In this document: in pieces, positions 1-64,000 of the stretch
How the letters are laid out: the number at the start of each line of letters is the position of its first letter
Numbering within the stretch: position 1 is the first letter of the stretch
From: Raja brachyura
Taxonomy: Eukaryota
Direction of reading: 5' to 3'
Length of the DNA stretch: 64,000 nucleotides
Assembly (NCBI GenBank): GCA_963514005.1
Contig: OY740807.1
Location: 22,258,001 to 22,322,000 of the forward strand
Program-made: the position numbers and the translations under genes
The notes under the pieces: model-generated
The model's database searches: none
The model's input: the letters and a program-made list of their open reading frames with translations, nothing else
Told to the model about the DNA's origin: nothing

Positions 1-190
1 AATGTCAAGAAATTTACAGCTGTTAACTCTGTCCACCACTGACCCACCAATTGAAACCGGCACGTGGCCTCTTGACTTCCGCCTTTCTGAAGTCAACAAT
101 TAGTTCCTTGGTCTTGTTGACACTGACTGAGACATTGATGTTGTGGCAGCATTCAGCCACGTGTTCTGTCTCTCACTTGTGATCCAATTA
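1..190 (-). mobile_element. Rex1/Babar-type LINE fragment (RT C-terminal region), degenerate
   Basis: The reverse strand resembles the Rex-type WCxxNNLSLNVSKTKELIVDFR motif (ctgaagtcaacaattagttccttggtcttgttgac on +). Confidence 0.7.
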
Positions 191-639
191 TAACCGCTGT
201 GTTTAACTTCGTTAAAATGTGGTTCATGGACTTGATTTAGTCAGAGTTCAGTAAAATAAGTCAATGCCCGGAAACGGTTGTGTGGTGTTTTAAACAGATG
301 ATGGGCTCAGTTTTTAGGTTATTTTTCATTACACAGACTGGTGCCTTCTAATCCCTCAGGCAATTCCCTCACCATTTCTCAAAAGAGGATTTGGATTGTT
401 TTGTTAAACTCGTCCAACTGAAAGAAACTGGGCTCCTTGCCACAGCGTTTGTTGATCCTGATTAACATCCGAACAATTTGTCACTTAACCTCTGTCTCAT
501 ACTCTGCATTCCCAAGATTCTGAGATGTCTGAAGAGTAAAGCAGTTAATAATGAAGACTTTGGCAGGAGTGAGTTGCTTAGGTGGGAGAGGAGGTTGCAA
601 GGACTGAGCTACTTCTTGGGGACTGAGAAGGGCTTGTTT

Positions 640-1500
640 TTATCTGGCTTTGTAGGTTCTGAGGGTTAATGAAGGCCCTGTAAGCGTTGCAGCCTCTTCC
701 ACAGATGGGACAGGAGATGACCAACTAGGTGGGTTTGTGAGATGGTGCCCTCCTTCTGCCAGCTATACAGGGCTTGAATGTTGTCTTCATGCATGGCCCC
801 AAGTTCTCAATACCATCCCAAATCCTCATCTCCATTTCGAACAAACATGGGATCAAGCTTCCCAGGAGTCAAAGGCAATGTTGCATTTCTTGAAAGAAGA
901 AGAAGCACATTATTGAATCATTTTCTCTGTCCACCTGGTAACTTCAACCCATGACAGAGTTCAGAATAGACTGTCGGTTTCTGGAGGCTGTTGTTGACAA
1001 GGTAGTGAGCTGTAAGTAACCAGGGTCTCAATGCTGTGATATGATTGCTTTGCTTTTCCTTCCAGTAACTTTGTATGATTTTGCTGAAAAAATTAATAGT
1101 ACTTCTCCATTACAGCTGTAGGTAGTCCAGATTTCAGTAGCATATGGGAAGGCAAGGATCACTGCCTACCCCATTGTGCCAATTCGGAGGTCTTGGTCTT
1201 CAAATGTCTCTTTCCTCAGGCCTCCAAATGCCATTCTGGGGCATTGAAGATGAAGGTGAAATTCATCATCAATATCGCTTCCTCGAAGGTAGCTCCTGAA
1301 ATATGAGATGTGTCCATGTTTTCCAGAATCGCAGCATGAATCTTCTTTGTCTCTAGACAGCGGGGCAGGTTAATGGAGGTCATTGTTCTTACAGAGAATG
1401 TAGGACCCATCCCCTTGCTTGCTATGAGGTCAATAAGGTCTTGAAGCTTGCATTATGCCAGTGACAGTTCGACTGATGCCAGAATGTGGTTTGCAATTTC
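640..1500 (-). mobile_element. RTE-clade LINE 3' fragment, heavily decayed
   Basis: The reverse strand shows remnants resembling YLGS...IDDEI...AFGxLRKxxFEDQDL, LxYAxExWTTY and a C-terminal SCPICGRxC; many frameshifts. Confidence 0.65.
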
Positions 1501-2829
1501 AAGTCCACTTATTTATTGAACTTACTCTCAACAAATGCAAGGGGGGGGACAATAAACGCATCTCTAATTACTGTTCAATGTGTGTTGGAGAATCAGCTGC
1601 AGGTTTATAGTCAGATCCATTGGCATCAATGGAACCAAACATCATGGGATGAATACAACTGGCAGTTGATATTTTTGAACATGTTTATTGCCACCAAGGA
1701 GAGAGAAATATCTCGACTAACATGTTAAGTAGAAATTATAGTGCAGGATGCTGTTGACAACATGACCCGTGAAATGAAATATTGTCTTCAAAACAAGTGA
1801 TGCTGTTTTCTTATCTCAAAAGTGGCTTGTCCAGCTATTGTAAAAAAGTGTTCTGAAAATTGACAAATCATGCATCCTGTAACTTCTAAACCACAGCTAA
1901 GTTTAATTCCACATTAACAATATTTAACTTCAAGGGTCATGCCAATAGCACATGGTACCATAATTGAATATTACAAATAGAATTCATGGGGACCCAAGCA
2001 GAAACACCCTCAGCTTTAATACAACGGCCCTGCTGTTCCTGGATCGATCAGCGATGTGGAGAGGGGGGACGTGCTGCATGGGCAACAGCCTGTCCTCCAC
2101 ATGACAAAGCCCAAGCTTGCATCCGACCACACATCACCTGCAAACTAGGATGCATCACCCATGGTCAGTCATGACCGAGGGGGGGCCTACTAGACTAGAC
2201 ATACAACACAGAAACAGGCCCTTCGGCCCATTGAATCTGCATTGACCATCAACCACTCACTTACACGAACAAATTAAACCCCAAGGTATCTTCTAAATAG
2301 GAACATTTTAACCAATTAATGAAGTAAAAAGAAACTGAAATCCATAATCACATGAGATTAAATCAAATGCTAATCCTAAATATAGGTATAAATAACAAGA
2401 ATATATGACATGTTTAAACTGTTATTCGTTTCTATGGACTTATGTTCTGCTCATCTATCCCACGGGTTCATGTCCGAATCCCGGACAATTTTTTGTAAGA
2501 GCTGCAGCGTTGAGTGTGTTTAAGGAAAACTATTCCTCCTCATTCTGTTCCAATTTTCTGCAGTCTTTGAAGAGGTTGACCATTCCATCTTCCCCGGCAC
2601 CTTGCCATCGGTTGGGTGGTCCAGCCTCTGTTGCCTCCTATCTCTCCAGTCATGACCAGGAAAATACATTACTCTGTGCATCTGTGCCAATACCTTTGGA
2701 GTCCTTCAGGAAAACCATGCCTTTTCTCATACTTTTCTCAATGTCCTCTCAGTAACTACCTGAAAATGCATGACCCATTATGACATTCTACCATGTCTAT
2801 CTAACCGTAACCTTTCCACTGCTTTTGAT

Positions 2830-3085
2830 CTGTCACTCTGGTAATATTGTACAGAAACAGACCCTTGGGTCCACTTTATTTGTGCCAAACAACAAACACC
2901 TATTTACACCAATCCTACATGAATCCCATCAACTGCCCCTCTCCCCTATTCTACCATCTACTAACACTATGGGTAATATACAGTGTACAACTAACCTACC
3001 AACTTTCACATCTTTGGGATGACAGAGGAAACTGGAACAGCCAAAGGAAACCCATGCGATTACAGGAAGAACGTGCAAACTCTAC
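2830..3085 (-). mobile_element. HE1/V-SINE fragment
   Basis: Reverse complement of the V-SINE core (acaggaagaacgtgcaaactc) plus CR1-like tail. Confidence 0.6.
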
Positions 3086-3228
3086 TGTGCTCCTCATTGC
3101 CACAGCATCGCTCTCTCTGCTTATCATTCATAACACACTTGTGAAATACCTATTTCGATATTGACAGGTTTATTCCAACTAAACGGTAGGCAGACATTAA
3201 GCCCTGATATTGATGCTAAACATTTGTC

Positions 3229-4090
3229 TGCAAGCAAGCAAGCAAGTTTGTTTATATAGCACATTTCAGCAACAAGGCAATTCAAAGTGCTTTACACAAA
3301 GCATTAAAAAGAAATCAAAAGCATTTAAAAACAGTCATTAAAAAGAATAGAAAATAAAAAAGCTAAAATAGAATAAGACAAGTATAAAATACACGAATAA
3401 AAGTTACAGTGCAGTGTAAGAAATAAATAATTATTTGATTTAATTAAAAGCAGCGTAAAAGAGAAAAATCTTCAGCCTTGATTTAAAAGAACTGAGAGTT
3501 GGAGCGGACCTGCATTTTTCCAGAAGTTTGTTCCATATATGTGGTGCATAAAAACTAAACGCTACTTCTCCGAGTTTAGTTCTGGGGACAGAAAGCAGAC
3601 CTGTCCCAGGTGACCTCCGAGGTCTGGATGGTTCATAATGTAGCAGAAGATCAGAAATGTATTTTGGCCCTCGACCATTCTGTGCTTTATAAACGAACAT
3701 TAATATTTTGAAATCAATTCTTTGACAGAGTGGAAGCCAGTGCAAAGACCTCAAAACTGGAGTGATGTGATCCACTTTCTTGGTCTTAGAGAGGACTCGA
3801 GCAGCAGCGTTCTCAATCAGCTGCAGCTGTCTAATCGATTTTTTAGGGAGACCTGTGAAGACAGCATTAATCAACTCTATTGAAGATAAATTCATGGACT
3901 AGTTTTTCCAAACCCTGCTGAACCGTAAGTCCTTTAACCCTTGATATATTCTTAAGGTGATAGTCGGTTGACTTTGTAATTGTCTTTAAGTGGAGGTTGA
4001 AATTCAGGTCTGAGTCCATGATTACATGGACCAAGAGCTCTGGCTTTGCCCGTGATTTTTAACATTGCCGATTGAAGCTGAGCACTGACT
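3229..4090 (-). mobile_element. L2-clade LINE 3' end (ORF2 C-terminus, 3'UTR, (TTGC)n tail)
   Basis: ORF 3440-3895 reads LQLIENAAARVL...HITPVLRSLHWLP...RIDFKIL, the classic L2 C-terminus. Upstream is VIMDSDLNF...YHLKNISR, and the tail is gcaagcaagcaagcaag. Confidence 0.92.
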
Positions 4091-4269
4091 GCAGGGGAGT
4101 CCAGAACCAAGAAGGATACATAGTGTTACAGCTGTAGTGAAGGAGACTGATGGGTGACCTGATTGAAATATATTAGACATGATGAGGCATAAATAGGTTA
4201 CATAGAATCTTTATCCCATGGTTGGAGTGTCAAAAACAAGAGGGCATGGGTTTTAAGGTGAGAGGTAGA

Positions 4270-4920
4270 TCGTAGGCCTCAGACCACTGCCGTATAACTC
4301 TTTTTGGTGTGCATCATGCTTCAACCTCTGTAAGCAGCATTGACCGATGATCAGCTGGATTGAAATAAGGTGAGGGATGGAGGCGTGGTCCAATAAGGCA
4401 TGGTCCAACGTGTTAACACCTTGCAAGGGGCAGGAGTCATGCTGATGGCATTTGGGAAATAAGATCCAGAAGTTCGCTTGATTGAACCGGACATCAGGGT
4501 TTGCTGTTTATGGGAGTTGGTGACTGAGTACAAGTCATCCAGTGCCATCTTGGCATTGGCTTGCTGTGGTATGTAGACCAGCAACAAGATAATGGAGGTG
4601 AATTCCCTCGGTAGGTAAAAGGGACGGCACTATATGGAGCAGTGTTCACAGTCAGGGGAGCAGAAATGAGCTAAGACCGTCACATCAGTGCACCATGAAG
4701 CATTTACCTAAAGGCAGACACCTCTGCCTTTCCCCTTGCCTGAGGATTTCATCGGATCCATACGATGAACGGAGAAACAAGCAGGTTGTTTGCCGGGTGA
4801 GAGGAGTCATGGGGGAACCATTTTTCAGCGACAAATGCATAGCAGTCGCTGATCGCCCTTTGAAATGGTAACCGTGCTCTCAGCTCATCAAGCTTGTTCT
4901 GGAATGACTGAACATGATAT
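4270..4920 (-). mobile_element. Rex1/Babar LINE endonuclease-domain fragment
   Basis: The reverse strand reads CRPFYLPREFTSIILLLVYIPQQANAKMALDDL and NKLDELRARL, both Rex APE motifs. Confidence 0.85.
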
Positions 4921-5249
4921 GATGTTTGCTGGGGAGAGGTTGGGGCTGAAATCCCCATCGTTGCAGGTGCACCTGCAGTCCCCACACTGACAGCCATGCT
5001 TTTGTGGTTTGGAAGCACTCCCAGCTGTGCCGGTGAAGTTGAGACTAAAACAGAACATGGTTCTGAGAGTTCCTTTAAAATAGTGACAATTGACAGGAAA
5101 CGTTCAGTGCCGGAACGGACAGATAATCGGTAAGAACGGTCATAAGGGACTGTCTTCAGTGTTGTCAGAGGAGCAACATGCTCCTACTCTCAATTTACAG
5201 AACACTTCAGTAACAACTAAAGCCCCTTTTTAAGCAATTGTTCCAGTAA

Positions 5250-5914
5250 ATTGGCCTGTCCTACTTAGGCAACTTTTTAGGCAACTGCAGGAGACTTTGC
5301 AGTCACCACATGTTCGCCACATGTTCGCGGGTGCTTGCCAGGGAGTCACCTTCATGGCCGTGAGGAGTTCCCACATTTTGGGAACTAGTCGAGGCCTCAT
5401 TATGGTCGCCGAGAATTTTTCAACATGTTGAAAAATTAGTGGCGACTAGAATGAAGTCGCCATAGAGATTAGCGAGAATTCTCGAGCCGTAGGTGGGTCG
5501 CAAAGAGGTCCTATTAGGTTGCCAGGAGGTCGAAGGTTCTCGGAGGTTCTCGTAGGTTGCAGTCGGTGCTGACCGGTGAATTTCATTGGGGCAAGAAAAA
5601 GGTAAGCAGTAGCTTACAGAACCAAGGAACCAACCAGTAATGTTAAATGTCTGCCGAACTTCACAGCCGTGTATCTCTGGCTTCTTAAAAGTTGTCTCCA
5701 CTCCTTCTCCCTCCATTTCCCACCTCTCCCCCCCCCCTTTTTAAAGGACTTACTGTACACTGTGCTTTAGCTGTCTTAATTACAGCGCCAACCTTCCTGT
5801 TCATCGCGGTGTGTGTCTGTATCACCTTGGCTTTGCACTGTGGGAATTTTATAGACAGCAACTTGACAGTCACCGGCAGTCTGCTGAAAAATCACCCAAG
5901 TGGGACAGGGCCAT
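5250..5914. mobile_element. Non-autonomous PIF/Harbinger-like DNA transposon
   Basis: Imperfect TIRs ggcctgtcctactt / aagtgggacagggcc with TAA/TTA flanks; same terminus family as other copies in the window. Confidence 0.7.
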
Positions 5915-6254
5915 TAGTCCTAAACATTTGCATTTCACAAAACAGAAGTTGGCCTCGCACTTTACACATCTGTGATTGCTCTCCAGCCACAGTTACTTAC
6001 TGTAACTAAGCCAGACATAGAAGGATACTGTCCTAATGCAGGCAAATGGGATTAGTGGCTGTGGTGGGTCAAAGGGCCTGCTTCTGTGCTGTCCAATATG
6101 GGTCTTAATGAAAGTGCAGGCAGAAATTAGATCTATTGAGACAGTTGAGGGAAATCTCAAGTGTTCTTTTCGTAACAAGAATTTTTCCTCCACTGACCGT
6201 GAGATTCTAGAGCCCTTTTTATTTGTTTTGCTTCAATTGCAGCACTTTGGCTTT

Positions 6255-6447
6255 TGCAAATAAATAGCCAGGATATAAATTATCTTGAAGATCAACACAA
6301 CAGCGGGTAAGGCAGCATCTCTGGAGAAAATGGCCAGGTGACGTTACGGTTTGGGACTCTTCTTCTATCCATTTTCTCCAGAGATGATGCCTTACCCGCT
6401 GTTGTGTTGATCTTCAAGATAATTTATATCCTGGCTATTTATTTGCA
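6255..6447. repeat. 79-bp near-perfect inverted repeat with 35-nt loop
   Basis: 6255-6333 matches the reverse complement of 6369-6447 with one mismatch. Confidence 0.95.
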
Positions 6448-6454
6448 CATTTAT

Positions 6455-6780
6455 TTTTAGTTTTATTTAGTTTTTATTTTAGACCTACAACGTGGAAACA
6501 GGCCCTTCAGCCCACCGCATTCGTGCCATCCAGCGATTCCCGCTCATTAACACTACCCTACACACACTAGGGACAATTTGCACATACACCAAGCCATTTA
6601 ACCTACAAACCTACATGTCTTTGGAGTGTGGGAGGAAACTGAAGTTCTCTGCGAAAACCTATGTGGTCATGGGGAGAATGTACAAACTCAGTACAGACAG
6701 CACCAGTAGTCGGGATTGAACCCAGGGTCTCCAGTGCTACAAGCGCTGTAAGGCAGCAACTCTACCATTGTGCCACCATG
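6455..6780 (-). mobile_element. HE1/V-SINE, near full length
   Basis: tRNA-like head, V-domain core and CR1-like tail ending in (tttag)n-like repeats, all in reverse. Confidence 0.85.
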
Positions 6781-7769
6781 TCGACCTGCTGAGTTACTCC
6801 AGCATTTTGTGCCTATCTTCGGTATAAACCAGCATCTGCAGTTCCTTTTATTACATTATTAGCGTGTCTCCTCGAGTGCAATTATATAATGTGACAGAAC
6901 AACATCTGTTTTGTAAGCTGCATATGTCATCTGTTTAGTATAAACTGGAACATTTTCTACAGAAGCAGTTATAGTTGGGTCACTGATTTGTTTTGTAAAT
7001 TGAGAGTATTCAGCTCTGTAACCAGGGAATTGTTAGAGAATTGTAAGGATTTCTGGGGCTTGGGATTTAGTTGATTGCTTCACTCTGCTCCCAACTAAAA
7101 GCCTTGAACCTCATCCAAAAGTAGATGGATGCACAGGTCTGAAAAATGAACAGTTGGGATTGTGTAACCTTAATGCCCACGTCACAATCAAAAACAGAGT
7201 GGTGGCAGTGTGGATGAAGTGAACTCATGTAACTGTGGGATTTCTCACCCTGCGGCTAGACTTTGATACTGGGACAACCAACGTGAAATATTGGAAATCA
7301 GAAACCACTTATTCAAGGATACCGTGGCAGTGAGAAACAGATGACTTGTTTTGTCAGAGGTTTTTGTACTGATTTTTGTTTCCCTGTTAGACTTCAGCTT
7401 GGAGTACAGTTGAAGAGATTTTTCCAAGAGTGCGAGAATGCTGCTGCAACCGAGAGGCTTAATAGAGCTATTCTTCATGAAGGGAAATGGGACGTATTAA
7501 AAATCGCAATTGGTCATGAAATAAGGTGACATGGTCAAGGTATACACCCCGACCTTCGCGCTGTGACTTCTCAAGTGTTGTTGACTTTATAGCTCACAAC
7601 TCTTACAGTAGGACAAGAGAGGAATTTTGATTTATCTGATTAATTGGCTAATTCAAATCTGGAGGAATATGTTATGATTTTGATTGAATGAACCAAACTG
7701 CTAAACGATCTTAATGTCACAGAGAAAGTATTGTGGGAACTGAACCAAGGAGTTCGGGGGTGGGGGAGG

Positions 7770-8190
7770 GTCGGCGGGTCAAGAGGGGGATTGGGGAGAG
7801 ATGGGAGGGGGGCAGGGGGAAGGGAAGGCATTAGCAGGTTATTACTTGAAATTGGAGAATTACGTTTTCATGCCATTAAGCCTTACCCTGGCAGTTAAGG
7901 AGGCCAAGGACGGAAAGGTCAGCATGGGAATGAGAGTGGGAGTTCAAAGGGATAAAAAACTGTGAGATCCAGCAGAACTTGGCGGATGGAGCATAAGTGT
8001 TTGAGGAAACTCACACAACCCTTCCTCATCTGTATCCATCTATCACTTGCCTGGCTTTGCCCACCCCACGTCACTTTTCTAGCAATCTTCCCTACTCCCA
8101 TCAGTCTGAAGGGACCTAGGCCGAAATACTGCCTGCCCATTCCCTCTGCACATGCCGCCTGACCTACTGAGTCCCTCTAGCACTTTATAT
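7770..8190. mobile_element. Penelope-like element remnant with terminal pLTR piece
   Basis: ttgaaattggagaatt...ttcatgcc is the reverse of the PLE C-terminal GMNxxFSNF-like motif; followed by a degenerate ctgaag...ccgaaa pLTR end. Confidence 0.55.
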
Positions 8191-9112
8191 TTTATGCAGA
8201 CCGTGACTATGTATTTTAAATACTGTTTCTTGGTACTAAATGCTACGTACTGGATCCATTGTGCTTGTAACCATTTTTTCTGCATCTATCATGGCATGTG
8301 TTCTGACATAAGTCTCTTGAGTTAATTTAATTTAAATCTTGAAAAGAAAACAATTTTATGAATTGATAAATATTACAAGGGCAACCTTAAATGGATTTAA
8401 CTAACACCAGATATCAGATATTACCAATGTGGTTGCACAATTACCATTAGATCCGTAGTGGAGTGTTATGCTGTCTTAAATAATCGTATTAAAGCACTCA
8501 AGGATGCCAAATGGTGTTCTTTGAGGAGATTTTAAAGTTGTGTCAGAAATACATGGATATGCAACACAGACACTATTGGAGGAAGGTCTGAATAAACATT
8601 TGAGTATTTATCAAAATGCCATGGAGGCATTCATGTCTATGTGATCAGAAACTTTCAACATTTGTTCTAAAGCCATAAACTTTAAAATTCTCCTTCAACT
8701 ATGTATTTTAAGCAGTCTCGTATGATTTACCCGTGAAATGTGTCATTTTTCAGACCTAGCCTGGTGAGTAAAGGCTGAGCTGTAAAATGTTGCAGTTTGT
8801 AAGATCTTTTTGATTCACACAAGGAGTGAGAGGGAGCTGGAGGGAGTGGGAGAACTGTAAAGGGAGTAAGAGAGAGAAATGGAGAGAGTGAAAGAGAGTC
8901 CATGGACTTGTTTTTCAAATAATGCATTTTGCACTAATTGTTTTTTCTACAGCTTTTTCCCCATTGTCTTGTAGAATTTATGATTAGTTCATGTATAATT
9001 TATGTTTTTGTATGTCATCTGAGTCTGTGATGCTGCCTTGAGCAAGATTTGCATTGTACCTTTACCTAACTGTACTTGTGCATGGCAACAAACTCAACTT
9101 GACGGCTTCAGT

Positions 9113-9990
9113 GTGGGGAAAGGAGAGAGGGGAAGAGGGAGAAAGGGAGAGGGGTAGGGGAGAGAGGGGAAGGGGGAGAGAGGGGAAGGGGGAGAGAGGG
9201 GAAGGGGGAGAAAGGGAGAGGGGAGAGGGGGATAGCGGAAGGGGGAGAGAGGGAGAGGGGAAGGGGGAGAGGGGAAGGGGGAGAGGGGAAGGGGGAGAGA
9301 GGGGAAGGGGGAGAGAGGGAGAGGGGTAGGGGAGAGAGGGAGAGGGGAAGGGGGAAAGGAGAGAGGGGAAGGGGCAGAGAGGGAGAGGGGAAGGGGGAGA
9401 GGGGAAGGGGGGAAAGGGAGAGGGGAAGGGGGAGAGAGGGAGAGGGGAAGGGGCAGAGAGGGAGAAGGGTAGGGGCAGAGAGGGGAAGAGGGAGAAAGGG
9501 AGGGGGAGAGGGGATAGGGGAAGGGGGAGAGGGGAAGGGGGAGAGAGGGAGAGGGGAAGGGGGAGAGGGGAAGGGGGAGAGAGGGGAAGGGGGAGAGAGG
9601 GGAAGGGGGAGAGAGGGAGAGGGGTAGGGGAGAGAGGGAGAGGGGAAGGGGGAAAGGAGAGAGGGGAAGGGGAGAGGGGAAGGGGGAGAGAGGGAGAGGG
9701 GAAGGGACAGAGAGGGAGAGGGGTAGGGGAGAGAGGGGAAGGGGGGAAAGGGAGGGGAAGGGGGAGAGAGGGAGAGGGGAAGGGGCAGAGAGGGAGAAGG
9801 GTAGGGGCAGAGAGGGGAAGAGGGAGAAAGGGAGAGGGGGAGAGGGGATAGGGGAAGGGGGAGAGGGAGAGGGGAAGGGGGAGAGAGGGAGAGGGGAGAG
9901 GGGAAGGGGGAGAAAGGGAGAGGAGGAAAGGGAGAGAGGGGGGAGGGAGGGAGGGAGGGAGGAAGGGGGGGGGGGCGGAAATGGGGAAAA
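9113..9990 (+). repeat. About 870-bp polypurine (GGGGAAGGGGGAGAGAGGGAGA-like) tract
   Basis: Almost exclusively G/A on +; it explains the Pro/Ser/Leu-rich pseudo-ORFs at 9062-10064. Confidence 0.97.
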
Positions 9991-10784
9991 GGCTGTGTTG
10001 AGATGATGTCTGCATTATGTGCCAGGAAATAGGATGTGATCAAAGAAAACTTTCTAAATTGCATGATGTAAACTAAAGGGGAAGAACAAGAGGCAGTGTT
10101 CCTTTAAGAAGTTGTATGAACTTGCCACTTGACTTTTGCTCTCTTGTATGTGAGTTGTGAGGCTCCACCTACTTTTTATCTTTGTCCTTGTGCTTTGCAA
10201 AGATGGTTTAAGTTTTAATTTACTGTGGAAATCAACTGTTTTGAGTTTTACAGCTATCTGCAAAAGAAGGAAAACACAAGTGTGTATTTTGTGACTGATG
10301 AAGGGTCTCAACCCAAAACGTCACCCATTCCTTCTCTCCAGAGATGCTGCCTGACCCGCTGCATTATTGTCTTACCTCCAGAAGAGGTTAATTTCTCCTC
10401 AATGCCATTCCAGGAATCTGTCTGACGGATTCTATTGCATGTATTCTTCCTGGTGTTGAGGAGAAGAGACCAGAGCTGTGCACAGTATTCCAGGTGTAAT
10501 CTCACCAGAGCCTTAAATGATTACAAAATTCTCTTGCAATGAAGTGTAACATATTGTTAACTTCCAAAACGCTTGCTGTACCTACCTGTACATTATAATT
10601 CAGTGATTTACGAACAATACCCAGGCCCCTCTGAGCAGCAACAGCTTCTAACCTTGAAGAAAAATAATTACATTGCTGTAGTGAACTAGCAGGGAAATAG
10701 CTCTAACTGACCATCCTACCTGTAGGATGGCATGTTAGCCACCAGCTGCTCTCCTACCAGAATCAGCTCTTAATCGTAAAGTTA

Positions 10785-11160
10785 AGGGCAGCACCACAGA
10801 ACAACTGATAGATCCAGTTCAGCTCAGCACCAGAGAGTCAAGTTCAATCCTAACCTCAGGTGCTGTCTGTGTGGAGTTTGCACATTCTCCCTGTGACTAC
10901 ATGGGTTTCCTTCATGCATCCCTTCATGTACCAGTAGCAGTCAATTCCCACATTGCAAAGACACGTGAGTTGGTAGGTTAAAAGGCCACTGAAAATCTCC
11001 CCTACAGTGCAGGTGAGTGGTAGAATCGACGGATCAGGGCAGGGCAGGAGGGGAGTTGATGGGAATGTGAGGATAATTATAAAGGGATTCATGTAGGATA
11101 AGTCTCTATGTTGTTTGATGGTGGGTGTAGATTGAATGGGTTTACGGGCCTGTGACTCTC
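10785..11160 (+). mobile_element. HE1/V-SINE, diverged
   Basis: gggcagcac head and ggtgctgtctgtgtggagtttgcacattctccctgtgac core. Confidence 0.8.
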
Positions 11161-11188
11161 TGGCACTGTTTTATTTTCTCAAACACAG

Positions 11189-11228
11189 ATGTTCAAAGAT
11201 AACAACAGAAAGCAGCTTCAGCTTTGCC
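11189..11228 (+). other. Candidate exon of an unidentified transcript (40 nt)
   Basis: Acceptor ttttattttctcaaacacag and donor gtgagt in apparently unique sequence; no recognised protein homology. Confidence 0.3.
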
Positions 11229-11633
11229 GTGAGTAGGCCAGGCAACGTGATAAGATATTCTCCTGTCTAGAATTTTCAACCACATTCTATAATAAAAGAC
11301 AATATTGAAGTAAATGTATATCAGAATTTCCTCAGGTTTAAAAGAACAATTTGCAGACCAGCAGCTTAAGAAAAAATCTGATATCATCAGTAACTTTAAT
11401 TGACAACAAGGATTCCCTTTTGGCTTAAAAGTAATATGATGCATGGATTAAAAAAACAATTTCTAACAAAGATGCAGTTTTAGCTCAATCATAGCACATT
11501 CCTTGCCAACTAATAAATGAAAGCCCTGTGGATTGTGGGTGGGTGGTTACATTTGGTTCTGGTCACCGCTACCTCTGTGTTTGCATGCTAGATGGTATAA
11601 TAATTTCAATGTCTGGATATTTTAGATCTGTAA

Positions 11634-12197
11634 AGGGCCTGTCCTACAAACATGCAACTCCATGCGATGAGCGCGACCTAACGTGGTCGCTTGAGCCGTC
11701 CGGCGTCGTGGGTCCGGTCCCACATCAATCGCCGGAGCCGTGCGGAATTGTACGGAGTTCGTCCCGACATCGCGCGGGGCTCCGAAAAAATAACTATTTT
11801 CAAAAATTCTGCGCGGCAACGGCTTGTCGGCTCACAGTCGCCTCGACGCATTACACACCGCCTCGACATCGTGCCTCCATGAACCTATCTGTAGGTGCCT
11901 CCGTGACCCCCTATGTGTGTGTCTTCGTGGCCCTCTGTGTGTGTGCCTCTGTGCCCCTCTCTGTCCTGGCGAACTTATCTTAAGACTTTGTTCCAAGTTC
12001 GCCTCACTTTGCGCCGCGTTGCGCCATTCACCCGACCTCCGCGCGGCCCTCGCTGCCGGTTTGGTCGCGCTTGCCGCATGCAGGCGCATGCTAGCGGGAA
12101 CGGCCCTGTACAGGGGATCACCCGACCTCCGCGCGGCCCCCGCTTCTAGTTTGATCGCGCTCATCGCATGGAGTCGGGTGCTGGTCGGACAGGCCCT
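11634..12197. mobile_element. Non-autonomous PIF/Harbinger element
   Basis: TIRs AGGGCCTGTCC / GGACAGGCCCT with a perfect TAA TSD (11631-11633, 12198-12200); CpG-rich interior. Confidence 0.88.
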
Positions 12198-12224
12198 TAA
12201 CTGTAGTACCACCTGGCACCGTAC

Positions 12225-12480
12225 ATGGCAGCCTCGCCAACAGCCTGTCTCATCCCTTTCTTCTTTTGTTGTTTTTAGTCTGTTTTTACTTGCATGTATT
12301 AGTGTATCTTTAGTTTTTGTATTATGTGGGGGAAACTTTTTTTATGTCTTCCCTCGACGGAGATGTGCCTTTTTCCGTATCGTAACTCCGTCCGCACTGT
12401 GGCCTTAACATCGTGGAGCTGGCGGTCCATTTGGGATCGACTTGAGGGGCTCCAACCGCAAGAACTTCGACCGACCCGAT
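12225..12480 (+). mobile_element. 5' part of a GC-rich SINE-like non-autonomous retroelement
   Basis: Starts atggcagcctcgccaacagcctgtc; same family as 42012-42660. Confidence 0.6.
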
Positions 12481-13026
12481 CACGGGATGCACTGTCCTTC
12501 TCAATATCCAGGCTGTCTCCTGGGCTTTCGTTTGTATCTTGAGATGCCAGGGATCTCGTGGTCATCAGGCTTGCAAATTGTTTCTGGGGTTTGCTTTGTT
12601 TCATCTGGTCTGTGGCTGTTGGCCATTAGTGTCCCTTCCCTCTGCTGCAGGGTGTAACATCTACTTTATCCACCCCTGATCCCCTGCAGATCTGGCCAAC
12701 CCAACCCCCACCCTCTTCCATTTGCAAACCCGAATCCTTCATCATTGTTGTTCTTCCTGCTTTCCGGACACAGCCCATCTTTGTCTCCCTCTCGATTATC
12801 CAGGCATTATTTAAAAGGTCAGCCGAGACTTCCTGTGGCAAACAGCCACAACCTCCCTTCTTTCCCATCCCCCTCACCCTGTATGCTGGCCTCTCTTGCT
12901 TTGTATCTCCTCTACTTTGTATTTCCTGCCTCTGCAAACCCCTCCACCGTGTTTTTCCTCCATGTCTCCCATGCTCTCACTCCCCACCTCTCTACCCTGT
13001 CTCTCCTCAGATCTCCCACCATGTAG

Positions 13027-13796
13027 AGGGGCTGTCCCACTGTGGCAACCTAATCCGCAAGTTAAGAAGTGTCTTCGACCTTCAAGCTCGAGGAGCACTC
13101 GCCTGGAAAACCTCGAGCTGGATCGACCGTCAGGGTGCAAACCGCGAGCTGGATCGACCAACCGCACCCACACGCACACACACACAAACACATCGCAAAG
13201 GCGGGGGCCAGGGAAAGTGGGGGAGCGCTGTCTGAAATTCAGACCCACGACGTAGAGGAAGGAAAGACGGCTGCACAGTGTAAGGTAAGTCCTTTAGAGA
13301 GCGTGGGGTGGAGGGGGGGGAAGGGAAGGGGAGAGACGGGGGGGGGGGGGGGGTGGAGGGGGAGTGGGGGAAGGGAAGGGGAGAGACGGGGGGGGGAGAC
13401 ACTTTTAAGAAGTATAGTAACGTTTAGCGGGCATTTTACATTACCGGTCAGTTTTCCTGGGTCCTGAAAACACCAGTGAGCCAATCAAAATGCCCGGTCA
13501 GCGAAGGAGATTGCCTACGGCTGCCCTCGACTGCCTGTAACTAAATAGCGACCGCACTCCACTGCACTACAAGTTAAAAAGTACCATGACGACCAAATTT
13601 TACTCGCGGCAATTTTTTTAACATGCTGAAAAATGTTCCGCGACCTAGCTGAGGCCGCAAGTATACGGGAACTTCCCTCGAGCATGGAGAGTTCCACTGA
13701 CCTCATAGGACCTCCCAGGACCACGTGCTGCGAGTTTGAGTCGAGGGCAAACTCTTCTAAACTCGCAGATTAGATCACTGCTGTGGGACAGCCCCT
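13027..13796. mobile_element. Non-autonomous PIF/Harbinger element
   Basis: TIRs AGGGGCTGTCCCAC / GTGGGACAGCCCCT; flanks TAG/TAT (imperfect 3-bp TSD); internal G-run tract. Confidence 0.85.
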
Positions 13797-14271
13797 TATC
13801 TTCCTACTCTCATGCCCTGCTCACGCCTCCCGTCCTCCTGCTTCACCCTGCCCTCTCACCCTGCTATTCCCCTCTGCTCCAGTCTTATCTTCCCTAGCCT
13901 CTCCCACCCTTCTTGCCCTGTCCCTTCCACCTCTTTCGATCCAGCTTCCATCTACCCCTTCCATTCCAGTATTCTTCCAGGTAGGCATTGTTACTATTGC
14001 ATTTGCACTCCAAGCTCTGACACTGGGCTTGGCACTCCCATTGCGATCACTGCTTGGCTCCACATTTCACTCCAGGATGTGTATTTGCCTGAAAAAAGTC
14101 CTCGCCATCCGTGAATTTAAGAGGAATTACATTGGCATCCTGGCTTTGATAAAAAAAGACAGCTGAATGGGAAATGATACCATTCCCCTTCAAGTATCAT
14201 CCCCATCAACTTCTTTCCACTGTTCTACAAATGTAATCCTCCACATTAGCCATCAATCAATGTTTTCAATG

Positions 14272-14470
14272 TGCAGGAAGGAACTGCAGATGCTGGTTTA
14301 AACCGATGAAAGACACAAAATGACGGAGTAACTCAGGCAGCATCTCTGGAGAGAAGGAATCTTCAGACTGAACTTTGAAGAAGGGCCTCGACCCGAAACA
14401 TCAACCATTCCTTTTCTGCAGAGATGCTGCCTATCTCGCTGAGTTACTCCAGTATTTTGTGTCTATTTTC
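14272..14470. mobile_element. Penelope-derived foldback element
   Basis: Head-to-head arms gagtaactcag...gcagcatctctggagagaaggaat / attcctt...agagatgctgcc...gagttactcc. Confidence 0.75.
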
Positions 14471-14982
14471 AAACACAATTTCGAGAGTTTCAAATTTTCA
14501 GATGTAAATATCTCCAACAATTTGTCCTAAACTAATCACATTGACATGATGGACTTGAAAACACACCAATGTCCATACTACTTCAGAAGGCAAAGGCTAT
14601 TCGTCAAAACATGCTGAATATCCAAATTCCACAAATGCACCATAGAAAACATCCTCTCCAGGTGCATAATAGCTTGGTATACAAACCAGCCTCAGTGGAG
14701 TGTGGACTTTGTCCTGCACGAAATCTTTGCGTGCCAACGGCCTGTCGTGTAACTGATGGTCAAAGTGGGACAGGCCTGAGACCCTGGCGCGGCGCAACAT
14801 CTCACCTCCAACAGCAGCAGAAGCAGGCAAACGATCGCCGAGCTCAGCGTGGGGCCCACAGCCGCTGTGGATCCAGATCCGCCCCCACTCCTACTCCCAG
14901 AGCGGGGCCAAGACGATTGGAGATAGACACAAAATGCTGGAGTAACTCAGCGGGACCGGCAGCATCTCTGGAGAGAAGCAAT

Positions 14983-15016
14983 GGGTGACGTTTCGAGTCG
15001 AGACCCTTCTTCAGAC
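14983..15016 (-). ncRNA. Minimal type I hammerhead ribozyme motif in a Penelope-derived element
   Basis: Minus strand gtCTGAAGA-a-gggtc(tc)gactc-GAAAc-GTC-acc has the intact CUGANGA/GAAA core, stem II and a GUC cleavage triplet; stem I is only about 2 bp. Confidence 0.65.
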
Positions 15017-15574
15017 TGAAGAGTCTCGACCCGAAACAGCAAGTGAAGGGAAAATTCAGAGCTCGTATTAAGGTCCATATTAGAATCATGTTCAACATGC
15101 GATGGCACTGTTATTTAACACCATGGCACTTGGTTTTTTAACATTAGTACATGTGAATTGTGTGCCCACTTAAATGTTAACATCAGAGGAGGGTAGACAC
15201 AAAATGCTGGAGTAACTCAGCGGGATAGGCAGCATCTCTGGAGAGAAGGAATGGGTGATGTTTTGGGTCGAGACTCTTCTTCAGACTGATGTCAGGGGAG
15301 AGGGAGGTACATAGATCAGAGAACGGTGTTGGGAACACAGCTCCAACAGGTGGCAAACAATTCTAACTGCTCATAAAAGTCCTCAATGCACTGTCCTGCA
15401 GGTCCAAGGACTAATTGTTAACGGTCCATGTCAATGGTGAAGTTAAAAACATCTACAACTCTTATAGAATATTACTTCTACTATCTTTAGTTCTTGACCC
15501 CAGGCAGCCATTTAACTTCTTGGAAAAGATGGAAAACTGACCTATTTTCCTAAATCTGACACTTGTCTTTTCAG

Positions 15575-15660
15575 TATGCTGGAAGCTATCGCAATTTTTG
15601 GCAACAACTATGCAACAGAACGAGTTCCTGCCGACTGAGCTGACTCTAGACAGCAGAGAG
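15575..15660 (+). other. Candidate exon of an unidentified transcript (86 nt)
   Basis: Acceptor acacttgtcttttcag and donor GAG|gtaagg; one open frame, CWKLSQFLATTMQQNEFLPTELTLDSRE. Confidence 0.35.
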
Positions 15661-16459
15661 GTAAGGAGCTACACTTGTTTCATGATAGAAGTCAAGGTTC
15701 TAGTGATTGATGTTCAAACCCAATGAGTAAGGGTGTTGGGAGACTGCAATAACAATATTTAAAACACATTTGGACAGGTGAATGAATGATGTAATTAATT
15801 AATTAATTGATTAATGATACTTTATTGTCACATAAAGTATGATATTTTTTAGGAAAGGTTTAGAAGGATATGGGCCAGGCATGAGCAAATGGGATGAGCT
15901 AGGATGGGGCACAGGACTGTTTCCATGCTGTGTACTCTCTGTGTAATTCTCTGTGTAATTCTCTGACTACATAATTGGGTGTGTCTGAGTTGCTCCATTT
16001 TAGAACAGCCTATCAATGCTCCATGCCATATTAACTTTGCTAGATAGTTACAGAGGAGCAATATGGCCATCTACGGTTCATTATTATTAACATTGCTAGT
16101 TTGAATTAAACATTTTATGTGATGTGACAGAGTGACGAATGAATCTGTGTGACGTTGACTGCCATTTGGTCAAGATCCGACTGTACAGATCCCATGACAG
16201 GATCTCATGGGCAAAGCAGGCAGATGAGGAGTGTTCACTCCTCAATAGCTGTGATGGTATGATGGGTGCTAATGGGTGCAACAGAGAAGGAATCATGGGT
16301 TGTCTTGATATAACCTTGCCATTAGATTCAGATTTTGTCATCTGCCAAGCATCATGTGGTTGAAATGCCAGTGGCTTCCCCACACCAAATCAAATCATAC
16401 TCAGGCTCTTCTAGTTGGTAGTTAAGTCGATAGCCCCATTTCCTGTAGGGAAATACAAA

Positions 16460-16795
16460 TCAGAATCAGAATCAGATTTTATTGGCCAAGTATGTTTTGC
16501 AACATACGAGGAATTTCACTGGCCTGGTCAGTCATACAATTAAAAGCAACAGACTCAAAAACACATTTTAACTTGAACATCCACCACAGTGACTCCTATA
16601 CATTCCTCACTGTGATGGAAGACAAAATAAAGTTCAAGTCTCTTCCTTTGTTCTTCCTTGGTCCGGGGCTTCGAGCCTCCGTTGACGGGACGGTCTTGAC
16701 TCCCGTAGCCGGTGGCATTCGGGCCCTCCGCGTCGAGGCGTTCAGCTCCTGCATCCGGGGGACTTCAGCTCCGGGCGATCGAACCTCGCGTCGGG
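16460..16795 (-). mobile_element. 3' part of the GC-rich SINE/LINE-tail element
   Basis: (aatcag)n tail and aacatccaccacagtga...ctcactgtg motif shared with 59655-60705 and 42012-42660. Confidence 0.6.
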
Positions 16796-16924
16796 GCTGG
16801 ACTAACCCAAATGTCAACCATTTCAATTACATTGACAATAAGCTGGCGATGGTACACTAGTGAGGAAGAAGGGATTTCAGGTCACAAGTCAATGATAAGC
16901 TAGACGCATAGATGCCTCACATCA

Positions 16925-18310
16925 GTAGCTCAATGCAGCACTAAAGTTGTGCTGTCTGTCAGAGATGCTTGTTTTTCAGATAAGATATCATACGGAGGCT
17001 TTATCAGTGCTCTGAAAAGGTGGTGAAAGATTCCACGGCAACAGTTTGATAAAGAACAGGGTTCTACCTAGAGTAGGTATGTTGCAAAACTTACCTTTAG
17101 CGGCGCTGCACTTCTGCCACTCCCCGTGTGCGCGACTTTGGCGCCTTTCAGAGGGGGGCGGGCTTAAAGTGCCGTTTTTCCACAGACCTGGATAATCGAT
17201 GAATGTCGGGCGATTTCGTTGCGGAAGAAAAATCGCTCCGACATTTCATCAATGAAGGTATTTTTAAATTACTCTAAATTATTTGTTAACTAGAGTAATT
17301 TAAAAATTCACCTTCAAAAGCCGTGAGCACTGACAACCGGAAGGATTTTCCGTAGGGGAGAAAAAAAGGTAAATAGTTTATTTTTATATTAAAAGTTGGT
17401 TTTTTGGGAGGCTTTAATAATATTTTTATGTTGCGAAATGGGTTCCCAAAAAATGTATGAACAAACAGTATTTTTCCTGCCGACTTCACCGCTAACCGCA
17501 ACGTTCTAATCCACCGCATTCCACTAAAACCCACTCGCTAGTTGATTTAATTGGCCATTAATTTACAGGCATAAAACACTAAATTCCTTCCATTTGGCCC
17601 AGAAATTCATGAAAATGAGATTTAAAAATTATGTTATATTGTGGATTATTGTGTGAATGTTATTTGGACACAGGCAATTTAAAAAAAGTTTATCTTTTCT
17701 TAAGAAATTGATAGATGTTTAGATCTACTCATTGAATTTTGTAATTAGCTACAATTAGATAACTAACTAATTATATGCTTTAATTTCAGGTAATCCAAGT
17801 AAGATTGTTTAATATTTGTTTCAGAATGCTTCAATCTATAATAACTGAAAATTTCATTGAGTTCTCTTAATTTTTAAGAATGTTATGGGCTTTTAACTTT
17901 TCCAGATCACAGCTTTTGAGTTATGTCAATTGAAAGGCAATGGGAAGCAAGATGCTCATTTCCGAGTATGAAAATGGCCATAACTTTCTTAATACTGAAG
18001 ATATGAAAGTAAATTAGGTGTCAAATTAAACTTCTTTTTATGCTTTATCTGATGGGATAAATTGCAGACTTGATTTTTAAAATCTCAACATTTTGTAACA
18101 TTGCTACCTAGAGAGTTGGACAATTTTCATTCCTTGACTAACATGACTGAAAACAATATGACTATAATCACATTGCTGTTAGTGAAAGCTGACTGCCAGG
18201 ATTCTCCAGTGCAATGGGGATTACACTTCAAAACATTCATAATTGGTTTAAAAGTGCTCTGGGGCATGCTGACGTTATGAAAAGCACTGGTAAAATTCCT
18301 TCTTTCTTTT
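16925..18310 (+). mobile_element. DeuSINE (SacSINE1-like) remnant split by a DNA transposon
   Basis: Degenerate Deu-domain-like sequence (ttttcagataagat...aaagattccacggca...aagaacaggg) resumes after 18106 (cacattgctgtt...ttacacttcaaaa). Confidence 0.55.
17074..18106. mobile_element. About 1-kb non-autonomous DNA transposon (hAT-like or unclassified)
   Basis: Imperfect TIRs TAGGTATGTTGCAAAA / TTTTGTAACATTGCTA; duplicated flank (A)CCTAGAG on both sides. Confidence 0.8.
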
Positions 18311-20129
18311 GTATTTGTAAGTGGAAAGAATCCATCATTTGAGTGTGGCTGGAGACAATAATAATGAATCTTGTGATATAGGCTTGGATCAGACATGGTT
18401 AAAATGAGGCATGAGGCACTTTTGGAGGCAGATGGGCATTAAATATTGCTGTGGATATCTGTGGAAGGGATGTCAGGAGGATGTTGGTTTGGTTGAACAA
18501 ATCTCAAAGGACTTTAATTATACAGAAATTAATTGAGAACTGCTTATCATATCTTCCAATTTAGTTTTACATGGCTGGTTCATGACTGCTTTTCAGAACA
18601 GCAAACAGACAACTAGATAGCTTATTTAGCTTGAGGCTTAGTGATCTATGTATAATACTCATTCCAGTTTCATTTCATTTAATATATTTGTTTAGGGTAG
18701 AAGCTGAATCCAATGAGTCCAGATTACTCAGCATTAAAGGAGCAATGTAGTTGATTTGAATTAAGAATAAACAACAACAATTTTAATAAAAGCCTTACCG
18801 AAAAATAAGTTATCTACTTGAAAGTTCTAGGCATTAGTAATGTCTTTTGTAGGTCACATTCTTAGAATTTCTAAATATGTGAAACTAATTTATTTATGCC
18901 TTACGGGGGTACCTGGAAGTGAAATAGAACACTTAGAGTTAAATCATTAGCAGAGCGATGGATTTTCAGACATAGGTCCAGGAGGTCAAACAGAGCAAGC
19001 TGAAATAATGAGCTTCAAATCTTTGTCCATATAAAAATCTAACCAGGTTTCAGATTGGAATGGAATCTTTCTTTCCTGTGTACAACACTTGGCTCACAAT
19101 GCAGTAAAAACATTTTGTAACTAGTATGTAATTATATTAATTCAGCGGCAGAAATCTATTGTTACTTTATTTTCCATGCTACAAATGCAAACTAAAACAT
19201 TATCAATATGATCTCTGGGCACCTATCATGGGAGTTACTCATATGTGCATCATTGAACAGCGATCAATCCATTAAGATGAATGATAGAATTATGGGACTT
19301 TCCTTTTTAAGAGAAGGTAAAGTAGATTAAATTGTTAAATGAATGTGAAGCAGAGTCAGTCTTCAAATTAAAAATGGAAGCATAGGATGAAAAGCAGAAT
19401 TCTTCCATCTTCAAAAGGAATACAAAGAGGCCATTCAGTCACCACAGTGAGCGGCACATCAAAGAGAAGCTAGTTTTAAGGACAAATTATAGGAACCTTT
19501 CATTGGCAATGTAATAGCGTGTCATTTTCAGGAAATGGATTCGGTAAATGAGATTCAATAAAAGGTTAACAAATGGAAAAAATATGCAATGAAAACAGCA
19601 AAGTGCTTTAGAGATGACATATCTGTAGATATGGATATGGAGCACATTGCTAGTAAATCTGTCATAATTGTGCACATGCTGTATGCTTTGTAAATCTCTA
19701 ATGGAAACAATTCCAGTAGGAATAATAATCTTAAAATATCACCAAACATCTGCAAAGACTCCATGATATGCCCTTCGATGCGTCCCTTTGGGATTCCCAG
19801 TGCTAAGAACTTCTGGAACGTGTGACGCGCCCTGCAAAGTTATCCAATCCCAGCTCTGCTGGTAACACCACGATTTAAGAGATACACTGAGTCTGCGCCA
19901 GCCAGTGATCACCCTGTAACACACTAACCTACACACACTAGCGACAATTCTTTTGCAACTTACTGAAGCCAATTAACCTACAAACCTGTACATTTGTGGA
20001 GTGTGGGAGGACACCGGAGCATCTGGAGAAAACTCATACAGTCACAGGGGGAACGTACCTTTGCTGCTCCCGCAAGAATGGAGACAAAACTGACTGCAGT
20101 AATTGCAGATGAGTCTCCTTTTAGCCCCA

Positions 20130-20640
20130 GGCAACGTCGCAGCGAACTCAGAGAAGTTGACAGTGATGTCCTGAAGAGAGTCCACATCCCAGAAGAGGAA
20201 GTGCTGGAGGACACAATGGATGTACTTAGATAAATCCCCGGGACCTGATCAGGCACATCCTAGGACATTATGGGAAACAGGGAAGAAATTGCAGGACCCC
20301 TGGCATGAGATATTTGTATCATCGATAGCTGTGGACGAGGTGCCGCTAGACTGGAGGGTGGCTAATATGAGCTTCTATTTAAGAAAAGCTGAGCAGAAAT
20401 GCCTGGGAATTACAGACCAGTGAGCCTGAGCTTAGTGAGGGGGTAATTTATTGGAGGGCATCTTGAGTGACAGGTGGAAAGGCAAGGAATGATTAGGGAT
20501 AGACAGCATGGCCTTGTGCATGGGAAATCGTGCCTCATGAATTTGATTGCACTTTTAGAAGCAGTGACCTACAAGACTGATGAGTGTAGCACGGTAGATG
20601 TTGTCCACATGGACTTAGAAAGACTTTGAGAATGTTCCAC
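20130..20640 (+). mobile_element. CR1 LINE RT N-terminal fragment
   Basis: DKSPGPDQAHPRTLWE...EVPLDWRVAN...GNYRPVSL motifs with frameshifts. Confidence 0.85.
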
Positions 20641-20849
20641 ATCCACCAGAGAAGACTTTGCACTTTGCATTCCTCATGCCCTCTCCTGAATCTACCTTAT
20701 CAAAGGGGACCCATGTGCATGTTGAGACATTCTCTTCCTCCTTGTTAGTTGTATAAGGTAGACTTGTACATCCTAACTGATAGAAGAGCTTTAAATGAAT
20801 GGTGTTGAATTATTGATCCTCAACCAACAATTCCAATCATGCTCCATGG

Positions 20850-21170
20850 TCCTGCCACATCTGATCATGAGTGGTGGTGAAAAGTCAAACAGCGAATGGG
20901 ACAAAAAGATCCGAGGATCTTCCCATCGTCAATGGCATTGGACACAGCACCCAGGCACCATAGGCATGGCTGAAGAATTTGCAGCCATCTTTGGCCAGAA
21001 GTGTCGAGCGAATCTTGATTCCCTCCTGAGGTCCCCACCATCTCAGGAATCAATCTTTGGCTAATCTGATTCACTCCACAATATCAGGAGATGTTTGAGA
21101 ACACTGGACCCAGTAAAAGCTACGAGACCAGAGACCATTCCAGCTGCAGTAGTGATGAACTGTATTTAAA
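20850..21170 (+). mobile_element. Ancient CR1/L2-group LINE fragment
   Basis: AEEFAAIFGQKCR ... LDPVKATRPETIPA resembles the LINE pre-RT motif KAxGPDxIP. Confidence 0.55.
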
Positions 21171-23399
21171 ACACATATCCAGTTTAGCCAAGTGACATCT
21201 TGCACGATGATATATTGCACTAAACACTGTTAAGCTAGAGAATCAGCAAACATTTCTATCTTGCGCATCTTAGGGACCTTTTCATGAGTAAAGCATGCAA
21301 ACAAAATCACCCCTCCTCCATCTGAGTTGAACACAGTAAAATTTGCAACTTGTTAAAACTGACACTTGAAGTATGAACAAATGTCACTGAAAATGAAGTC
21401 AAATCAAGGGGGAACAATCACACAACATTAGTCTATGAATGGTAATGAGACAATACCAAAACAAGATTTGGCCATTATTCCAGTGTGTAATTCCTCTCTC
21501 CCATCATTAGATGTCAGCAATGTGTTTGCAACTGCTGTGCAAGCATGTTTATACAATACCAGTTTCATGTCCACTAACAGCAACATCAGCTCCCATGATT
21601 TTTTCATTCTTCAGGATTTTTTCATAGCTTCCGTTCACATTCCTTAACAACATCTTTTAGTTTTGCAGAGTGATCGGTCTACACATCCTCACAATCGTGG
21701 AAGTTCATAAACCACCAAAAGTCTTCTAACATTTAAAGGGTGCATCTTAACGTTCCATAACCCTATGGCAAAACTGCCCATCTCTCACCTTCCAGTGTAC
21801 TCTCTCACCTGGCCATTGATGCAAGTTTACATTATATAATTAGCGGGCCAGACTCATGTCGCTCGTGTATACCATAAGTGATGTGCCTGGTGTGTGGGTG
21901 AAGAGGGCTCGAATGCCATCGCAGTTAACCATTTGAGTGCTGCAGCTACTCTTCAGGGATATCCAACATCACTGGCCAGCAGCAACCTGTAATGGAGAAT
22001 GAGGCGGGGAAGTCTCCCAGTCACAACACAGCCTGTCCACAGGCAGCACATGGGCTCAGGGCCCGGGCTAAAGCTTCAAGGGAAGTCAGCAGAGGGCAGG
22101 GCTCCAAAGGTGCAGCAGTTGGTTCAGGAGGTGTGAGGGATTTCAGATGATGATTTGTTTTAGAAAATGGCCAATAAACTAAACACAGTTATTCCAGACT
22201 GTCTGGTGTCTGTTTGCACATCACGTATGCATTCTGACAGACCTGACCGCACATAAGACCATAAGACATAGTAGCAAAATTAGGCCATTCGGCCCATCAT
22301 GTCTGTTCCTCCATTCAATCATGGCTGATCTATTTTTCCCTCTCAAACCCATTCTCCTGTCTTCTCCCCATAATCTTTCATGCCCTTTCTAAGCAAGAAC
22401 CTATCAATCTTTGCTTTGAAAGGACCCAGTGTCCTTCTCCAGACTGATATGCCTTAATCTTCTGTTGAACCTTGCTCTCTGGGTGTTACACATTCCTATA
22501 TCCTGCTTGCGTGCCCCATGATTCACCTGAAGCAAATTCCACCTGTCCATTTGAATATTAGACGCAGTGTTGGATGGGAGACAGATTAGCTGGTTTAGGT
22601 GGGCATAGAAGGGTAGAGCTACAAGGCCTATTTCTGTGCCTCGATGACTCTCACCAGCCTCCCTCCTTGGAAAACCCTCATTGGGCAATGTTTAAATAGG
22701 TTCCACACCTGACTAATCCTGCATCATTTTACAAGGTGACCACCCTATCTGGTCCAACTTTGCCCCAAGAGCTCTTCCTCATGCTCAGGCCAATAGATAT
22801 CTCACATGCAAGACCAACGATACAAATTAATAGGTCATTGGGTTTCAGGAACTTTCCTCATCCTTTTAGGATTGAGGATGATTTGTCCCACTCCAGTCCT
22901 GATATGGGAGGGGAGGGACCTGTAAATTCGAACACACATGAGATAGGAGGAGTTTGGTGGGACAGGAGTGTGCATCACCGTTTCTGCTGCATTCTCAATT
23001 AAAGGCCACAAGGTTCTCATTCCCTCCCCAATGCTCCCACGAGACAAAGCTCAGAGTAGTTACCAGTCCCTGAAGTTCAGTGCCAAGCGCGTACGTGACA
23101 TGGCCAGATCATAAGAGGTGACTTTATGCTGGGAGAGTGCTTCGGATGATTTGGGCAAGACGGCATTGGTGATGTCTCTCCTCTCAGATGTCTGGTCTGG
23201 GCAGATCATGTCCCAGAAGTGTACAGGAGTTCAGGTGTCACTTTCACCTGGGGACCATTAGTTGGGTCTCTGGCCTTGCTCTTCTAACATCTTCTCCACC
23301 TATGCCTGGAGGTGGACCTCACATACATATTGCTTCCATAATTCTGATAGAGAGCACACATTTTCTGAAGTATTACATTGACTATAATTCGGGAGTACC

Positions 23400-24150
23400 A
23401 AATTCCTAGGTGTAACTATCCCCAACAATTTGACACGGTCCAACCACATCAATGATACATCCAGGAATGCACACCAATGCTTCTCCTTCCTCAAAAGACG
23501 AAGGATATTTGACATGCACCCAATGAACATCAATTTCTATTGGTAAGAATCCTATCCTATCCAAATGGCATGCTTGGTATGGTAACAGCTCTGCCCAAGA
23601 TCTCAAGAAACTGCAGAAAATTCTGGATTCAGCCCAGTCCATCACGCAAGCACACCTCCATCGGGAAAGCAGCCATCAGAATCAAGTACCACCCACACCA
23701 CAGTCATTCTCTCTTCTCCCCTCTTCCATCGGGCAAAAGATACAAAAGCGTGAAAGCACGTAACACAGGATCAGGAACAACTTTTTCCCATTTTATCAGA
23801 CTCTTGAAAGGACATCTCATACACTAAGATAGACACAAAAAGCTAGCGTAACTCAGCAGGACAGGCAGCATCTCTGGAGAGAAGGAATGGGTGACGTTTC
23901 GGGTCGAGACGCTTCATCATATACTAAGGATATATATTACCTATTTTACAATCTACCTCGTTGAGGCACTCGCACTTTTATTTACCTACACTTTCTCTGT
24001 AGCGGTAACATTAAATTATGTACTCTATGTAATTCTCTTTTGCTATCTACCTGATCAACTTCTGCATGGTATTATCTGCCTGGAACGTATGTAAAACAAA
24101 GCTTTTCACTGTATCTCTGTACACATGACAATAATAAACTAATGCCATTA
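23400..24150 (+). mobile_element. Rex1/Babar-type LINE 3' end, interrupted by a Penelope-derived half-element (about 23826-23920)
   Basis: KFLGVTI...WYGNSSAQD...HPHHSHSLFSPLPSGKRYKS, followed by a 3'UTR ending gacaataataaac. Confidence 0.8.
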
Positions 24151-25419
24151 CCACTAGAAGAAATCCTGAGATAGTGAAATTTACAGTGGTTATCAATGCA
24201 GGTTTTTTTTTAAAATCTCTTACTTCAGTCTCCTTGACAACAGAAGATTTGGGGACAGTGGCAGGATAGGGCCTTCCATCCCAGCATTGGCTAAGGTCTA
24301 AAATAAAGGAAGATAAGCCTGTAAAATTGGAAGGAAAAATACATTAAGAATTCATTGGAGGTTCAAAGCAAAACAATTCTTTTACGCATTCGCTGGAAAT
24401 GGTTGGTTTCAGCAACATTATATTCTGGGCCAGAACTTAACGACTGGTGTATAGATCCAGCAGAGACCTAACCACCCTCATTCTCAGGCTGAACCTTCTC
24501 CCATTCTAGGCCTCAAAACAGGAAGTGGGTTTAGCGCAGTCTGATAATCCTGATTAAAATCAGGTGCGAGTTTCTAAAATCTGTGCCTGGGAAACAGGAT
24601 TTGGTTTTCTTTCCAGCAAGTTCCTCCCTTTGTGTCTACTGATTTTCTGCATCTCTGGCTCACATGTTATCAACAGCAGTTTGATTTAACAAGCATCATT
24701 CAATTAGATACATTTCCCAAGGCTCTTCACTGGTGCGCACTCAAGCCAAAGAAGGGGAGATAAAACAAAGCTTGGAGCAGGTTTACTTCAATTAATGAAA
24801 GTCAAAACACTGCAGATGCTGGAAATCTGAAAAAACCCCATAAAATACTGGACACACAGCAGGCGAGGCAGCACCTGTGGAGAGAGGAGCAGATGCAAAG
24901 AAGGGTTTCATTATTAAATGTTAACATTGCTTCTCTTTCCACAGATAATGCATGATTCACTACAGTTATAGTGCTTTGGTGATTCCGCACCAGGAGCATT
25001 GTATATAATTCTGGTTTCCTTATCTAAAAAAGGATATATTTACCACAGAGGTGGTGCAGTGGAGATTCATCAGAATGGTTCCGGAGATGATTGCTCTGTC
25101 ATATCTGGTCCTGACTCTGCTCGTTACAATGTTGAAAGAGAAGATCTGACTAAAACACAAAAAAAATACTGTGATTTTAGTATAGGATTACCGCAGATTG
25201 GTGTTTGCTGGTTAATGCGGATGTGATGGGCTGAAGCATTGTATTAGTGTTGTGTGGGTTGACAGGTTAGATATCGAGAGAATGTTTCCCTTGGCAGAGG
25301 AGCTGAAAACCAGGGGGTCACTTTCCCCCAAAATGGCTTTGGCCACTTAGGACATGTGAGAAATGTCTTCATCCGAAGGTGGTGGATCTTTGGAATTCTA
25401 TACTCCAAGAGACTATTAT

Positions 25420-26180
25420 CTGAATGGTGGCCGATTAGGAAAAGGGGAGATGTAGCGAGACCTGGGTGTCATGGTACACCAGTCATTGAAAGTAGGCATG
25501 CAGGTGCAGCAGGCAGTGAAGCAAGCGAATGGTATGTTAGCATTCATAGCAAAAGGGTTTTAGTATAGGAGCAGGGAGGTTCTACTGCAGTTGTACAGGG
25601 TCTTGGTGAGACCACACCTGGAGTATTGCGTACAGTTTTGGTCTCCAAATCTGAGGAAAGACATTCTTGCCATAGAGGGAGTACAGAGAAGGTTCACCAG
25701 ACTGATTCCTGGGATGTCAGGACTTTCATATGAAGAAAGACTGGATAGACTCGGCTTGTACTCGCTAGAATTTAGAAGATTGAGGTGGGATCTTATAGAA
25801 ACTTACAAAATTCTTAAGGGTTTGGACAGGCTAGATGCAGGACGATTGTTCCCGATGTTGGGGAAGTCCAGGACAAGGGGTCACAGTTTAAGGATAAGGG
25901 GGAAATCTTTTAGGACCGAGATGAGAAAAACATTTTCACACAGAGAGTGGTGAATCTCTGGAATTCCCTGCCACAGAAGGTAGTTGAGGCCAGTTCATTG
26001 ACTATATTTAAGAGGGAGTTAGATGTGGCCCTTGTGGCTAAAGGGATCAGGGGGTATGGGGAGAAGGCAGGTACAGGGATATTGAGTTGGATGATTAGCC
26101 ATGATCATATTGAATGGCGGTGCAGGCTCGAAGGGCCGAATATGGCCTACTCCTGCACCTATTTTTCATATTTCTATGTA
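25420..26180 (+). mobile_element. Young CR1 LINE 3' end, nested in an older CR1 (about 24975-26340)
   Basis: ORF 25591-25953 reads LVRPHLEYCVQFWSP...IEGVQRRFTRLIPGM...YEERLDRLGLYSLE; CR1 3'UTR and (tttcta)n-like tail. Confidence 0.95.
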
Positions 26181-27929
26181 AAATCTCAGTTACTGTTAAT
26201 TTGCAAAACAGAGTGAAATATCTGGACATGAAGGGATTCAAGTCATATTGGGGATTGTGCAGGAAAATGGTGCTGAGGTAGAAGATCAGCCATCAGTGGA
26301 ACTGGCCGAATGGGCTTCTGTTTTCTCATTTTCTTATGTCCTTATTTTTTAATGAGGGGCAGACAGAGAAGAAAAACTGTTGGGACACAACTGAGAAACA
26401 AACCCCCCCCCAGGTCTTGATCAATCCAATGTATCTTTGAACATTTGTTTGAAAACTTGCGGTACTGCGCCTCACACCAACAGCTGCAATTCTTGCTCCA
26501 TATGCCTTACCCTGGCATCGAGCTACCCGGTTATTGATTCCCACAGTCAACAGTAGTTAACATTTCTAATCATCACAATAAAGCTTTAAACAAGCAGTTA
26601 AATTTAATTTTACATCGAGTCGCACTTTGTTGCTCTAACTGCTTCACCTGAGGGTCTGACCTGGCTTACTTTCATTGCAGGTGAACTTGGATTGTTGAGC
26701 TGACCCCAAATGCTCAGAATGCACCAGTGCCATTTTGTCACCTTTACCCTACTAAGGCAAAGTAGGTAATGGTAAGCCACTCCTCGAATGCCTTTGGGAA
26801 AACAAAATAATAATGTGTTTGGAAACGTGTCCTTGGGTGTTTATTTTTGATATAATTGTAGTTTTTATTCTAATCAAATAGTCAAAGGCGGACTATCATA
26901 GTTTTGCTGTGCATATTGCAATCTTCCAGTTAGACTGGTTCGAAGGTAATGACAGATCTATGACTGCGGAATGTGAGCAAGGAAGAGACAACTTTTGTTT
27001 TTCATCCTATTTTTTTCCAATTGTAGATTTTTGTGGATAATGGTTTTGATTGTCAGTTGAAATGGAAATCATTGAATATTTCTCTTCAGGAAAAGCAATT
27101 GGAATAAAGGCACTGGCAGCTTGTCAATGTGCCGACATCTGTTAGTAATTTGTTTATTAACTAAACATTAGTTTATTATTAATGTTTAATGTTTTCTGAG
27201 TCATTCGTAACTGTCACTGTATGTCATGTTGCTACTTGCAGGCGGAGCACCAAGGCAAATGCCTTGTATGTGAATACTTGACCAATAAACTTACTTACTT
27301 ACTTAATATTGTCTAGATTGTGACTTAAAACAACTAACTTTGCAATTGATGATGTGTCTAAAAGTGAATGCTGCCTTTGCATCTGCAATGGTGATCTGCC
27401 AGGTTCTGCTTACAGTAAGAGCTACAGGACAAAGGAGCCTTGGGCAAAGGAGTACACGGCAGGATACTCATTACGTCATATACAATAATACATATGACCT
27501 CTCGGGCAACCTCTACTACTCGTCATTCTCTGTATTGTTCTTGCTGGATGCTGGCAAGTGTTCTAGTGGGTGGGGTGGGGTGGGGGTGCATTCACTAGGG
27601 TTGTTATCTCAGGACAGTGCAGTATGTAAGATGCAAAGTTCCCAATCTGTGCATTAAAGTTTGATGCAACTGGTACAATCAATTTTCCTCCATGGGACCC
27701 CATCCAACAAAATGTTTTTGTTTGCTTGTTCGTGTCACCTCTCTATCTGTAATGTGCCACACCCGCCTGTCTGAGTTATTCAGTCCATTCAAGTCAAATT
27801 TATTGGTGCATGCGCAGGTTATGTGAGGTACAGGTACATCTAGCTTGCAGCAGCATCGTAGGAACATAGACTCAGACACACAAAAAACATAAATTAGACG
27901 TAAATTACACATACATTTTACAAGACAGT

Positions 27930-28180
27930 AAAAAATACGACATGGGAACCCTTCATGGGTTTCGGGCCTGCCACTTCTTCACTCGCCTTTGCCTCTGCCT
28001 CTGGCCCTTTTCTATGGGAAGGAATCCTGGCCTCCCACTGGTGACCCCTTCTCCTCTGGGAACCCTCCCTGCTGGCCTTCTACCCTCTCTGGACCTTGTT
28101 ATTTTCAACTGCCGGCATGACATTAACCATCTTGACTTCTCAACTACACTCACCCACTCCAATCCCTCCCCCTCTGAATG
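27930..28180 (+). mobile_element. Penelope-like element ORF fragment
   Basis: GLLPSLDLVIFNCRHDINHLDFSTTLTHSN resembles the fish PLE pre-RT region. Confidence 0.6.
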
Positions 28181-28761
28181 CACAGCTTGGGTATGAGGAA
28201 GGGTCCCGACCCAAAATATCACCTATCCATGTTCTGCAATGAAGACAAAGAAGGCTGTGGAGGCCAAGTCAATGGATATTTTTAAGGCAGTGAGTGATAG
28301 ATTCTTAATTAGTAAGGGGTGTATGGGATAATGGGGAGAAGGTAGGAGAGTGGGGTTGAGAGGGAAAGATAGATTAGCCATGATTGAATGGCAGAGTAGA
28401 CATGAGGGACCAAATGGCTTAATTCTGCTCCTATAACTTATGATCTTGTGAAGTTACTAGACTAAGTGGGACCCGTTGGGTCCCAGCATTACACACGAGG
28501 TCTGGTCCCCCAACTCAATATTCCACCTCTCCACCAATTCCAATATTGGTGGCCAGTGGGGGGGGGGGGGGGCTTTCTGGAGTGCTAGTATGGGTATTGT
28601 GGGCTGAAGGGACTGGTTTCCAGAGGGCTAGGATGGACAATGTGGGCCGAATGGATTCTTGGGCTGGCGGCTCAGTCGTTCAAGCTTGTTGTGCTGGCAG
28701 CTCACTCACTCACGGCTGGTGGGCTGGCAGTTGACTCACGGTTATTCCTTGAAATTCCATT

Positions 28762-28880
28762 TCAAGCAGGGTGCAAGGCCACCAAATTCAAGTGCAGTTT
28801 CTTACCACTTCAAGCAGGGTGCAAGGCCACCAAATTCAAGTGCAGTTTCATACCATCACAAGCAGGGTGCAAGGCCACTA
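28762..28880. repeat. 48-bp minisatellite (about 2.5 copies) inside the Helitron
   Basis: caagcagggtgcaaggccaccaaattcaagtgcagttt repeated. Confidence 0.9.
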
Positions 28881-29075
28881 AAGACAGCGAGTCGTGACCT
28901 CTCCCACACTTCTGGGTTTTATAGTCCCTCCCTCCTCCCACCAGAAGGGGCGTGGCCTTCATGGCATGATTGACAGCAAAGATTGTAGAGGAGCAAGATG
29001 CGCCATTCAGCGAAAAAAACGTAGTATCACATGTGTGATTGTCGACGCCATTTTAGCAGTGTGCCTCAACCAGAG

Positions 29076-29197
29076 ATGGCCTCGACTATGGCGTCTACAT
29101 CTAAATCTTCATCTTACTGCGCGACTATTAATTGCTCTAATGGTCAATGTAGACGACCCGACCTGTCTTTCTTTAGGTTCCCCAATAAAAAAGAAAG
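29076..29197 (+). pseudogene. Transposase exon 1 encoding the N-terminal half of a THAP zinc finger
   Basis: Translates to MASTMASTSKSSSYCATINCSNGQCRRPDLSFFRFPNKKE(R): C-x4-C plus LSFFRFP, ending in a phase-2 donor AG|gtgagg as in THAP genes; downstream exons not seen in this copy. Confidence 0.85.
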
Positions 29198-30060
29198 GTG
29201 AGGAAATATTATTATTTTCTGTCGATATTATTCTGAACTGAAAATTTTATTTTCTGTTCTCCCATCAACGGTCATTGGGAAACTAGGCTCCTCTATAATC
29301 TTTGGTTGGTACATTAGAAAGGTATTAGAATTATTTGTAATAGATCTTTACTTAGCACAATAATAAAATCAATAATTTTAACACTTCTGAAAGTTTTTGG
29401 TTTTGTTCTTGTTAGGCAGGGGTCTCCAAAATATGGCCCAGTGACCACGAGATTTTTCGAGCTCAGATTTGAGTCCGGGAACGCGGAGGCTGTTACCAGT
29501 TACCTGTTACCAGTTATGTCCCTCAAATTGTCCACACAAAATCGTGCCAATGACGATTTATTTATCTATATTACTAAAACTATGATCTTGACCGCTTTCG
29601 ACTTTCTGTTTCATGATTTCCGAGAGAACGCCGCCACATACGGCCGTCATTTTTGGCCACCTCACTCTGTCCCGGGGGGAGGGACTACAATACCCGGAAG
29701 TGTTGTGCCTCACTCAGTCTCTGCAAGAGAGAGGAAGTGAGAGGGTCATGGCTCTCTGAGTGGCGAATAACACTGAACGCACGTCTACTCAACCGTGAGT
29801 CCCCTTGATGTGGTTGTAGAGTGTTTGCCAAATTGTCTTGGCTCTTAAAATCGTTGCAACAGTTTTCGGATGGATAAAGCGAGATGGCGCTGAGTGCCTC
29901 ATTTCAGGTTCGTGGCAAGATGGCGCTGACTGCAGAAGGCACAGAATGAAGACATCGCTGAATAATTCAAGAGAGCTGATTGCTCTGTCAAAGGTTAGTG
30001 TGTTTGTTGGACATTATTTAAAGCACATATTTGCTTCAGCAGCAGCAGCCTCTACAGGAG

Positions 30061-30222
30061 NNNNNNNNNNNNNNNNNNNNNNNNNNNNNNNNNNNNNNNN
30101 NNNNNNNNNNNNNNNNNNNNNNNNNNNNNNNNNNNNNNNNNNNNNNNNNNNNNNNNNNNNNNNNNNNNNNNNNNNNNNNNNNNNNNNNNNNNNNNNNNNN
30201 NNNNNNNNNNNNNNNNNNNNNN
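30061..30222. other. Assembly gap
   Basis: Run of N. Confidence 1.
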
Positions 30223-30589
30223 GCTTCCTTGAATGATGACTTTTGAGATATTATCAGATTATCTTGGTTAAAATTTGACCGCTGAATCTCTCTATTTTTA
30301 AATTCTCTTTTTTTTAATCAACAGCAAAGAGACATAAAGACACAGTGGGCAGCAACAAGAGACACAACAAGAAAGAACTTAATAATTCTCATCTTTTAAA
30401 TTGTTCTTATATTTTAAGAATTATTCACATTTTAAACTTTAATAAATTCTTTTTCCACTTTTCATGCCTGCGTGTTCTTCATCGCAATGGGAACCTAAAG
30501 GGCAGGAATGGATACTCCGTGGGAGAGCCACTAAGAGCAAAGATCCTATAGCGGAGCAAGATGGACCACTCCTGCGAAAAACACGTAGT

Positions 30590-31553
30590 ACTGTTTTTCC
30601 TCACCTCGGTCCTAAATGACCTCCCCCTTATTCTAACACTGTGGCCCCTGGTTCTGGACTCACCCAACATTGGGAACGTTTTTCCTGCATCTAGCTTGTC
30701 CAGTACTTTTATAATTTTATATGTTTCTATAAGATTCCCCCTCATCCTTCTAAACTCCAGTGAATACAAGCCTAGTCTTTTCATTCTTTCCTCATATGAC
30801 AGTCCCGCCATCCCAGGGATCCATCTCGTGAACCTACGCTGCACTGCCTCAATCACAAGGATGTCCTTCCTCAAATTAAGAGATCAAAACAGTACACAAT
30901 ACTCCAGATGTGGTCTCACCAGAGCCCTATACAACTGCAGAAGAACCTCCTATACTGAAATCCTCTTGTTATGAAGGTCAACATTCCATTAACTTTCAAT
31001 CAAATCATCATCAAACAAACTTTATTGTCATTTAGAAATACATCGATATATGCAATTCCAAACGAAATTCTGTTGCATTTGGCTCCCCGTGCAACTGCCT
31101 GCTGTGCCTGCATGCCAACCTTTACAATGACGCCCAGGTCTCGCTGCACCTCCCCCTTGCCTAACCTAACTTCATTGGGATAATAATCTGCCCCCTTGTT
31201 TTTGCCGCCAAAGTGGATAACCTCACATTTATCTATATTACACTGCATCTGCCACGCATCTGGCCTCTCACTCAACCTGTCCAGGTCCCCCTGCAACCTC
31301 CTAACATCCTCTTCACAGTTCACACTGCCACCCAGCTTTGTATCATCCGCAAACATGCTAGTGTTGCTCCTAATTCCCTCTTCCAAATCATTAATATATA
31401 TGGTAAACAGTTGCGGCCCCAACACCGATCCTTATGGCACTCCACTCGCCACTGCCTGCCATTCTGAAAAGGACCCGTTCACTCCTACTCTTTCCTTCCG
31501 GTCTACCAACCAATTTTCTATCCATGTCAACACCCTACCCCCAATACCATGTG
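30590..31553 (-). mobile_element. Young CR1 LINE RT/C-terminal fragment with a short LINE-tail insert at about 30997-31090
   Basis: LGPQLFTIYINDLEEG...FADDTKLGG...LQGDLDRL and VQRRFTRWIPGMAGLSYEER. Confidence 0.95.
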
Positions 31554-31579
31554 CTCAAGATTGACCACTCCTGCGAAAA

Positions 31580-31924
31580 ACAATTGCCAATCGGCAATGT
31601 AAGCATCCTGACTTGTCTTTCTTCAGGTTCCCCATTAAGGAGAAAAGGTAAGAAAACATTTATTATTTCTGTGGCATATTGAAAATTGTATTTAGCTTGT
31701 TCAATCCCTCACTGTAGTTAGATCATTGAGCTCAGATAGTCGAGTCCTCATGGCAACATCCTTGTAAAAATCTTCTCCTCAAGAGCATTTTCTTTCTACC
31801 TCTATTATTTAATGCAGAATAAGAACATATTGACTGCATGATATTTTCTGTAATTTCAGATGTCGTCAGTAGACATGGTCTCCTACACCAAACTGCGGAG
31901 TATTTGTCAAATAACTGCCATCTT
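31580..31924 (+). pseudogene. Decayed THAP exon 1 (to 31646), 213-nt intron, and exon 2 remnant (from 31860)
   Basis: NRQCKHPDLSFFRFP.. ends at AG|gtaaga; acceptor ttttctgtaatttcag is followed by (R)CRQ / RHGLLHQTAEYLSNNCHL, comparable to THAP12-type RCQKW...RRADL.DKT..QL...Y.LC; frameshifted and deleted. Confidence 0.7.
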
Positions 31925-33079
31925 ATGTACATTGTGTGAAATTGTGATTTGTTACCTGCACAAAACAATGCAAATGGCAATTTATTTATTATTGTATCTA
32001 CGTTGAACGTTTTGCTCTATGGTGTAAGAAGGGGTGGGGCTATCATTGTGTTACATATGTTGAATTGTACATCACTTTCACTGGTTAGCTGATATGCTGA
32101 ACACTGCAACCCTGTATATCTCGCGCACAGAATAATGTGAATTATGTAAATCTTACCATGCATGTCAGAAATAAAGTGTTAACCATGTTAATAGGTCTCT
32201 ATTATGATTTATTTAAAATTGAGTGGGTTGGTGCAATATCGGTTCCAGCCGTCAGTGACTGCACTGCTAGCCCACCAGCCGTCAGAGACTGAACTGCCAA
32301 CCCACGAGCCATGAGTAAGTGAACTGCCAGCCCACCAGTTGTAAGTGACTGAACTGCCAGGCCAATAATCCATTCAGTCCACCCTCTCCCCCTTCTCTCT
32401 CACAGAGTCTGTCACCTGTTTTGAGCAGAATATCTGGCAGTTTCTCAGCTGCCAGCCTGTCAGGTAAGAGTGACTGTACTGCCAGGCCTCAGTGACTCAG
32501 TTGCCTGGCCTCAGTGACTGAGCTGCCAGCCCTAGAATCCATTCGAACCACAATGTCCATACTAGCCCTCTGGAAACCAGTCCCTTCGGCACACAAGTCA
32601 ACACCCATACTAGCGCAACAGAAAGCCCCCCCCCCCCACTGGCCAGCAATATTAGAATAGGTGGAGAGGTGGAATATTGCATTGGGTGACCAGCCCTCCC
32701 GTGTGATGCTGGGACACAACGGGTCCCGCTTAGTCTAGTTAATGTATATAAGTTGGAAATGTTGTCCTTTTTTTGAAATATGTTGAATTTGACATCACTT
32801 TTATTGATTAGCTGATATGCAAAGCTCTGCAACCCTGTATATTTTGCGCACAAAATGACGTAAATAAAAAGTGTTTTCCTTGTTTGTGAAGTTCAATTTA
32901 CAATTATTTTAAATTGTGGGGGTTGGTGCAAAATACTGCTGACCCACAAATGTGTCGTTATGAAACATTCACATTTTAAAAATCCACGTCTCTAAAAAAA
33001 GCAAGAAGGTACACATGTTATTTGACCAACTTATCGGCTGAATTTAAATATGTAGGTATGTACCAGAATTTTTGCTCCT

Positions 33080-33391
33080 AATTACCTCTTCAAAATCATT
33101 AATATGTATGGTAAACAGTTGTGCCCCCAACACCGAGCCTTGTGGCAAAAAATTCCAGAAGATTAGTCAAACATGATTTTCCTTTCATAAATCCATACTT
33201 GGACTAATCCTTTTACTGCTATCCAAATGTCCCATTATTGCATTTTTAATAATTGACTCCAGCATCTTTCCCACCACCGAAGCCAGGCTAACTGGTCTGT
33301 AATTCCCTGTTTTCTCTTTCGCTCCTTTCTTGAAAAGTGGGATAACATTAGCTATCCTCCAATCCACAGGAACTGATCCTAAATCTATTGA
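33080..33391 (-). mobile_element. CR1 LINE RT fragment
   Basis: DWRIANVIPLFKKGAKEKTGNYRPVSLASVVGKMLESII. Confidence 0.92.
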
Positions 33392-33629
33392 NNNNNNNNN
33401 NNNNNNNNNNNNNNNNNNNNNNNNNNNNNNNNNNNNNNNNNNNNNNNNNNNNNNNNNNNNNNNNNNNNNNNNNNNNNNNNNNNNNNNNNNNNNNNNNNNN
33501 NNNNNNNNNNNNNNNNNNNNNNNNNNNNNNNNNNNNNNNNNNNNNNNNNNNNNNNNNNNNNNNNNNNNNNNNNNNNNNNNNNNNNNNNNNNNNNNNNNNN
33601 NNNNNNNNNNNNNNNNNNNNNNNNNNNNN
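33392..33629. other. Assembly gap
   Basis: Run of N. Confidence 1.
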
Positions 33630-34455
33630 GTATATATGGTTTATGTACATCATTTGACAAATAGAATAGAGAGTAATAGTGATGCTTTAAATCAAAGTTG
33701 CTTCTGATCCATGAGAAGGAAATGTATTTATCTCTCAAGGGCCTGTCCCACCATGTCCCACCATATATTTATATGAATGTGTGTTTGTATGTGCCTGTAA
33801 TTTTGTGCACAGTGTGTGTTAAAGCAACACAAGGGAAGCTGCACAATACAATGCAAGGGAAACTACGCAAAGGTGGGGGCTGAGGAGGAAAGATGGGAGG
33901 GAAATGGGGGAAATGGGGGAACAGGGGGAAAACATTAAAATTAAATTAACTAAAATATGTGAGGTGATAGATGCGCTATATCAAACACTGTTCCCTACAA
34001 CACTGATTACATCAAGGATGAGCGGATCAAAGGATCTTTGGAGCTGCTATTTTACATGTAAACGTCTATGAATCAGTAAATATTTGACACTAACCCAATG
34101 GCAATTTACATAGCCTGCCATAGACAAACGCATGCAACAAAAGTCCACATCAAAATATAATTTATTCAAAAGACAATTAAACATTCCTGTTTGCAGGCAT
34201 CTCATTTGCAACTGCTATGTAGCTTTGGAGCGGATTACACAGCGGGAGGCACACCGCTAAAATGGCGGCTGTGCCGTTCCGTTACGTACTACACATCAGT
34301 CCATTGAATTTCAGAGGAGTGGCCTATCTTGCTCCTCCAAAATCTTTGATTGACAGGAGAGAGAATCTCAACATTTTTAAAACACTAATAACATTTTTAT
34401 TTTTCACCGACGGGAAACAGGAAGTGGTCAAGATTAGACTTTTAATTATATAGAA

Positions 34456-34870
34456 GGCAAGGCAACTTTAATTAGGCAAGGCAACTTTAATTAGGCAAGG
34501 CAACTTTAATTAGGCAAGGCAATTTTAATTAGGCAACACAGCTTTAGCATTTCCAAACCAAAGGCAACACAGCTTTAGCATTCCAAACCAAAGGCAACAC
34601 GGCTTTAGCATCTCCAAACCAAAGGCAACATGGCTTTAGCATCTCCAAACCAAAGGCCACACAGCTTTAGCATTTCCAAACCAAAGGCAACACAGCTTTA
34701 GTATTTCCAAACCAATGGCAACACAGCTTTAGAGTTTCCAAACCAAAGGCAACACAGCTTTGGCATTTCCAAACAAAAGGCAACACAGCTTTAGCATTTC
34801 CAAACCAAAGGCAACACAGCTTTAGCATTTACAAACCAAAGACAACACAGCTTTAGCATTACCAAACCAT
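34456..34870. repeat. Compound minisatellite in the Helitron: 19-bp unit x4, then about 31-bp unit x11
   Basis: GGCAAGGCAACTTTAATTA x4; GGCAACACAGCTTTAGCATTTCCAAACCAAA x11. Confidence 0.95.
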
Positions 34871-36334
34871 ATTTTCAAACCACATTAACGGCACTGACAG
34901 GTCAGTAAAACCATTCACAGTTTAGTAGACATGTCTTCAGTGTTATTCACAGCTCAGACTGAGAGATGTGACCCACTCGCTCCCCCATCTTGCAGAGACT
35001 GCCTAAGGCACTCAAAACTTCCAGGTTTTATAGTCCCTCCGGATGGGGCTTGGCCTTCAGGAGAGAGAATCTCAACATTTTTTAAACACTAATAACTCTT
35101 TTATTTTTCATCGATGGGAAAAATCCTCTTGTCCTGCGCAGTGAAGGGGGACTCTGAGTAAGATGGCCAAATATCACAGCCGTAAGTGGCAGCGTTTTTT
35201 TCTAAAATCAATATACAGAACAACAGGAAGTGGTCAAGATCAGACTTTTAGTAATATAGATGCCTGACCTGCTGAGTTACTCCAACACTTTGTGTCTTTA
35301 TGGGTTCATCCCCACCAGGAACTGGACTGAAACTGTCCTGTTGTCAGTTGCACTTTTAAGATCTCACTTGTTGCCCAGTGAATATGGTGGCCCTATCTTT
35401 GGACTGCTACGTTCCTTTAGCTAATAGCATTTGACACACAGGCAATTCCAAGTACTTGGCCCGGTGACAATTAAGGTATTTACAATCAATCTAATGATCG
35501 GTGATTGATGTTTTATTGATCAGTGGGAATGAGGCCAACAGGGCAATAGATTGGGTTAGACTTGCTGTATTCTTGCAGATAAAACGTAAGTTAGGAAAGA
35601 TCCATATTGTCACTGGGGCATTGACATGGTTTGGCACTTGGAACCAAAACAGTCTGTTTGGAGTGAATCCAGGTAATAGCCACTGCAGCATTCAATTCCC
35701 ACTGCATTCTGTGTGAATTCTTTCCTCAACACATTGTGTGTGTGAAACTGATTCCCCGGGAAGAACGCAATCCTTCGCAAGGAATGAAGGGACCTGCCAA
35801 GTAAAATAGATTAAGATTTGGTGTCTTAACAAAATCTTTCTCACAAGTCTGCATTTTGGCAAAAGAGCAGAAGGAAGGAACAAACTGGAGCCGAAGGAAC
35901 GAAATAAAGGCAAAGATTGTTCAAAAACAAGATTGTGGGCTTCTTGGTGGTCCCAATGTCAGAACAGGAAGATCTGTTTTAGCCACATCTTTAGTTGTAG
36001 CTGACATTGATGTCCAAATTTAGATGTGAATCATAAATGGAGCAACCACACTTAGCAGAACAGAGCCCCGAAATTCAAACAATGGTTGCAGCAATTCTTA
36101 TGGTCCACAAACCACAGTTGGGATGTAAAGAAAAGTGACTGCAGATGCTGGAATCCTGAGCAAAAAATAAACAGCTGGGGGAACTCAGCGGGTCAGGAAG
36201 CATCGGTGGAGGGAACTGGAGAGACGATGCTTTGGGTCTGAAGAAGGGTCCTGAACAGGAAATGTCATCTGTTCTTCACTCTCCACAGATATGGCCTGAC
36301 CCGCTGAGTTCCTCCAAATTTGCTTTTCGTTCGT

Positions 36335-36885
36335 AAGGTCATAAGTGATAAGAGCAGAATCATGTCATTCAGCCTATCATGTCTACTCCGCCATTCAATC
36401 ATGGCTGATCTATCTCTTCCTCCTAACCTCATTCTTCTGACTTCTCCCCATAACCTCTGACACCCATACTAATCAAAAATATCCACTGAGTTGGCCTCCA
36501 CAACCTTCTGTGGCAAAGAATTCCACAGATTCCACCCTGTGACTGAAGAAATTCCTCCTCATCTCCTTCCTAAAAAAATGTCCTTTCATTCTGATGCTGT
36601 GATCTCTAGTATTAGACTCTCCCACAAGTGGAAACATCCTCTCCACATCCTCTTTCCAAGCCTTTCACTATTCTGTACATTTCTATGACGTCCCCCCCTA
36701 AACTCCAGCGAGTATAGGCCCAAACGCTCATCATATGTTAAACCACTCATTCCTGGGATCATTCTTGAAAACCTCCTCTGGACCCTCTCCAGAGCCAGCA
36801 CATCCTTCCACAGATATGGTGCCCAAAATTGCTCACAATATTCCAAATGCGGCCTGACCAGGAGCCTCAGCATTACACCCCTCAT
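36335..36885 (-). mobile_element. CR1 LINE 3' fragment
   Basis: LVRPHLEYCEQFWAPYL...LERVQRRFSRMIPGM plus CR1 3'UTR. Confidence 0.92.
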
Positions 36886-37144
36886 GGATTGGATGTGCCT
36901 GAAGAAAGCGTAATGGTCTGTGGAAAGGGCAAAACAACATTTCCTCCTTCCAAAACTACTTCTGTTGCCAAGGAAGAATTTCTCCTCATTATGTAACTGA
37001 ATAAGGCAAGTAGTCTGAAATTAAAGGTAGGTCCAAACGAGCTCACACAATGCTGATGCTACTTGAGTGTGAACACAATTGTCCTTGGCTTACTTTCGCA
37101 CTAATCCACCTTCCGACCTAATCGGACTTCTGTTATTTACTTAC

Positions 37145-37245
37145 CTGAATATTCTGCTCTTTCAAAGATCTCACTTGATCTGATCTCTGGCCCGGAATCA
37201 AAGGCACTAATGTGACACCAGGAGATGGATTGTTTAAGCTGCTTT
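37145..37245 (-). other. Candidate exon of an unidentified minus-strand transcript (101 nt)
   Basis: Acceptor catttgcag and consensus donor CAG|gtaagt; two open frames; apparently unique sequence. Confidence 0.35.
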
Positions 37246-38234
37246 CTGCAAATGCACGTGAATGTCAAATTGGGTTCACAGTATTGCCATGACCAAAGGA
37301 AGTTCATATTACATTTCTTTATCCTTTGCCGGAAATTTGAGGATGAGTGATGGAAAAGAAAAGCGGACCTGGAACTATCGCCGTGAAAATGAAGGGTTGG
37401 AACAAAGGATCTCCATTAGGGCTTTCCCACGAGGGTGTCGACCCAAAACCTCACCTCTCTATGTTCTCCGGGGTTGCTGCCTGACTCATTGAGTTACTCC
37501 AGCAATTTGTGTCCTTTCTTTTCCAGGATCCCCATTATATTGACAAAGCAACTGGTTAGTTGTCCAAATTGATAAAGTGCCTGCAGCAGAAGCAAACCAC
37601 TATTTTCTAAGAAGTGAAAAGGACAAATCAGATTACAATTTGAACATAGAACATAGAACATAGAACAATAGAGCATATAAACAGGCCCTTCAGCCCACAA
37701 TGTTTGTGCCGAATATGTTGCTCAGTTAAACTGATCTCATTTGTCTGTACATGATCCATATCCCTCTATTCCCTGCACTTCCATGTGCCTGTCCAAAAGC
37801 CTCTTAAACATCACCATCGTACCTGTCTCCACCACCTCCCTAGCAGTATGTTCCCAGCCCTCACCACTCGCTGACTAAAACTTCCCCACTCGCACCTTAT
37901 AGCTATGACCTCTAATGTTGGATATTTCCACCCTGTGAAAAGTTGAATTTTGAATTTTGAACCCTGAAGTTTGAGAGGAGTCTCTGAGACAGCTTTGCAT
38001 TTTGTTGGCACGACTTCACTCTTGTCATTCAGACTCTGCAGCTATTGTAGGTGGATCGGTGTTTTAATTAATTACATGGCAAATATATGTGCAACAGCAG
38101 GATGAATGTGCTAATGGTGTTAAATGTCACCCATGGTTCATTGGACAACACTCCCACTTCTCAGTCTAAAGGCTGTAATAATCAACGTTGACACTGCATT
38201 GCGCCTGTGCACCTTCTTATTGTACGAGGAGTTC

Positions 38235-38426
38235 AGGGTCTGCCCCACTTGGGCGTAATTTGCGCGTCATGCAGACGGCGCGAGAGGATTTTGAGAATCC
38301 CAAAAACCTGGGGCGCCACGCGCTACCGCGTATCACTGCCTGCGCCACCACGTCTCACCACGCGCCCGTCGTGCATCATGACGCGTAAATGATGTTGCGT
38401 AAATGATGCATTAATAACGCCCAAGT
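38235..38426. mobile_element. Truncated Harbinger-type MITE
   Basis: agggtctgccccacttgggcgt ... acgcccaagt partial TIRs; CpG-rich. Confidence 0.6.
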
Positions 38427-39407
38427 TAATGTTAAGGATCCTATGGTACTATTTGAGAAGAATGGTCCTCAAAGTCACAAATAATTATGTCCGAGCAGGA
38501 ACTTGCTGTGCAAATTGGTTGCCATGTTTACCACATGTTTACCATGTTTACCACATTAATGCAGGCCAATTCGACAAAAATGGCTGTGAAGCACTTTGGA
38601 ATATCCAAAGGTCCTGAATCATAGAGTGACTCATAGAGCATAGAAACAGGTTCTTCAGCTCAACTTTCCCACGCCAATCAACACGCCTCATCCCACCTGC
38701 CTGCGTTTGGCCAATATCCCTCTAAACCTATCCTATCCATGTACCTATATAAATGTTTCTTAAACATTGCAATATCACCTGTCTCAACTACCCCCTCCAT
38801 GCACTCACCCCCCTTTGTGTAAAAAATGTTTAAATGTTCTTTCTTTCTACTATTTCTTGCCTGACATATTCTCCTCTTGTGGAGAAAAAAAGAAAATTTG
38901 CCATAACACATTGATTAAAAATCTTGAGACAGTTGCCCAACAAGCAGTAGAGTTTGGGTCAGTAACGACGTGGTGAATAGGAACGAGACCTGGAGCGCGA
39001 TCTATATCCTCTACTGTAGTAAGGCGAATGTCTGTTGAATGTCTGTAATTCTCTACTCTCGAGGGTTGCAGAGGCTAGATCGATGAGGGGACTGCAGTGA
39101 AGGCAGTTCATTTTTTGAAAAATTGGGAAATCCGGGACTATTGTTACAGTTGATTTGAGCCCGGTGCAGACCAGACAAGATCAGCCATGAATGGTGGGGC
39201 AGGTATGAAGTGCCCGGTAGCCAATTCCTCTCATATTTTCCTACATATTTGAACAAGCATATTCAAAATTCTGCTGGAGGAACTCAGTGGGTCGGGCAGC
39301 ATCTGCGGAAGGAAATCAGCAGATGATATTTCAGGTTGGGACCCAAATCAGTTTTTATAGCCTCTTATGGCGACGTTCAAGTTCTTCCATTTTATCACAG
39401 CACATGG

Positions 39408-39720
39408 AGTTTAGTTTAGTTTAATTTAGTTTCGAGAGACAGAGTGAAAACAGGCCCTTCAGCCCACCGAGTTAGTGCTGACCAGCGATCCCCGAGCACT
39501 AACATTATCCTACACACTCGGGACAATTTACAATTTTACCAAAGCCAATTAACCTACAAACCGGTACGTGTTCAGAGTGTGGAAGGGAATAAGAGCACCC
39601 AGAAAAAACGCATGCGGGTTACAGGGAGAACGTACAAACGCCGTACAGACAGCACCCCGTGGTCAGGATGGCACCCAGATCTCAGGTTGTAAGACAGTAA
39701 CTGCACCACCGTGCCACCCC
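39408..39720 (-). mobile_element. HE1/V-SINE
   Basis: (tttag)n tail, V core and tRNA-like head in reverse. Confidence 0.85.
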
Positions 39721-39814
39721 AATTGTAATTGTCCCTTGACCTTGAAAACGTATATCATGCACGAGATGATCCATACATGAAGGCTCCATAGACAGGCCTG
39801 GTTCCCAGGTCCCA

Positions 39815-40165
39815 CATGCAGCACAGTGATGGCTAGTAGAGCCGTCGCCTCACAGCGCCAGAGACCGGAGTTTGATCCTGAATTCGATCCTGCTATCTGT
39901 GTGGAGTTTGCACGTTCTCCCTGTGACCTTGTGGGCTTGCACCACTGCTCTGGGTTCCTCTCACATCCCATGCAGGTTGGAAAGTTAATTTCCTCTTAAA
40001 TTGCCCCTAGTGTGTAGGTGAGTGGGAGATTCCGGGGAGAGGTGATGAGAACATGGGGGCAAAATATATTGGAATAATATCCGATAAGTATATTAATGGG
40101 TGGTTGATGGTGGGCACAGACACATTGGACTAAAGCCACACTTTATGTCCTGTATATCTCTATGG
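39815..40165 (+). mobile_element. HE1/V-SINE
   Basis: gcagcacagtg...ctcacagcgccagagacc head and ctgtgtggagtttgcacgttctccctgtgacc core. Confidence 0.85.
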
Positions 40166-40279
40166 CGAAGATTGCTGTTTGTCAGCAAAATGCATTCAGA
40201 AAGAAGGTTTACAGTAGGAGCACTCTAAACCATGTCACATCATAAAAGATTAAAAGAACAAGCAATAAACAGAGCTCAC

Positions 40280-40442
40280 CATATGAACTGGAATATGTTC
40301 CACACACAGAACACATCCCTTCAGGCTCAAGGTTCATCTGGCTGCTGCGTTGTGCTTAAAGAAGACCAGCCGGCAGACAGCACTGAGCCCACACAGTCAG
40401 TGCCAACCAGAACGGATGCCATGCTTCTTTGAAGCTTCACAC
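40280..40442 (-). other. Candidate exon (163 nt; closed 5' part, internal ATG at 40337)
   Basis: Acceptor attttccatgccag and donor ATG|gtgagc; phase-compatible with 37145-37245. Confidence 0.3.
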
Positions 40443-40864
40443 CTGGCATGGAAAATGCATATTTTCTAACCGTTGCTCTCAGATGCCAAGGCGGGTTTAC
40501 AGGATAATATTTCCTGACTGTGCTTATAACTGGAGTTTAAGTGGCTAGCGCTTGTGGGAAACAAGCTGGCTCTGGAAAAGCTGAGTACAAGAGATTGGGC
40601 TACATTAAATTATCAGCTCCATTGCTTCAATGTACATTAATACTGGCAGTATTGCCCTGTAGCCAGAACAAACATGAGATCTAGTATGATGATGTTCACT
40701 GAAGACTATCAGCATCATAGCTTTACTTCATATTAGTTATTCTGACTATCATACCTCATCTTTTATTCAATAAACAGGAATGCGGATATCCAAAGCAATG
40801 TCTCTTGGCTCATAATAAAAGAAAGCAGATGCATTTACACAGCACTTGGCAACCCAAGAAGTTT

Positions 40865-41120
40865 GTTTTTAGATTTAGAGAGACAGCATGGAAACAGGCC
40901 CATCAGCCCACCGAGTTCATGCCGACCATCGTTCACACCAAGGGCAATTTACAGAGGCCAATGAATGTACAAAGCCACTCGTCTTTGGAACGTGTGAGGA
41001 AACCGGAACTCCCGGAGGAAACGGTCACAGGGAGAATGTACAAACTCCAGACGGACAGCACCCGAGATGAGGATCAAACCTGGGTCTCTGGCACTGTCCG
41101 GCAGCAGCTCTACCAGCTGA
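40865..41120 (-). mobile_element. HE1/V-SINE
   Basis: Reverse V core ggtcacagggagaatgtacaaactccagacggacagcac. Confidence 0.8.
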
Positions 41121-41217
41121 CCAAAAATTTACAGTCAATTAAATGCCTTTAAAATATACTTAATGTAACGGAGGGAAAAGCATCATCCAAATTGGATTTT
41201 GCAGACAACAAAAGATG

Positions 41218-41510
41218 GGCAGCAGGGTGGTCTGGTGGAGCTGCTGTCTCACGGCTCCAATGACCCACGTTCCATTCTGAACTCCTGTGATGTCTGCATG
41301 GAGTTTGCATGTTTTTGGAATTTCCTCCTGGTATTCCAATTTCCCGCTGCTGTGACTTGCCCCTAGCGTGTAGATGAATGGTAGAATCTAGGGTGGGGTT
41401 AATGGGACTGTGGGAAGAATAAAATAGGTTAGAGTAGGATTGATGCAAAATTGGGTGATTGTTAAACTGCATTGATTTTTGGGCTAAAGGGCCTATTTCT
41501 GCTATGTTTG
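41218..41510 (+). mobile_element. HE1/V-SINE, diverged
   Basis: gggcagcagggtgg head and tgtctgcatggagtttgcatg core. Confidence 0.7.
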
Positions 41511-42011
41511 GCTCGATAACGATCACGATGATCACAAATTGATATTTGTTGTGAACCCACTTGCTCTTCTCCGAAATAATGCCTTAGGATCTTTTACAGA
41601 TTCTACATCCACATCCCACCCATCTATGGATCAGCGCATTAGGACTCCACTAGAAAGCAAGGGGATGGATTTTGCTCCCATCCATCTGGCATCTTCAAGC
41701 GAGAGCAGTTCCATGTTTGACTCATTGCCAATCCACATTACCCTAGAAACTAAGGCATGGTTGCTGGCAGACTTATTTATTCCCCCCCTCTTTATGGGTG
41801 AGGAGACCAGCTACCTCAGGGTTCAGGGTTACAGGGAACAATTCTATTGGTAACCAAGCCATCAGGAATCCATTTAATGGGTGTCATGTAAGAATTATCC
41901 ATTTAAATGGATCGGTCAATGACAATTCTAGATGTTGTGTTACGAAAGACAGATAACTTTGAAGCTTCTATAACTTCCACTCATTAGCCTTTAAATGGAT
42001 CAGTCAATGAC

Positions 42012-42660
42012 AATGGCTGCCTCGCCAACAGTCTGTTCTTTGTTGTTTGTTTGTATGTGTTAAATGTATGTGTTTAGTGTTCTTTAGCTTGTTTCATGTT
42101 GGGCGGTGAGTTGGGAGAAACTTTTTCTAAACTCTTACCTCGATGGTGATGTGATTTTTTTCCCATATCGTATCTCCGTCCGCACTGCGGCCTAACTTCG
42201 AGCAGTTGGTGGCCTTTGCTGAAGTCCAAGAGCACCGCGGGTGCCTGCGGACCTAACATCACGGAGCTCGCGGTGCCTGTCGGGGATTGACTTTGGGGCT
42301 CCAACCGCGGGTACTTGCGGATTTTGACATCGTGGAGCTCGCGGTCTCTGGTTAGAGACCGACTTCGGGAACTCCAAGCCACAGGAGCTTTGCCTGCCCC
42401 GAAGCGGGAGCTTTGATTGTCCCAACGTAGGGGCTTCGACCGCCAGCTGCAAGAGCTTCGATCGCCCCGACTGCGGATGGTTCGATTGCTCCAACCCCAA
42501 AAAGAGGAAGAGGAATGGACTTTATTGCCTTCCACCATTGTGAGGAGCATGGGGAATCTGCTGTGGTGGATGTTTATGTTAACTTTATGTAGTTGTGTAA
42601 CTTGTTGCTTTTTTTTAGTATGGCTGTATGGCAATTTGCATTTCACTGTACCTTAATTGA
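42012..42660 (+). mobile_element. GC-rich SINE-like non-autonomous retroelement, near full length
   Basis: Starts atggctgcctcgccaacagtctg; internal repeated aacatc..ggagctcgcgg units; 3' part ttgccttccaccattgtgagga...tttcactgtacc. Confidence 0.65.
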
Positions 42661-42819
42661 CCTTGAAAATATATTGTGTTATGAAAGACAGATAACCTTG
42701 AAGCTTCTATAACTTCCGTCATCGTAAGATACGGATATTGAAATGTGAGCATATGGGAAATATGGGCAAGTTACAAATAACAAGGGAACAAGCAGATCAT
42801 ATGTATTTAAATATTAGTT

Positions 42820-43065
42820 GATAGGAAAACGTTGGCCAGATTACAGGGGCAAATCACCTGGTCATCTTCCAAACAGCACAAGGGGTTCTTTCGTACCCAC
42901 CAAAAAGAGCAGTCTCGACATCAGTTTAATATCTTACCAACAAATGACACCTACCACACTGCTGCACTCCATCTGTACCATGCTAGATCGCAAAATTATG
43001 TTACTGAATGGGGACTTGAACCTTCTGATTGAGAGACAGGTATTATATCACAGAACCGTGGCTCA
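42820..43065 (-). mobile_element. DeuSINE (SacSINE1-like) remnant
   Basis: Reverse Deu-domain-like motifs (tcttccaaa...gggttctttcgtacccacc...cagtttaatatc) and a tRNA-like head. Confidence 0.5.
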
Positions 43066-44144
43066 TGACTATATCCATCTGAAGATATCACCTGTCACAA
43101 GCTACATATGGAGGCACAAGAGACTGCAGATGCTGTCATATTGAGCATAAAATCATTTGCTGGGGAAACTCAGCAGGCCAGGCAATATCCGTGGAGGGAA
43201 TATCAGGTTGGGATTATTTGTTTTCTACAATATCATGATGTTTCTTAAACATTTTCCCGGCATTCCCATGACAATGCATCTTTCTGGAAGATGAACACAC
43301 AAGTGGTTGATGATGGCTATCAGATTCATCTAGGGATGCCAACTTATACAAGGAGGATACATGGATTCAAGCCTAAATCCATAGGCTGCCTTGGCCTTAC
43401 AGTGATCCTCTTGGCAGGTCAATGCTGTTGGAATCCTGCTTCTTCAGCAGAGTGCTAGTTCAGACATTCACCGCAGGAAGTGAACTAAGTCTGTGGGAGA
43501 GCGAGTTAGCAGTGGCTAGGAAAGGAATCCTGAGAATCCTGACACTGCTCCAGCATGCGGAGGAGGACGTTTAGATGTTGTTTCAAAGTCCCATTGGGAA
43601 CTATAAATAGAAATTTAACTTCCTTGAAAATAGCCAAGTGTAACATTATAATGATTTCCAGGCAAAGTTGAACATCATCAGAGACTTAAAAAGTTCTCCA
43701 TTTATAATTACAAAATGATTCCAATTAGAATAAGATTTGCTCAGGAATTAAATATGAGGTAATGTGCGGCACTATTAACTTGATCCATTCTTGGCAGCCT
43801 TGGTCTCACTGCCCGAGTTTGGAAGTCCCTCATAAACCTTTTGGCCTCCCTAACTCTCTCCTTTTTTAAGACACTCACTGAAAGGTACCTCTTTGACTAA
43901 GGTTTGGATAATCTTGCCTTATGTGGCTCAGTATCAAATTATATTTGACAAAGTTCCCACGAAGCAACTTGGAATATTTTACTGCCTGAGAGATTCAACA
44001 GAAATAGAAGGTTGTTTTATAATGTTGAAAATAGCGAATTAATCCACTATACACAGTCTTGCATCCATTGGCAATACGGATATATATATGGTGCTTACTG
44101 ATTGGTGCATACTGATATATATTGCTGATTTATATATATAAATA

Positions 44145-44312
44145 TATAGAGAGTTAGATAGAGCTCTAGGGGCTAGTGGAATCAAGGGATATGGGGAGAA
44201 GGCAGGCACGGGTTATTGATAGGGGACGATCAGCCATGATCACAATGAATCGCGGTGCTGGCTCGAAGGGCCGAATGGCCTCCTCCTGCACCTATTTTCT
44301 ATGTTTCTATGT
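44145..44312 (+). mobile_element. CR1 3' terminus
   Basis: ggatatggggagaaggcagg...gaagggccgaatggcctcctcctgcacc followed by a (tttctatg)n tail. Confidence 0.9.
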
Positions 44313-45143
44313 TACTACTGTCTTCTGCAGAATTGTTCTGAGGTCTTCACTCTTTGTACAAATGAGTCATGTTCATATTGCAGGTTTCCCATGGAGACAG
44401 ATTGCCTTTGGTTTCAAAAGTGGGCATTCCCTTTGCAATATAACTTCACTGGAAAAGTAAGAGGACAGCACACGGAGTGGGTGTAAGGTGCTGGAAGAGG
44501 GGAGAGGAAGAAGGGAAGAAGCAGTGAATTTTACGAGTAGAAAACAAGAACTGCAGATGATGTTTTACACAAAAAGACACAAAGTGCTGGCGCAACTCAG
44601 CAGATCAGGCAGCATCTCTGGATAGGTGAAGTAGGGTTGGGACCCTTCTTCAGCATTTAAGGAACGGTTCTCCTCCCCAAACCTCAGTGGGGAACAATCT
44701 GTGAAACTTCTGCACATTGGATGTCCAAGTCATGTGCCAAGGCCTTGTCATTAGAATGGCTCCAGTATATCAAGGAAGGAACTGCAGATCCTGGTTTATA
44801 GTGAAGATAGACACAAAATTCTGGAGTAACTCAGCGGGTCTGGCAGCATCTCTGGACAAAAGGAATAGGTGACGTTTTGGGACGGAACCCTTCTTCAATC
44901 CTGTATGTCTTTTGCTGTCAAGTTTACTATGGCTTTGAGCTATTATTTGGTCAAAGATGGTGATGTTTGAAAAACCTCACACCTTTGCTATCTACTATTG
45001 CATTATGAATGTTCCTCAAGTGTTCTGTTCAAGCATACTGATTACATTTCACTCTTGGCAAAGACAAGCTGCAAAGAGATCCGCTGCCTCTGCTGGCATC
45101 GGTGGCTTCCTCGCGGACAAGAACGCCACTTGTTGGCACTCAC

Positions 45144-45181
45144 CTCACTCTGCACCTGTCTCATATAGACTCTGCCCCATA
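45144..45181 (-). other. Candidate exon (38 nt)
   Basis: Strong acceptor gctctcactttatattccag and consensus donor GAG|gtgagt. Confidence 0.35.
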
Positions 45182-45244
45182 CTGGAATATAAAGTGAGAG
45201 CACACCCTCAGTGTCCAGCTGCTCTGTGACTGTAGGCAGCAAAT

Positions 45245-45460
45245 AATCCGGACCGAAGATAGATACAAAATGCTGGAGTAACTCAGCGGGTCAGGCAGCA
45301 TCCATGGAGAAAAGAAATAGGTGACGTTTCATTTGAAGAAGGGTCGCGACCCGAAACATCACCTATTGCATTTCTCCAGAGTTGCTGCTTGACCCACTGA
45401 GTTACTCCAGCATTTCGTGTCTATCTTCAGTGTAAACCACCATCTGCGGCTCCTGCCTGC
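45245..45460. mobile_element. Penelope-derived foldback element with a degenerate hammerhead
   Basis: Inverted arms around tTGAAGAagggtcgcgacccGAAAcATC. Confidence 0.75.
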
Positions 45461-45539
45461 ACAAATAATCCGTGCTGCAGTCACGATACCTTCATTCTAT
45501 GGTGGTTAGTTGTTTCACCCACATTTGTGTCAACAAACA

Positions 45540-45780
45540 ATAGCCACTGATCTTGGTGTTGCTGTGTATGCCACACATACGTGGCCAGTATTGACACAGT
45601 TTAAACCACACTGAATTTCAATGGAGTAGGTTGCTAGTGTGCTACCACATCCGAGTAACAGCCCCATGTTACGCGGCAAAGTGGTTGCTAAAATACATGA
45701 TGGTCTGCTATATCCTGTGCAACCTCGCCATCTTGAGGACACAGCCCTTGCACCAACCAGATAACCATAAGGTGAAGAGA
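45540..45780 (+). pseudogene. Ancient Harbinger transposase C-terminal remnant
   Basis: MVCYILCNLAILRTQPL resembles the Harbinger/HARBI1 C-terminal xCCxLHNLA motif; no catalytic motifs readable. Confidence 0.4.
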
Positions 45781-46699
45781 AGGCGTCACTGCCTGGGCCA
45801 TCCACAAAGAACCGGTTAGAGACAGATTCCAGTCTCTGCCCACCACAGTCACTTGGATTATAGCATTATTTGCTCCAAAGGCATTCATTAATGTACTACT
45901 ACGTCTGGTAGCTGTGATCTTGCTGTAAGTGTTTGTGTGTCGTCCATGGATGGGGTCGCAGTTCTCCCGCAGAAGCAGTCGTGGGACTGTGTTGGAGGAC
46001 AGACTCCTGGACATCTACGTGACCCGGCATCATGCTGAGACCATGGCTCCAGGTCGGAAAAATGGGCTCTGAGGATGGAGCAAGAATGCCAGCCCACTCC
46101 ATCGTGCTTAAACTGGGGCCTTCTGGCAGGCTTTACAACGCATCAAGCATTTCATTAATTATATAAAAACACAAAAACAAATAGAAGCTGGAGCGGGTTA
46201 TTTAGTGCTGCCTCTTACCTTCCCTGCATTAACGCCATCTTTCTAAACTCCCATATCTATCAATTTCCATCGTTAAACTAAGCTTCCACAGGCCTTTTGG
46301 CCAAATATCGCCAACCGCTGGGTAAAGCAATTTCTTCTCATCTTGGTTCTGAAGGCCAGCACTGGAAGAGACTGCGATACCATGCCCTGGACACTATGGA
46401 GAAATATCTATCATCTCAAGCCCTGATAGAATTGCATGTTTCAATGAGATCGCTTCTCGCTCTTCTCAATTCAAAAGACTCTGTCCCAGTCTGCTTAACT
46501 TTCTTCAATGGGCAAATACCAGGAGTCACTTTACATTTCTGACTGCCTCGTTAAAGAGAAATCTCTGCTGCAGAACAGAGTGTGAGCAGTTACCTATCCA
46601 TGTCACCTGTCCATGATCTCCAGAAATGCTGCCTGATCCGCTGATTTATTCCAGCACTGTGTGTCTTTAAACATTTTTTTCTATTTTACTGTTTAAATG

Positions 46700-46840
46700 G
46701 AGTGGGCAAGTTGGTGGGGGAGTGGGGGAGTGGGGGAGTGAGGGAGTGGGGAGAGGGAGAGTGGGGGAGTGGGGGAGTGGGGAGTGGGGGAGTGGGCGAG
46801 TGGGGAGAGGGGGAGTGGGGGAGTGGAGGAGTGGGGAGAG
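46700..46840 (+). repeat. (GGGGGAGT)n G-rich tandem repeat
   Basis: Directly visible 8-mer repeat. Confidence 0.95.
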
Positions 46841-47829
46841 GTCTTGGTAATAATAGCCCTTTATAATAGGTAATTATTTGCATTAGGAAGATGGAATATT
46901 ATGTTGCCAACCAACATCTGCTTTTCCTTGTTTCAACGTGGCAATTCACCTCGAATCATAGATTCTAACACCTTGGCCACAGTCAATGTCCGACTAAGTA
47001 TTCTGTATCAATTGTTTGATCTATCTTTTCCTCATGAACATGGATGTTTCTTCAGCCAAACTCCACTTTAATGATCTGATCTCAATACTAAATTGAATTG
47101 AAAATTTGTGGTCTTAGTTCCTATTATCAGCTATCTTTCAACTGTCAAAAACGCATGCCAAGGCCCTGCAACGAGTCCTGCTTAATTGACTTAGAACCAC
47201 ATTAGTTATCATTAACTACAGTTCTGTAATTTTTGCATGTACTTCCTTCTCAATTTCATGATCATTTGCCAACATAACTGCAGATATGAGGCAGATCTAT
47301 CAGCACTGACTACAGACTGACACAATTATAGCAAGATTTAAAATGTATGAGTGCATTGTGGTTGAAGGTGGACATCACATTTCTCTTGTACTCTGAATGT
47401 TACTCAGAAGGCATGTGTTGTCAACGTGCTTGTATTAACCACCCATTCTATGTCAATGCCTGCGATATGACCACAGGGCGTAGACATCGTTGGCCAAAAG
47501 GCCATCCATGAAGGGATAATGATACTAAGAAACATATAGGACAATATTACTGGTAATGATGAGGAAATAGGTAGAAATATTAAATCACTATTTTGCTTCG
47601 ATACTTGTTGGGAATGTAGTAAAGGTGGATGTGACATTGGAAGACAACATTTGTGAATTTAGAATGGGAAGAGGTGATATCATAAATTAATTAGTCAGAA
47701 GTATATAAAATTATGAGAGGGATAGAGAGGGTAAAAAGTTAAAACCTTTTTCTCAGCGTGAAAATGTCAAAGACTAGAGGGCATGGTACTAAGTTCAAAG
47801 GAGGAAAGTTTAAATAAGTGTGGGACAAG

Positions 47830-48280
47830 CTTTAAACACCTGTGTCTCTGCGGAAAGCGGTAAAGGGTGAGGATGGGAAGATGTGACTGGTGGTGGGATC
47901 ACGTTGGAAGTGACGGAATTGTCAGAGGCTGTTGGGGTGAAAGGGGAACTCTATCCTTGTATAGGAAGGAACTGCAAATGCTGGTTTACACCAAAGATAG
48001 ACACAAATGCTGGAGTAACTCAACGTGTGAACGGGTCATTCTGGAGAAAAGGAATAGGTGACATTTCGGGTCAAGACCCTTCTTCAGAGTCTGACATGTC
48101 ACCTATTCCTTTTCACTTCAGATGCGGCCTGACGTGCTGCTATTCCAGCATTTGTCTACTTTTGTAAATCTATCCTTATTCTGTCGGGGAGGGGGACGGA
48201 AGCGAGAGCAGAACTACAAGACATGACAGGACATGAGGAGACACGGGTGAGGGATCCATCTATGATAACAGGGGGGGAAA
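47830..48280 (-). mobile_element. Penelope-like ORF remnant interrupted by a Penelope-derived foldback element (about 47959-48168)
   Basis: The reverse strand resembles a PLE RT-thumb region (DRVP...HIFPSSPFTAFRRD); TCTATCCTT is duplicated on both sides of the insert. Confidence 0.65.
48056..48090 (-). ncRNA. Minimal type I hammerhead ribozyme motif
   Basis: Minus strand CTGAAGA-a-gggtc(tt)gaccc-GAAA-t-GTC-acc: intact core and perfect stem II. Confidence 0.55.
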
Positions 48281-48399
48281 TTATCTTGTGTTAGGAATTA
48301 CTTACTGAGGTGACTTAGTAAAGTAGGTGAGGAATCAATCGGTCCAGATGCAGTTGCAGACATTTAAGGGGATCAGATACATTCCTCTTAGGAAGAAAG

Positions 48400-50260
48400 A
48401 TTCCGAGGGGTGATTAACTATAAAAGCTAAAGACAGCTTTAAACTAAAAAAAAACCATTTAATTGAGGAAAAGTACATTGCAGGTTGGTAGAATGTATAC
48501 CAGATTCATCAGAAAGGAAAAATATACAAATGTATGAGAAAAAGCTAGGGCAAAATACTGTATAAAAAGATACCGTGAGTTTCAATGCCCACAACCCATC
48601 TGTCTCTCTCAGATGAGTCAGGGGAATTAATAATGGAAAACATGGAGGTGGGAATGATTGAAACAGGTATTTTGCATCAGTCTTCACTGCAGAAGATACA
48701 AGTAATAGCCCCAGAAATAAAAGCTGTAAATCAGGAATTGGAAGGAAGGGTGGAATTCAGAGAAATCGGAATGTTCGGGCAAATAGAAGGTGAGTAAATA
48801 GTTGTAGTTGTGGGACGATGAGTCTCTCTGTCCCGAGTCATCTAATCTATGCTGAGATAATTTATGTGTCAGTTGTAATTTTCTAAATTTCTCAGGTTCT
48901 ATTAGATTGGAAATTGGCAACTCAAATACGGATGGCAACAGTGAGCCGGGAACAACTGGCCAAATAGTGTAATATCTGTCATTAGGAAAGTGGTAGAAAT
49001 GATTATGCAACATATCAGAGCAGGACACTTAAAACAAGTCAAGATAACCAGACAGCGAAATTATGTTTGATTATTTTTTTAGATTCATTTGAAGAAGTAA
49101 CATGTGCTGTGGATAAAGTGGATGCGGAGAATGCACAAAAGATTTCAGAAAGCATTTGGTTTGGTGCTGCATCAAAGGCTATAACAGAAAGTAAAAGCTC
49201 ATGGCGAAATACATAATATTCCGGCATGGACAACGACCAGCAGGTTAAAAGCAAACATAGACCAGGCATGGATGCTTTTTACTAGTTGGCAAGATGTAAC
49301 AAGTTGTCTGTCACAAAGATCAGTGTTGGGGCCTCAATTCTTTTACAATTTACTTAACTATCTTGGTTGAAGACACCAGAGGCATGTTTCATAAATTAGC
49401 TGGTGACACAAAGATAGATGAGCATGTACTGTAAGTCGTAAAGGGGGCACTAGAAGGAGGCTAGAAAGGATAATAGAAATGAAGTGAATGGGAAAAGATC
49501 CGATAAATGGTTCATAATATGAAAATGTAAAATAAGAAGTATTTACCCAACGATGAAAGATCACAGAGCTCTGAGATACAGAAGGATCTGGGTGCCCTCA
49601 TGCATGACGTGCAAATGCCTAGTATGCTGGTACAGCAAGTAATTAGGAAAGCTAATGGAAGATTATTTTTTGTTGCTAAGAACATTTAATACAGAAGTAG
49701 GAAGATTATGTTTCAGTTGTACTTTGACAAATTGCACATGTGTTGCATACAGTTTTGATCTACAATTTAATTAATGAGGTTAATGCATGGGAAGCAATTC
49801 AGAGAAAGTTTCCTTGACCTATATGTCAAGTGTCTTATGAGGAAAAATTGAACAGGCCAGGCTCGTAATGCTGGAGTTTAGTGGAATTTAGAGTTAGAAA
49901 GATTGATCAAAATTATATAAGATCCTGAGGGGTCTTGACAAGATCGATGTGGGTTGGATGCTTCCACTTGTGAGGAAATCTAGAACTAGGTGTTACTGTT
50001 TTAAAATAAAGGGTCTCCCATTTAAGGTAGGGGTGGTAACATTTTCTGAGAAGGTGATCTCTTCCTTAAAGGATAGTGGAAGCAGAGTTCTACTTTGAAT
50101 ATTGTTAAGGTAAACATTGATACATTCTTGACAAGCAAGTGGATGAAAAGATAACCATAAGTAGAGGGAATGCAGCATTGAGGTAATAATCAAATCAGTC
50201 ATGATCTAATTAATTGGCAGAGCACGCTTAAGAGGCACGTGACCTACTCCTAAAGCATAT
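48400..50260 (+). mobile_element. Old CR1 LINE (RT to 3'UTR), heavily decayed
   Basis: Colinear degenerate CR1 ORF2 motifs (gatcagtgttggggcctcaa, gatctgggtgccct, aagatcctgaggggtcttgaca) and 3'UTR. Confidence 0.8.
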
Positions 50261-50369
50261 GTTGGTACAATTAAATTAAGTTAATGAATAATTTGACAGA
50301 AACAAGTTGATATTTTGAAGAGACGATATTGAATGGATGTAAGACAAATAATGGGTTTACAGAAAGCAT

Positions 50370-50685
50370 TTAGTTTAGAGATACAGCAAGAAAAGAGGCC
50401 CTTCAGACCATCACCTCCATGCTGACCATTGATCGCCCATTCACACTAGTTTTATGTTATCCCATTTTCTCATCCACTCCTTACACACTCGGGGCAATTT
50501 ACTGAGGCCAATTAACCTACAAACCTGCACAACTTTGGGACGTGGGAGGAAACTGAAGCACTTGGAGGACACCCACGTGGTCACAGGGGGAACGTTCAAA
50601 CCACACAGACAGCATCTGTGGTCATGATTGAATGCAAGATCAAAGGCGCTGTGAGGCATACCAGCTTTGTCACCGTGCCTCCCTG
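50370..50685 (-). mobile_element. HE1/V-SINE
   Basis: Reverse V core and tail. Confidence 0.8.
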
Positions 50686-51371
50686 TGCATAAGAATTGCT
50701 GGACAGGAAAGGTTGTGTACATGCCTAGTATGAAAGACAGTTAAATGTCAAGAAATGATTAGAATACAAAGATGAAACAATGTAAATAATGAAACTTTGA
50801 AAATAAAGCAGAAAACACTGGGAGTGCTCAGCGGGTCAAACAGCATCTGTGGTGAGAGGAGTTTTTCTAGTTAAAACTGGATTATTGTAGATTGGGGCTT
50901 GATGGTTGTCATTCACTTACAATGGTGTGCTAAAGGGCTTGTTTCCATATCGTGTGATGCAAGGGAGGGGAGTGATATGAAAATAGGGTAATGGAATGTT
51001 GCTTAGACTGAAGATGGATTTGGGTACTGCTCATCAGTTAGTGCTGGTTCCAGTTTTGTTCTCCCGGTAAATTGTTTGGATTTTGAAATATAGACACAAA
51101 AGCTTGCTGGTATTCTCAGGTAAGATCTAAACAGTGAGGAGGATTGAAAAGTGAATCATGAAGGGTTTGGTGAATAATGTTGCTGAGATATAAATGAACG
51201 GAGGGACGTTGTATTCTAAATTTATGATATAAATATAAAAAGGCCAGTGGAAGTAGGTGTTATAAATTAGAGCTAGCAAACAAGAGTGATGAATTAGTGG
51301 TCAATTTACACAACATATTGTGGGCAGAGTGCTAGATTTGATAAGTATCATAAAAGGGGAACTTTTTTTTA

Positions 51372-51670
51372 TGCCCCTGTCCCACTTAGGAAACCTGAAC
51401 GGAAACCTCTGGAGACTTTGCACCCCACCCAAGGTTTCCGTGCGGTTCCCGGAGGTTCCCGGATGTTTTTGTCCTCCGGCAACCACCTTCAACTAGCATC
51501 GCAACCGGTTTCGACTAAAAAATTACCGGTTTTTAAAACGGAAACCACTGTCAACCATTAGGGAGACTCACAAAAACCTTCGGGAACCTCCGGGAACTGC
51601 ACAGAAACCTTGGGTGGGGTGCAAAGTCTCCAGAGGTTTCCGTTCAGGTTTCCTAAGTGGGACAGGGGCA
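51372..51670. mobile_element. 299-bp PIF/Harbinger MITE with about 90-bp TIRs
   Basis: TGCCCCTGTCCCACTTAGGAAACCTGAACGGAAACCTCTGGAGACTTTGCACCCCACCCAAGGTTTC and its exact reverse complement at the right end; TTA/TAA flanks. Confidence 0.92.
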
Positions 51671-52769
51671 TAAGCAATGGCGTGACGCAATTTCCACAGC
51701 AGCGGAGGATTTAACAGAAGTTTGCAAATTGCAATTCTTTTCTGAAGGAACCGTTGGAAAAGACCATTTGCTCTCGTAGGGATCAAAGACTTATTCAAAA
51801 GAGTAAAATGTTGTAAGAAATGTCTTCACCCAATGACCTGTTGGGTCATTGGCTGCTTTGTGATGAGGTATGGTTTAACCAAACAAATGTTGAGAGAGTA
51901 GAGCTGTGCAGTTAGTATGCACAAACATGTTGGACTGAATCATCTGCTTTTTATCTGAGAGTCTATGATTACTGCGAGCAGAATGACTTGGAGAAATCCT
52001 ATAGATTTCCTCTGCCTCAATATTGTCCTACACTTTGGTTTATACATTTCTCCAGCACGCCCGCATTTCTAGAGTACACAAAATGCTGGAGAAACTCAGC
52101 GAGTGCAGCAGCATCTATGGAGCGAAGGAGCACCTGCATTTTAATATTGGTTCTATTGTTATTTTAGATATAATCATTAGAATCAGTGATCCAAATTAAA
52201 TCCATCCTCTTTGAATTCTCTCTACAAGTCATATTGCAGTTTGCTTTTCAGTCATTGCTAGACTCTCTTCAAATCTGTTAAATCAATTGCCAATTCAGAA
52301 TTCTTCCATACTGAGATTATAACTTATTCACAGACATTTACAAATCAATTCTGTTTACTCGCGGTTAACTCTCCTTTCTATGCAATCTGCAGGGATTTCA
52401 CTGTGATCAATATCTCTTTGTGGATTGTGTAATTCCTACAGTAAACATATTCATCTTGCTGCTCCCATTAATTCAAACATAATGTGTGATTATTAGTATT
52501 GAGTGGTGCTTGAAATGGGGATCAAAGGAAGCAGATTTGGAAAAAAATACAAATAAATGGCTTCCTTTGTAAGCAATGTCCTAACTGCTGACATTTACCA
52601 TAAGCCTGAGTGAAAAGTACTTTAGGTTCGATGGTCACCCTTTAATTTTTATTAGTTAAGGTTATATAAGACTTGTCTCTATGAAACTATTCTGCTCCTG
52701 ACAAGCCTGGTCTATTCAGTCTTGGATATCAACACCACTTGATGTATGCAACCCATGATTACTTGGAAT

Positions 52770-53375
52770 TCATAGAACCGCACAGCATTGAAAGGGCCCT
52801 TTCTGCCACCTCATCCATGCTGAACATGATGCTTACCTACACTAATCCCATTTGCCCACATTAAGCCCATATCCCTCTATGCATTTCCTACCTAAAAACC
52901 CGTCCAAACGTCTTTCAAACATTGTAATTGTATCTGGCTCCACCATCTCCTCTGGCAGCTCATTCCATTCCAACCAACAACCTCTGTGTGAAAAACCATA
53001 GATTTCCTTTACATTTCTCCCCTCGCATCTTCAACGTGCCCTCTAATTCTATGCACCACTGCCCTGGGAAAAAGATTCTGATTATCTATCCCAATATATC
53101 TATCTACGTCCCTCATAACCTTTATGTCACTCATAATCATAATTCTACAAACCTCTCTAAGGTCACCCGTAAGCCTCCCATATTCCATTGAAAATAAATT
53201 CCAGCCTATCTAAACTTTCCTTACAATTATGGTCCTCCATTCCAGACACATCCTTCGGAATCTCTTCTGCACTCTCTTTATTGCTACCATTTGTCGTTTG
53301 GCAATTAGAACGGCACCATGTGAAGTCTAACCAATGTTTGTTACAGCTGTAATGTGAAGTCCCAGCTTTCATACA
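52770..53375 (-). mobile_element. Old CR1 3' fragment
   Basis: Reverse CR1 3'UTR and DRLE..F-like C-terminus. Confidence 0.65.
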
Positions 53376-54819
53376 CAATTATTTGTCTATTGATACTCTC
53401 AGTCTTCGGGGAATTCTGTTTTGAGGCCCATGATCTCACTTCATTGAATAAGGACTTCTCAACTTGCCCTGTCATAAAGTCATAGTCATAGAGTCTTACA
53501 GCATGGAAAAAGGCCCTTTGGCCCAACTTGCCCACACTGGCCAACAGGTCCCATCTACACTAGTCCCACCTGCCTATATTTGATCCATATCTCTCTAAAT
53601 CTTTTCTATCCATGTACCTGTCGAAGTGTCTCTTCAACCTTGTGATTGTAACATGTTTCACCCCCAAACATTCCTGAAATCTATTGAACTCAACAACTTA
53701 AGATGCATAGTTTCTACTCTGTTACCAGCATTCCATTGTACTGAGAGATCACAGCAGGGCCGGGCTTCCTGACAGAGGAGGTAGCCCACCAACATGAGGC
53801 CTAGGAGAGGCAATCAAATAGGGGAGCGTTCGCCAATCTCCTTCAAGAAACCTGGCCACCTCTCTTCCCTCGTATCCCTTCAGGAGAGAAGAATCAAAAG
53901 TAAACAGAGAAGGAAAACAGAAAAAAGCTACACAAAGAGTCGCTGCAAATGAACGACTGGTTCTGAGCTAGGTTGTAATATGAGGAATATACTGCAGAAT
54001 AGGAGAAAGGAGCAACACTGCCTCAAGTCAGAAATCCCTTTCAAGCAGGTATGGTTGCTAATGGATACAGCAAGTATTCTCAGATGCCGCCCATTATCCA
54101 CTTGCACAAAAGAACATTGGTTCGGGCAGCAATAGAAGAATTCTCCTGCACAAATTGTGCATAACCCCAGGACACAACCGTTCTCCAGTTGTGATTGTCG
54201 GCCTCAATTAAAAGCCTATGCATAACTTTGTTGAAAAGAATACTTTTTTTTGTGGCAACTACAAAATCTGAATGGTCTAGATTGTGAATCAATTTTGCAA
54301 AATGCTCAGCCTGGGTAATTGCATACATTTGTTGAAGATGGAACTGCCCTCATTGTTGGGGATGTGTTGACTTCAGGTTCACATTCAGATTAATTCATTG
54401 TTATATACACACGGGTGCAATGAAATTCCTTAGTTACATGAAGCTCACAGGGTAAACAGTATACGTAAGTAATGATGAGAACAATAATAAATATAATGAG
54501 TGCAAAACAACAAAATGTGGCAAGATTGTTGTGCAAAATCCGGGTTGTGCAAACGTATATTAAATGGAATGACTGAATACAATAATGGAATGACTGAATA
54601 AATTAAGACATCCATTGTTGGGGATGTGCCTGACTCCATTGAGCAAAAAACACATTTCAGGAGGAACTGAGTGGGTCAGTTAGCATCTGTGGAGGGAAAT
54701 GGACAGGTGATATTTTGGGTCAGAAACCTTCTTCAAATGAATTAGAAGTGATATAGCTGGTAGAGAACGGTAATGGGATGGGTTGGGGAAGGAGCAGATG
54801 GTTTGTGTATCGAGATACA

Positions 54820-55480
54820 GTGTAAAGGTTTTGTTTGCATGCTGACCAGTCAAATCAAATCATACTATACATGAGTACATTTAAGCTATGCACAAGTTCA
54901 ACAAGTAGTGCAAAAAGAAAAATACCAGAGAGCAGAATATAGTTTTATAGAATTGTGGTGTTACAGTTACAGGAAAAAAGTCCAACATCATCAATGAGGT
55001 AGATTGGAAGATCAGAACGACACCCTAGCTTATGGGAGGACCATTCAGTGGTCTGATAACAGAGAGAAAGATGCTGTTCCTGAATCTGGTGGCTTTTCAA
55101 ACATGTGTATTTCTACCCAATGGGAAAAGGAAAAATGGGAAGACATAATTACCGCAGTGAAAAATGTTCTTGATTATCTTGGCTGCTTTCCAGAGGCAAT
55201 GTGAAGTGTAGATGGAGTCAATATTGGGGAGTCTGGTTTGTGTGACGGCCTGGGCTACATCCACAACTCTGCAACTTCCTGCTGTCTTGGGCAGAGCTCT
55301 TCCCAAACCAAGCTGTGATGCAGCCTGATAGTGGTTTGTGTATCGAGATACACCTTTCTGTGGCGCCTCTGTACATTGGGAAAAGTTGTTGGAGACTGAT
55401 GATGAACTTCTGTCTCCTCGTGAAAGTGGATCCTGATGAGGAGTGGTTGATTTGACAAAATAGTTAGGTTGGGGAGAGAG
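54820..55480 (-). mobile_element. Rex-type LINE 3' fragment
   Basis: RVVDVAQAVTQTRLPNIDSIYTSHCLWKAAKII on the minus strand. Confidence 0.75.
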
Positions 55481-57884
55481 GGGGCAGAAGACATAAGGTT
55501 TCAAACGGTGGAATCCAATAAAGAGGAATGTGGGGAGTAAAATGTAGAACCAGAGAGAGGGATGGTGAGGAGATGAGAATGGGGAAGGTGGGAGGAGGAA
55601 TCCATGTTAGATTCCATCATTGGGAATGTGTCGGACACCGTTGTAGGGAATGTGCTGTACATGGCTGGCTTTGTAGAAGTTACTCAGAATGACTGGACAA
55701 GTATTTAGACCATGACTCCAGGGAAAACAGTCCCAGCCTATCCAGCCTCTCCTGATCACAAGGCCAGTTGAGCCTTGTTCTTTCAGTGCAGGATATCACA
55801 GGCCGGAATGGGAGTGGGATGGTGAACAATCTATCTTCCAGACTCAGTATCAAATCCTCCATGTTTGCATATCTCTCTTTATATCTCTCTTTCTGTCCTG
55901 GCAGATGCTGCCTAACCTGATGACTGTTTCCAATATTTTCTCGTGTAGGAAAAAACTGCAGATTCTGGTTTAAGTCGAAGGTAGACGCAAAATGCTGGAG
56001 TAAGTCAGTGGGACAGGCAGCATCTTTGGAGAGAAGGAATGCGTGGCGTTTCGGGTCGAGACCCTTCTTCCAACATTTCCTTTCTATTTCAGATTTCTAA
56101 CATCTGCAGTTTCTTTGTTTTCAATCCAGAGCATTGATTCACTTTTTCTCTTCACAGCTGCTGACTGCCCTGCTGAGTACTTTCAACATTGTCTGCTTTT
56201 TATTTACCTTGCACAGCCTGGCTGCCAGATTTATACACGCAAAAGCCAGGCTTGCAGACTGTGTTTTTGTCAGTGCTGTGCTTTGGATGTAGTTGGATTT
56301 AGCAGATTGATGTTCACTGTGAGTTCAGGCACTGACAGGGAGTGCTCAGTTATTGTTCTTAGTCTATGTTATGGACTCAGTCAAGTCACATCATAGCAGA
56401 AGCAGCATTGTCATGGTGACAGAGATTCACGTTGGGACATGAATCAGGGCAGCTGGCTAGACCCAGGCAGTAGTGGACTACCCAAATACTCGCAGACAGC
56501 GCAATGAAAACACAGATGCATTCCTCTCTGAGTTCGCTTAGTCGACATAGCAAGCTCTCTCAGAGTCTTTTATGATGTCGGTTGTCAAACAGAAAATCTG
56601 ACGACATTGTGGAATCCAATCGTCCAGGGCTTGTACACGTCTCAGTGTTACACACTGCACCATCATTGATAGGGCGGGAAGTAACATTGGGAAAGAGGAA
56701 GGCAAAGAGGGCGTTACTTCAGGGGGAGAAATGCCATGCATTTCCTGTACAAATAGTTTATATCCCCAAAGATGCAGAGCAGCCACTGTAAATGGTAAAT
56801 CAGAGTGATATTTAGATGGGGTGAGCTACTTTTTGGCAGGTTTGATAGCTCTCTTTCCAACCAATATATACCTATTTCAGGGAGATGTTTAATTAGCCAG
56901 GCTTCGTCTTGCCAGGGCAGGATGTTCATTTCCGTATCCACTAATGACGGTGTGGGGTAGGCCGGTCATGTTTTGGCTTCAACCGAGGGTGGGTTTTCAT
57001 TCCAGATTTCACTCGCAGTAATGCAGACACCTGGTAACAGCAGATGGTGGAGCCCTGCTCATCCCGAGGTGCCATTTGTTTTCCTTTGACAGTGCGATCT
57101 GATCAGATTTTTGCATCGCAGGTCCAGAGTCATCTGTGCTGTCAGACGGCATGACTTCACAGGGCAGAGGTGTTTCCCAGAGACAAGCCCTCATTACAAA
57201 CATACTGCTACATAAATTCAAAGGCACCACCCGTGTTTCTGTTCTTTCAAATCAGTACTTAAACTTCCATTGTGACAAGTAGGAAAGACAATTTCATTTA
57301 GGAGCTGAAAACATGTCTTTGGCCTTGTTGGTAACTCACTTAGCATTCAGGATTGCTCCTGGGAAGAAGCGTGCTAATTATATCAGCCTTAAGAGAAGTC
57401 ATTAAGTACCACGTGTTCATTGACCAAGCACCAATGATAGATTGTTTTCACTGGTTGAACGAATGTGAACAACATGGCTTTATTCGTTAGCCTGTCCAGT
57501 TGCATTTGGCCAGCTGATAAACTAAGAAGGTTTGACCACTTTAACTATTTTCTCTTGTTTTCTAGTATTTTATCATCCAAATATATCCCTCCAGGCTGAG
57601 AGATCTATAGTGGATCAGCAATAAGTTGAGATACCAGCAAAAAGACACGAAAATAGTCAGTTAGAACTCAAAACTGAAACGCATCGGGAAGCATCACAGT
57701 TGGTTTGGAAACAGCTCCATCCAAGACCAAGAGATTGCATGGAGTTGTGGACGCAGCCCAGACCATCATGCAAATCTCCCCTTCCATTGATTCCATCTGC
57801 ACTTCATGCTGCCTTGGAAAGGCCACCAGCATAATGAAGGACTAGCCTCACCCAATCACTCCCTCTTCTCCCCTCTCTCTTTAG

Positions 57885-58916
57885 CAGGGACGTGCGGTCA
57901 CGGGAGGCAGGGGAGGCAGAGCCTCACCTGTCATACTCCAATCTAAATAGCTGCTACGAAAAGTAAAGAAGAATAATAAAATAAATATGAATATTTTTCC
58001 ACTGATCTGCGTAATAAATGTAATTTCTGTTTGATTCCAGTCATTTTTTGTAGTCAAAATCGCCAAATTTGCGGAGCTCTGCTGCAAACACAGGGAGAGA
58101 CGAGAGGTGAGGCAGCGACGAGCTGAGCCTCCCCTCTGATTGCGCACAACCTCAGAAACTGGATGGAATGCGGGCAATAAGCGTGTGCCTGTTACTATCT
58201 CTAAGTATGTCACCAATGTAATGTTTGTAGACCCCTTCATTACATGCCCTCACCCTCCATAGTCCAGGTAACTTATTTCACGTATAAAGATATTTAGGCT
58301 CACTGGTCTCGTCATAAAACTGCAATCAAAAAGCACCAGGGGAGGCAGCTATCACATCTGCCTCACTGAGAGGGGCGTGTCTTGAGCCCAGTGGAGGGGG
58401 AGCGAGCGTCAATTACGTAGGCTCAGCCCACGTAATTGACGCTCGCTCTCCCTCCACGATAGCTAGCTCGAGCAAAAAATTTCCATGGGCTGCAAAAATG
58501 GAAAACGTTATATCTAACCTTAAATATTTCTCAAAATTGGACTTTCAATCAAAACAGAGAGTGATAAACACTGGAAGACCAATGCCTGAGCTTAAGGACC
58601 TACTTCAAACGAAGGGACAGAAAATAACATGGTCGTTTCAAATGGTATTTATTTCCATTTGCGTTAAATGAGTATGAATAGTGGAACTGCATTTGGCTAT
58701 AAAACGTGAATCGAATACGTAACTTACCTGTATGCTTGTGTTGTAAAGAATGCTGATATGAAATATGAAACATATGGTCGCCTAACCAATAGTCATTGCG
58801 CAACGTGCCAATTGAACGGTGAATTTAAGCTACCTCTATCGGGTTCATATGTGTGTAAATTTGGCTCTGATATTAGCCTGTGCCTCCCCAGCCATTAACC
58901 TCACTGCACGTCACTG
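57885..58916. mobile_element. 1032-bp non-autonomous hAT (Tip100-like) element inserted in a Rex-type LINE 3' fragment
   Basis: TIRs CAGGGACGTGCGGTCA / reverse CAGTGACGTGCAGTGA; perfect 8-bp TSD CTCTTTAG (57877-57884, 58917-58924). Confidence 0.9.
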
Positions 58917-59654
58917 CTCTTTAGGCAAGTTTCTGTACAGAAGTTTGAAAATGCAGAGTCAGGGACAATTTTCTTCCCAGCTATTATCAGGCAGCTGAAC
59001 TGTCCTCTCACCAACTAGAGAGCTGTCCTGACCTTCTGTCTACATCATTGCAGTACACATCAAAATAGTTGACTGTCAAGTTATTTGGAATGACCAGGCA
59101 ATGGGAAAGGCACAAAGTACATGCCTTCTCCCAAGTTTTCATTTTTTTAAATGAACACCTGATTTCGCCATTCAAACCAGTTTTTGGTTACCTTGAATGC
59201 TATCCGTGTTGAGGAAACTGCACTCAACACAACTATACACTTGTTCAGCTTAACCAGTGGTCCTTACAGGAACTCTTGCAAGCCATCAACAACCAACGGG
59301 CAAGTCTTTGCACTGTACATGTACTGACTGGGTGAGGCTAGTCCTTCGTTATGCTGGTGGCCTTTCCGAGGCAGCATGATGTGCAGATGGAGCCAGAGGT
59401 GAGGAGATGTGGACATCCACCACTCAGTCCCTCCTCCCCAGAAAATTGTTCGCTCCTATGACTCCGATGACTCAGCAGCCCCAGTTCCTAACGTGGTGCA
59501 TGGGGCTCCCAGGATTATTGTGAAATGAATACATAATTTCAAAATAAGAAAGGCCTGCACATGGAGAGTGACTTTCACAGTCTTGGAACGCCACAAAGTG
59601 CTTTTAGCCAAACAAACACATTTAAAATGTAGATATTGTTGTAATATAGGTATA

Positions 59655-60706
59655 ATAGATTAGATTCTTTATTAGATTCTTTATTTGTCATTCAGACCTT
59701 TCGGTCCGAACGAAACTCTGTTTCCCTGCAGTCATACATATAATTAAAAATAAATAAATAAATAAATGACAGAACACACAATAAACACAAATTTAACATC
59801 CACCACAGTGAGTTCACCAAACACCTCCTCACTGTGGTGGAAGGCAAAATCATAAAGTCTGTGTCCCTTCCCGCTTTGTTTCCCTCTGCGCCGAGGTGAC
59901 CCAGGCCTCAGATGCCGCGACCGTACTGGGCGATGGTAAGTCAGTCCCGCGGTGCAACCGAGCTCCACGAATGGGCCGGTTCAACTCCGCGGCCTGGGGG
60001 GTCCATCGAGCCCGTGGTCGGGCCGCTGCAACCGCTCCGGGACAAAGTCGGGTCGCCGCCCCGGGACCGAGTCGGGTTTCCGCCGCCGCTGTCGTCGCCG
60101 CCGCTGCTGGAACCGCTCCGGTAGTCGGGCCGCTGCTGCCGTGGTCGCCGCCGCCGAAACCGCTCCGGGAGTCAGGCCGCTGCTGCCGCGGTCGCCGCTG
60201 CTGAAACCGCTCCGGGAGTCAGGCCGCTGCTGCCGCGGTCGCCGCTGCTGAAACCGCTCCGGGAGTCAGGCCGCTGCTGCCGCGGTCGCCGCTGCTGAAA
60301 CCGCTCCGGGAGTCAGGCCACTGCTGCCGCGGTCGCCGCTGCTGAAACCGCTCCGGGAGTCAGGCCGCTGCTGCCGCGGTCGCCGCTGCTGAAACCGCTC
60401 CGGGAGTCAGGCCGCTGCTGCTGCCGCCGCCGCCGCTGCTGCCGCCGCCGCCGCTGCTGCTGGAACCGCTCCGGGCCCGAGGCCGCCAGCTCCGCCATTA
60501 GGCCTCGGCGCAGACAGAGACGGGGAACACGACATAAAGTCGCACCCCCCCCCCCCAGAAGGAAGAGACCCGGACATGTTACTCCCCCCCACCCACATAC
60601 ACAATCCAACAAAACTTACGAACCCAACCAAAAAACAGGACATAAAAATAAAATAACAGACAGACTGCAGGTGGGCCGCAGCTGTTAACCCAGCGCCGCC
60701 ATCTTG
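59655..60706 (-). mobile_element. GC-rich SINE-like non-autonomous retroelement with internal minisatellite
   Basis: Minus 5' end caagatggcggcgctggg...; LINE-like 3' tail (aataaagaatct)n; shares its 3' motif with 16460 and 42012. Confidence 0.65.
60128..60409. repeat. 47-bp CpG-rich minisatellite, 6 copies
   Basis: GGCCGCTGCTGCCGCGGTCGCCGCTGCTGAAACCGCTCCGGGAGTCA at 60128, 60175, 60222, 60269, 60316 and 60363. Confidence 0.95.
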
Positions 60707-60857
60707 AATATGTTGTATTGTCTTTAATAGTTGTATTGTAGGTATAACCCAACTTGACCAGCAACGTAATAGTAACCAGGTGATCTGTGTTTCAGTAAAG
60801 CTGAGAGATCAGTATTTCCCTCAACACCATGTTGTTATAATAATATGAGAAGGCTTT

Positions 60858-61148
60858 TATTTAGTTTTAGATTTAGAGATACAGCGCGGCATCAGACCCT
60901 TCGGCCCACCGAGTCCATGCCAACCAGCAATCCCCACACACTAATGCCATCCAACACACACTAGGGGCAATTTACAATGATTCCAAGCCAATTAACCTAC
61001 ACACTTGTACGTCTTTTGGAGTGTGGGGGGAAACCAGACATCCCAGAGAAAACCCACGCAGGTCGCGGTGAGCACCCCTCGTCAGGATCGAACCTGGGTC
61101 TCTGGCGCTGTAAGGCATCAATTCTACCGCTGCACAACCGTGCCACCA
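60858..61148 (-). mobile_element. HE1/V-SINE
   Basis: Reverse tRNA-like head, partial V core and (tttag)n tail. Confidence 0.85.
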
Positions 61149-62411
61149 CCGGCTAGATAATGAAAAAGCTTTGGGGTGTCGGAAGGTGAGGCGTTCAATG
61201 CCGGATTCTCAGGCTCTTTACTTGATGCCATGGGATTTATACAGTATGACTGGGTTCCTGGTCAATGCTATTCTTCAGAACGTTGATGGTGGTGAATATG
61301 GTGACGGTACTGCCACTAATGGAAAAGTGTAGTGGGTAAGGTCTCTCTGGGTGGAGATGGCCATTGCCTGACAGTTGTGTGCCGTGGATGTTACTTCCAC
61401 TTAATACGCCACGCCTAAATGGTGTCTAGATCTGGCCACATGCAGGAAAGGACTGCTTCATGTACGGAGGAGCTGCGAATGAAATCAAACTCTGTGCACT
61501 CAGACCCATTTCTGACTTACGATGAGAGGAAGGTCACTGATAAAGTAGCTGATGATGGCCGAGGATCTGCTGCAGTGTTAGATTAGGACTTGTTCCGCTT
61601 GTTGGACTTCCAGCAACTACAACCAACTTCCTTTATTTTCACTTAAATAGCATCTGTTCTACAAGAAATGAGCATTTTGGGAGACCAGAGGGATGGAAGG
61701 GGATGGACTTGCCAGCTGCAACGGCTGCGGACAACTTCTGGCGGGTGGGAACAGGTCATTTCCGCATTATTTCTCCTCCCCTCACACCCCCTGGGCCTCA
61801 ACAACTGGGAGCTGAGTTAGGCCATGCAGAACTGGGAGCACTGAGCAAACCCACGCGGTCACTCCGTGAGCTGGTGAGGCTGGCTGGTGGCCGCTCTACC
61901 TGTGTCTACTAGATCTGCCACCACAGCTGTTTCTGTGATCCTCTCCCACACACTGTTTTTGTTCTTTTCTGACTTACGAATAGCCGGGTTTTTAACAGTC
62001 CTCAGGAAGTGTCATAGCATGGGAGCTGCGTGCACCACTAATTGTCACCATTGATCTCTGTTGCAGATTAACTTCTCCACTGAACAATCATCTGTCAACC
62101 TGTAGTTTGGAGGAGAATACGAACTGTGAACCTTATGATTCTACCCATTGATATCCAGCCAATATTAATTAGTCCAGGACCCAAAGACCAGTCTTAGTGC
62201 ACCCTCTACCAATCTGTAAATTATTAGGGATCAATCTTGTGTCCCAGTTTGCTGTAATATTGCCCCATCCAGCAACTTGCCCTAACTCGGTGAGGGTGAT
62301 TGTCAAAGTCGAACAGGTTGAAGGTTTTCATGGGTATGTTAACTGGTCTTAGTTCTATCTCCTTAAAAATATACGGTAAGACCAGAACAATTATGGATGA
62401 CATTTCTTCTG

Positions 62412-62725
62412 CGGGGGCAGCACTGTGGCACAGAGGTGGAGTTGCTGCCTTATAGAGTTGGAGACATGAGTTTGATCCAGACTACGGATGCTGTCTGTAT
62501 GAAGTTTGTACGTTCACCCTGTGAGTTTCCCCCGGGTACTCTGGTTTCCTCACACATCCCAAAAATGTACAAGTTTGTTGATTATTTGGCTTTGGTAACA
62601 TTGTAAATTGTCCCTATTGCGTAGGATAGTGCTCATGTACGGGGTGATCGCAGGTCGGCGTGGACTCGAGATGCCAATAAACAGAAGGGATGTTTCCACG
62701 TTGCATGTCTAAAGTCTAAAGTAAA
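62412..62725 (+). mobile_element. HE1/V-SINE
   Basis: ggggcagcactgtggcacagaggtggagttgctgcctta head, V core and (tctaaag)n tail. Confidence 0.85.
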
Positions 62726-63454
62726 TGAGGCAGCTGCACAGCAGATTCCCACCTTCAAAATACCTTCTGACTTTGCTGCTTTTCCCATTTTATTAAGCTT
62801 GTAGCCTTCAGGCTAAAATACTAAATCAAAGAACCCTTTCAATTTACATTTTTGGAAAATTGGTAGCCAAAAATAAACAAGTTGTTAGGTTCCACGATAG
62901 TGAAACCCTACGACATTGACATTGTCATTTATAACAGATTGCCAGCTTAATGTGGTTTTTTTTTCTCCAGCTCCTTGGAGAAAGTCTAATAATTGTACAT
63001 GAGCTGTCAGCACAATAACAGTGTTAACAGAAAAAAATCCTGCCTACTTCAGCATGTAGCAAAATAGAGAAAACCTACAGCCCTATTGGGAAATACAATT
63101 GAGCAAGTAGTCAGTGTCATGAAAGCCAACTAATAACATGCCCATATTATTGGCACAATGAGCTTCAGATGACACCTTACAATTAGTAGAGATCTGGTCA
63201 ATTGCCAGAGGAGTAAAAAGGTTTGCGCAACGTTAAATGGTCTTGCTTTGGCACAAGACCAAGAGGAAATTGTGATTGCCCATTAGAATAGAACGATGTG
63301 TTCTACTTTTATATGACATTTGCAATAATGAAATTATCTTAGATTAGCAGAACATAAAAAAAAATGTTATGAATCACCATTCATGGATTTTTGGGTGGCA
63401 TTACAAAAGATTGATGCCCAAGGTAGAATCAATCAGATTCCTGTCCTCGTCTGT

Positions 63455-63695
63455 GAACCTTTTCACTCAAAAGGTTGTGGGTGTATGGAACAAGCTGCCG
63501 GAGGAGGTAGTTGAGGCAGGTTTCTATCGTAACATTTAAGAAATATCTAGATAGGTACTTGGAAGGACAGGTTAAGAGGGATATGGGCCAAATGCAGGCA
63601 GGTGGGACTTGTGTATTTGGGTCATGCTGGCTGGTGTGGGCAGGTTGGGCTTAAGGGCCAGTTTCTATACTGTAAGACTCTGTGACTCTATCACT
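63455..63695 (+). mobile_element. CR1 3' terminus
   Basis: ttttcactcaaaaggttgtgggtgtatggaacaagctgccggaggagg...ggatatgggccaaatgcagg followed by a (gactctat)-like tail. Confidence 0.85.
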
Positions 63696-64000
63696 CAATG
63701 TTGCGTGAAAGGCTTTGAGAAATCGCCAGAGGAGCAAGGGTCAAAGATCTCAAAACCCAACACACTTCTGACAAAATGGTGCCTGCTCACAATACTCGAC
63801 TTTGCCTCCGAACTGCAATCTGTGCCATTTAGGGCAATGGGACAGCTGCATGGGTACTTCGCCAGCTCTACATGTCCATCCAAGTCACACGCCATTCTGG
63901 CATGAGCATCAATTGTTTTTCCTTCATCTCATCAGAAACAAATCACAAGAACTTACTACCCAAGGAGTAGGAATACCTTTAGCACACAGTCAGAAAGGTT

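What the first reader, a model, noticed from the sequence alone, without database searches (positions are those of the whole stretch)
28190..35300. Multi-level nested transposon stack
Reconstructed from termini. A Penelope-derived element starts at 28190-28238 and resumes at 35261, broken by a CR1 3' end plus a minus-strand Helitron (28457-35260). Nested in order are the THAP transposon with its 8-bp TSD (28977-34348), a plus-strand Helitron of the same family (29565-32738), a second THAP element (30538-32236), a CR1 (30590-31553) and a short LINE tail (about 30997-31090). Removing 28977-34348 restores the Helitron text ggccttcatggcatgATTGACAGgagagagaatctc, paralleled at 35050-35075. The Helitron/THAP/Helitron/THAP alternation suggests overlapping activity and possibly mutual targeting or Helitron capture.
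Basis: partly seen in the sequence, partly recalled or inferred. Interest (0 to 1): 0.7.

Follow-up and report, generated by a model that had tools for sequence, protein, structure and literature searches.

The report
Deep stack of nested transposons
About 7 kb of jumping-gene remnants sit one inside another in the genome of what looks like a skate; the stack is real and unusually deep, but it is made of known element types and does not show that they target each other.

Summary
The nest is real, with corrections. Confirmed: a Penelope-like repeat split by a CR1 3' end; a Helitron at an A|T site; a THAP element (A) with 32-bp inverted ends and a perfect 8-bp target duplication; a second Helitron whose two junctions map to adjacent bases of the THAP family. 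These matches span both N-gaps, so a mis-join is unlikely. Relatives of the THAP exon carry P-element transposase domains, so A is a non-autonomous P-superfamily element. Corrections: the outer Helitron has two 5' ends; the inner THAP piece (B) has one terminus and no target duplication; the inner CR1 is cut at both ends and flanked by a 27-bp repeat; 720 bp of unassigned multicopy DNA and a further CR1 were missed. Public contigs show family-level empty sites for the Penelope-like repeat and for A, but no listed piece spans the stack. Reciprocal nesting supports overlapping or recurrent activity of Helitrons and P-like elements. Mutual targeting is unsupported from one locus. Whether B inserted here or came as Helitron cargo is open (about 50 versus 35 percent). 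Low interest.

The parts
28190..28238 (+). Left half of a Penelope-like short repeat (may extend further left)
   Evidence: Aligns with other window copies; contigs join 28232-28235 to 35261 in all 4 runs
28239..28456 (+). CR1-type 3' end; homology starts near 28249, about 10 bp of filler before it
   Evidence: 77-81% to two other window copies; loose ends at 28249. The CR1 name for this non-coding end is recalled
28457..28976 (-). Outer Helitron unit H1a, 3' part: hairpin, CTAG end, 30-bp and 48-bp repeats
   Evidence: hairpin -8.2 kcal/mol, 10 nt from the end
28969..28976 (+). Left copy of the 8-bp target duplication of element A
28977..29564 (+). P-superfamily element A, left part; inverted repeat 28977-29008; THAP exon 1 at 29076-29197; 29415-29530 aligns poorly with B
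29287..29304 (-). Internal 18-bp copy of the P-type terminal motif
29565..29815 (+). Inner Helitron H2, conserved 5' part
   Evidence: About 81% ungapped identity to H1b 5' part; homology ends at the same motif in both
29816..30537 (.). Segment X: unassigned multicopy DNA, holds N-gap 30061-30222
   Evidence: No match elsewhere in window; covered by multicopy contigs; no THAP profile hit
30538..30591 (+). P-superfamily fragment B, left terminus
30592..31555 (-). CR1-type LINE fragment, cut at both ends, flanked by a 27-bp direct repeat of B
   Evidence: RVT_1 E 2.6e-7; 80% to window copy 25410-25932; repeat
30998..31091 (-). 94-bp retroposon-like tail inside the CR1; no target duplication, family not identified
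   Evidence: CR1 alignment closes when it is removed; loose ends at 30997 continue as CR1 in 4 of 4 runs
31556..32239 (+). Fragment B, rest: part of THAP exon 1, intron, decayed exon 2; about 115 bp missing against A; no right terminus
   Evidence: 76% ungapped identity to A; tblastn and profile hits
32240..32738 (+). Inner Helitron H2, 3' part: 30-bp repeats, hairpin-like palindrome, CTAG
   Evidence: 84-86% to H1a 3' part
32739..33071 (+). Element A resumes
   Evidence: Colinear with B across the H2 site
33072..33391 (-). Further CR1-type fragment, internally deleted, running into N-gap 33392-33629
   Evidence: 91% to inner CR1 over 76 bp; RVT_1 E 0.0014, below the curated cut-off
33630..34348 (+). 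Element A, right part; inverted repeat 34317-34348
   Evidence: I13, I21
34349..34454 (-). Right target duplication (34349-34356) and 5' part of H1a with its own TC terminus at 34454
   Evidence: (D13, D20)
34455..35260 (-). Helitron unit H1b: 5' terminus at 35260, 31-bp x11 and 19-bp x4.3 repeats, no 3' CTRR or hairpin of its own
35261..35299 (+). Right half of the Penelope-like repeat

Best explanation
A genuine stack built by ordinary transposition in a repeat-rich cartilaginous-fish genome. Shown: a CR1 end split a Penelope-like repeat with a 7-bp loss; a Helitron sits at an A|T site at the CR1 tail; a non-autonomous P-superfamily element (A) cut into that Helitron with an 8-bp duplication; a second Helitron (H2) sits at an A|T site in the AT-rich interior of A; CR1 pieces and a short tail lie further in. 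Inferred: the outer Helitron is a two-headed composite (end bypass, or a 3'-truncated copy inserted at the A|T formed by the first copy's 5' end); fragment B is a second P-like element that inserted into the variable middle (X) of H2 and then lost its right end and target duplication by a one-sided deletion; its doubly cut CR1, 27-bp repeat and 115-bp loss look like faulty repair of a break. No targeting between the families is needed.
For: 8 of 8 target duplication and 32-bp inverted ends for A. The 25 bases left and right of H2 map to adjacent positions of B, 31964-31988 and 31989 onward, 19/25 and 18/25 identical against 12/25 for the next best place; this links the contigs across gap 1, and the duplication links them across both gaps. 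Contigs from 4 of 4 runs show the repeat without its insert (28235>35261, 29-33 contigs a run) and the Helitron without A (28966>34347, 10 letters fitting both sides, 2-13 contigs a run). In 3 of 4 runs summed depth in X is about 5-6 times that at B's left end, so most X-bearing copies seem to lack B. 15 of 25 scanned relatives hit P-element transposase domains. AT-rich target preference and end bypass are shown for Helitrons in PMC4778049 (passages); compound Helitrons in PMC4224331 (passages).
Against: B has no right end and no target duplication, so its insertion here is not shown. Under uniform insertion a P-in-Helitron-in-P-in-Helitron stack is expected 3e-10 to 7e-4 times a genome (crude inputs), so clustering, cargo or post-hoc choice must be invoked. 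In run X2 depth rises together on both sides of B's left end (50x and 120x over X16, against about 1x for background), which hints at a linked unit. No listed contig piece spans the stack.
Confidence: 0.52

Rival explanations
1. The stack is real, but the inner filler (X, B, perhaps its CR1) arrived as cargo of H2: captured by end bypass or inserted into a master copy elsewhere and then copied here. A may likewise have moved with H2 inside it. The nesting order is then not the time order at this locus.
For: B is one-ended without a target duplication. The filler starts where H1b also leaves the conserved 5' part and ends where the 30-bp repeats begin, with GGTT near both joints. X and B depths rise together in X2. 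One joint links 31862 to 30327 in X19, side length not given (table 5c). It eases the low uniform-insertion expectation. Helitrons and hAT elements carrying other transposons are described in PMC3014272 and PMC4224331 (passages).
Against: Depth at 30518 is 4.8-6.5 times that at 30592 in X16, X19 and X20. No contig crossing 30537|30538 was among the rows shown. Summed depth is not a copy number.
Confidence: 0.33
2. The region is a mis-join or collapse of separate repeat loci across the two N-gaps.
For: Two gaps. Run X16 matches the flanks with 0 differences over 2084 bases, yet its implied share of words in the stack (0.36) is no higher than in diverged runs (0.29-0.35).
Against: The 8-bp duplication and the base-exact H2 site both pair sequences on different sides of the gaps. 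A join of sister copies of one amplified composite would keep the same structure. Contigs drop private variants in repeats, so the low share is expected either way.
Confidence: 0.08
3. These Helitrons and P-like elements target each other, by sequence or through a shared chromatin factor.
For: The alternation itself, and its low expectation under uniform insertion.
Against: One locus, chosen after the fact among many possible family pairs; the fourth layer is not shown to be an insertion; the two P landing sites share no 8-mer; AT richness explains part of the Helitron choice.
Confidence: 0.07

Closest known systems
P-element superfamily non-autonomous elements (Anopheles P and P-MITEs, PMC1562414; zebrafish Pdre, PMC7776569, 10.1101/2024.03.22.586318)
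   Same: N-terminal THAP exon, terminal inverted repeats of about 30 bp as in Anopheles (27-31 bp), 8-bp target duplication, internal deletion
   Different: Termini differ from the zebrafish Pdre2 13-bp repeat; ends imperfect (84%); no catalytic core seen here; carries a Helitron and CR1 pieces
Non-autonomous Helitrons of vertebrates (Helibat/Helraiser, PMC4778049, PMC4224331; Anolis Helitron-2N3, PMC3014272)
   Same: 5'-TC, CTAG-3', hairpin about 10 nt from the end, A|T insertion, variable middle with repeats or foreign DNA, compound form with two 5' ends
   Different: No RepHel coding seen; amplification of the cargo-bearing form not shown
Anolis hobo_AC elements with nested transposons (PMC3014272)
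   Same: A cut-and-paste element holding other transposons inside intact ends
   Different: There the nested patterns recur among copies; here recurrence is untested, and the carrier is P-like, not hAT
Penelope-like element derivatives with minimal hammerhead motifs (PMC6155905)
   Same: 5 of 22 window hits of the outer repeat show a hammerhead-like core spacing; some copies form palindromes
   Different: No RT or GIY-YIG coding tested; no Rfam hammerhead hit

Membership tests
P superfamily (element A) | 8-bp target site duplication | tested here: met
   8 of 8 at 28969-28976 and 34349-34356; empty form in 4 of 4 runs
P superfamily (element A) | Terminal inverted repeats | tested here: met
   32 bp, 84% complementary
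P superfamily (element A) | THAP domain at the N-terminus | tested here: met
   Exon 1: Pfam THAP E 0.016, below cut-off because it is half a domain; 41.4 bits with a profile of 104 relatives; 86% to P0002, full THAP E 1e-17
P superfamily (element A) | P-type transposase core (HTH, split RNase H, GTP-binding domain) | tested here: inconclusive
   Not found in the window with 152 proteins as tblastn queries; present in relatives, 15 of 25 scanned, none with a hAT domain. Fits an internally deleted copy; gap 2 is unread
P superfamily (fragment B as a complete insertion) | Two termini and a target duplication | tested here: not met
   Left end only; no second copy of the 8-bp left flank in 28000-35400. 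Family origin shown by 76% identity to A
Helitron (H1a, H2) | 5'-TC and CTRR-3' termini, insertion between A and T, no target duplication | tested here: met
   For the outer element the A|T pair uses the 35260 terminus; the 34454 terminus follows a T
Helitron (H1a, H2) | Hairpin near the 3' end | tested here: inconclusive
   H1a: 8-bp stem, -8.2 kcal/mol, 10 nt from the end. H2: one change in the stem, another fold predicted, -6.3
Helitron (H1b as a complete element) | Own 3' CTRR and hairpin | tested here: not met
   Ends in 19-bp repeats, -1.6 kcal/mol
Helitron | RepHel coding partner | not tested
   No whole genome held
CR1-type LINE (30592-31555, 33072-33391) | Reverse transcriptase of non-LTR type | tested here: met
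   RVT_1 E 2.6e-7 and 0.0014. Assignment to CR1 rather than another clade is recalled, no tree was built
Penelope-like derivative (outer repeat) | Minimal hammerhead motif; RT plus GIY-YIG parent | tested here: inconclusive
   Core spacing in 5 of 22 hits, 0 exact consensus matches, 0 hammerhead families among 4 weak Rfam matches; parent not tested
Helitron capture of B | The same cargo with the same junctions in copies at other loci | not testable with these tools
   No genome; no skate DNA found in the contig collections; contig tables cut to the best rows

The most novel reading that the evidence does not exclude
Two unrelated DNA-transposon classes carry each other in skates: a Helitron subfamily amplified a P-element fragment as cargo, and a P-like element with intact ends moved with that Helitron inside it, so that multi-layer composites spread as units and may favour landing in one another.
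Probability: 0.12. Interest if true: 0.55.

Novelty: new member of a known kind. Interest (0 to 1): 0.22.

Why it matters
As it stands it is a well-resolved example for curating skate repeat libraries and for ordering the activity of Helitron, P-like, CR1 and Penelope-like families. It also documents recently mobile P-superfamily elements in a cartilaginous fish; my searches for Helitron with Amblyraja (0 papers) and for nested Helitrons in skates (1 unrelated paper) found no description, but repeat databases were not searchable. If composites spread as units, nesting-based dating of transposons would be biased, and Helitrons would be a route for spreading P-element ends and THAP exons.

Tried and rejected
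Whole genome: none held. Scans for the P-type end or the Helitron 3' end in viral, metagenome and prokaryote contigs: 0 matches in 5 of 5 scans; the patterns fit B's end, not A's. A related-locus scan gave 1 weak 30-residue hit, L001, taken as chance. Locus-level support from reads: no listed piece spans the stack; the 4 listed X16 pieces inside it carry 14-17 differences each, and the implied word share in the stack is flat across runs (0.29-0.36); contigs lose private variants in repeats and the tables were cut, so this proves nothing either way. X16 may be the source of the window and is not independent. Segment X as a third THAP gene, suggested by an FRFP-like reading on the minus strand: rejected, no profile hit. 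B as a local duplicate of A: rejected, 76% identity with many gaps. The motif at 29287-29304 as the end of a small nested element: no matching target duplication. hAT origin suggested by the name '52 kDa repressor-like': rejected, no hAT domain in 25 of 25 scanned relatives. Rfam: 4 weak microRNA matches, all far below gathering score. Earlier findings of the scan: 0 in 3 look-ups.
Full report
Context. The window is repeat-rich eukaryotic DNA (43.8% GC; two N-gaps, 30061-30222 and 33392-33629). The closest protein relatives of its THAP exon are annotated in two skates, so the host is most likely a skate or close relative (inference). No whole genome is held.

Outer layers. The halves at 28190-28238 and 35261-35299 align as one repeat with 7 bp lost at the break, against 7 other window copies. 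Contigs of 4 of 4 runs join 28235 to 35261 (29-33 contigs a run), and loose ends at 35261 supply the missing letters; these are family copies, not the orthologous empty site. 5 of 22 window hits of this repeat have a hammerhead-like core spacing, in line with Penelope-like elements (PMC6155905, passages), but the exact consensus pattern and Rfam found none, so 'Penelope-derived' is plausible and unproven. A CR1-type 3' end follows, with homology from about 28249. The Helitron ends are CTAG at 28457 and TC at 35260, between A and T, with a hairpin 10 nt from the 3' end. The outer element is thus H1b (34455-35260, 5' part and minisatellites, no 3' end of its own) joined to H1a (a short complete unit). 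Single-headed forms exist in the contigs (joints 28902/28904>34980 and 28973/28975>35058/35061). End bypass and truncated 3' ends are shown for Helitrons (PMC4778049, passages) and compound elements are described in bats (PMC4224331, passages).

Element A. It has 32-bp inverted ends (84%), subterminal inverted motifs and a perfect 8-bp duplication. The empty Helitron form appears in 4 of 4 runs (28966>34347, 2-13 contigs). Exon 1 is an open 41-codon THAP half, 86% identical to a 209-residue THAP protein, P0002. P0002 found 1699 relatives, 150 listed. I scanned 25 of these (the best 13, one more, and 11 long ones): 15 hit P-element transposase domains, 9 with the RNase H N-terminal domain above cut-off, none a hAT domain. 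With the features given for P elements in PMC1562414, PMC7776569 and 10.1101/2024.03.22.586318 (passages), A is a non-autonomous P-superfamily element. No catalytic core is seen in the window; gap 2 is unread.

Inner Helitron H2. Termini at 29565 and 32738, between A and T. The 25 bases on each side map to adjacent positions in the related fragment B (19/25 and 18/25; next best 12/25). So H2 is a clean insertion into P-family DNA, and the contigs on either side of gap 1 belong to one event. The 60 bases around the site are 70% AT (window 56%). H2 and H1 share termini (27/30 and 30/32) and are 78-86% alike in their end regions: one family.

The filler in H2. Helitron homology stops at about 29815 and resumes at about 32240. 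Between lie X (29816-30537, unassigned, multicopy, no THAP hit) and B. B is 76% identical to A, so it is another subfamily. It has a left end only and no target duplication. Its CR1 is cut at both ends and flanked by a 27-bp repeat of B's own start, and about 115 bp present in A are missing after it. This looks like faulty break repair; interrupted gap repair as the source of deleted copies is stated in PMC3014272 (passages), while one-sided deletions at P elements are recalled, not read. The 94-bp tail closes out of the CR1 without a duplication. A further CR1 piece (33072-33391) runs into gap 2.

Insertion or cargo. For insertion here: depth in X is 4.8-6.5 times that at B's end in 3 of 4 runs. 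For cargo: no right end, no duplication, filler limits at the family's variable region, a joint rise of X-right and B-left in X2 (50x and 120x over X16; background about 1x), and one joint 31862>30327 of unknown side length. These depths are sums over contigs, not copy numbers, and the places are those the tool chose to show (24 stack places of a table with 626 rows hidden). The question is open: 0.52 against 0.33.

Assembly. The duplication of A pairs the first and third contigs and the H2 site pairs the first and second, so a random mis-join is unlikely. Reads do not confirm the locus: X16 matches the flanks with 0 differences in 4 pieces (2084 bases) but its other 4 listed pieces, inside the stack, are different copies, and no listed piece spans the stack. 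This is expected when contigs drop private variants, so it is neutral. Mis-join: 0.08.

Targeting. With rough copy numbers taken from summed depth and an assumed 2.5-Gb genome, uniform insertion predicts 3e-10 to 7e-4 such four-layer alternations. That is low, but the locus was picked after the fact, repeats cluster, cargo removes one step, and the fourth layer is unproven. Reciprocal nesting does show overlapping or recurrent activity. It does not show targeting (0.07).

Literature. Nine searches; seven papers read as keyword passages only; the rest seen as listings; no supplements opened. Repbase and Dfam could not be searched, so these families may already be catalogued.

Verdict. A real, unusually deep nest of known element types, with a corrected map. 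New member of a known kind; interest 0.22.

Noticed in passing
P0002, P0003, P0007 against P0005: The skate P-like THAP proteins are 65-68% identical over 189-246 residues, linker included, to a protein annotated in the priapulid worm Priapulus caudatus; hagfish and moray eel proteins fall in the same group (support 93/92). Candidate horizontal transfer among marine animals; not tested at DNA level.
   Followed up: partly
P0003: A Leucoraja erinacea gene model fuses about 250 residues of this P-like protein (THAP) to a B-box and coiled-coil TRIM protein. A cluster member, P0154, has the TRIM part with a different N-terminus, so the fusion may be exonisation or a model artefact.
   Followed up: partly
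window 29287-29304 and 34248: Internal P-type end motif in A; contigs in 4 of 4 runs join 29304 to 34248 on opposite strands (1-5 contigs), hinting at P-in-P composites elsewhere.
   Followed up: partly
window 29415-29530: Part of A that replaces THAP exon 2, with a 7-bp tandem repeat; multicopy; origin unknown.
   Followed up: partly
window 30575-30600: The B|CR1 junction forms a short palindrome (8-bp arms, one mismatch), which may mark a fold-back or microhomology join.
   Followed up: no
window 6255-6447, 14311-14464, 45252-45431, 47985-48168, 51369-51673: Palindromic repeats of 150-300 bp; those at 14311, 45252 and 47985 belong to the same short-repeat family as the outer layer.
   Followed up: no
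window 3443-3898, minus strand: 152-codon open frame that reads like the C-terminus of an L2-type LINE protein (resemblance recalled, not searched).
   Followed up: no
window 9100-10040 and 60010-60490: Long GA-rich simple repeat and a tandem array.
   Followed up: no

Follow-up and report, generated by a model that had tools for sequence, protein, structure and literature searches.

A THAP-type DNA transposon in a skate genome raises two questions: to which superfamily does it belong, and what has become of its family? The initial annotation of the window (the whole stretch of 64,000 nucleotides that was analysed) described a THAP element with introns, terminal inverted repeats (TIRs) and an 8-bp target-site duplication (TSD). 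It considered the family recently mobile and relevant to the origin of vertebrate THAP genes, leaving the choice between P and hAT open. Below, we identify the family as P, find it apparently extinct, and describe one of its copies, on contig C3, that has probably become a host gene.

The window element and its insertion site

The element is 5.37 kb long and is flanked by the 8-bp TSD ATTGACAG at 28969-28976 and 34349-34356 (forward strand). Its TIRs, about 31 bp in this copy (match 21/23, or 27/32 over a longer span), lie at 28977..29007 (forward) and 34318..34348 (reverse). Further in, a 22-mer with a CGCCATTTT core at 29046..29067 (forward), a candidate protein-binding site, is repeated in inverted orientation at 34246..34267 (reverse; 95% complementary). 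The two copies lie at position 70 from the left end and position 82 from the right end, and the same 12-bp offset is seen for the motif GTAGTA (29021..29026, forward), at position 45 from the left and 57 from the right. The first 18 TIR bases recur as an inverted internal copy at 29287..29304 (reverse), common to many family members, and two N-runs (30061-30222 and 33392-33629) fall inside the element.

The insertion target is a high-copy host repeat, the left part of which occupies 28850..28968 (forward) by comparison with its paralogues. From 1,151 candidates in the genome, 40 were scored and 14 paralogues fetched; all 14 continue into the right flank of the element and have an empty site, with a single ATTGACAG-like 8-mer directly abutting that flank. 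An exact 23-mer of the element's end has 2,372 matches in the genome (1,202+1,170), and the control has 0. The TSD, the TIRs, and the inverted subterminal 22-mer of the initial annotation are all confirmed.

Exon 1 (29076..29197, forward) is indeed open, as first reported: it begins with the ATG at 29076, reads MASTMASTSKSSSYCATINCSNGQCRRPDLSFFRFPNKKER, and ends at a phase-2 AG/GT donor (29197/29198). It encodes the first third of a THAP finger, matching positions 1-28 of the Pfam THAP model, although on its own the match is weak and below the cut-off (E 0.016), and no exon 2 partner was found downstream in the window copy. Exon 1 is the only such exon of the window copy itself; positions 29-87 of the model are matched by exon 2 of a longer copy on contig C14 (E 1.6e-10). 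The initial annotation saw no catalytic domain here, and we agree, as exons 2 and 3 are missing by deletion. The junction is located at 29503..29531, where intron 1 is joined to DNA that longer copies carry on the 3' side of their transposase: the left arm matches up to 29502 and the right arm from 29532. No other copy spans this junction among the 40 scored of 1,195.

The body beyond the junction (29532..33977, forward) corresponds, at 87-95% identity, to what follows the transposase on its 3' side in the C26, C4, and C5 copies. It contains a decayed second copy of the same family, whose left end is at 30538..30590 (forward; 81% identical to the outer left end, and also present in the C5 copy). 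The remnant of its THAP exon 1 is at 31586..31648 (forward; 75% over 84 nt to exon 1, tblastn E 1e-6), and that of exon 2, with a stop and a deletion, at 31860..31940 (forward) is the sole exon-2-like sequence in the window. This nested copy is interrupted at 30591..31555 (reverse) by retrotransposon fragments, presumably CR1-like, with reverse-transcriptase-like frames (30479-30883 and 31000-31431) and further copies elsewhere in the window. Overall, the window element is an internally deleted P-type copy without a transposase; it landed in the host repeat, and its missing part extends from intron 1 to past the transposase stop.

Superfamily identity and comparison with known P systems

Other copies bounded by the same TIRs and 8-bp TSDs were found in the genome. 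On C1, 24 stretches preselected for an inverted pair of exact ends, with the best pair taken, had TSDs matching at 7-8 of 8 positions in 24/24 cases (17 perfect, 7 with one mismatch). Among 14 further stretches, 3 had a 7-8/8 pair, 2 had 3/8, and 9 were without a pair. The target bias of the family is GTNNNNAC. TIR lengths in 28 copies range from 29 to 51 bp, most being 35-51. The family comprises several hundred copies or more, including deleted derivatives of 0.8-7.8 kb, many of which retain exon 1.

The gene organization is provided by the C14 copy, 4,711 bp long, with the same ends as the window element and a perfect TSD, GGGCCAAG. Between one pair of TIRs it contains THAP exons 1 and 2 and a P-transposase exon, in order and with matching splice phases; its exons match Pfam THAP, PF12017, and PF21787, the last 2.8 kb inside the left end. 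The same exon order is found on C34, C12, C13, C8, and C10, and PF21788 is present on C5, C4, C26, and others, while the C3 frame matches PF21787/21788/21789. The gene has three exons: the THAP finger is split over exons 1 and 2, and exon 3 encodes the helix-turn-helix (HTH), RNase H, GTP-binding insertion, and C-terminal regions. The only PDB match is the Drosophila P transposase 6p5a (E 1.4e-29), aligned at D230/D303/E531, the catalytic residues named in PMC7776569. In copies with letters at these positions, the triad is conserved (D 19/21, D 18/18, E 19/19), and the C3 frame has all three. Because a TSD-bounded copy carries both THAP exons and a P-transposase exon, the family is a P superfamily cut-and-paste DNA transposon, which settles the choice left open before and supports the earlier view of a THAP family with introns, TIRs, and 8-bp TSDs. 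It is barely conceivable that the element is instead a hAT (THAP12-like), Kolobok, or other THAP transposon with P domains as passengers: hAT elements, too, typically make 8-bp TSDs with a NTNNNNAN bias, and the window copy has no catalytic domain, but the three exons are ordered in phase inside C14 and in the same order on five other contigs, the Pfam scans of exon 3 frames (E up to 0.1) gave solely P-type domains and no hAT core or dimerisation domain, and the C1 TSDs are varied 8-bp sequences rather than the TTAA of Kolobok.

The family resembles Drosophila P in its THAP, HTH, and split RNase H with GTP-binding insertion, as well as in its 8-bp TSD, a TIR near 31 bp, subterminal repeats, and many deleted copies (PMC7776569). 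The same paper gives the end spacing of Drosophila P as 9 versus 21 bp, a difference equal to the 12-bp end asymmetry of our family. When 28 copies were examined, the subterminal motifs lay 12 bp deeper on the right-hand side in 23/24 and 13/17 measurable copies, the former figure being that for GTAGTA. That a family of hundreds of copies has a Drosophila-type asymmetry means that the pairing geometry has been kept far from flies. In contrast to Drosophila P, the skate family has three exons, one intron interrupting the THAP finger, and its terminal sequence is unrelated; the protein similarity is weak (106 bits over 400 residues), and an intact mobile copy was not found among the scored candidates of this genome.

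To our knowledge, P elements with ends have been described in vertebrates chiefly from zebrafish. The zebrafish Pdre and zfTHAP9 are likewise P-like and share TIRs, subterminal repeats, 8-bp TSDs, and the presence of deleted copies with the skate family (bioRxiv 10.1101/2024.03.22.586318); Pdre2, however, has 13-bp TIRs and ~50 copies, against TIRs of ~31-40 bp and several hundred or more copies here. Teleost P/THAP9-like proteins are about 36-37% identical to the skate proteins and form a separate clade in a tree without Pdre, and a teleost P-like protein query found this family only (56 scored of 204 candidates). The suggested relevance to vertebrate THAP gene origins finds no support in a tree without tetrapod THAP9, in which the family stands apart from the teleost proteins. 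The P elements and P-MITEs of Anopheles gambiae have TIRs of 27-32 bp, 8-bp TSDs, and short non-autonomous derivatives (PMC1562414). They differ in having an insect host with intact masters, whereas the derivatives here reach 7.8 kb and many carry exon 1. We found no paper on P elements in cartilaginous fish in the literature, Repbase and Dfam lying outside this search, and two 2026 surveys of THAP9-family domains gave no mention of sharks, skates, or cartilaginous fish in word searches.

Mobility and age of the family

By analogy with Drosophila P biochemistry, the transposase would bind the subterminal motifs via its THAP finger, pair the two unlike ends with GTP, and excise the element for insertion at an 8-bp stagger. 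The hundreds of deleted copies would stem from incomplete gap repair and would have been moved in trans. The dN/dS of 0.12-0.15 in the C14, C5, C4, and C26 copies is the mark of past selection for transposition.

The description of the family as recently mobile is not borne out. Nearest-neighbour identity of 28 ends has a median of 97%/96% and a maximum of 98.5%, with the window copy at 93%, so that nearest copies are 93-98% alike; 7 of the 24 C1 TSDs are mismatched; and no intact mobile transposase copy with both ends was found among the candidates scored (66/196 and 40/40), every one with ends being broken. The family appears extinct in this genome. We consider it improbable that it is still, or was very recently, active from an intact master copy absent from the assembly or the scored candidates. 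The abundance of exact 23-mer ends, the 17 perfect TSDs, near-intact frames on C5, C4, and C26 (4-6 breaks each), and the long open frames of the relatives P0004 and P0005 in other data would fit such a master; however, no pair among the 28 ends exceeds 98.5%, the C1 TSDs hold 7 mismatches in 192 positions, and all transposase copies found, C3 excepted, are broken or truncated. A metagenome scan for DNA around P0004 gave no match.

The C3 gene and its possible role

The exception is an open frame of 672 codons from a new ATG on C3 (C3:19710281-19712380), with 140 non-synonymous differences, 0 stops, and 0 frameshifts. In this copy the ends and exon 1 are gone, as is nearly all of exon 2. The old exon-2 donor is kept and is now fused to unique CpG-island sequence; the resulting upstream exon is spliced to the old exon-3 acceptor, followed by non-transposon 3' exons. 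No TIR was found within about 37 kb, and the start of the 5' exon is unique. The protein keeps the equivalents of D230, D303, and E531, and that of the GTP-contact residue K385 is changed; a structure prediction based on 22 aligned rows was of poor quality (mean pLDDT 48, pTM 0.36). The spliced gene is found in contigs of four organisms, which by their spliced joints appear to be RNA-derived, none of the runs being listed as RNA: those of A, C, and E skip a GT-AG intron to C3:19712801 and that of F to C3:19717641, and in organism C the upstream exon is seen spliced onto the exon-3 acceptor. The locus is orthologous in these organisms, which share the downstream exons. In addition, a 677-aa protein cluster of 32 members (15/15 listed being full length) shares the C3 start, early stop, and diagnostic changes. 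The tree was a quick search in which copies were placed on C3 columns with insertions dropped, and those below 400 residues were left out. It makes the cluster the sister of the C3 gene (support 100) and nests the C3 gene within this genome's transposon copies (support 98), to which its DNA is 83% identical.

Amniote THAP9, a domesticated P transposase, is a single-copy host gene that derives from P, has no TIRs, and keeps a catalytic triad (PMC7776569); it serves as a model for the C3 gene. However, THAP9 is ancient and keeps its THAP finger, whereas the C3 gene is without one, nests in its own family, and evolves fast. We reject it as a THAP9 orthologue: there is no THAP exon, the tree, which has no true THAP9, places it among its own genome's copies, and an occludin-like exon, 84 kb away, is the neighbour that was identified. 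Among records in the length range compared, which leaves out longer full-length ones, the best named matches of this exon are from a caecilian (64%) and a turtle (57%); a shark occludin is at 44% and the best unnamed match at 80%. Besides this exon, a Pfam scan of 100/422 non-repeat frames around C3 gave only an env-like fragment and an integrase zinc-finger. The THAP9_C model had no match in the genome, in a search without a positive control. The C3 gene is likely an independent, fast-evolving domestication of P, repeated domestication being described in PMC3698922.

Is the frame kept by selection? In 23 dead copies, with C19 (30 codons) excluded, there are 64 stops and 103 frameshifts; about 17 breaks are expected in C3 (Poisson 4e-8), or 13.5 when scaled by nucleotide differences (1e-6), and none is seen. 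We judge it probable that the C3 copy, a P family derivative together with the window element, has been domesticated as a THAP-less host gene. Less likely, but to be taken seriously, it is a transcribed pseudogene beside a CpG island, spliced by old signals and open by chance or by descent from a mobile subfamily. Several observations fit such a pseudogene. Of about 40 copies, C3 alone has an open frame, and it was chosen for that. Measured against the column-majority codon, its dN/dS of 0.76 resembles that of old dead copies; organism A and the 677-aa cluster are separated by 120-127 residue differences at ~8.5% nucleotide distance, giving a dN/dS of about 1 or above, a rough value that assumes organism F to be the source of the cluster. 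Conserved sites show no significant depletion of changes (36/225 vs 70/326, p 0.12; 39/221 vs 63/318, p 0.58; copies below 250 sites excluded). Organism E contigs have -1, +1, and -8 indels inside the frame, with many stops in both shifted frames, and the gene is thus likely broken there.

Against the pseudogene, the missing breaks lie far beyond a 40-fold selection, and the intron 2 remnant (75%) is as diverged as an old resident copy. A mobile subfamily would give a dN/dS near 0.13, as in C14, C5, C4, and C26. In organism C the frame is open (2,194 nt, the sole gap lying ahead of the ATG), as it is in the 677-aa cluster, where all indels are in frame, and change is uneven along the protein (RNase H N-terminal 10/134, HTH 28/90, GTP-binding 27/101; p 0.002).

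For a domesticated C3 protein, we propose the following. As the THAP finger is lost, the protein could not recognise ends alone and would most likely act on or with the family transposase, or on branched DNA. Its role may be that of a dominant-negative repressor or of an untargeted nuclease-fold protein, fast-evolving with the frame held open. A fuller scenario, on which our confidence is evenly divided, is that a fish lineage, likely a cartilaginous one, suffered invasion by a P family of its own and then turned one of the copies into a gene, independently of THAP9. The gene would have dropped THAP, kept the core, changed the GTP-contact lysine, and evolved fast in the HTH and GTP-binding regions, as would suit a poison subunit that had a part in silencing the family and has since been disappearing from some species. 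Drosophila P neogenes restrain transposition, as do P repressors; in both it is the THAP finger that stays and the catalytic end that goes, the opposite of the C3 gene. The P-derived KP and 66-kDa repressors restrain transposition in Drosophila (PMC7776569). If real, the C3 gene is a young domestication that can be dated, sits in a genome where its parent family can still be read, and has been kept by some species and likely lost by one. With it one could test the standing question of whether repression of their own family is what transposase genes are first captured for, and how a P transposase core acts once the THAP finger is gone. In the alignment with C3, D444 is kept, and the change of F443 to L is confined to the 677-aa cluster.

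Window element and its insertion site

The element spans 28977-34348 of the window and is bracketed by two ATTGACAG copies. Its ends agree at 21/23 and 27/32 positions, an inverted 22-mer pair lies at 29046-29067 and 34246-34267, and exon 1 is open from the ATG at 29076 to a phase-2 donor at 29197; the terminal inverted repeats (TIRs), 8-bp target site duplication (TSD), 22-mer and open exon described in the initial annotation are thus all present in the sequence. The flanks consist of a high-copy host repeat, and a single ATTGACAG-like 8-mer directly abuts the right flank in 14 of 14 fetched paralogues of this repeat; therefore, the 8-bp duplication was produced by the insertion, as its reading as a TSD had implied. 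The host repeat, which contains CTACAATACCCGGAAGTG-like and AGGGGCGTGGCC motifs, occupies 28400-28976 and 34357-35261 on either side of the element; the element body includes a related piece at 29563-29800. Tandem arrays with units of 19, 31 and 47 bp are found both near and far from the element, at 34455-34869 and 60099-60438.

From 29532 onward, the element matches the region 3' of the transposase in the family copies on contigs C26, C4 and C5 at 87-95% identity, which means that the window copy has lost everything from intron 1 to past the stop codon. Its open exon 1 stands without a partner exon. With 40 of 1,195 candidates scored, the window copy is the only one that spans the deletion junction. 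Nested in the element body lies another left end, decayed, accompanied by remnants of exons 1 and 2 and interrupted by retrotransposon fragments; this nesting is common to the C5 and C4 copies and is thus older than the insertion of the window copy. The window copy is an ordinary deleted derivative of a P-superfamily family.

Superfamily, copy number and age of the family

The choice between P and hAT had been left open. Of 29 genome matches to a P-type RNase H model, one lies 2.8 kb inside the left end of a copy on contig C14. This copy, 4,711 bp long with both ends and a perfect TSD (GGGCCAAG), carries exons 1 and 2 and the beginning of exon 3 (PF12017, PF21787), after which it is deleted; the same exon order occurs on C34 (TSD 7/8), C12, C13, C8 and C10. 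As to the THAP assignment, exon 1 of the window element alone is a weak match to positions 1-28 of the Pfam model, below the cut-off (E 0.016), and exon 2 of the C14 copy covers positions 29-87 (E 1.6e-10). The longest family frame matches PF21787, PF21788 and PF21789, and its sole PDB match is the Drosophila P transposase, with D230, D303 and E531 aligned. The hAT identity is rejected by the P-type domains lying together with THAP exons inside the TSD-bounded C14 copy; with these exons and the PDB match, the family belongs to the P superfamily. Every testable defining feature of that superfamily is found in the element, which does not qualify as autonomous. A dN/dS of 0.12-0.15 for the C14, C5, C4 and C26 copies against the column-majority codon shows that a functional transposase was once under selection. 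Exon 3 of the mobile copies starts with AEHSY (stretch L060 near 6960, - strand), in agreement with the motif by which many THAP proteins bind HCF-1; in the C3 gene described below, AEHSY is not in the coding frame.

A genome search with the left end gave 1,379 candidates, with a best non-self identity of 94% among the 40 scored. Exact occurrences of the 23-mer end number 1,202 on one strand and 1,170 on the other, against 0 for a control. As many copies contain internal repeats of the 23-mer, these matches suggest several hundred to about a thousand elements. The proposal of a transposon family is borne out by further copies bounded by the same TIRs: an 8-bp TSD is present in 24 of 24 C1 stretches picked for holding an inverted pair of ends (17 perfect, 7 with one mismatch), and 26 copies show a target-site bias toward A-GTNNNNAC-T. 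On C1:115124450-115129400 (L188), two copies stand in tandem within one 8-bp TSD, which suggests that they transposed together as a compound element.

The left and right ends are unlike. Of the 28 copies examined, 24 were measurable for GTAGTA, and in 23 of these 24 the motif lies 45 positions into the left end and 57 into the right; the corresponding positions of CGCCAT are 70 and 82, seen in 13 of 17 measurable copies. The difference is 12 bp in each case. Drosophila P shows the same 12-bp difference, with 9 versus 21 bp from TIR to transposase site (excerpt of PMC7776569). This conserved asymmetry is one of two points of interest, together with the likely THAP-less domesticated copy. Zebrafish Pdre differs from this family in its 13-bp TIRs and about 50 copies (excerpt of bioRxiv 10.1101/2024.03.22.586318), and teleost P-like proteins are separate from the family in the tree; Anopheles P elements resemble it in TIR length and short derivatives (excerpt of PMC1562414). 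Our literature search, which otherwise gave only general reviews, found no paper on P elements in elasmobranchs, Chondrichthyes or skates. The words shark, skate, Chondrichthyes and cartilaginous have 0 occurrences in the main text of two 2026 THAP9-domain preprints (10.64898/2026.09.03.748810, 10.64898/2026.08.31.747927), and a word search of PMC10027918 returned none. Repeat content and genome shape would fit the cartilaginous-fish host given in the initial annotation. No named protein record exceeds 61% identity among the scored candidates of 385-1,225 residues. This is a real P-superfamily family, apparently without a published description; Repbase or Dfam may hold it.

The family had been described as recently mobile, which the data do not support. 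Nearest-neighbour identity of the ends in 28 copies has a median of 97% (left) and 96% (right) and a maximum of 98.5%, with 93% for the window copy; TSDs differ at 7/192 positions; and in the transposase protein search, with 66 of 196 candidates scored, all matches but one are broken or partial. The family is old rather than recent and looks extinct in this genome, the search counts being lower bounds.

A THAP-less copy on contig C3

Outside the window, C3:19706500-19717700 (L145, L062, L063) holds a candidate domesticated THAP-less P-transposase gene of four exons. Its main frame, at C3:19710281-19712380, has 700 codons stop to stop and 672 from the first ATG, with no transposon end within about 37 kb. 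Compared with the C14 copy, its DNA is 83% identical across exon 3 and 75% identical across what remains of intron 2. Of exon 2, the terminal 30 bases and the donor persist within a CpG island located about 3.2 kb upstream, joined to unique sequence.

The frame occurs in six organisms, at word shares from 0.97 to 0.05, and contigs from four of 21 listed runs were compared with the locus. The contigs of organisms A, C and E break at a GT donor 26 bases past the stop codon and resume at C3:19712801, that of organism F resumes at C3:19717641, and organism C has an upstream exon spliced onto the exon-3 acceptor. Every joint follows GT-AG, and none of the 3' exons is transposon sequence; the locus is thus orthologous across organisms and probably transcribed, none of the runs being on record as RNA. 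Thirty-two unnamed proteins form a cluster (each of the 15 listed has 677 aa) that is 81% identical to the C3 protein, has the same start, early stop and diagnostic changes and is its sister within the family. The C3 frame keeps D-D-E; at the K385 equivalent, C3 has E and the cluster has Q, and lysine stands there in the six outside relatives and in 15 of 17 copies with letters at the site.

The evidence on domestication points both ways. The frame has 0 breaks versus 13-17 expected at the rate of 23 dead copies, which carry 64 stops and 103 frameshifts, and change along the protein is uneven (p 0.002). Depletion of change at conserved sites is not significant (p 0.12 and 0.58), dN/dS is 0.76 against the majority codon, and a rough count between organism A and the 677-aa cluster gives about 1 or above. 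Organism E carries -1, +1 and -8 indels inside the frame and has thus likely lost the gene. On balance, we think it fairly probable that selection acted on the frame, and the C3 copy is likely a THAP-less domesticated one. By anatomy and nesting it is not an orthologue of THAP9, in a tree that held no true THAP9. Known P repressors retain THAP and drop the catalytic end (excerpt of PMC7776569), whereas the C3 gene, conversely, has no THAP and retains the catalytic part. It is possible that it acts as a repressor, given the THAP loss and the fast change in its HTH and GTP-binding parts.

Relatives and neighbouring sequences

Five unnamed P transposases (P0004, P0005, P0006, P0007 and P0010) from run assemblies and metagenomes are 55-71% identical to the C3 frame. 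In the tree they branch immediately outside the family, and identity falls to 38% for the relatives that come next. Their hosts could reveal horizontal transfer.

At C14:59784193-59787342 (- strand; L061 and L060), a 1,050-codon open frame begins with a gag-like part and continues with motifs resembling reverse transcriptase. About 4 kb beyond it lies a 225-codon frame that resembles a tyrosine recombinase; together the two look like a DIRS-type retrotransposon of young age, with a LINE interrupting it. An integrase zinc-finger fragment was found at L158:2584-2961, and an env-like fragment (Pfam TLV_coat, E 7e-5, just under the cut-off) at L155:3154-3477, near C3:19724200. An occludin-like MARVEL exon at L162:5330-6127 (- strand), 84 kb from the C3 gene, has a best named match of 64% and is possibly a second occludin paralogue.
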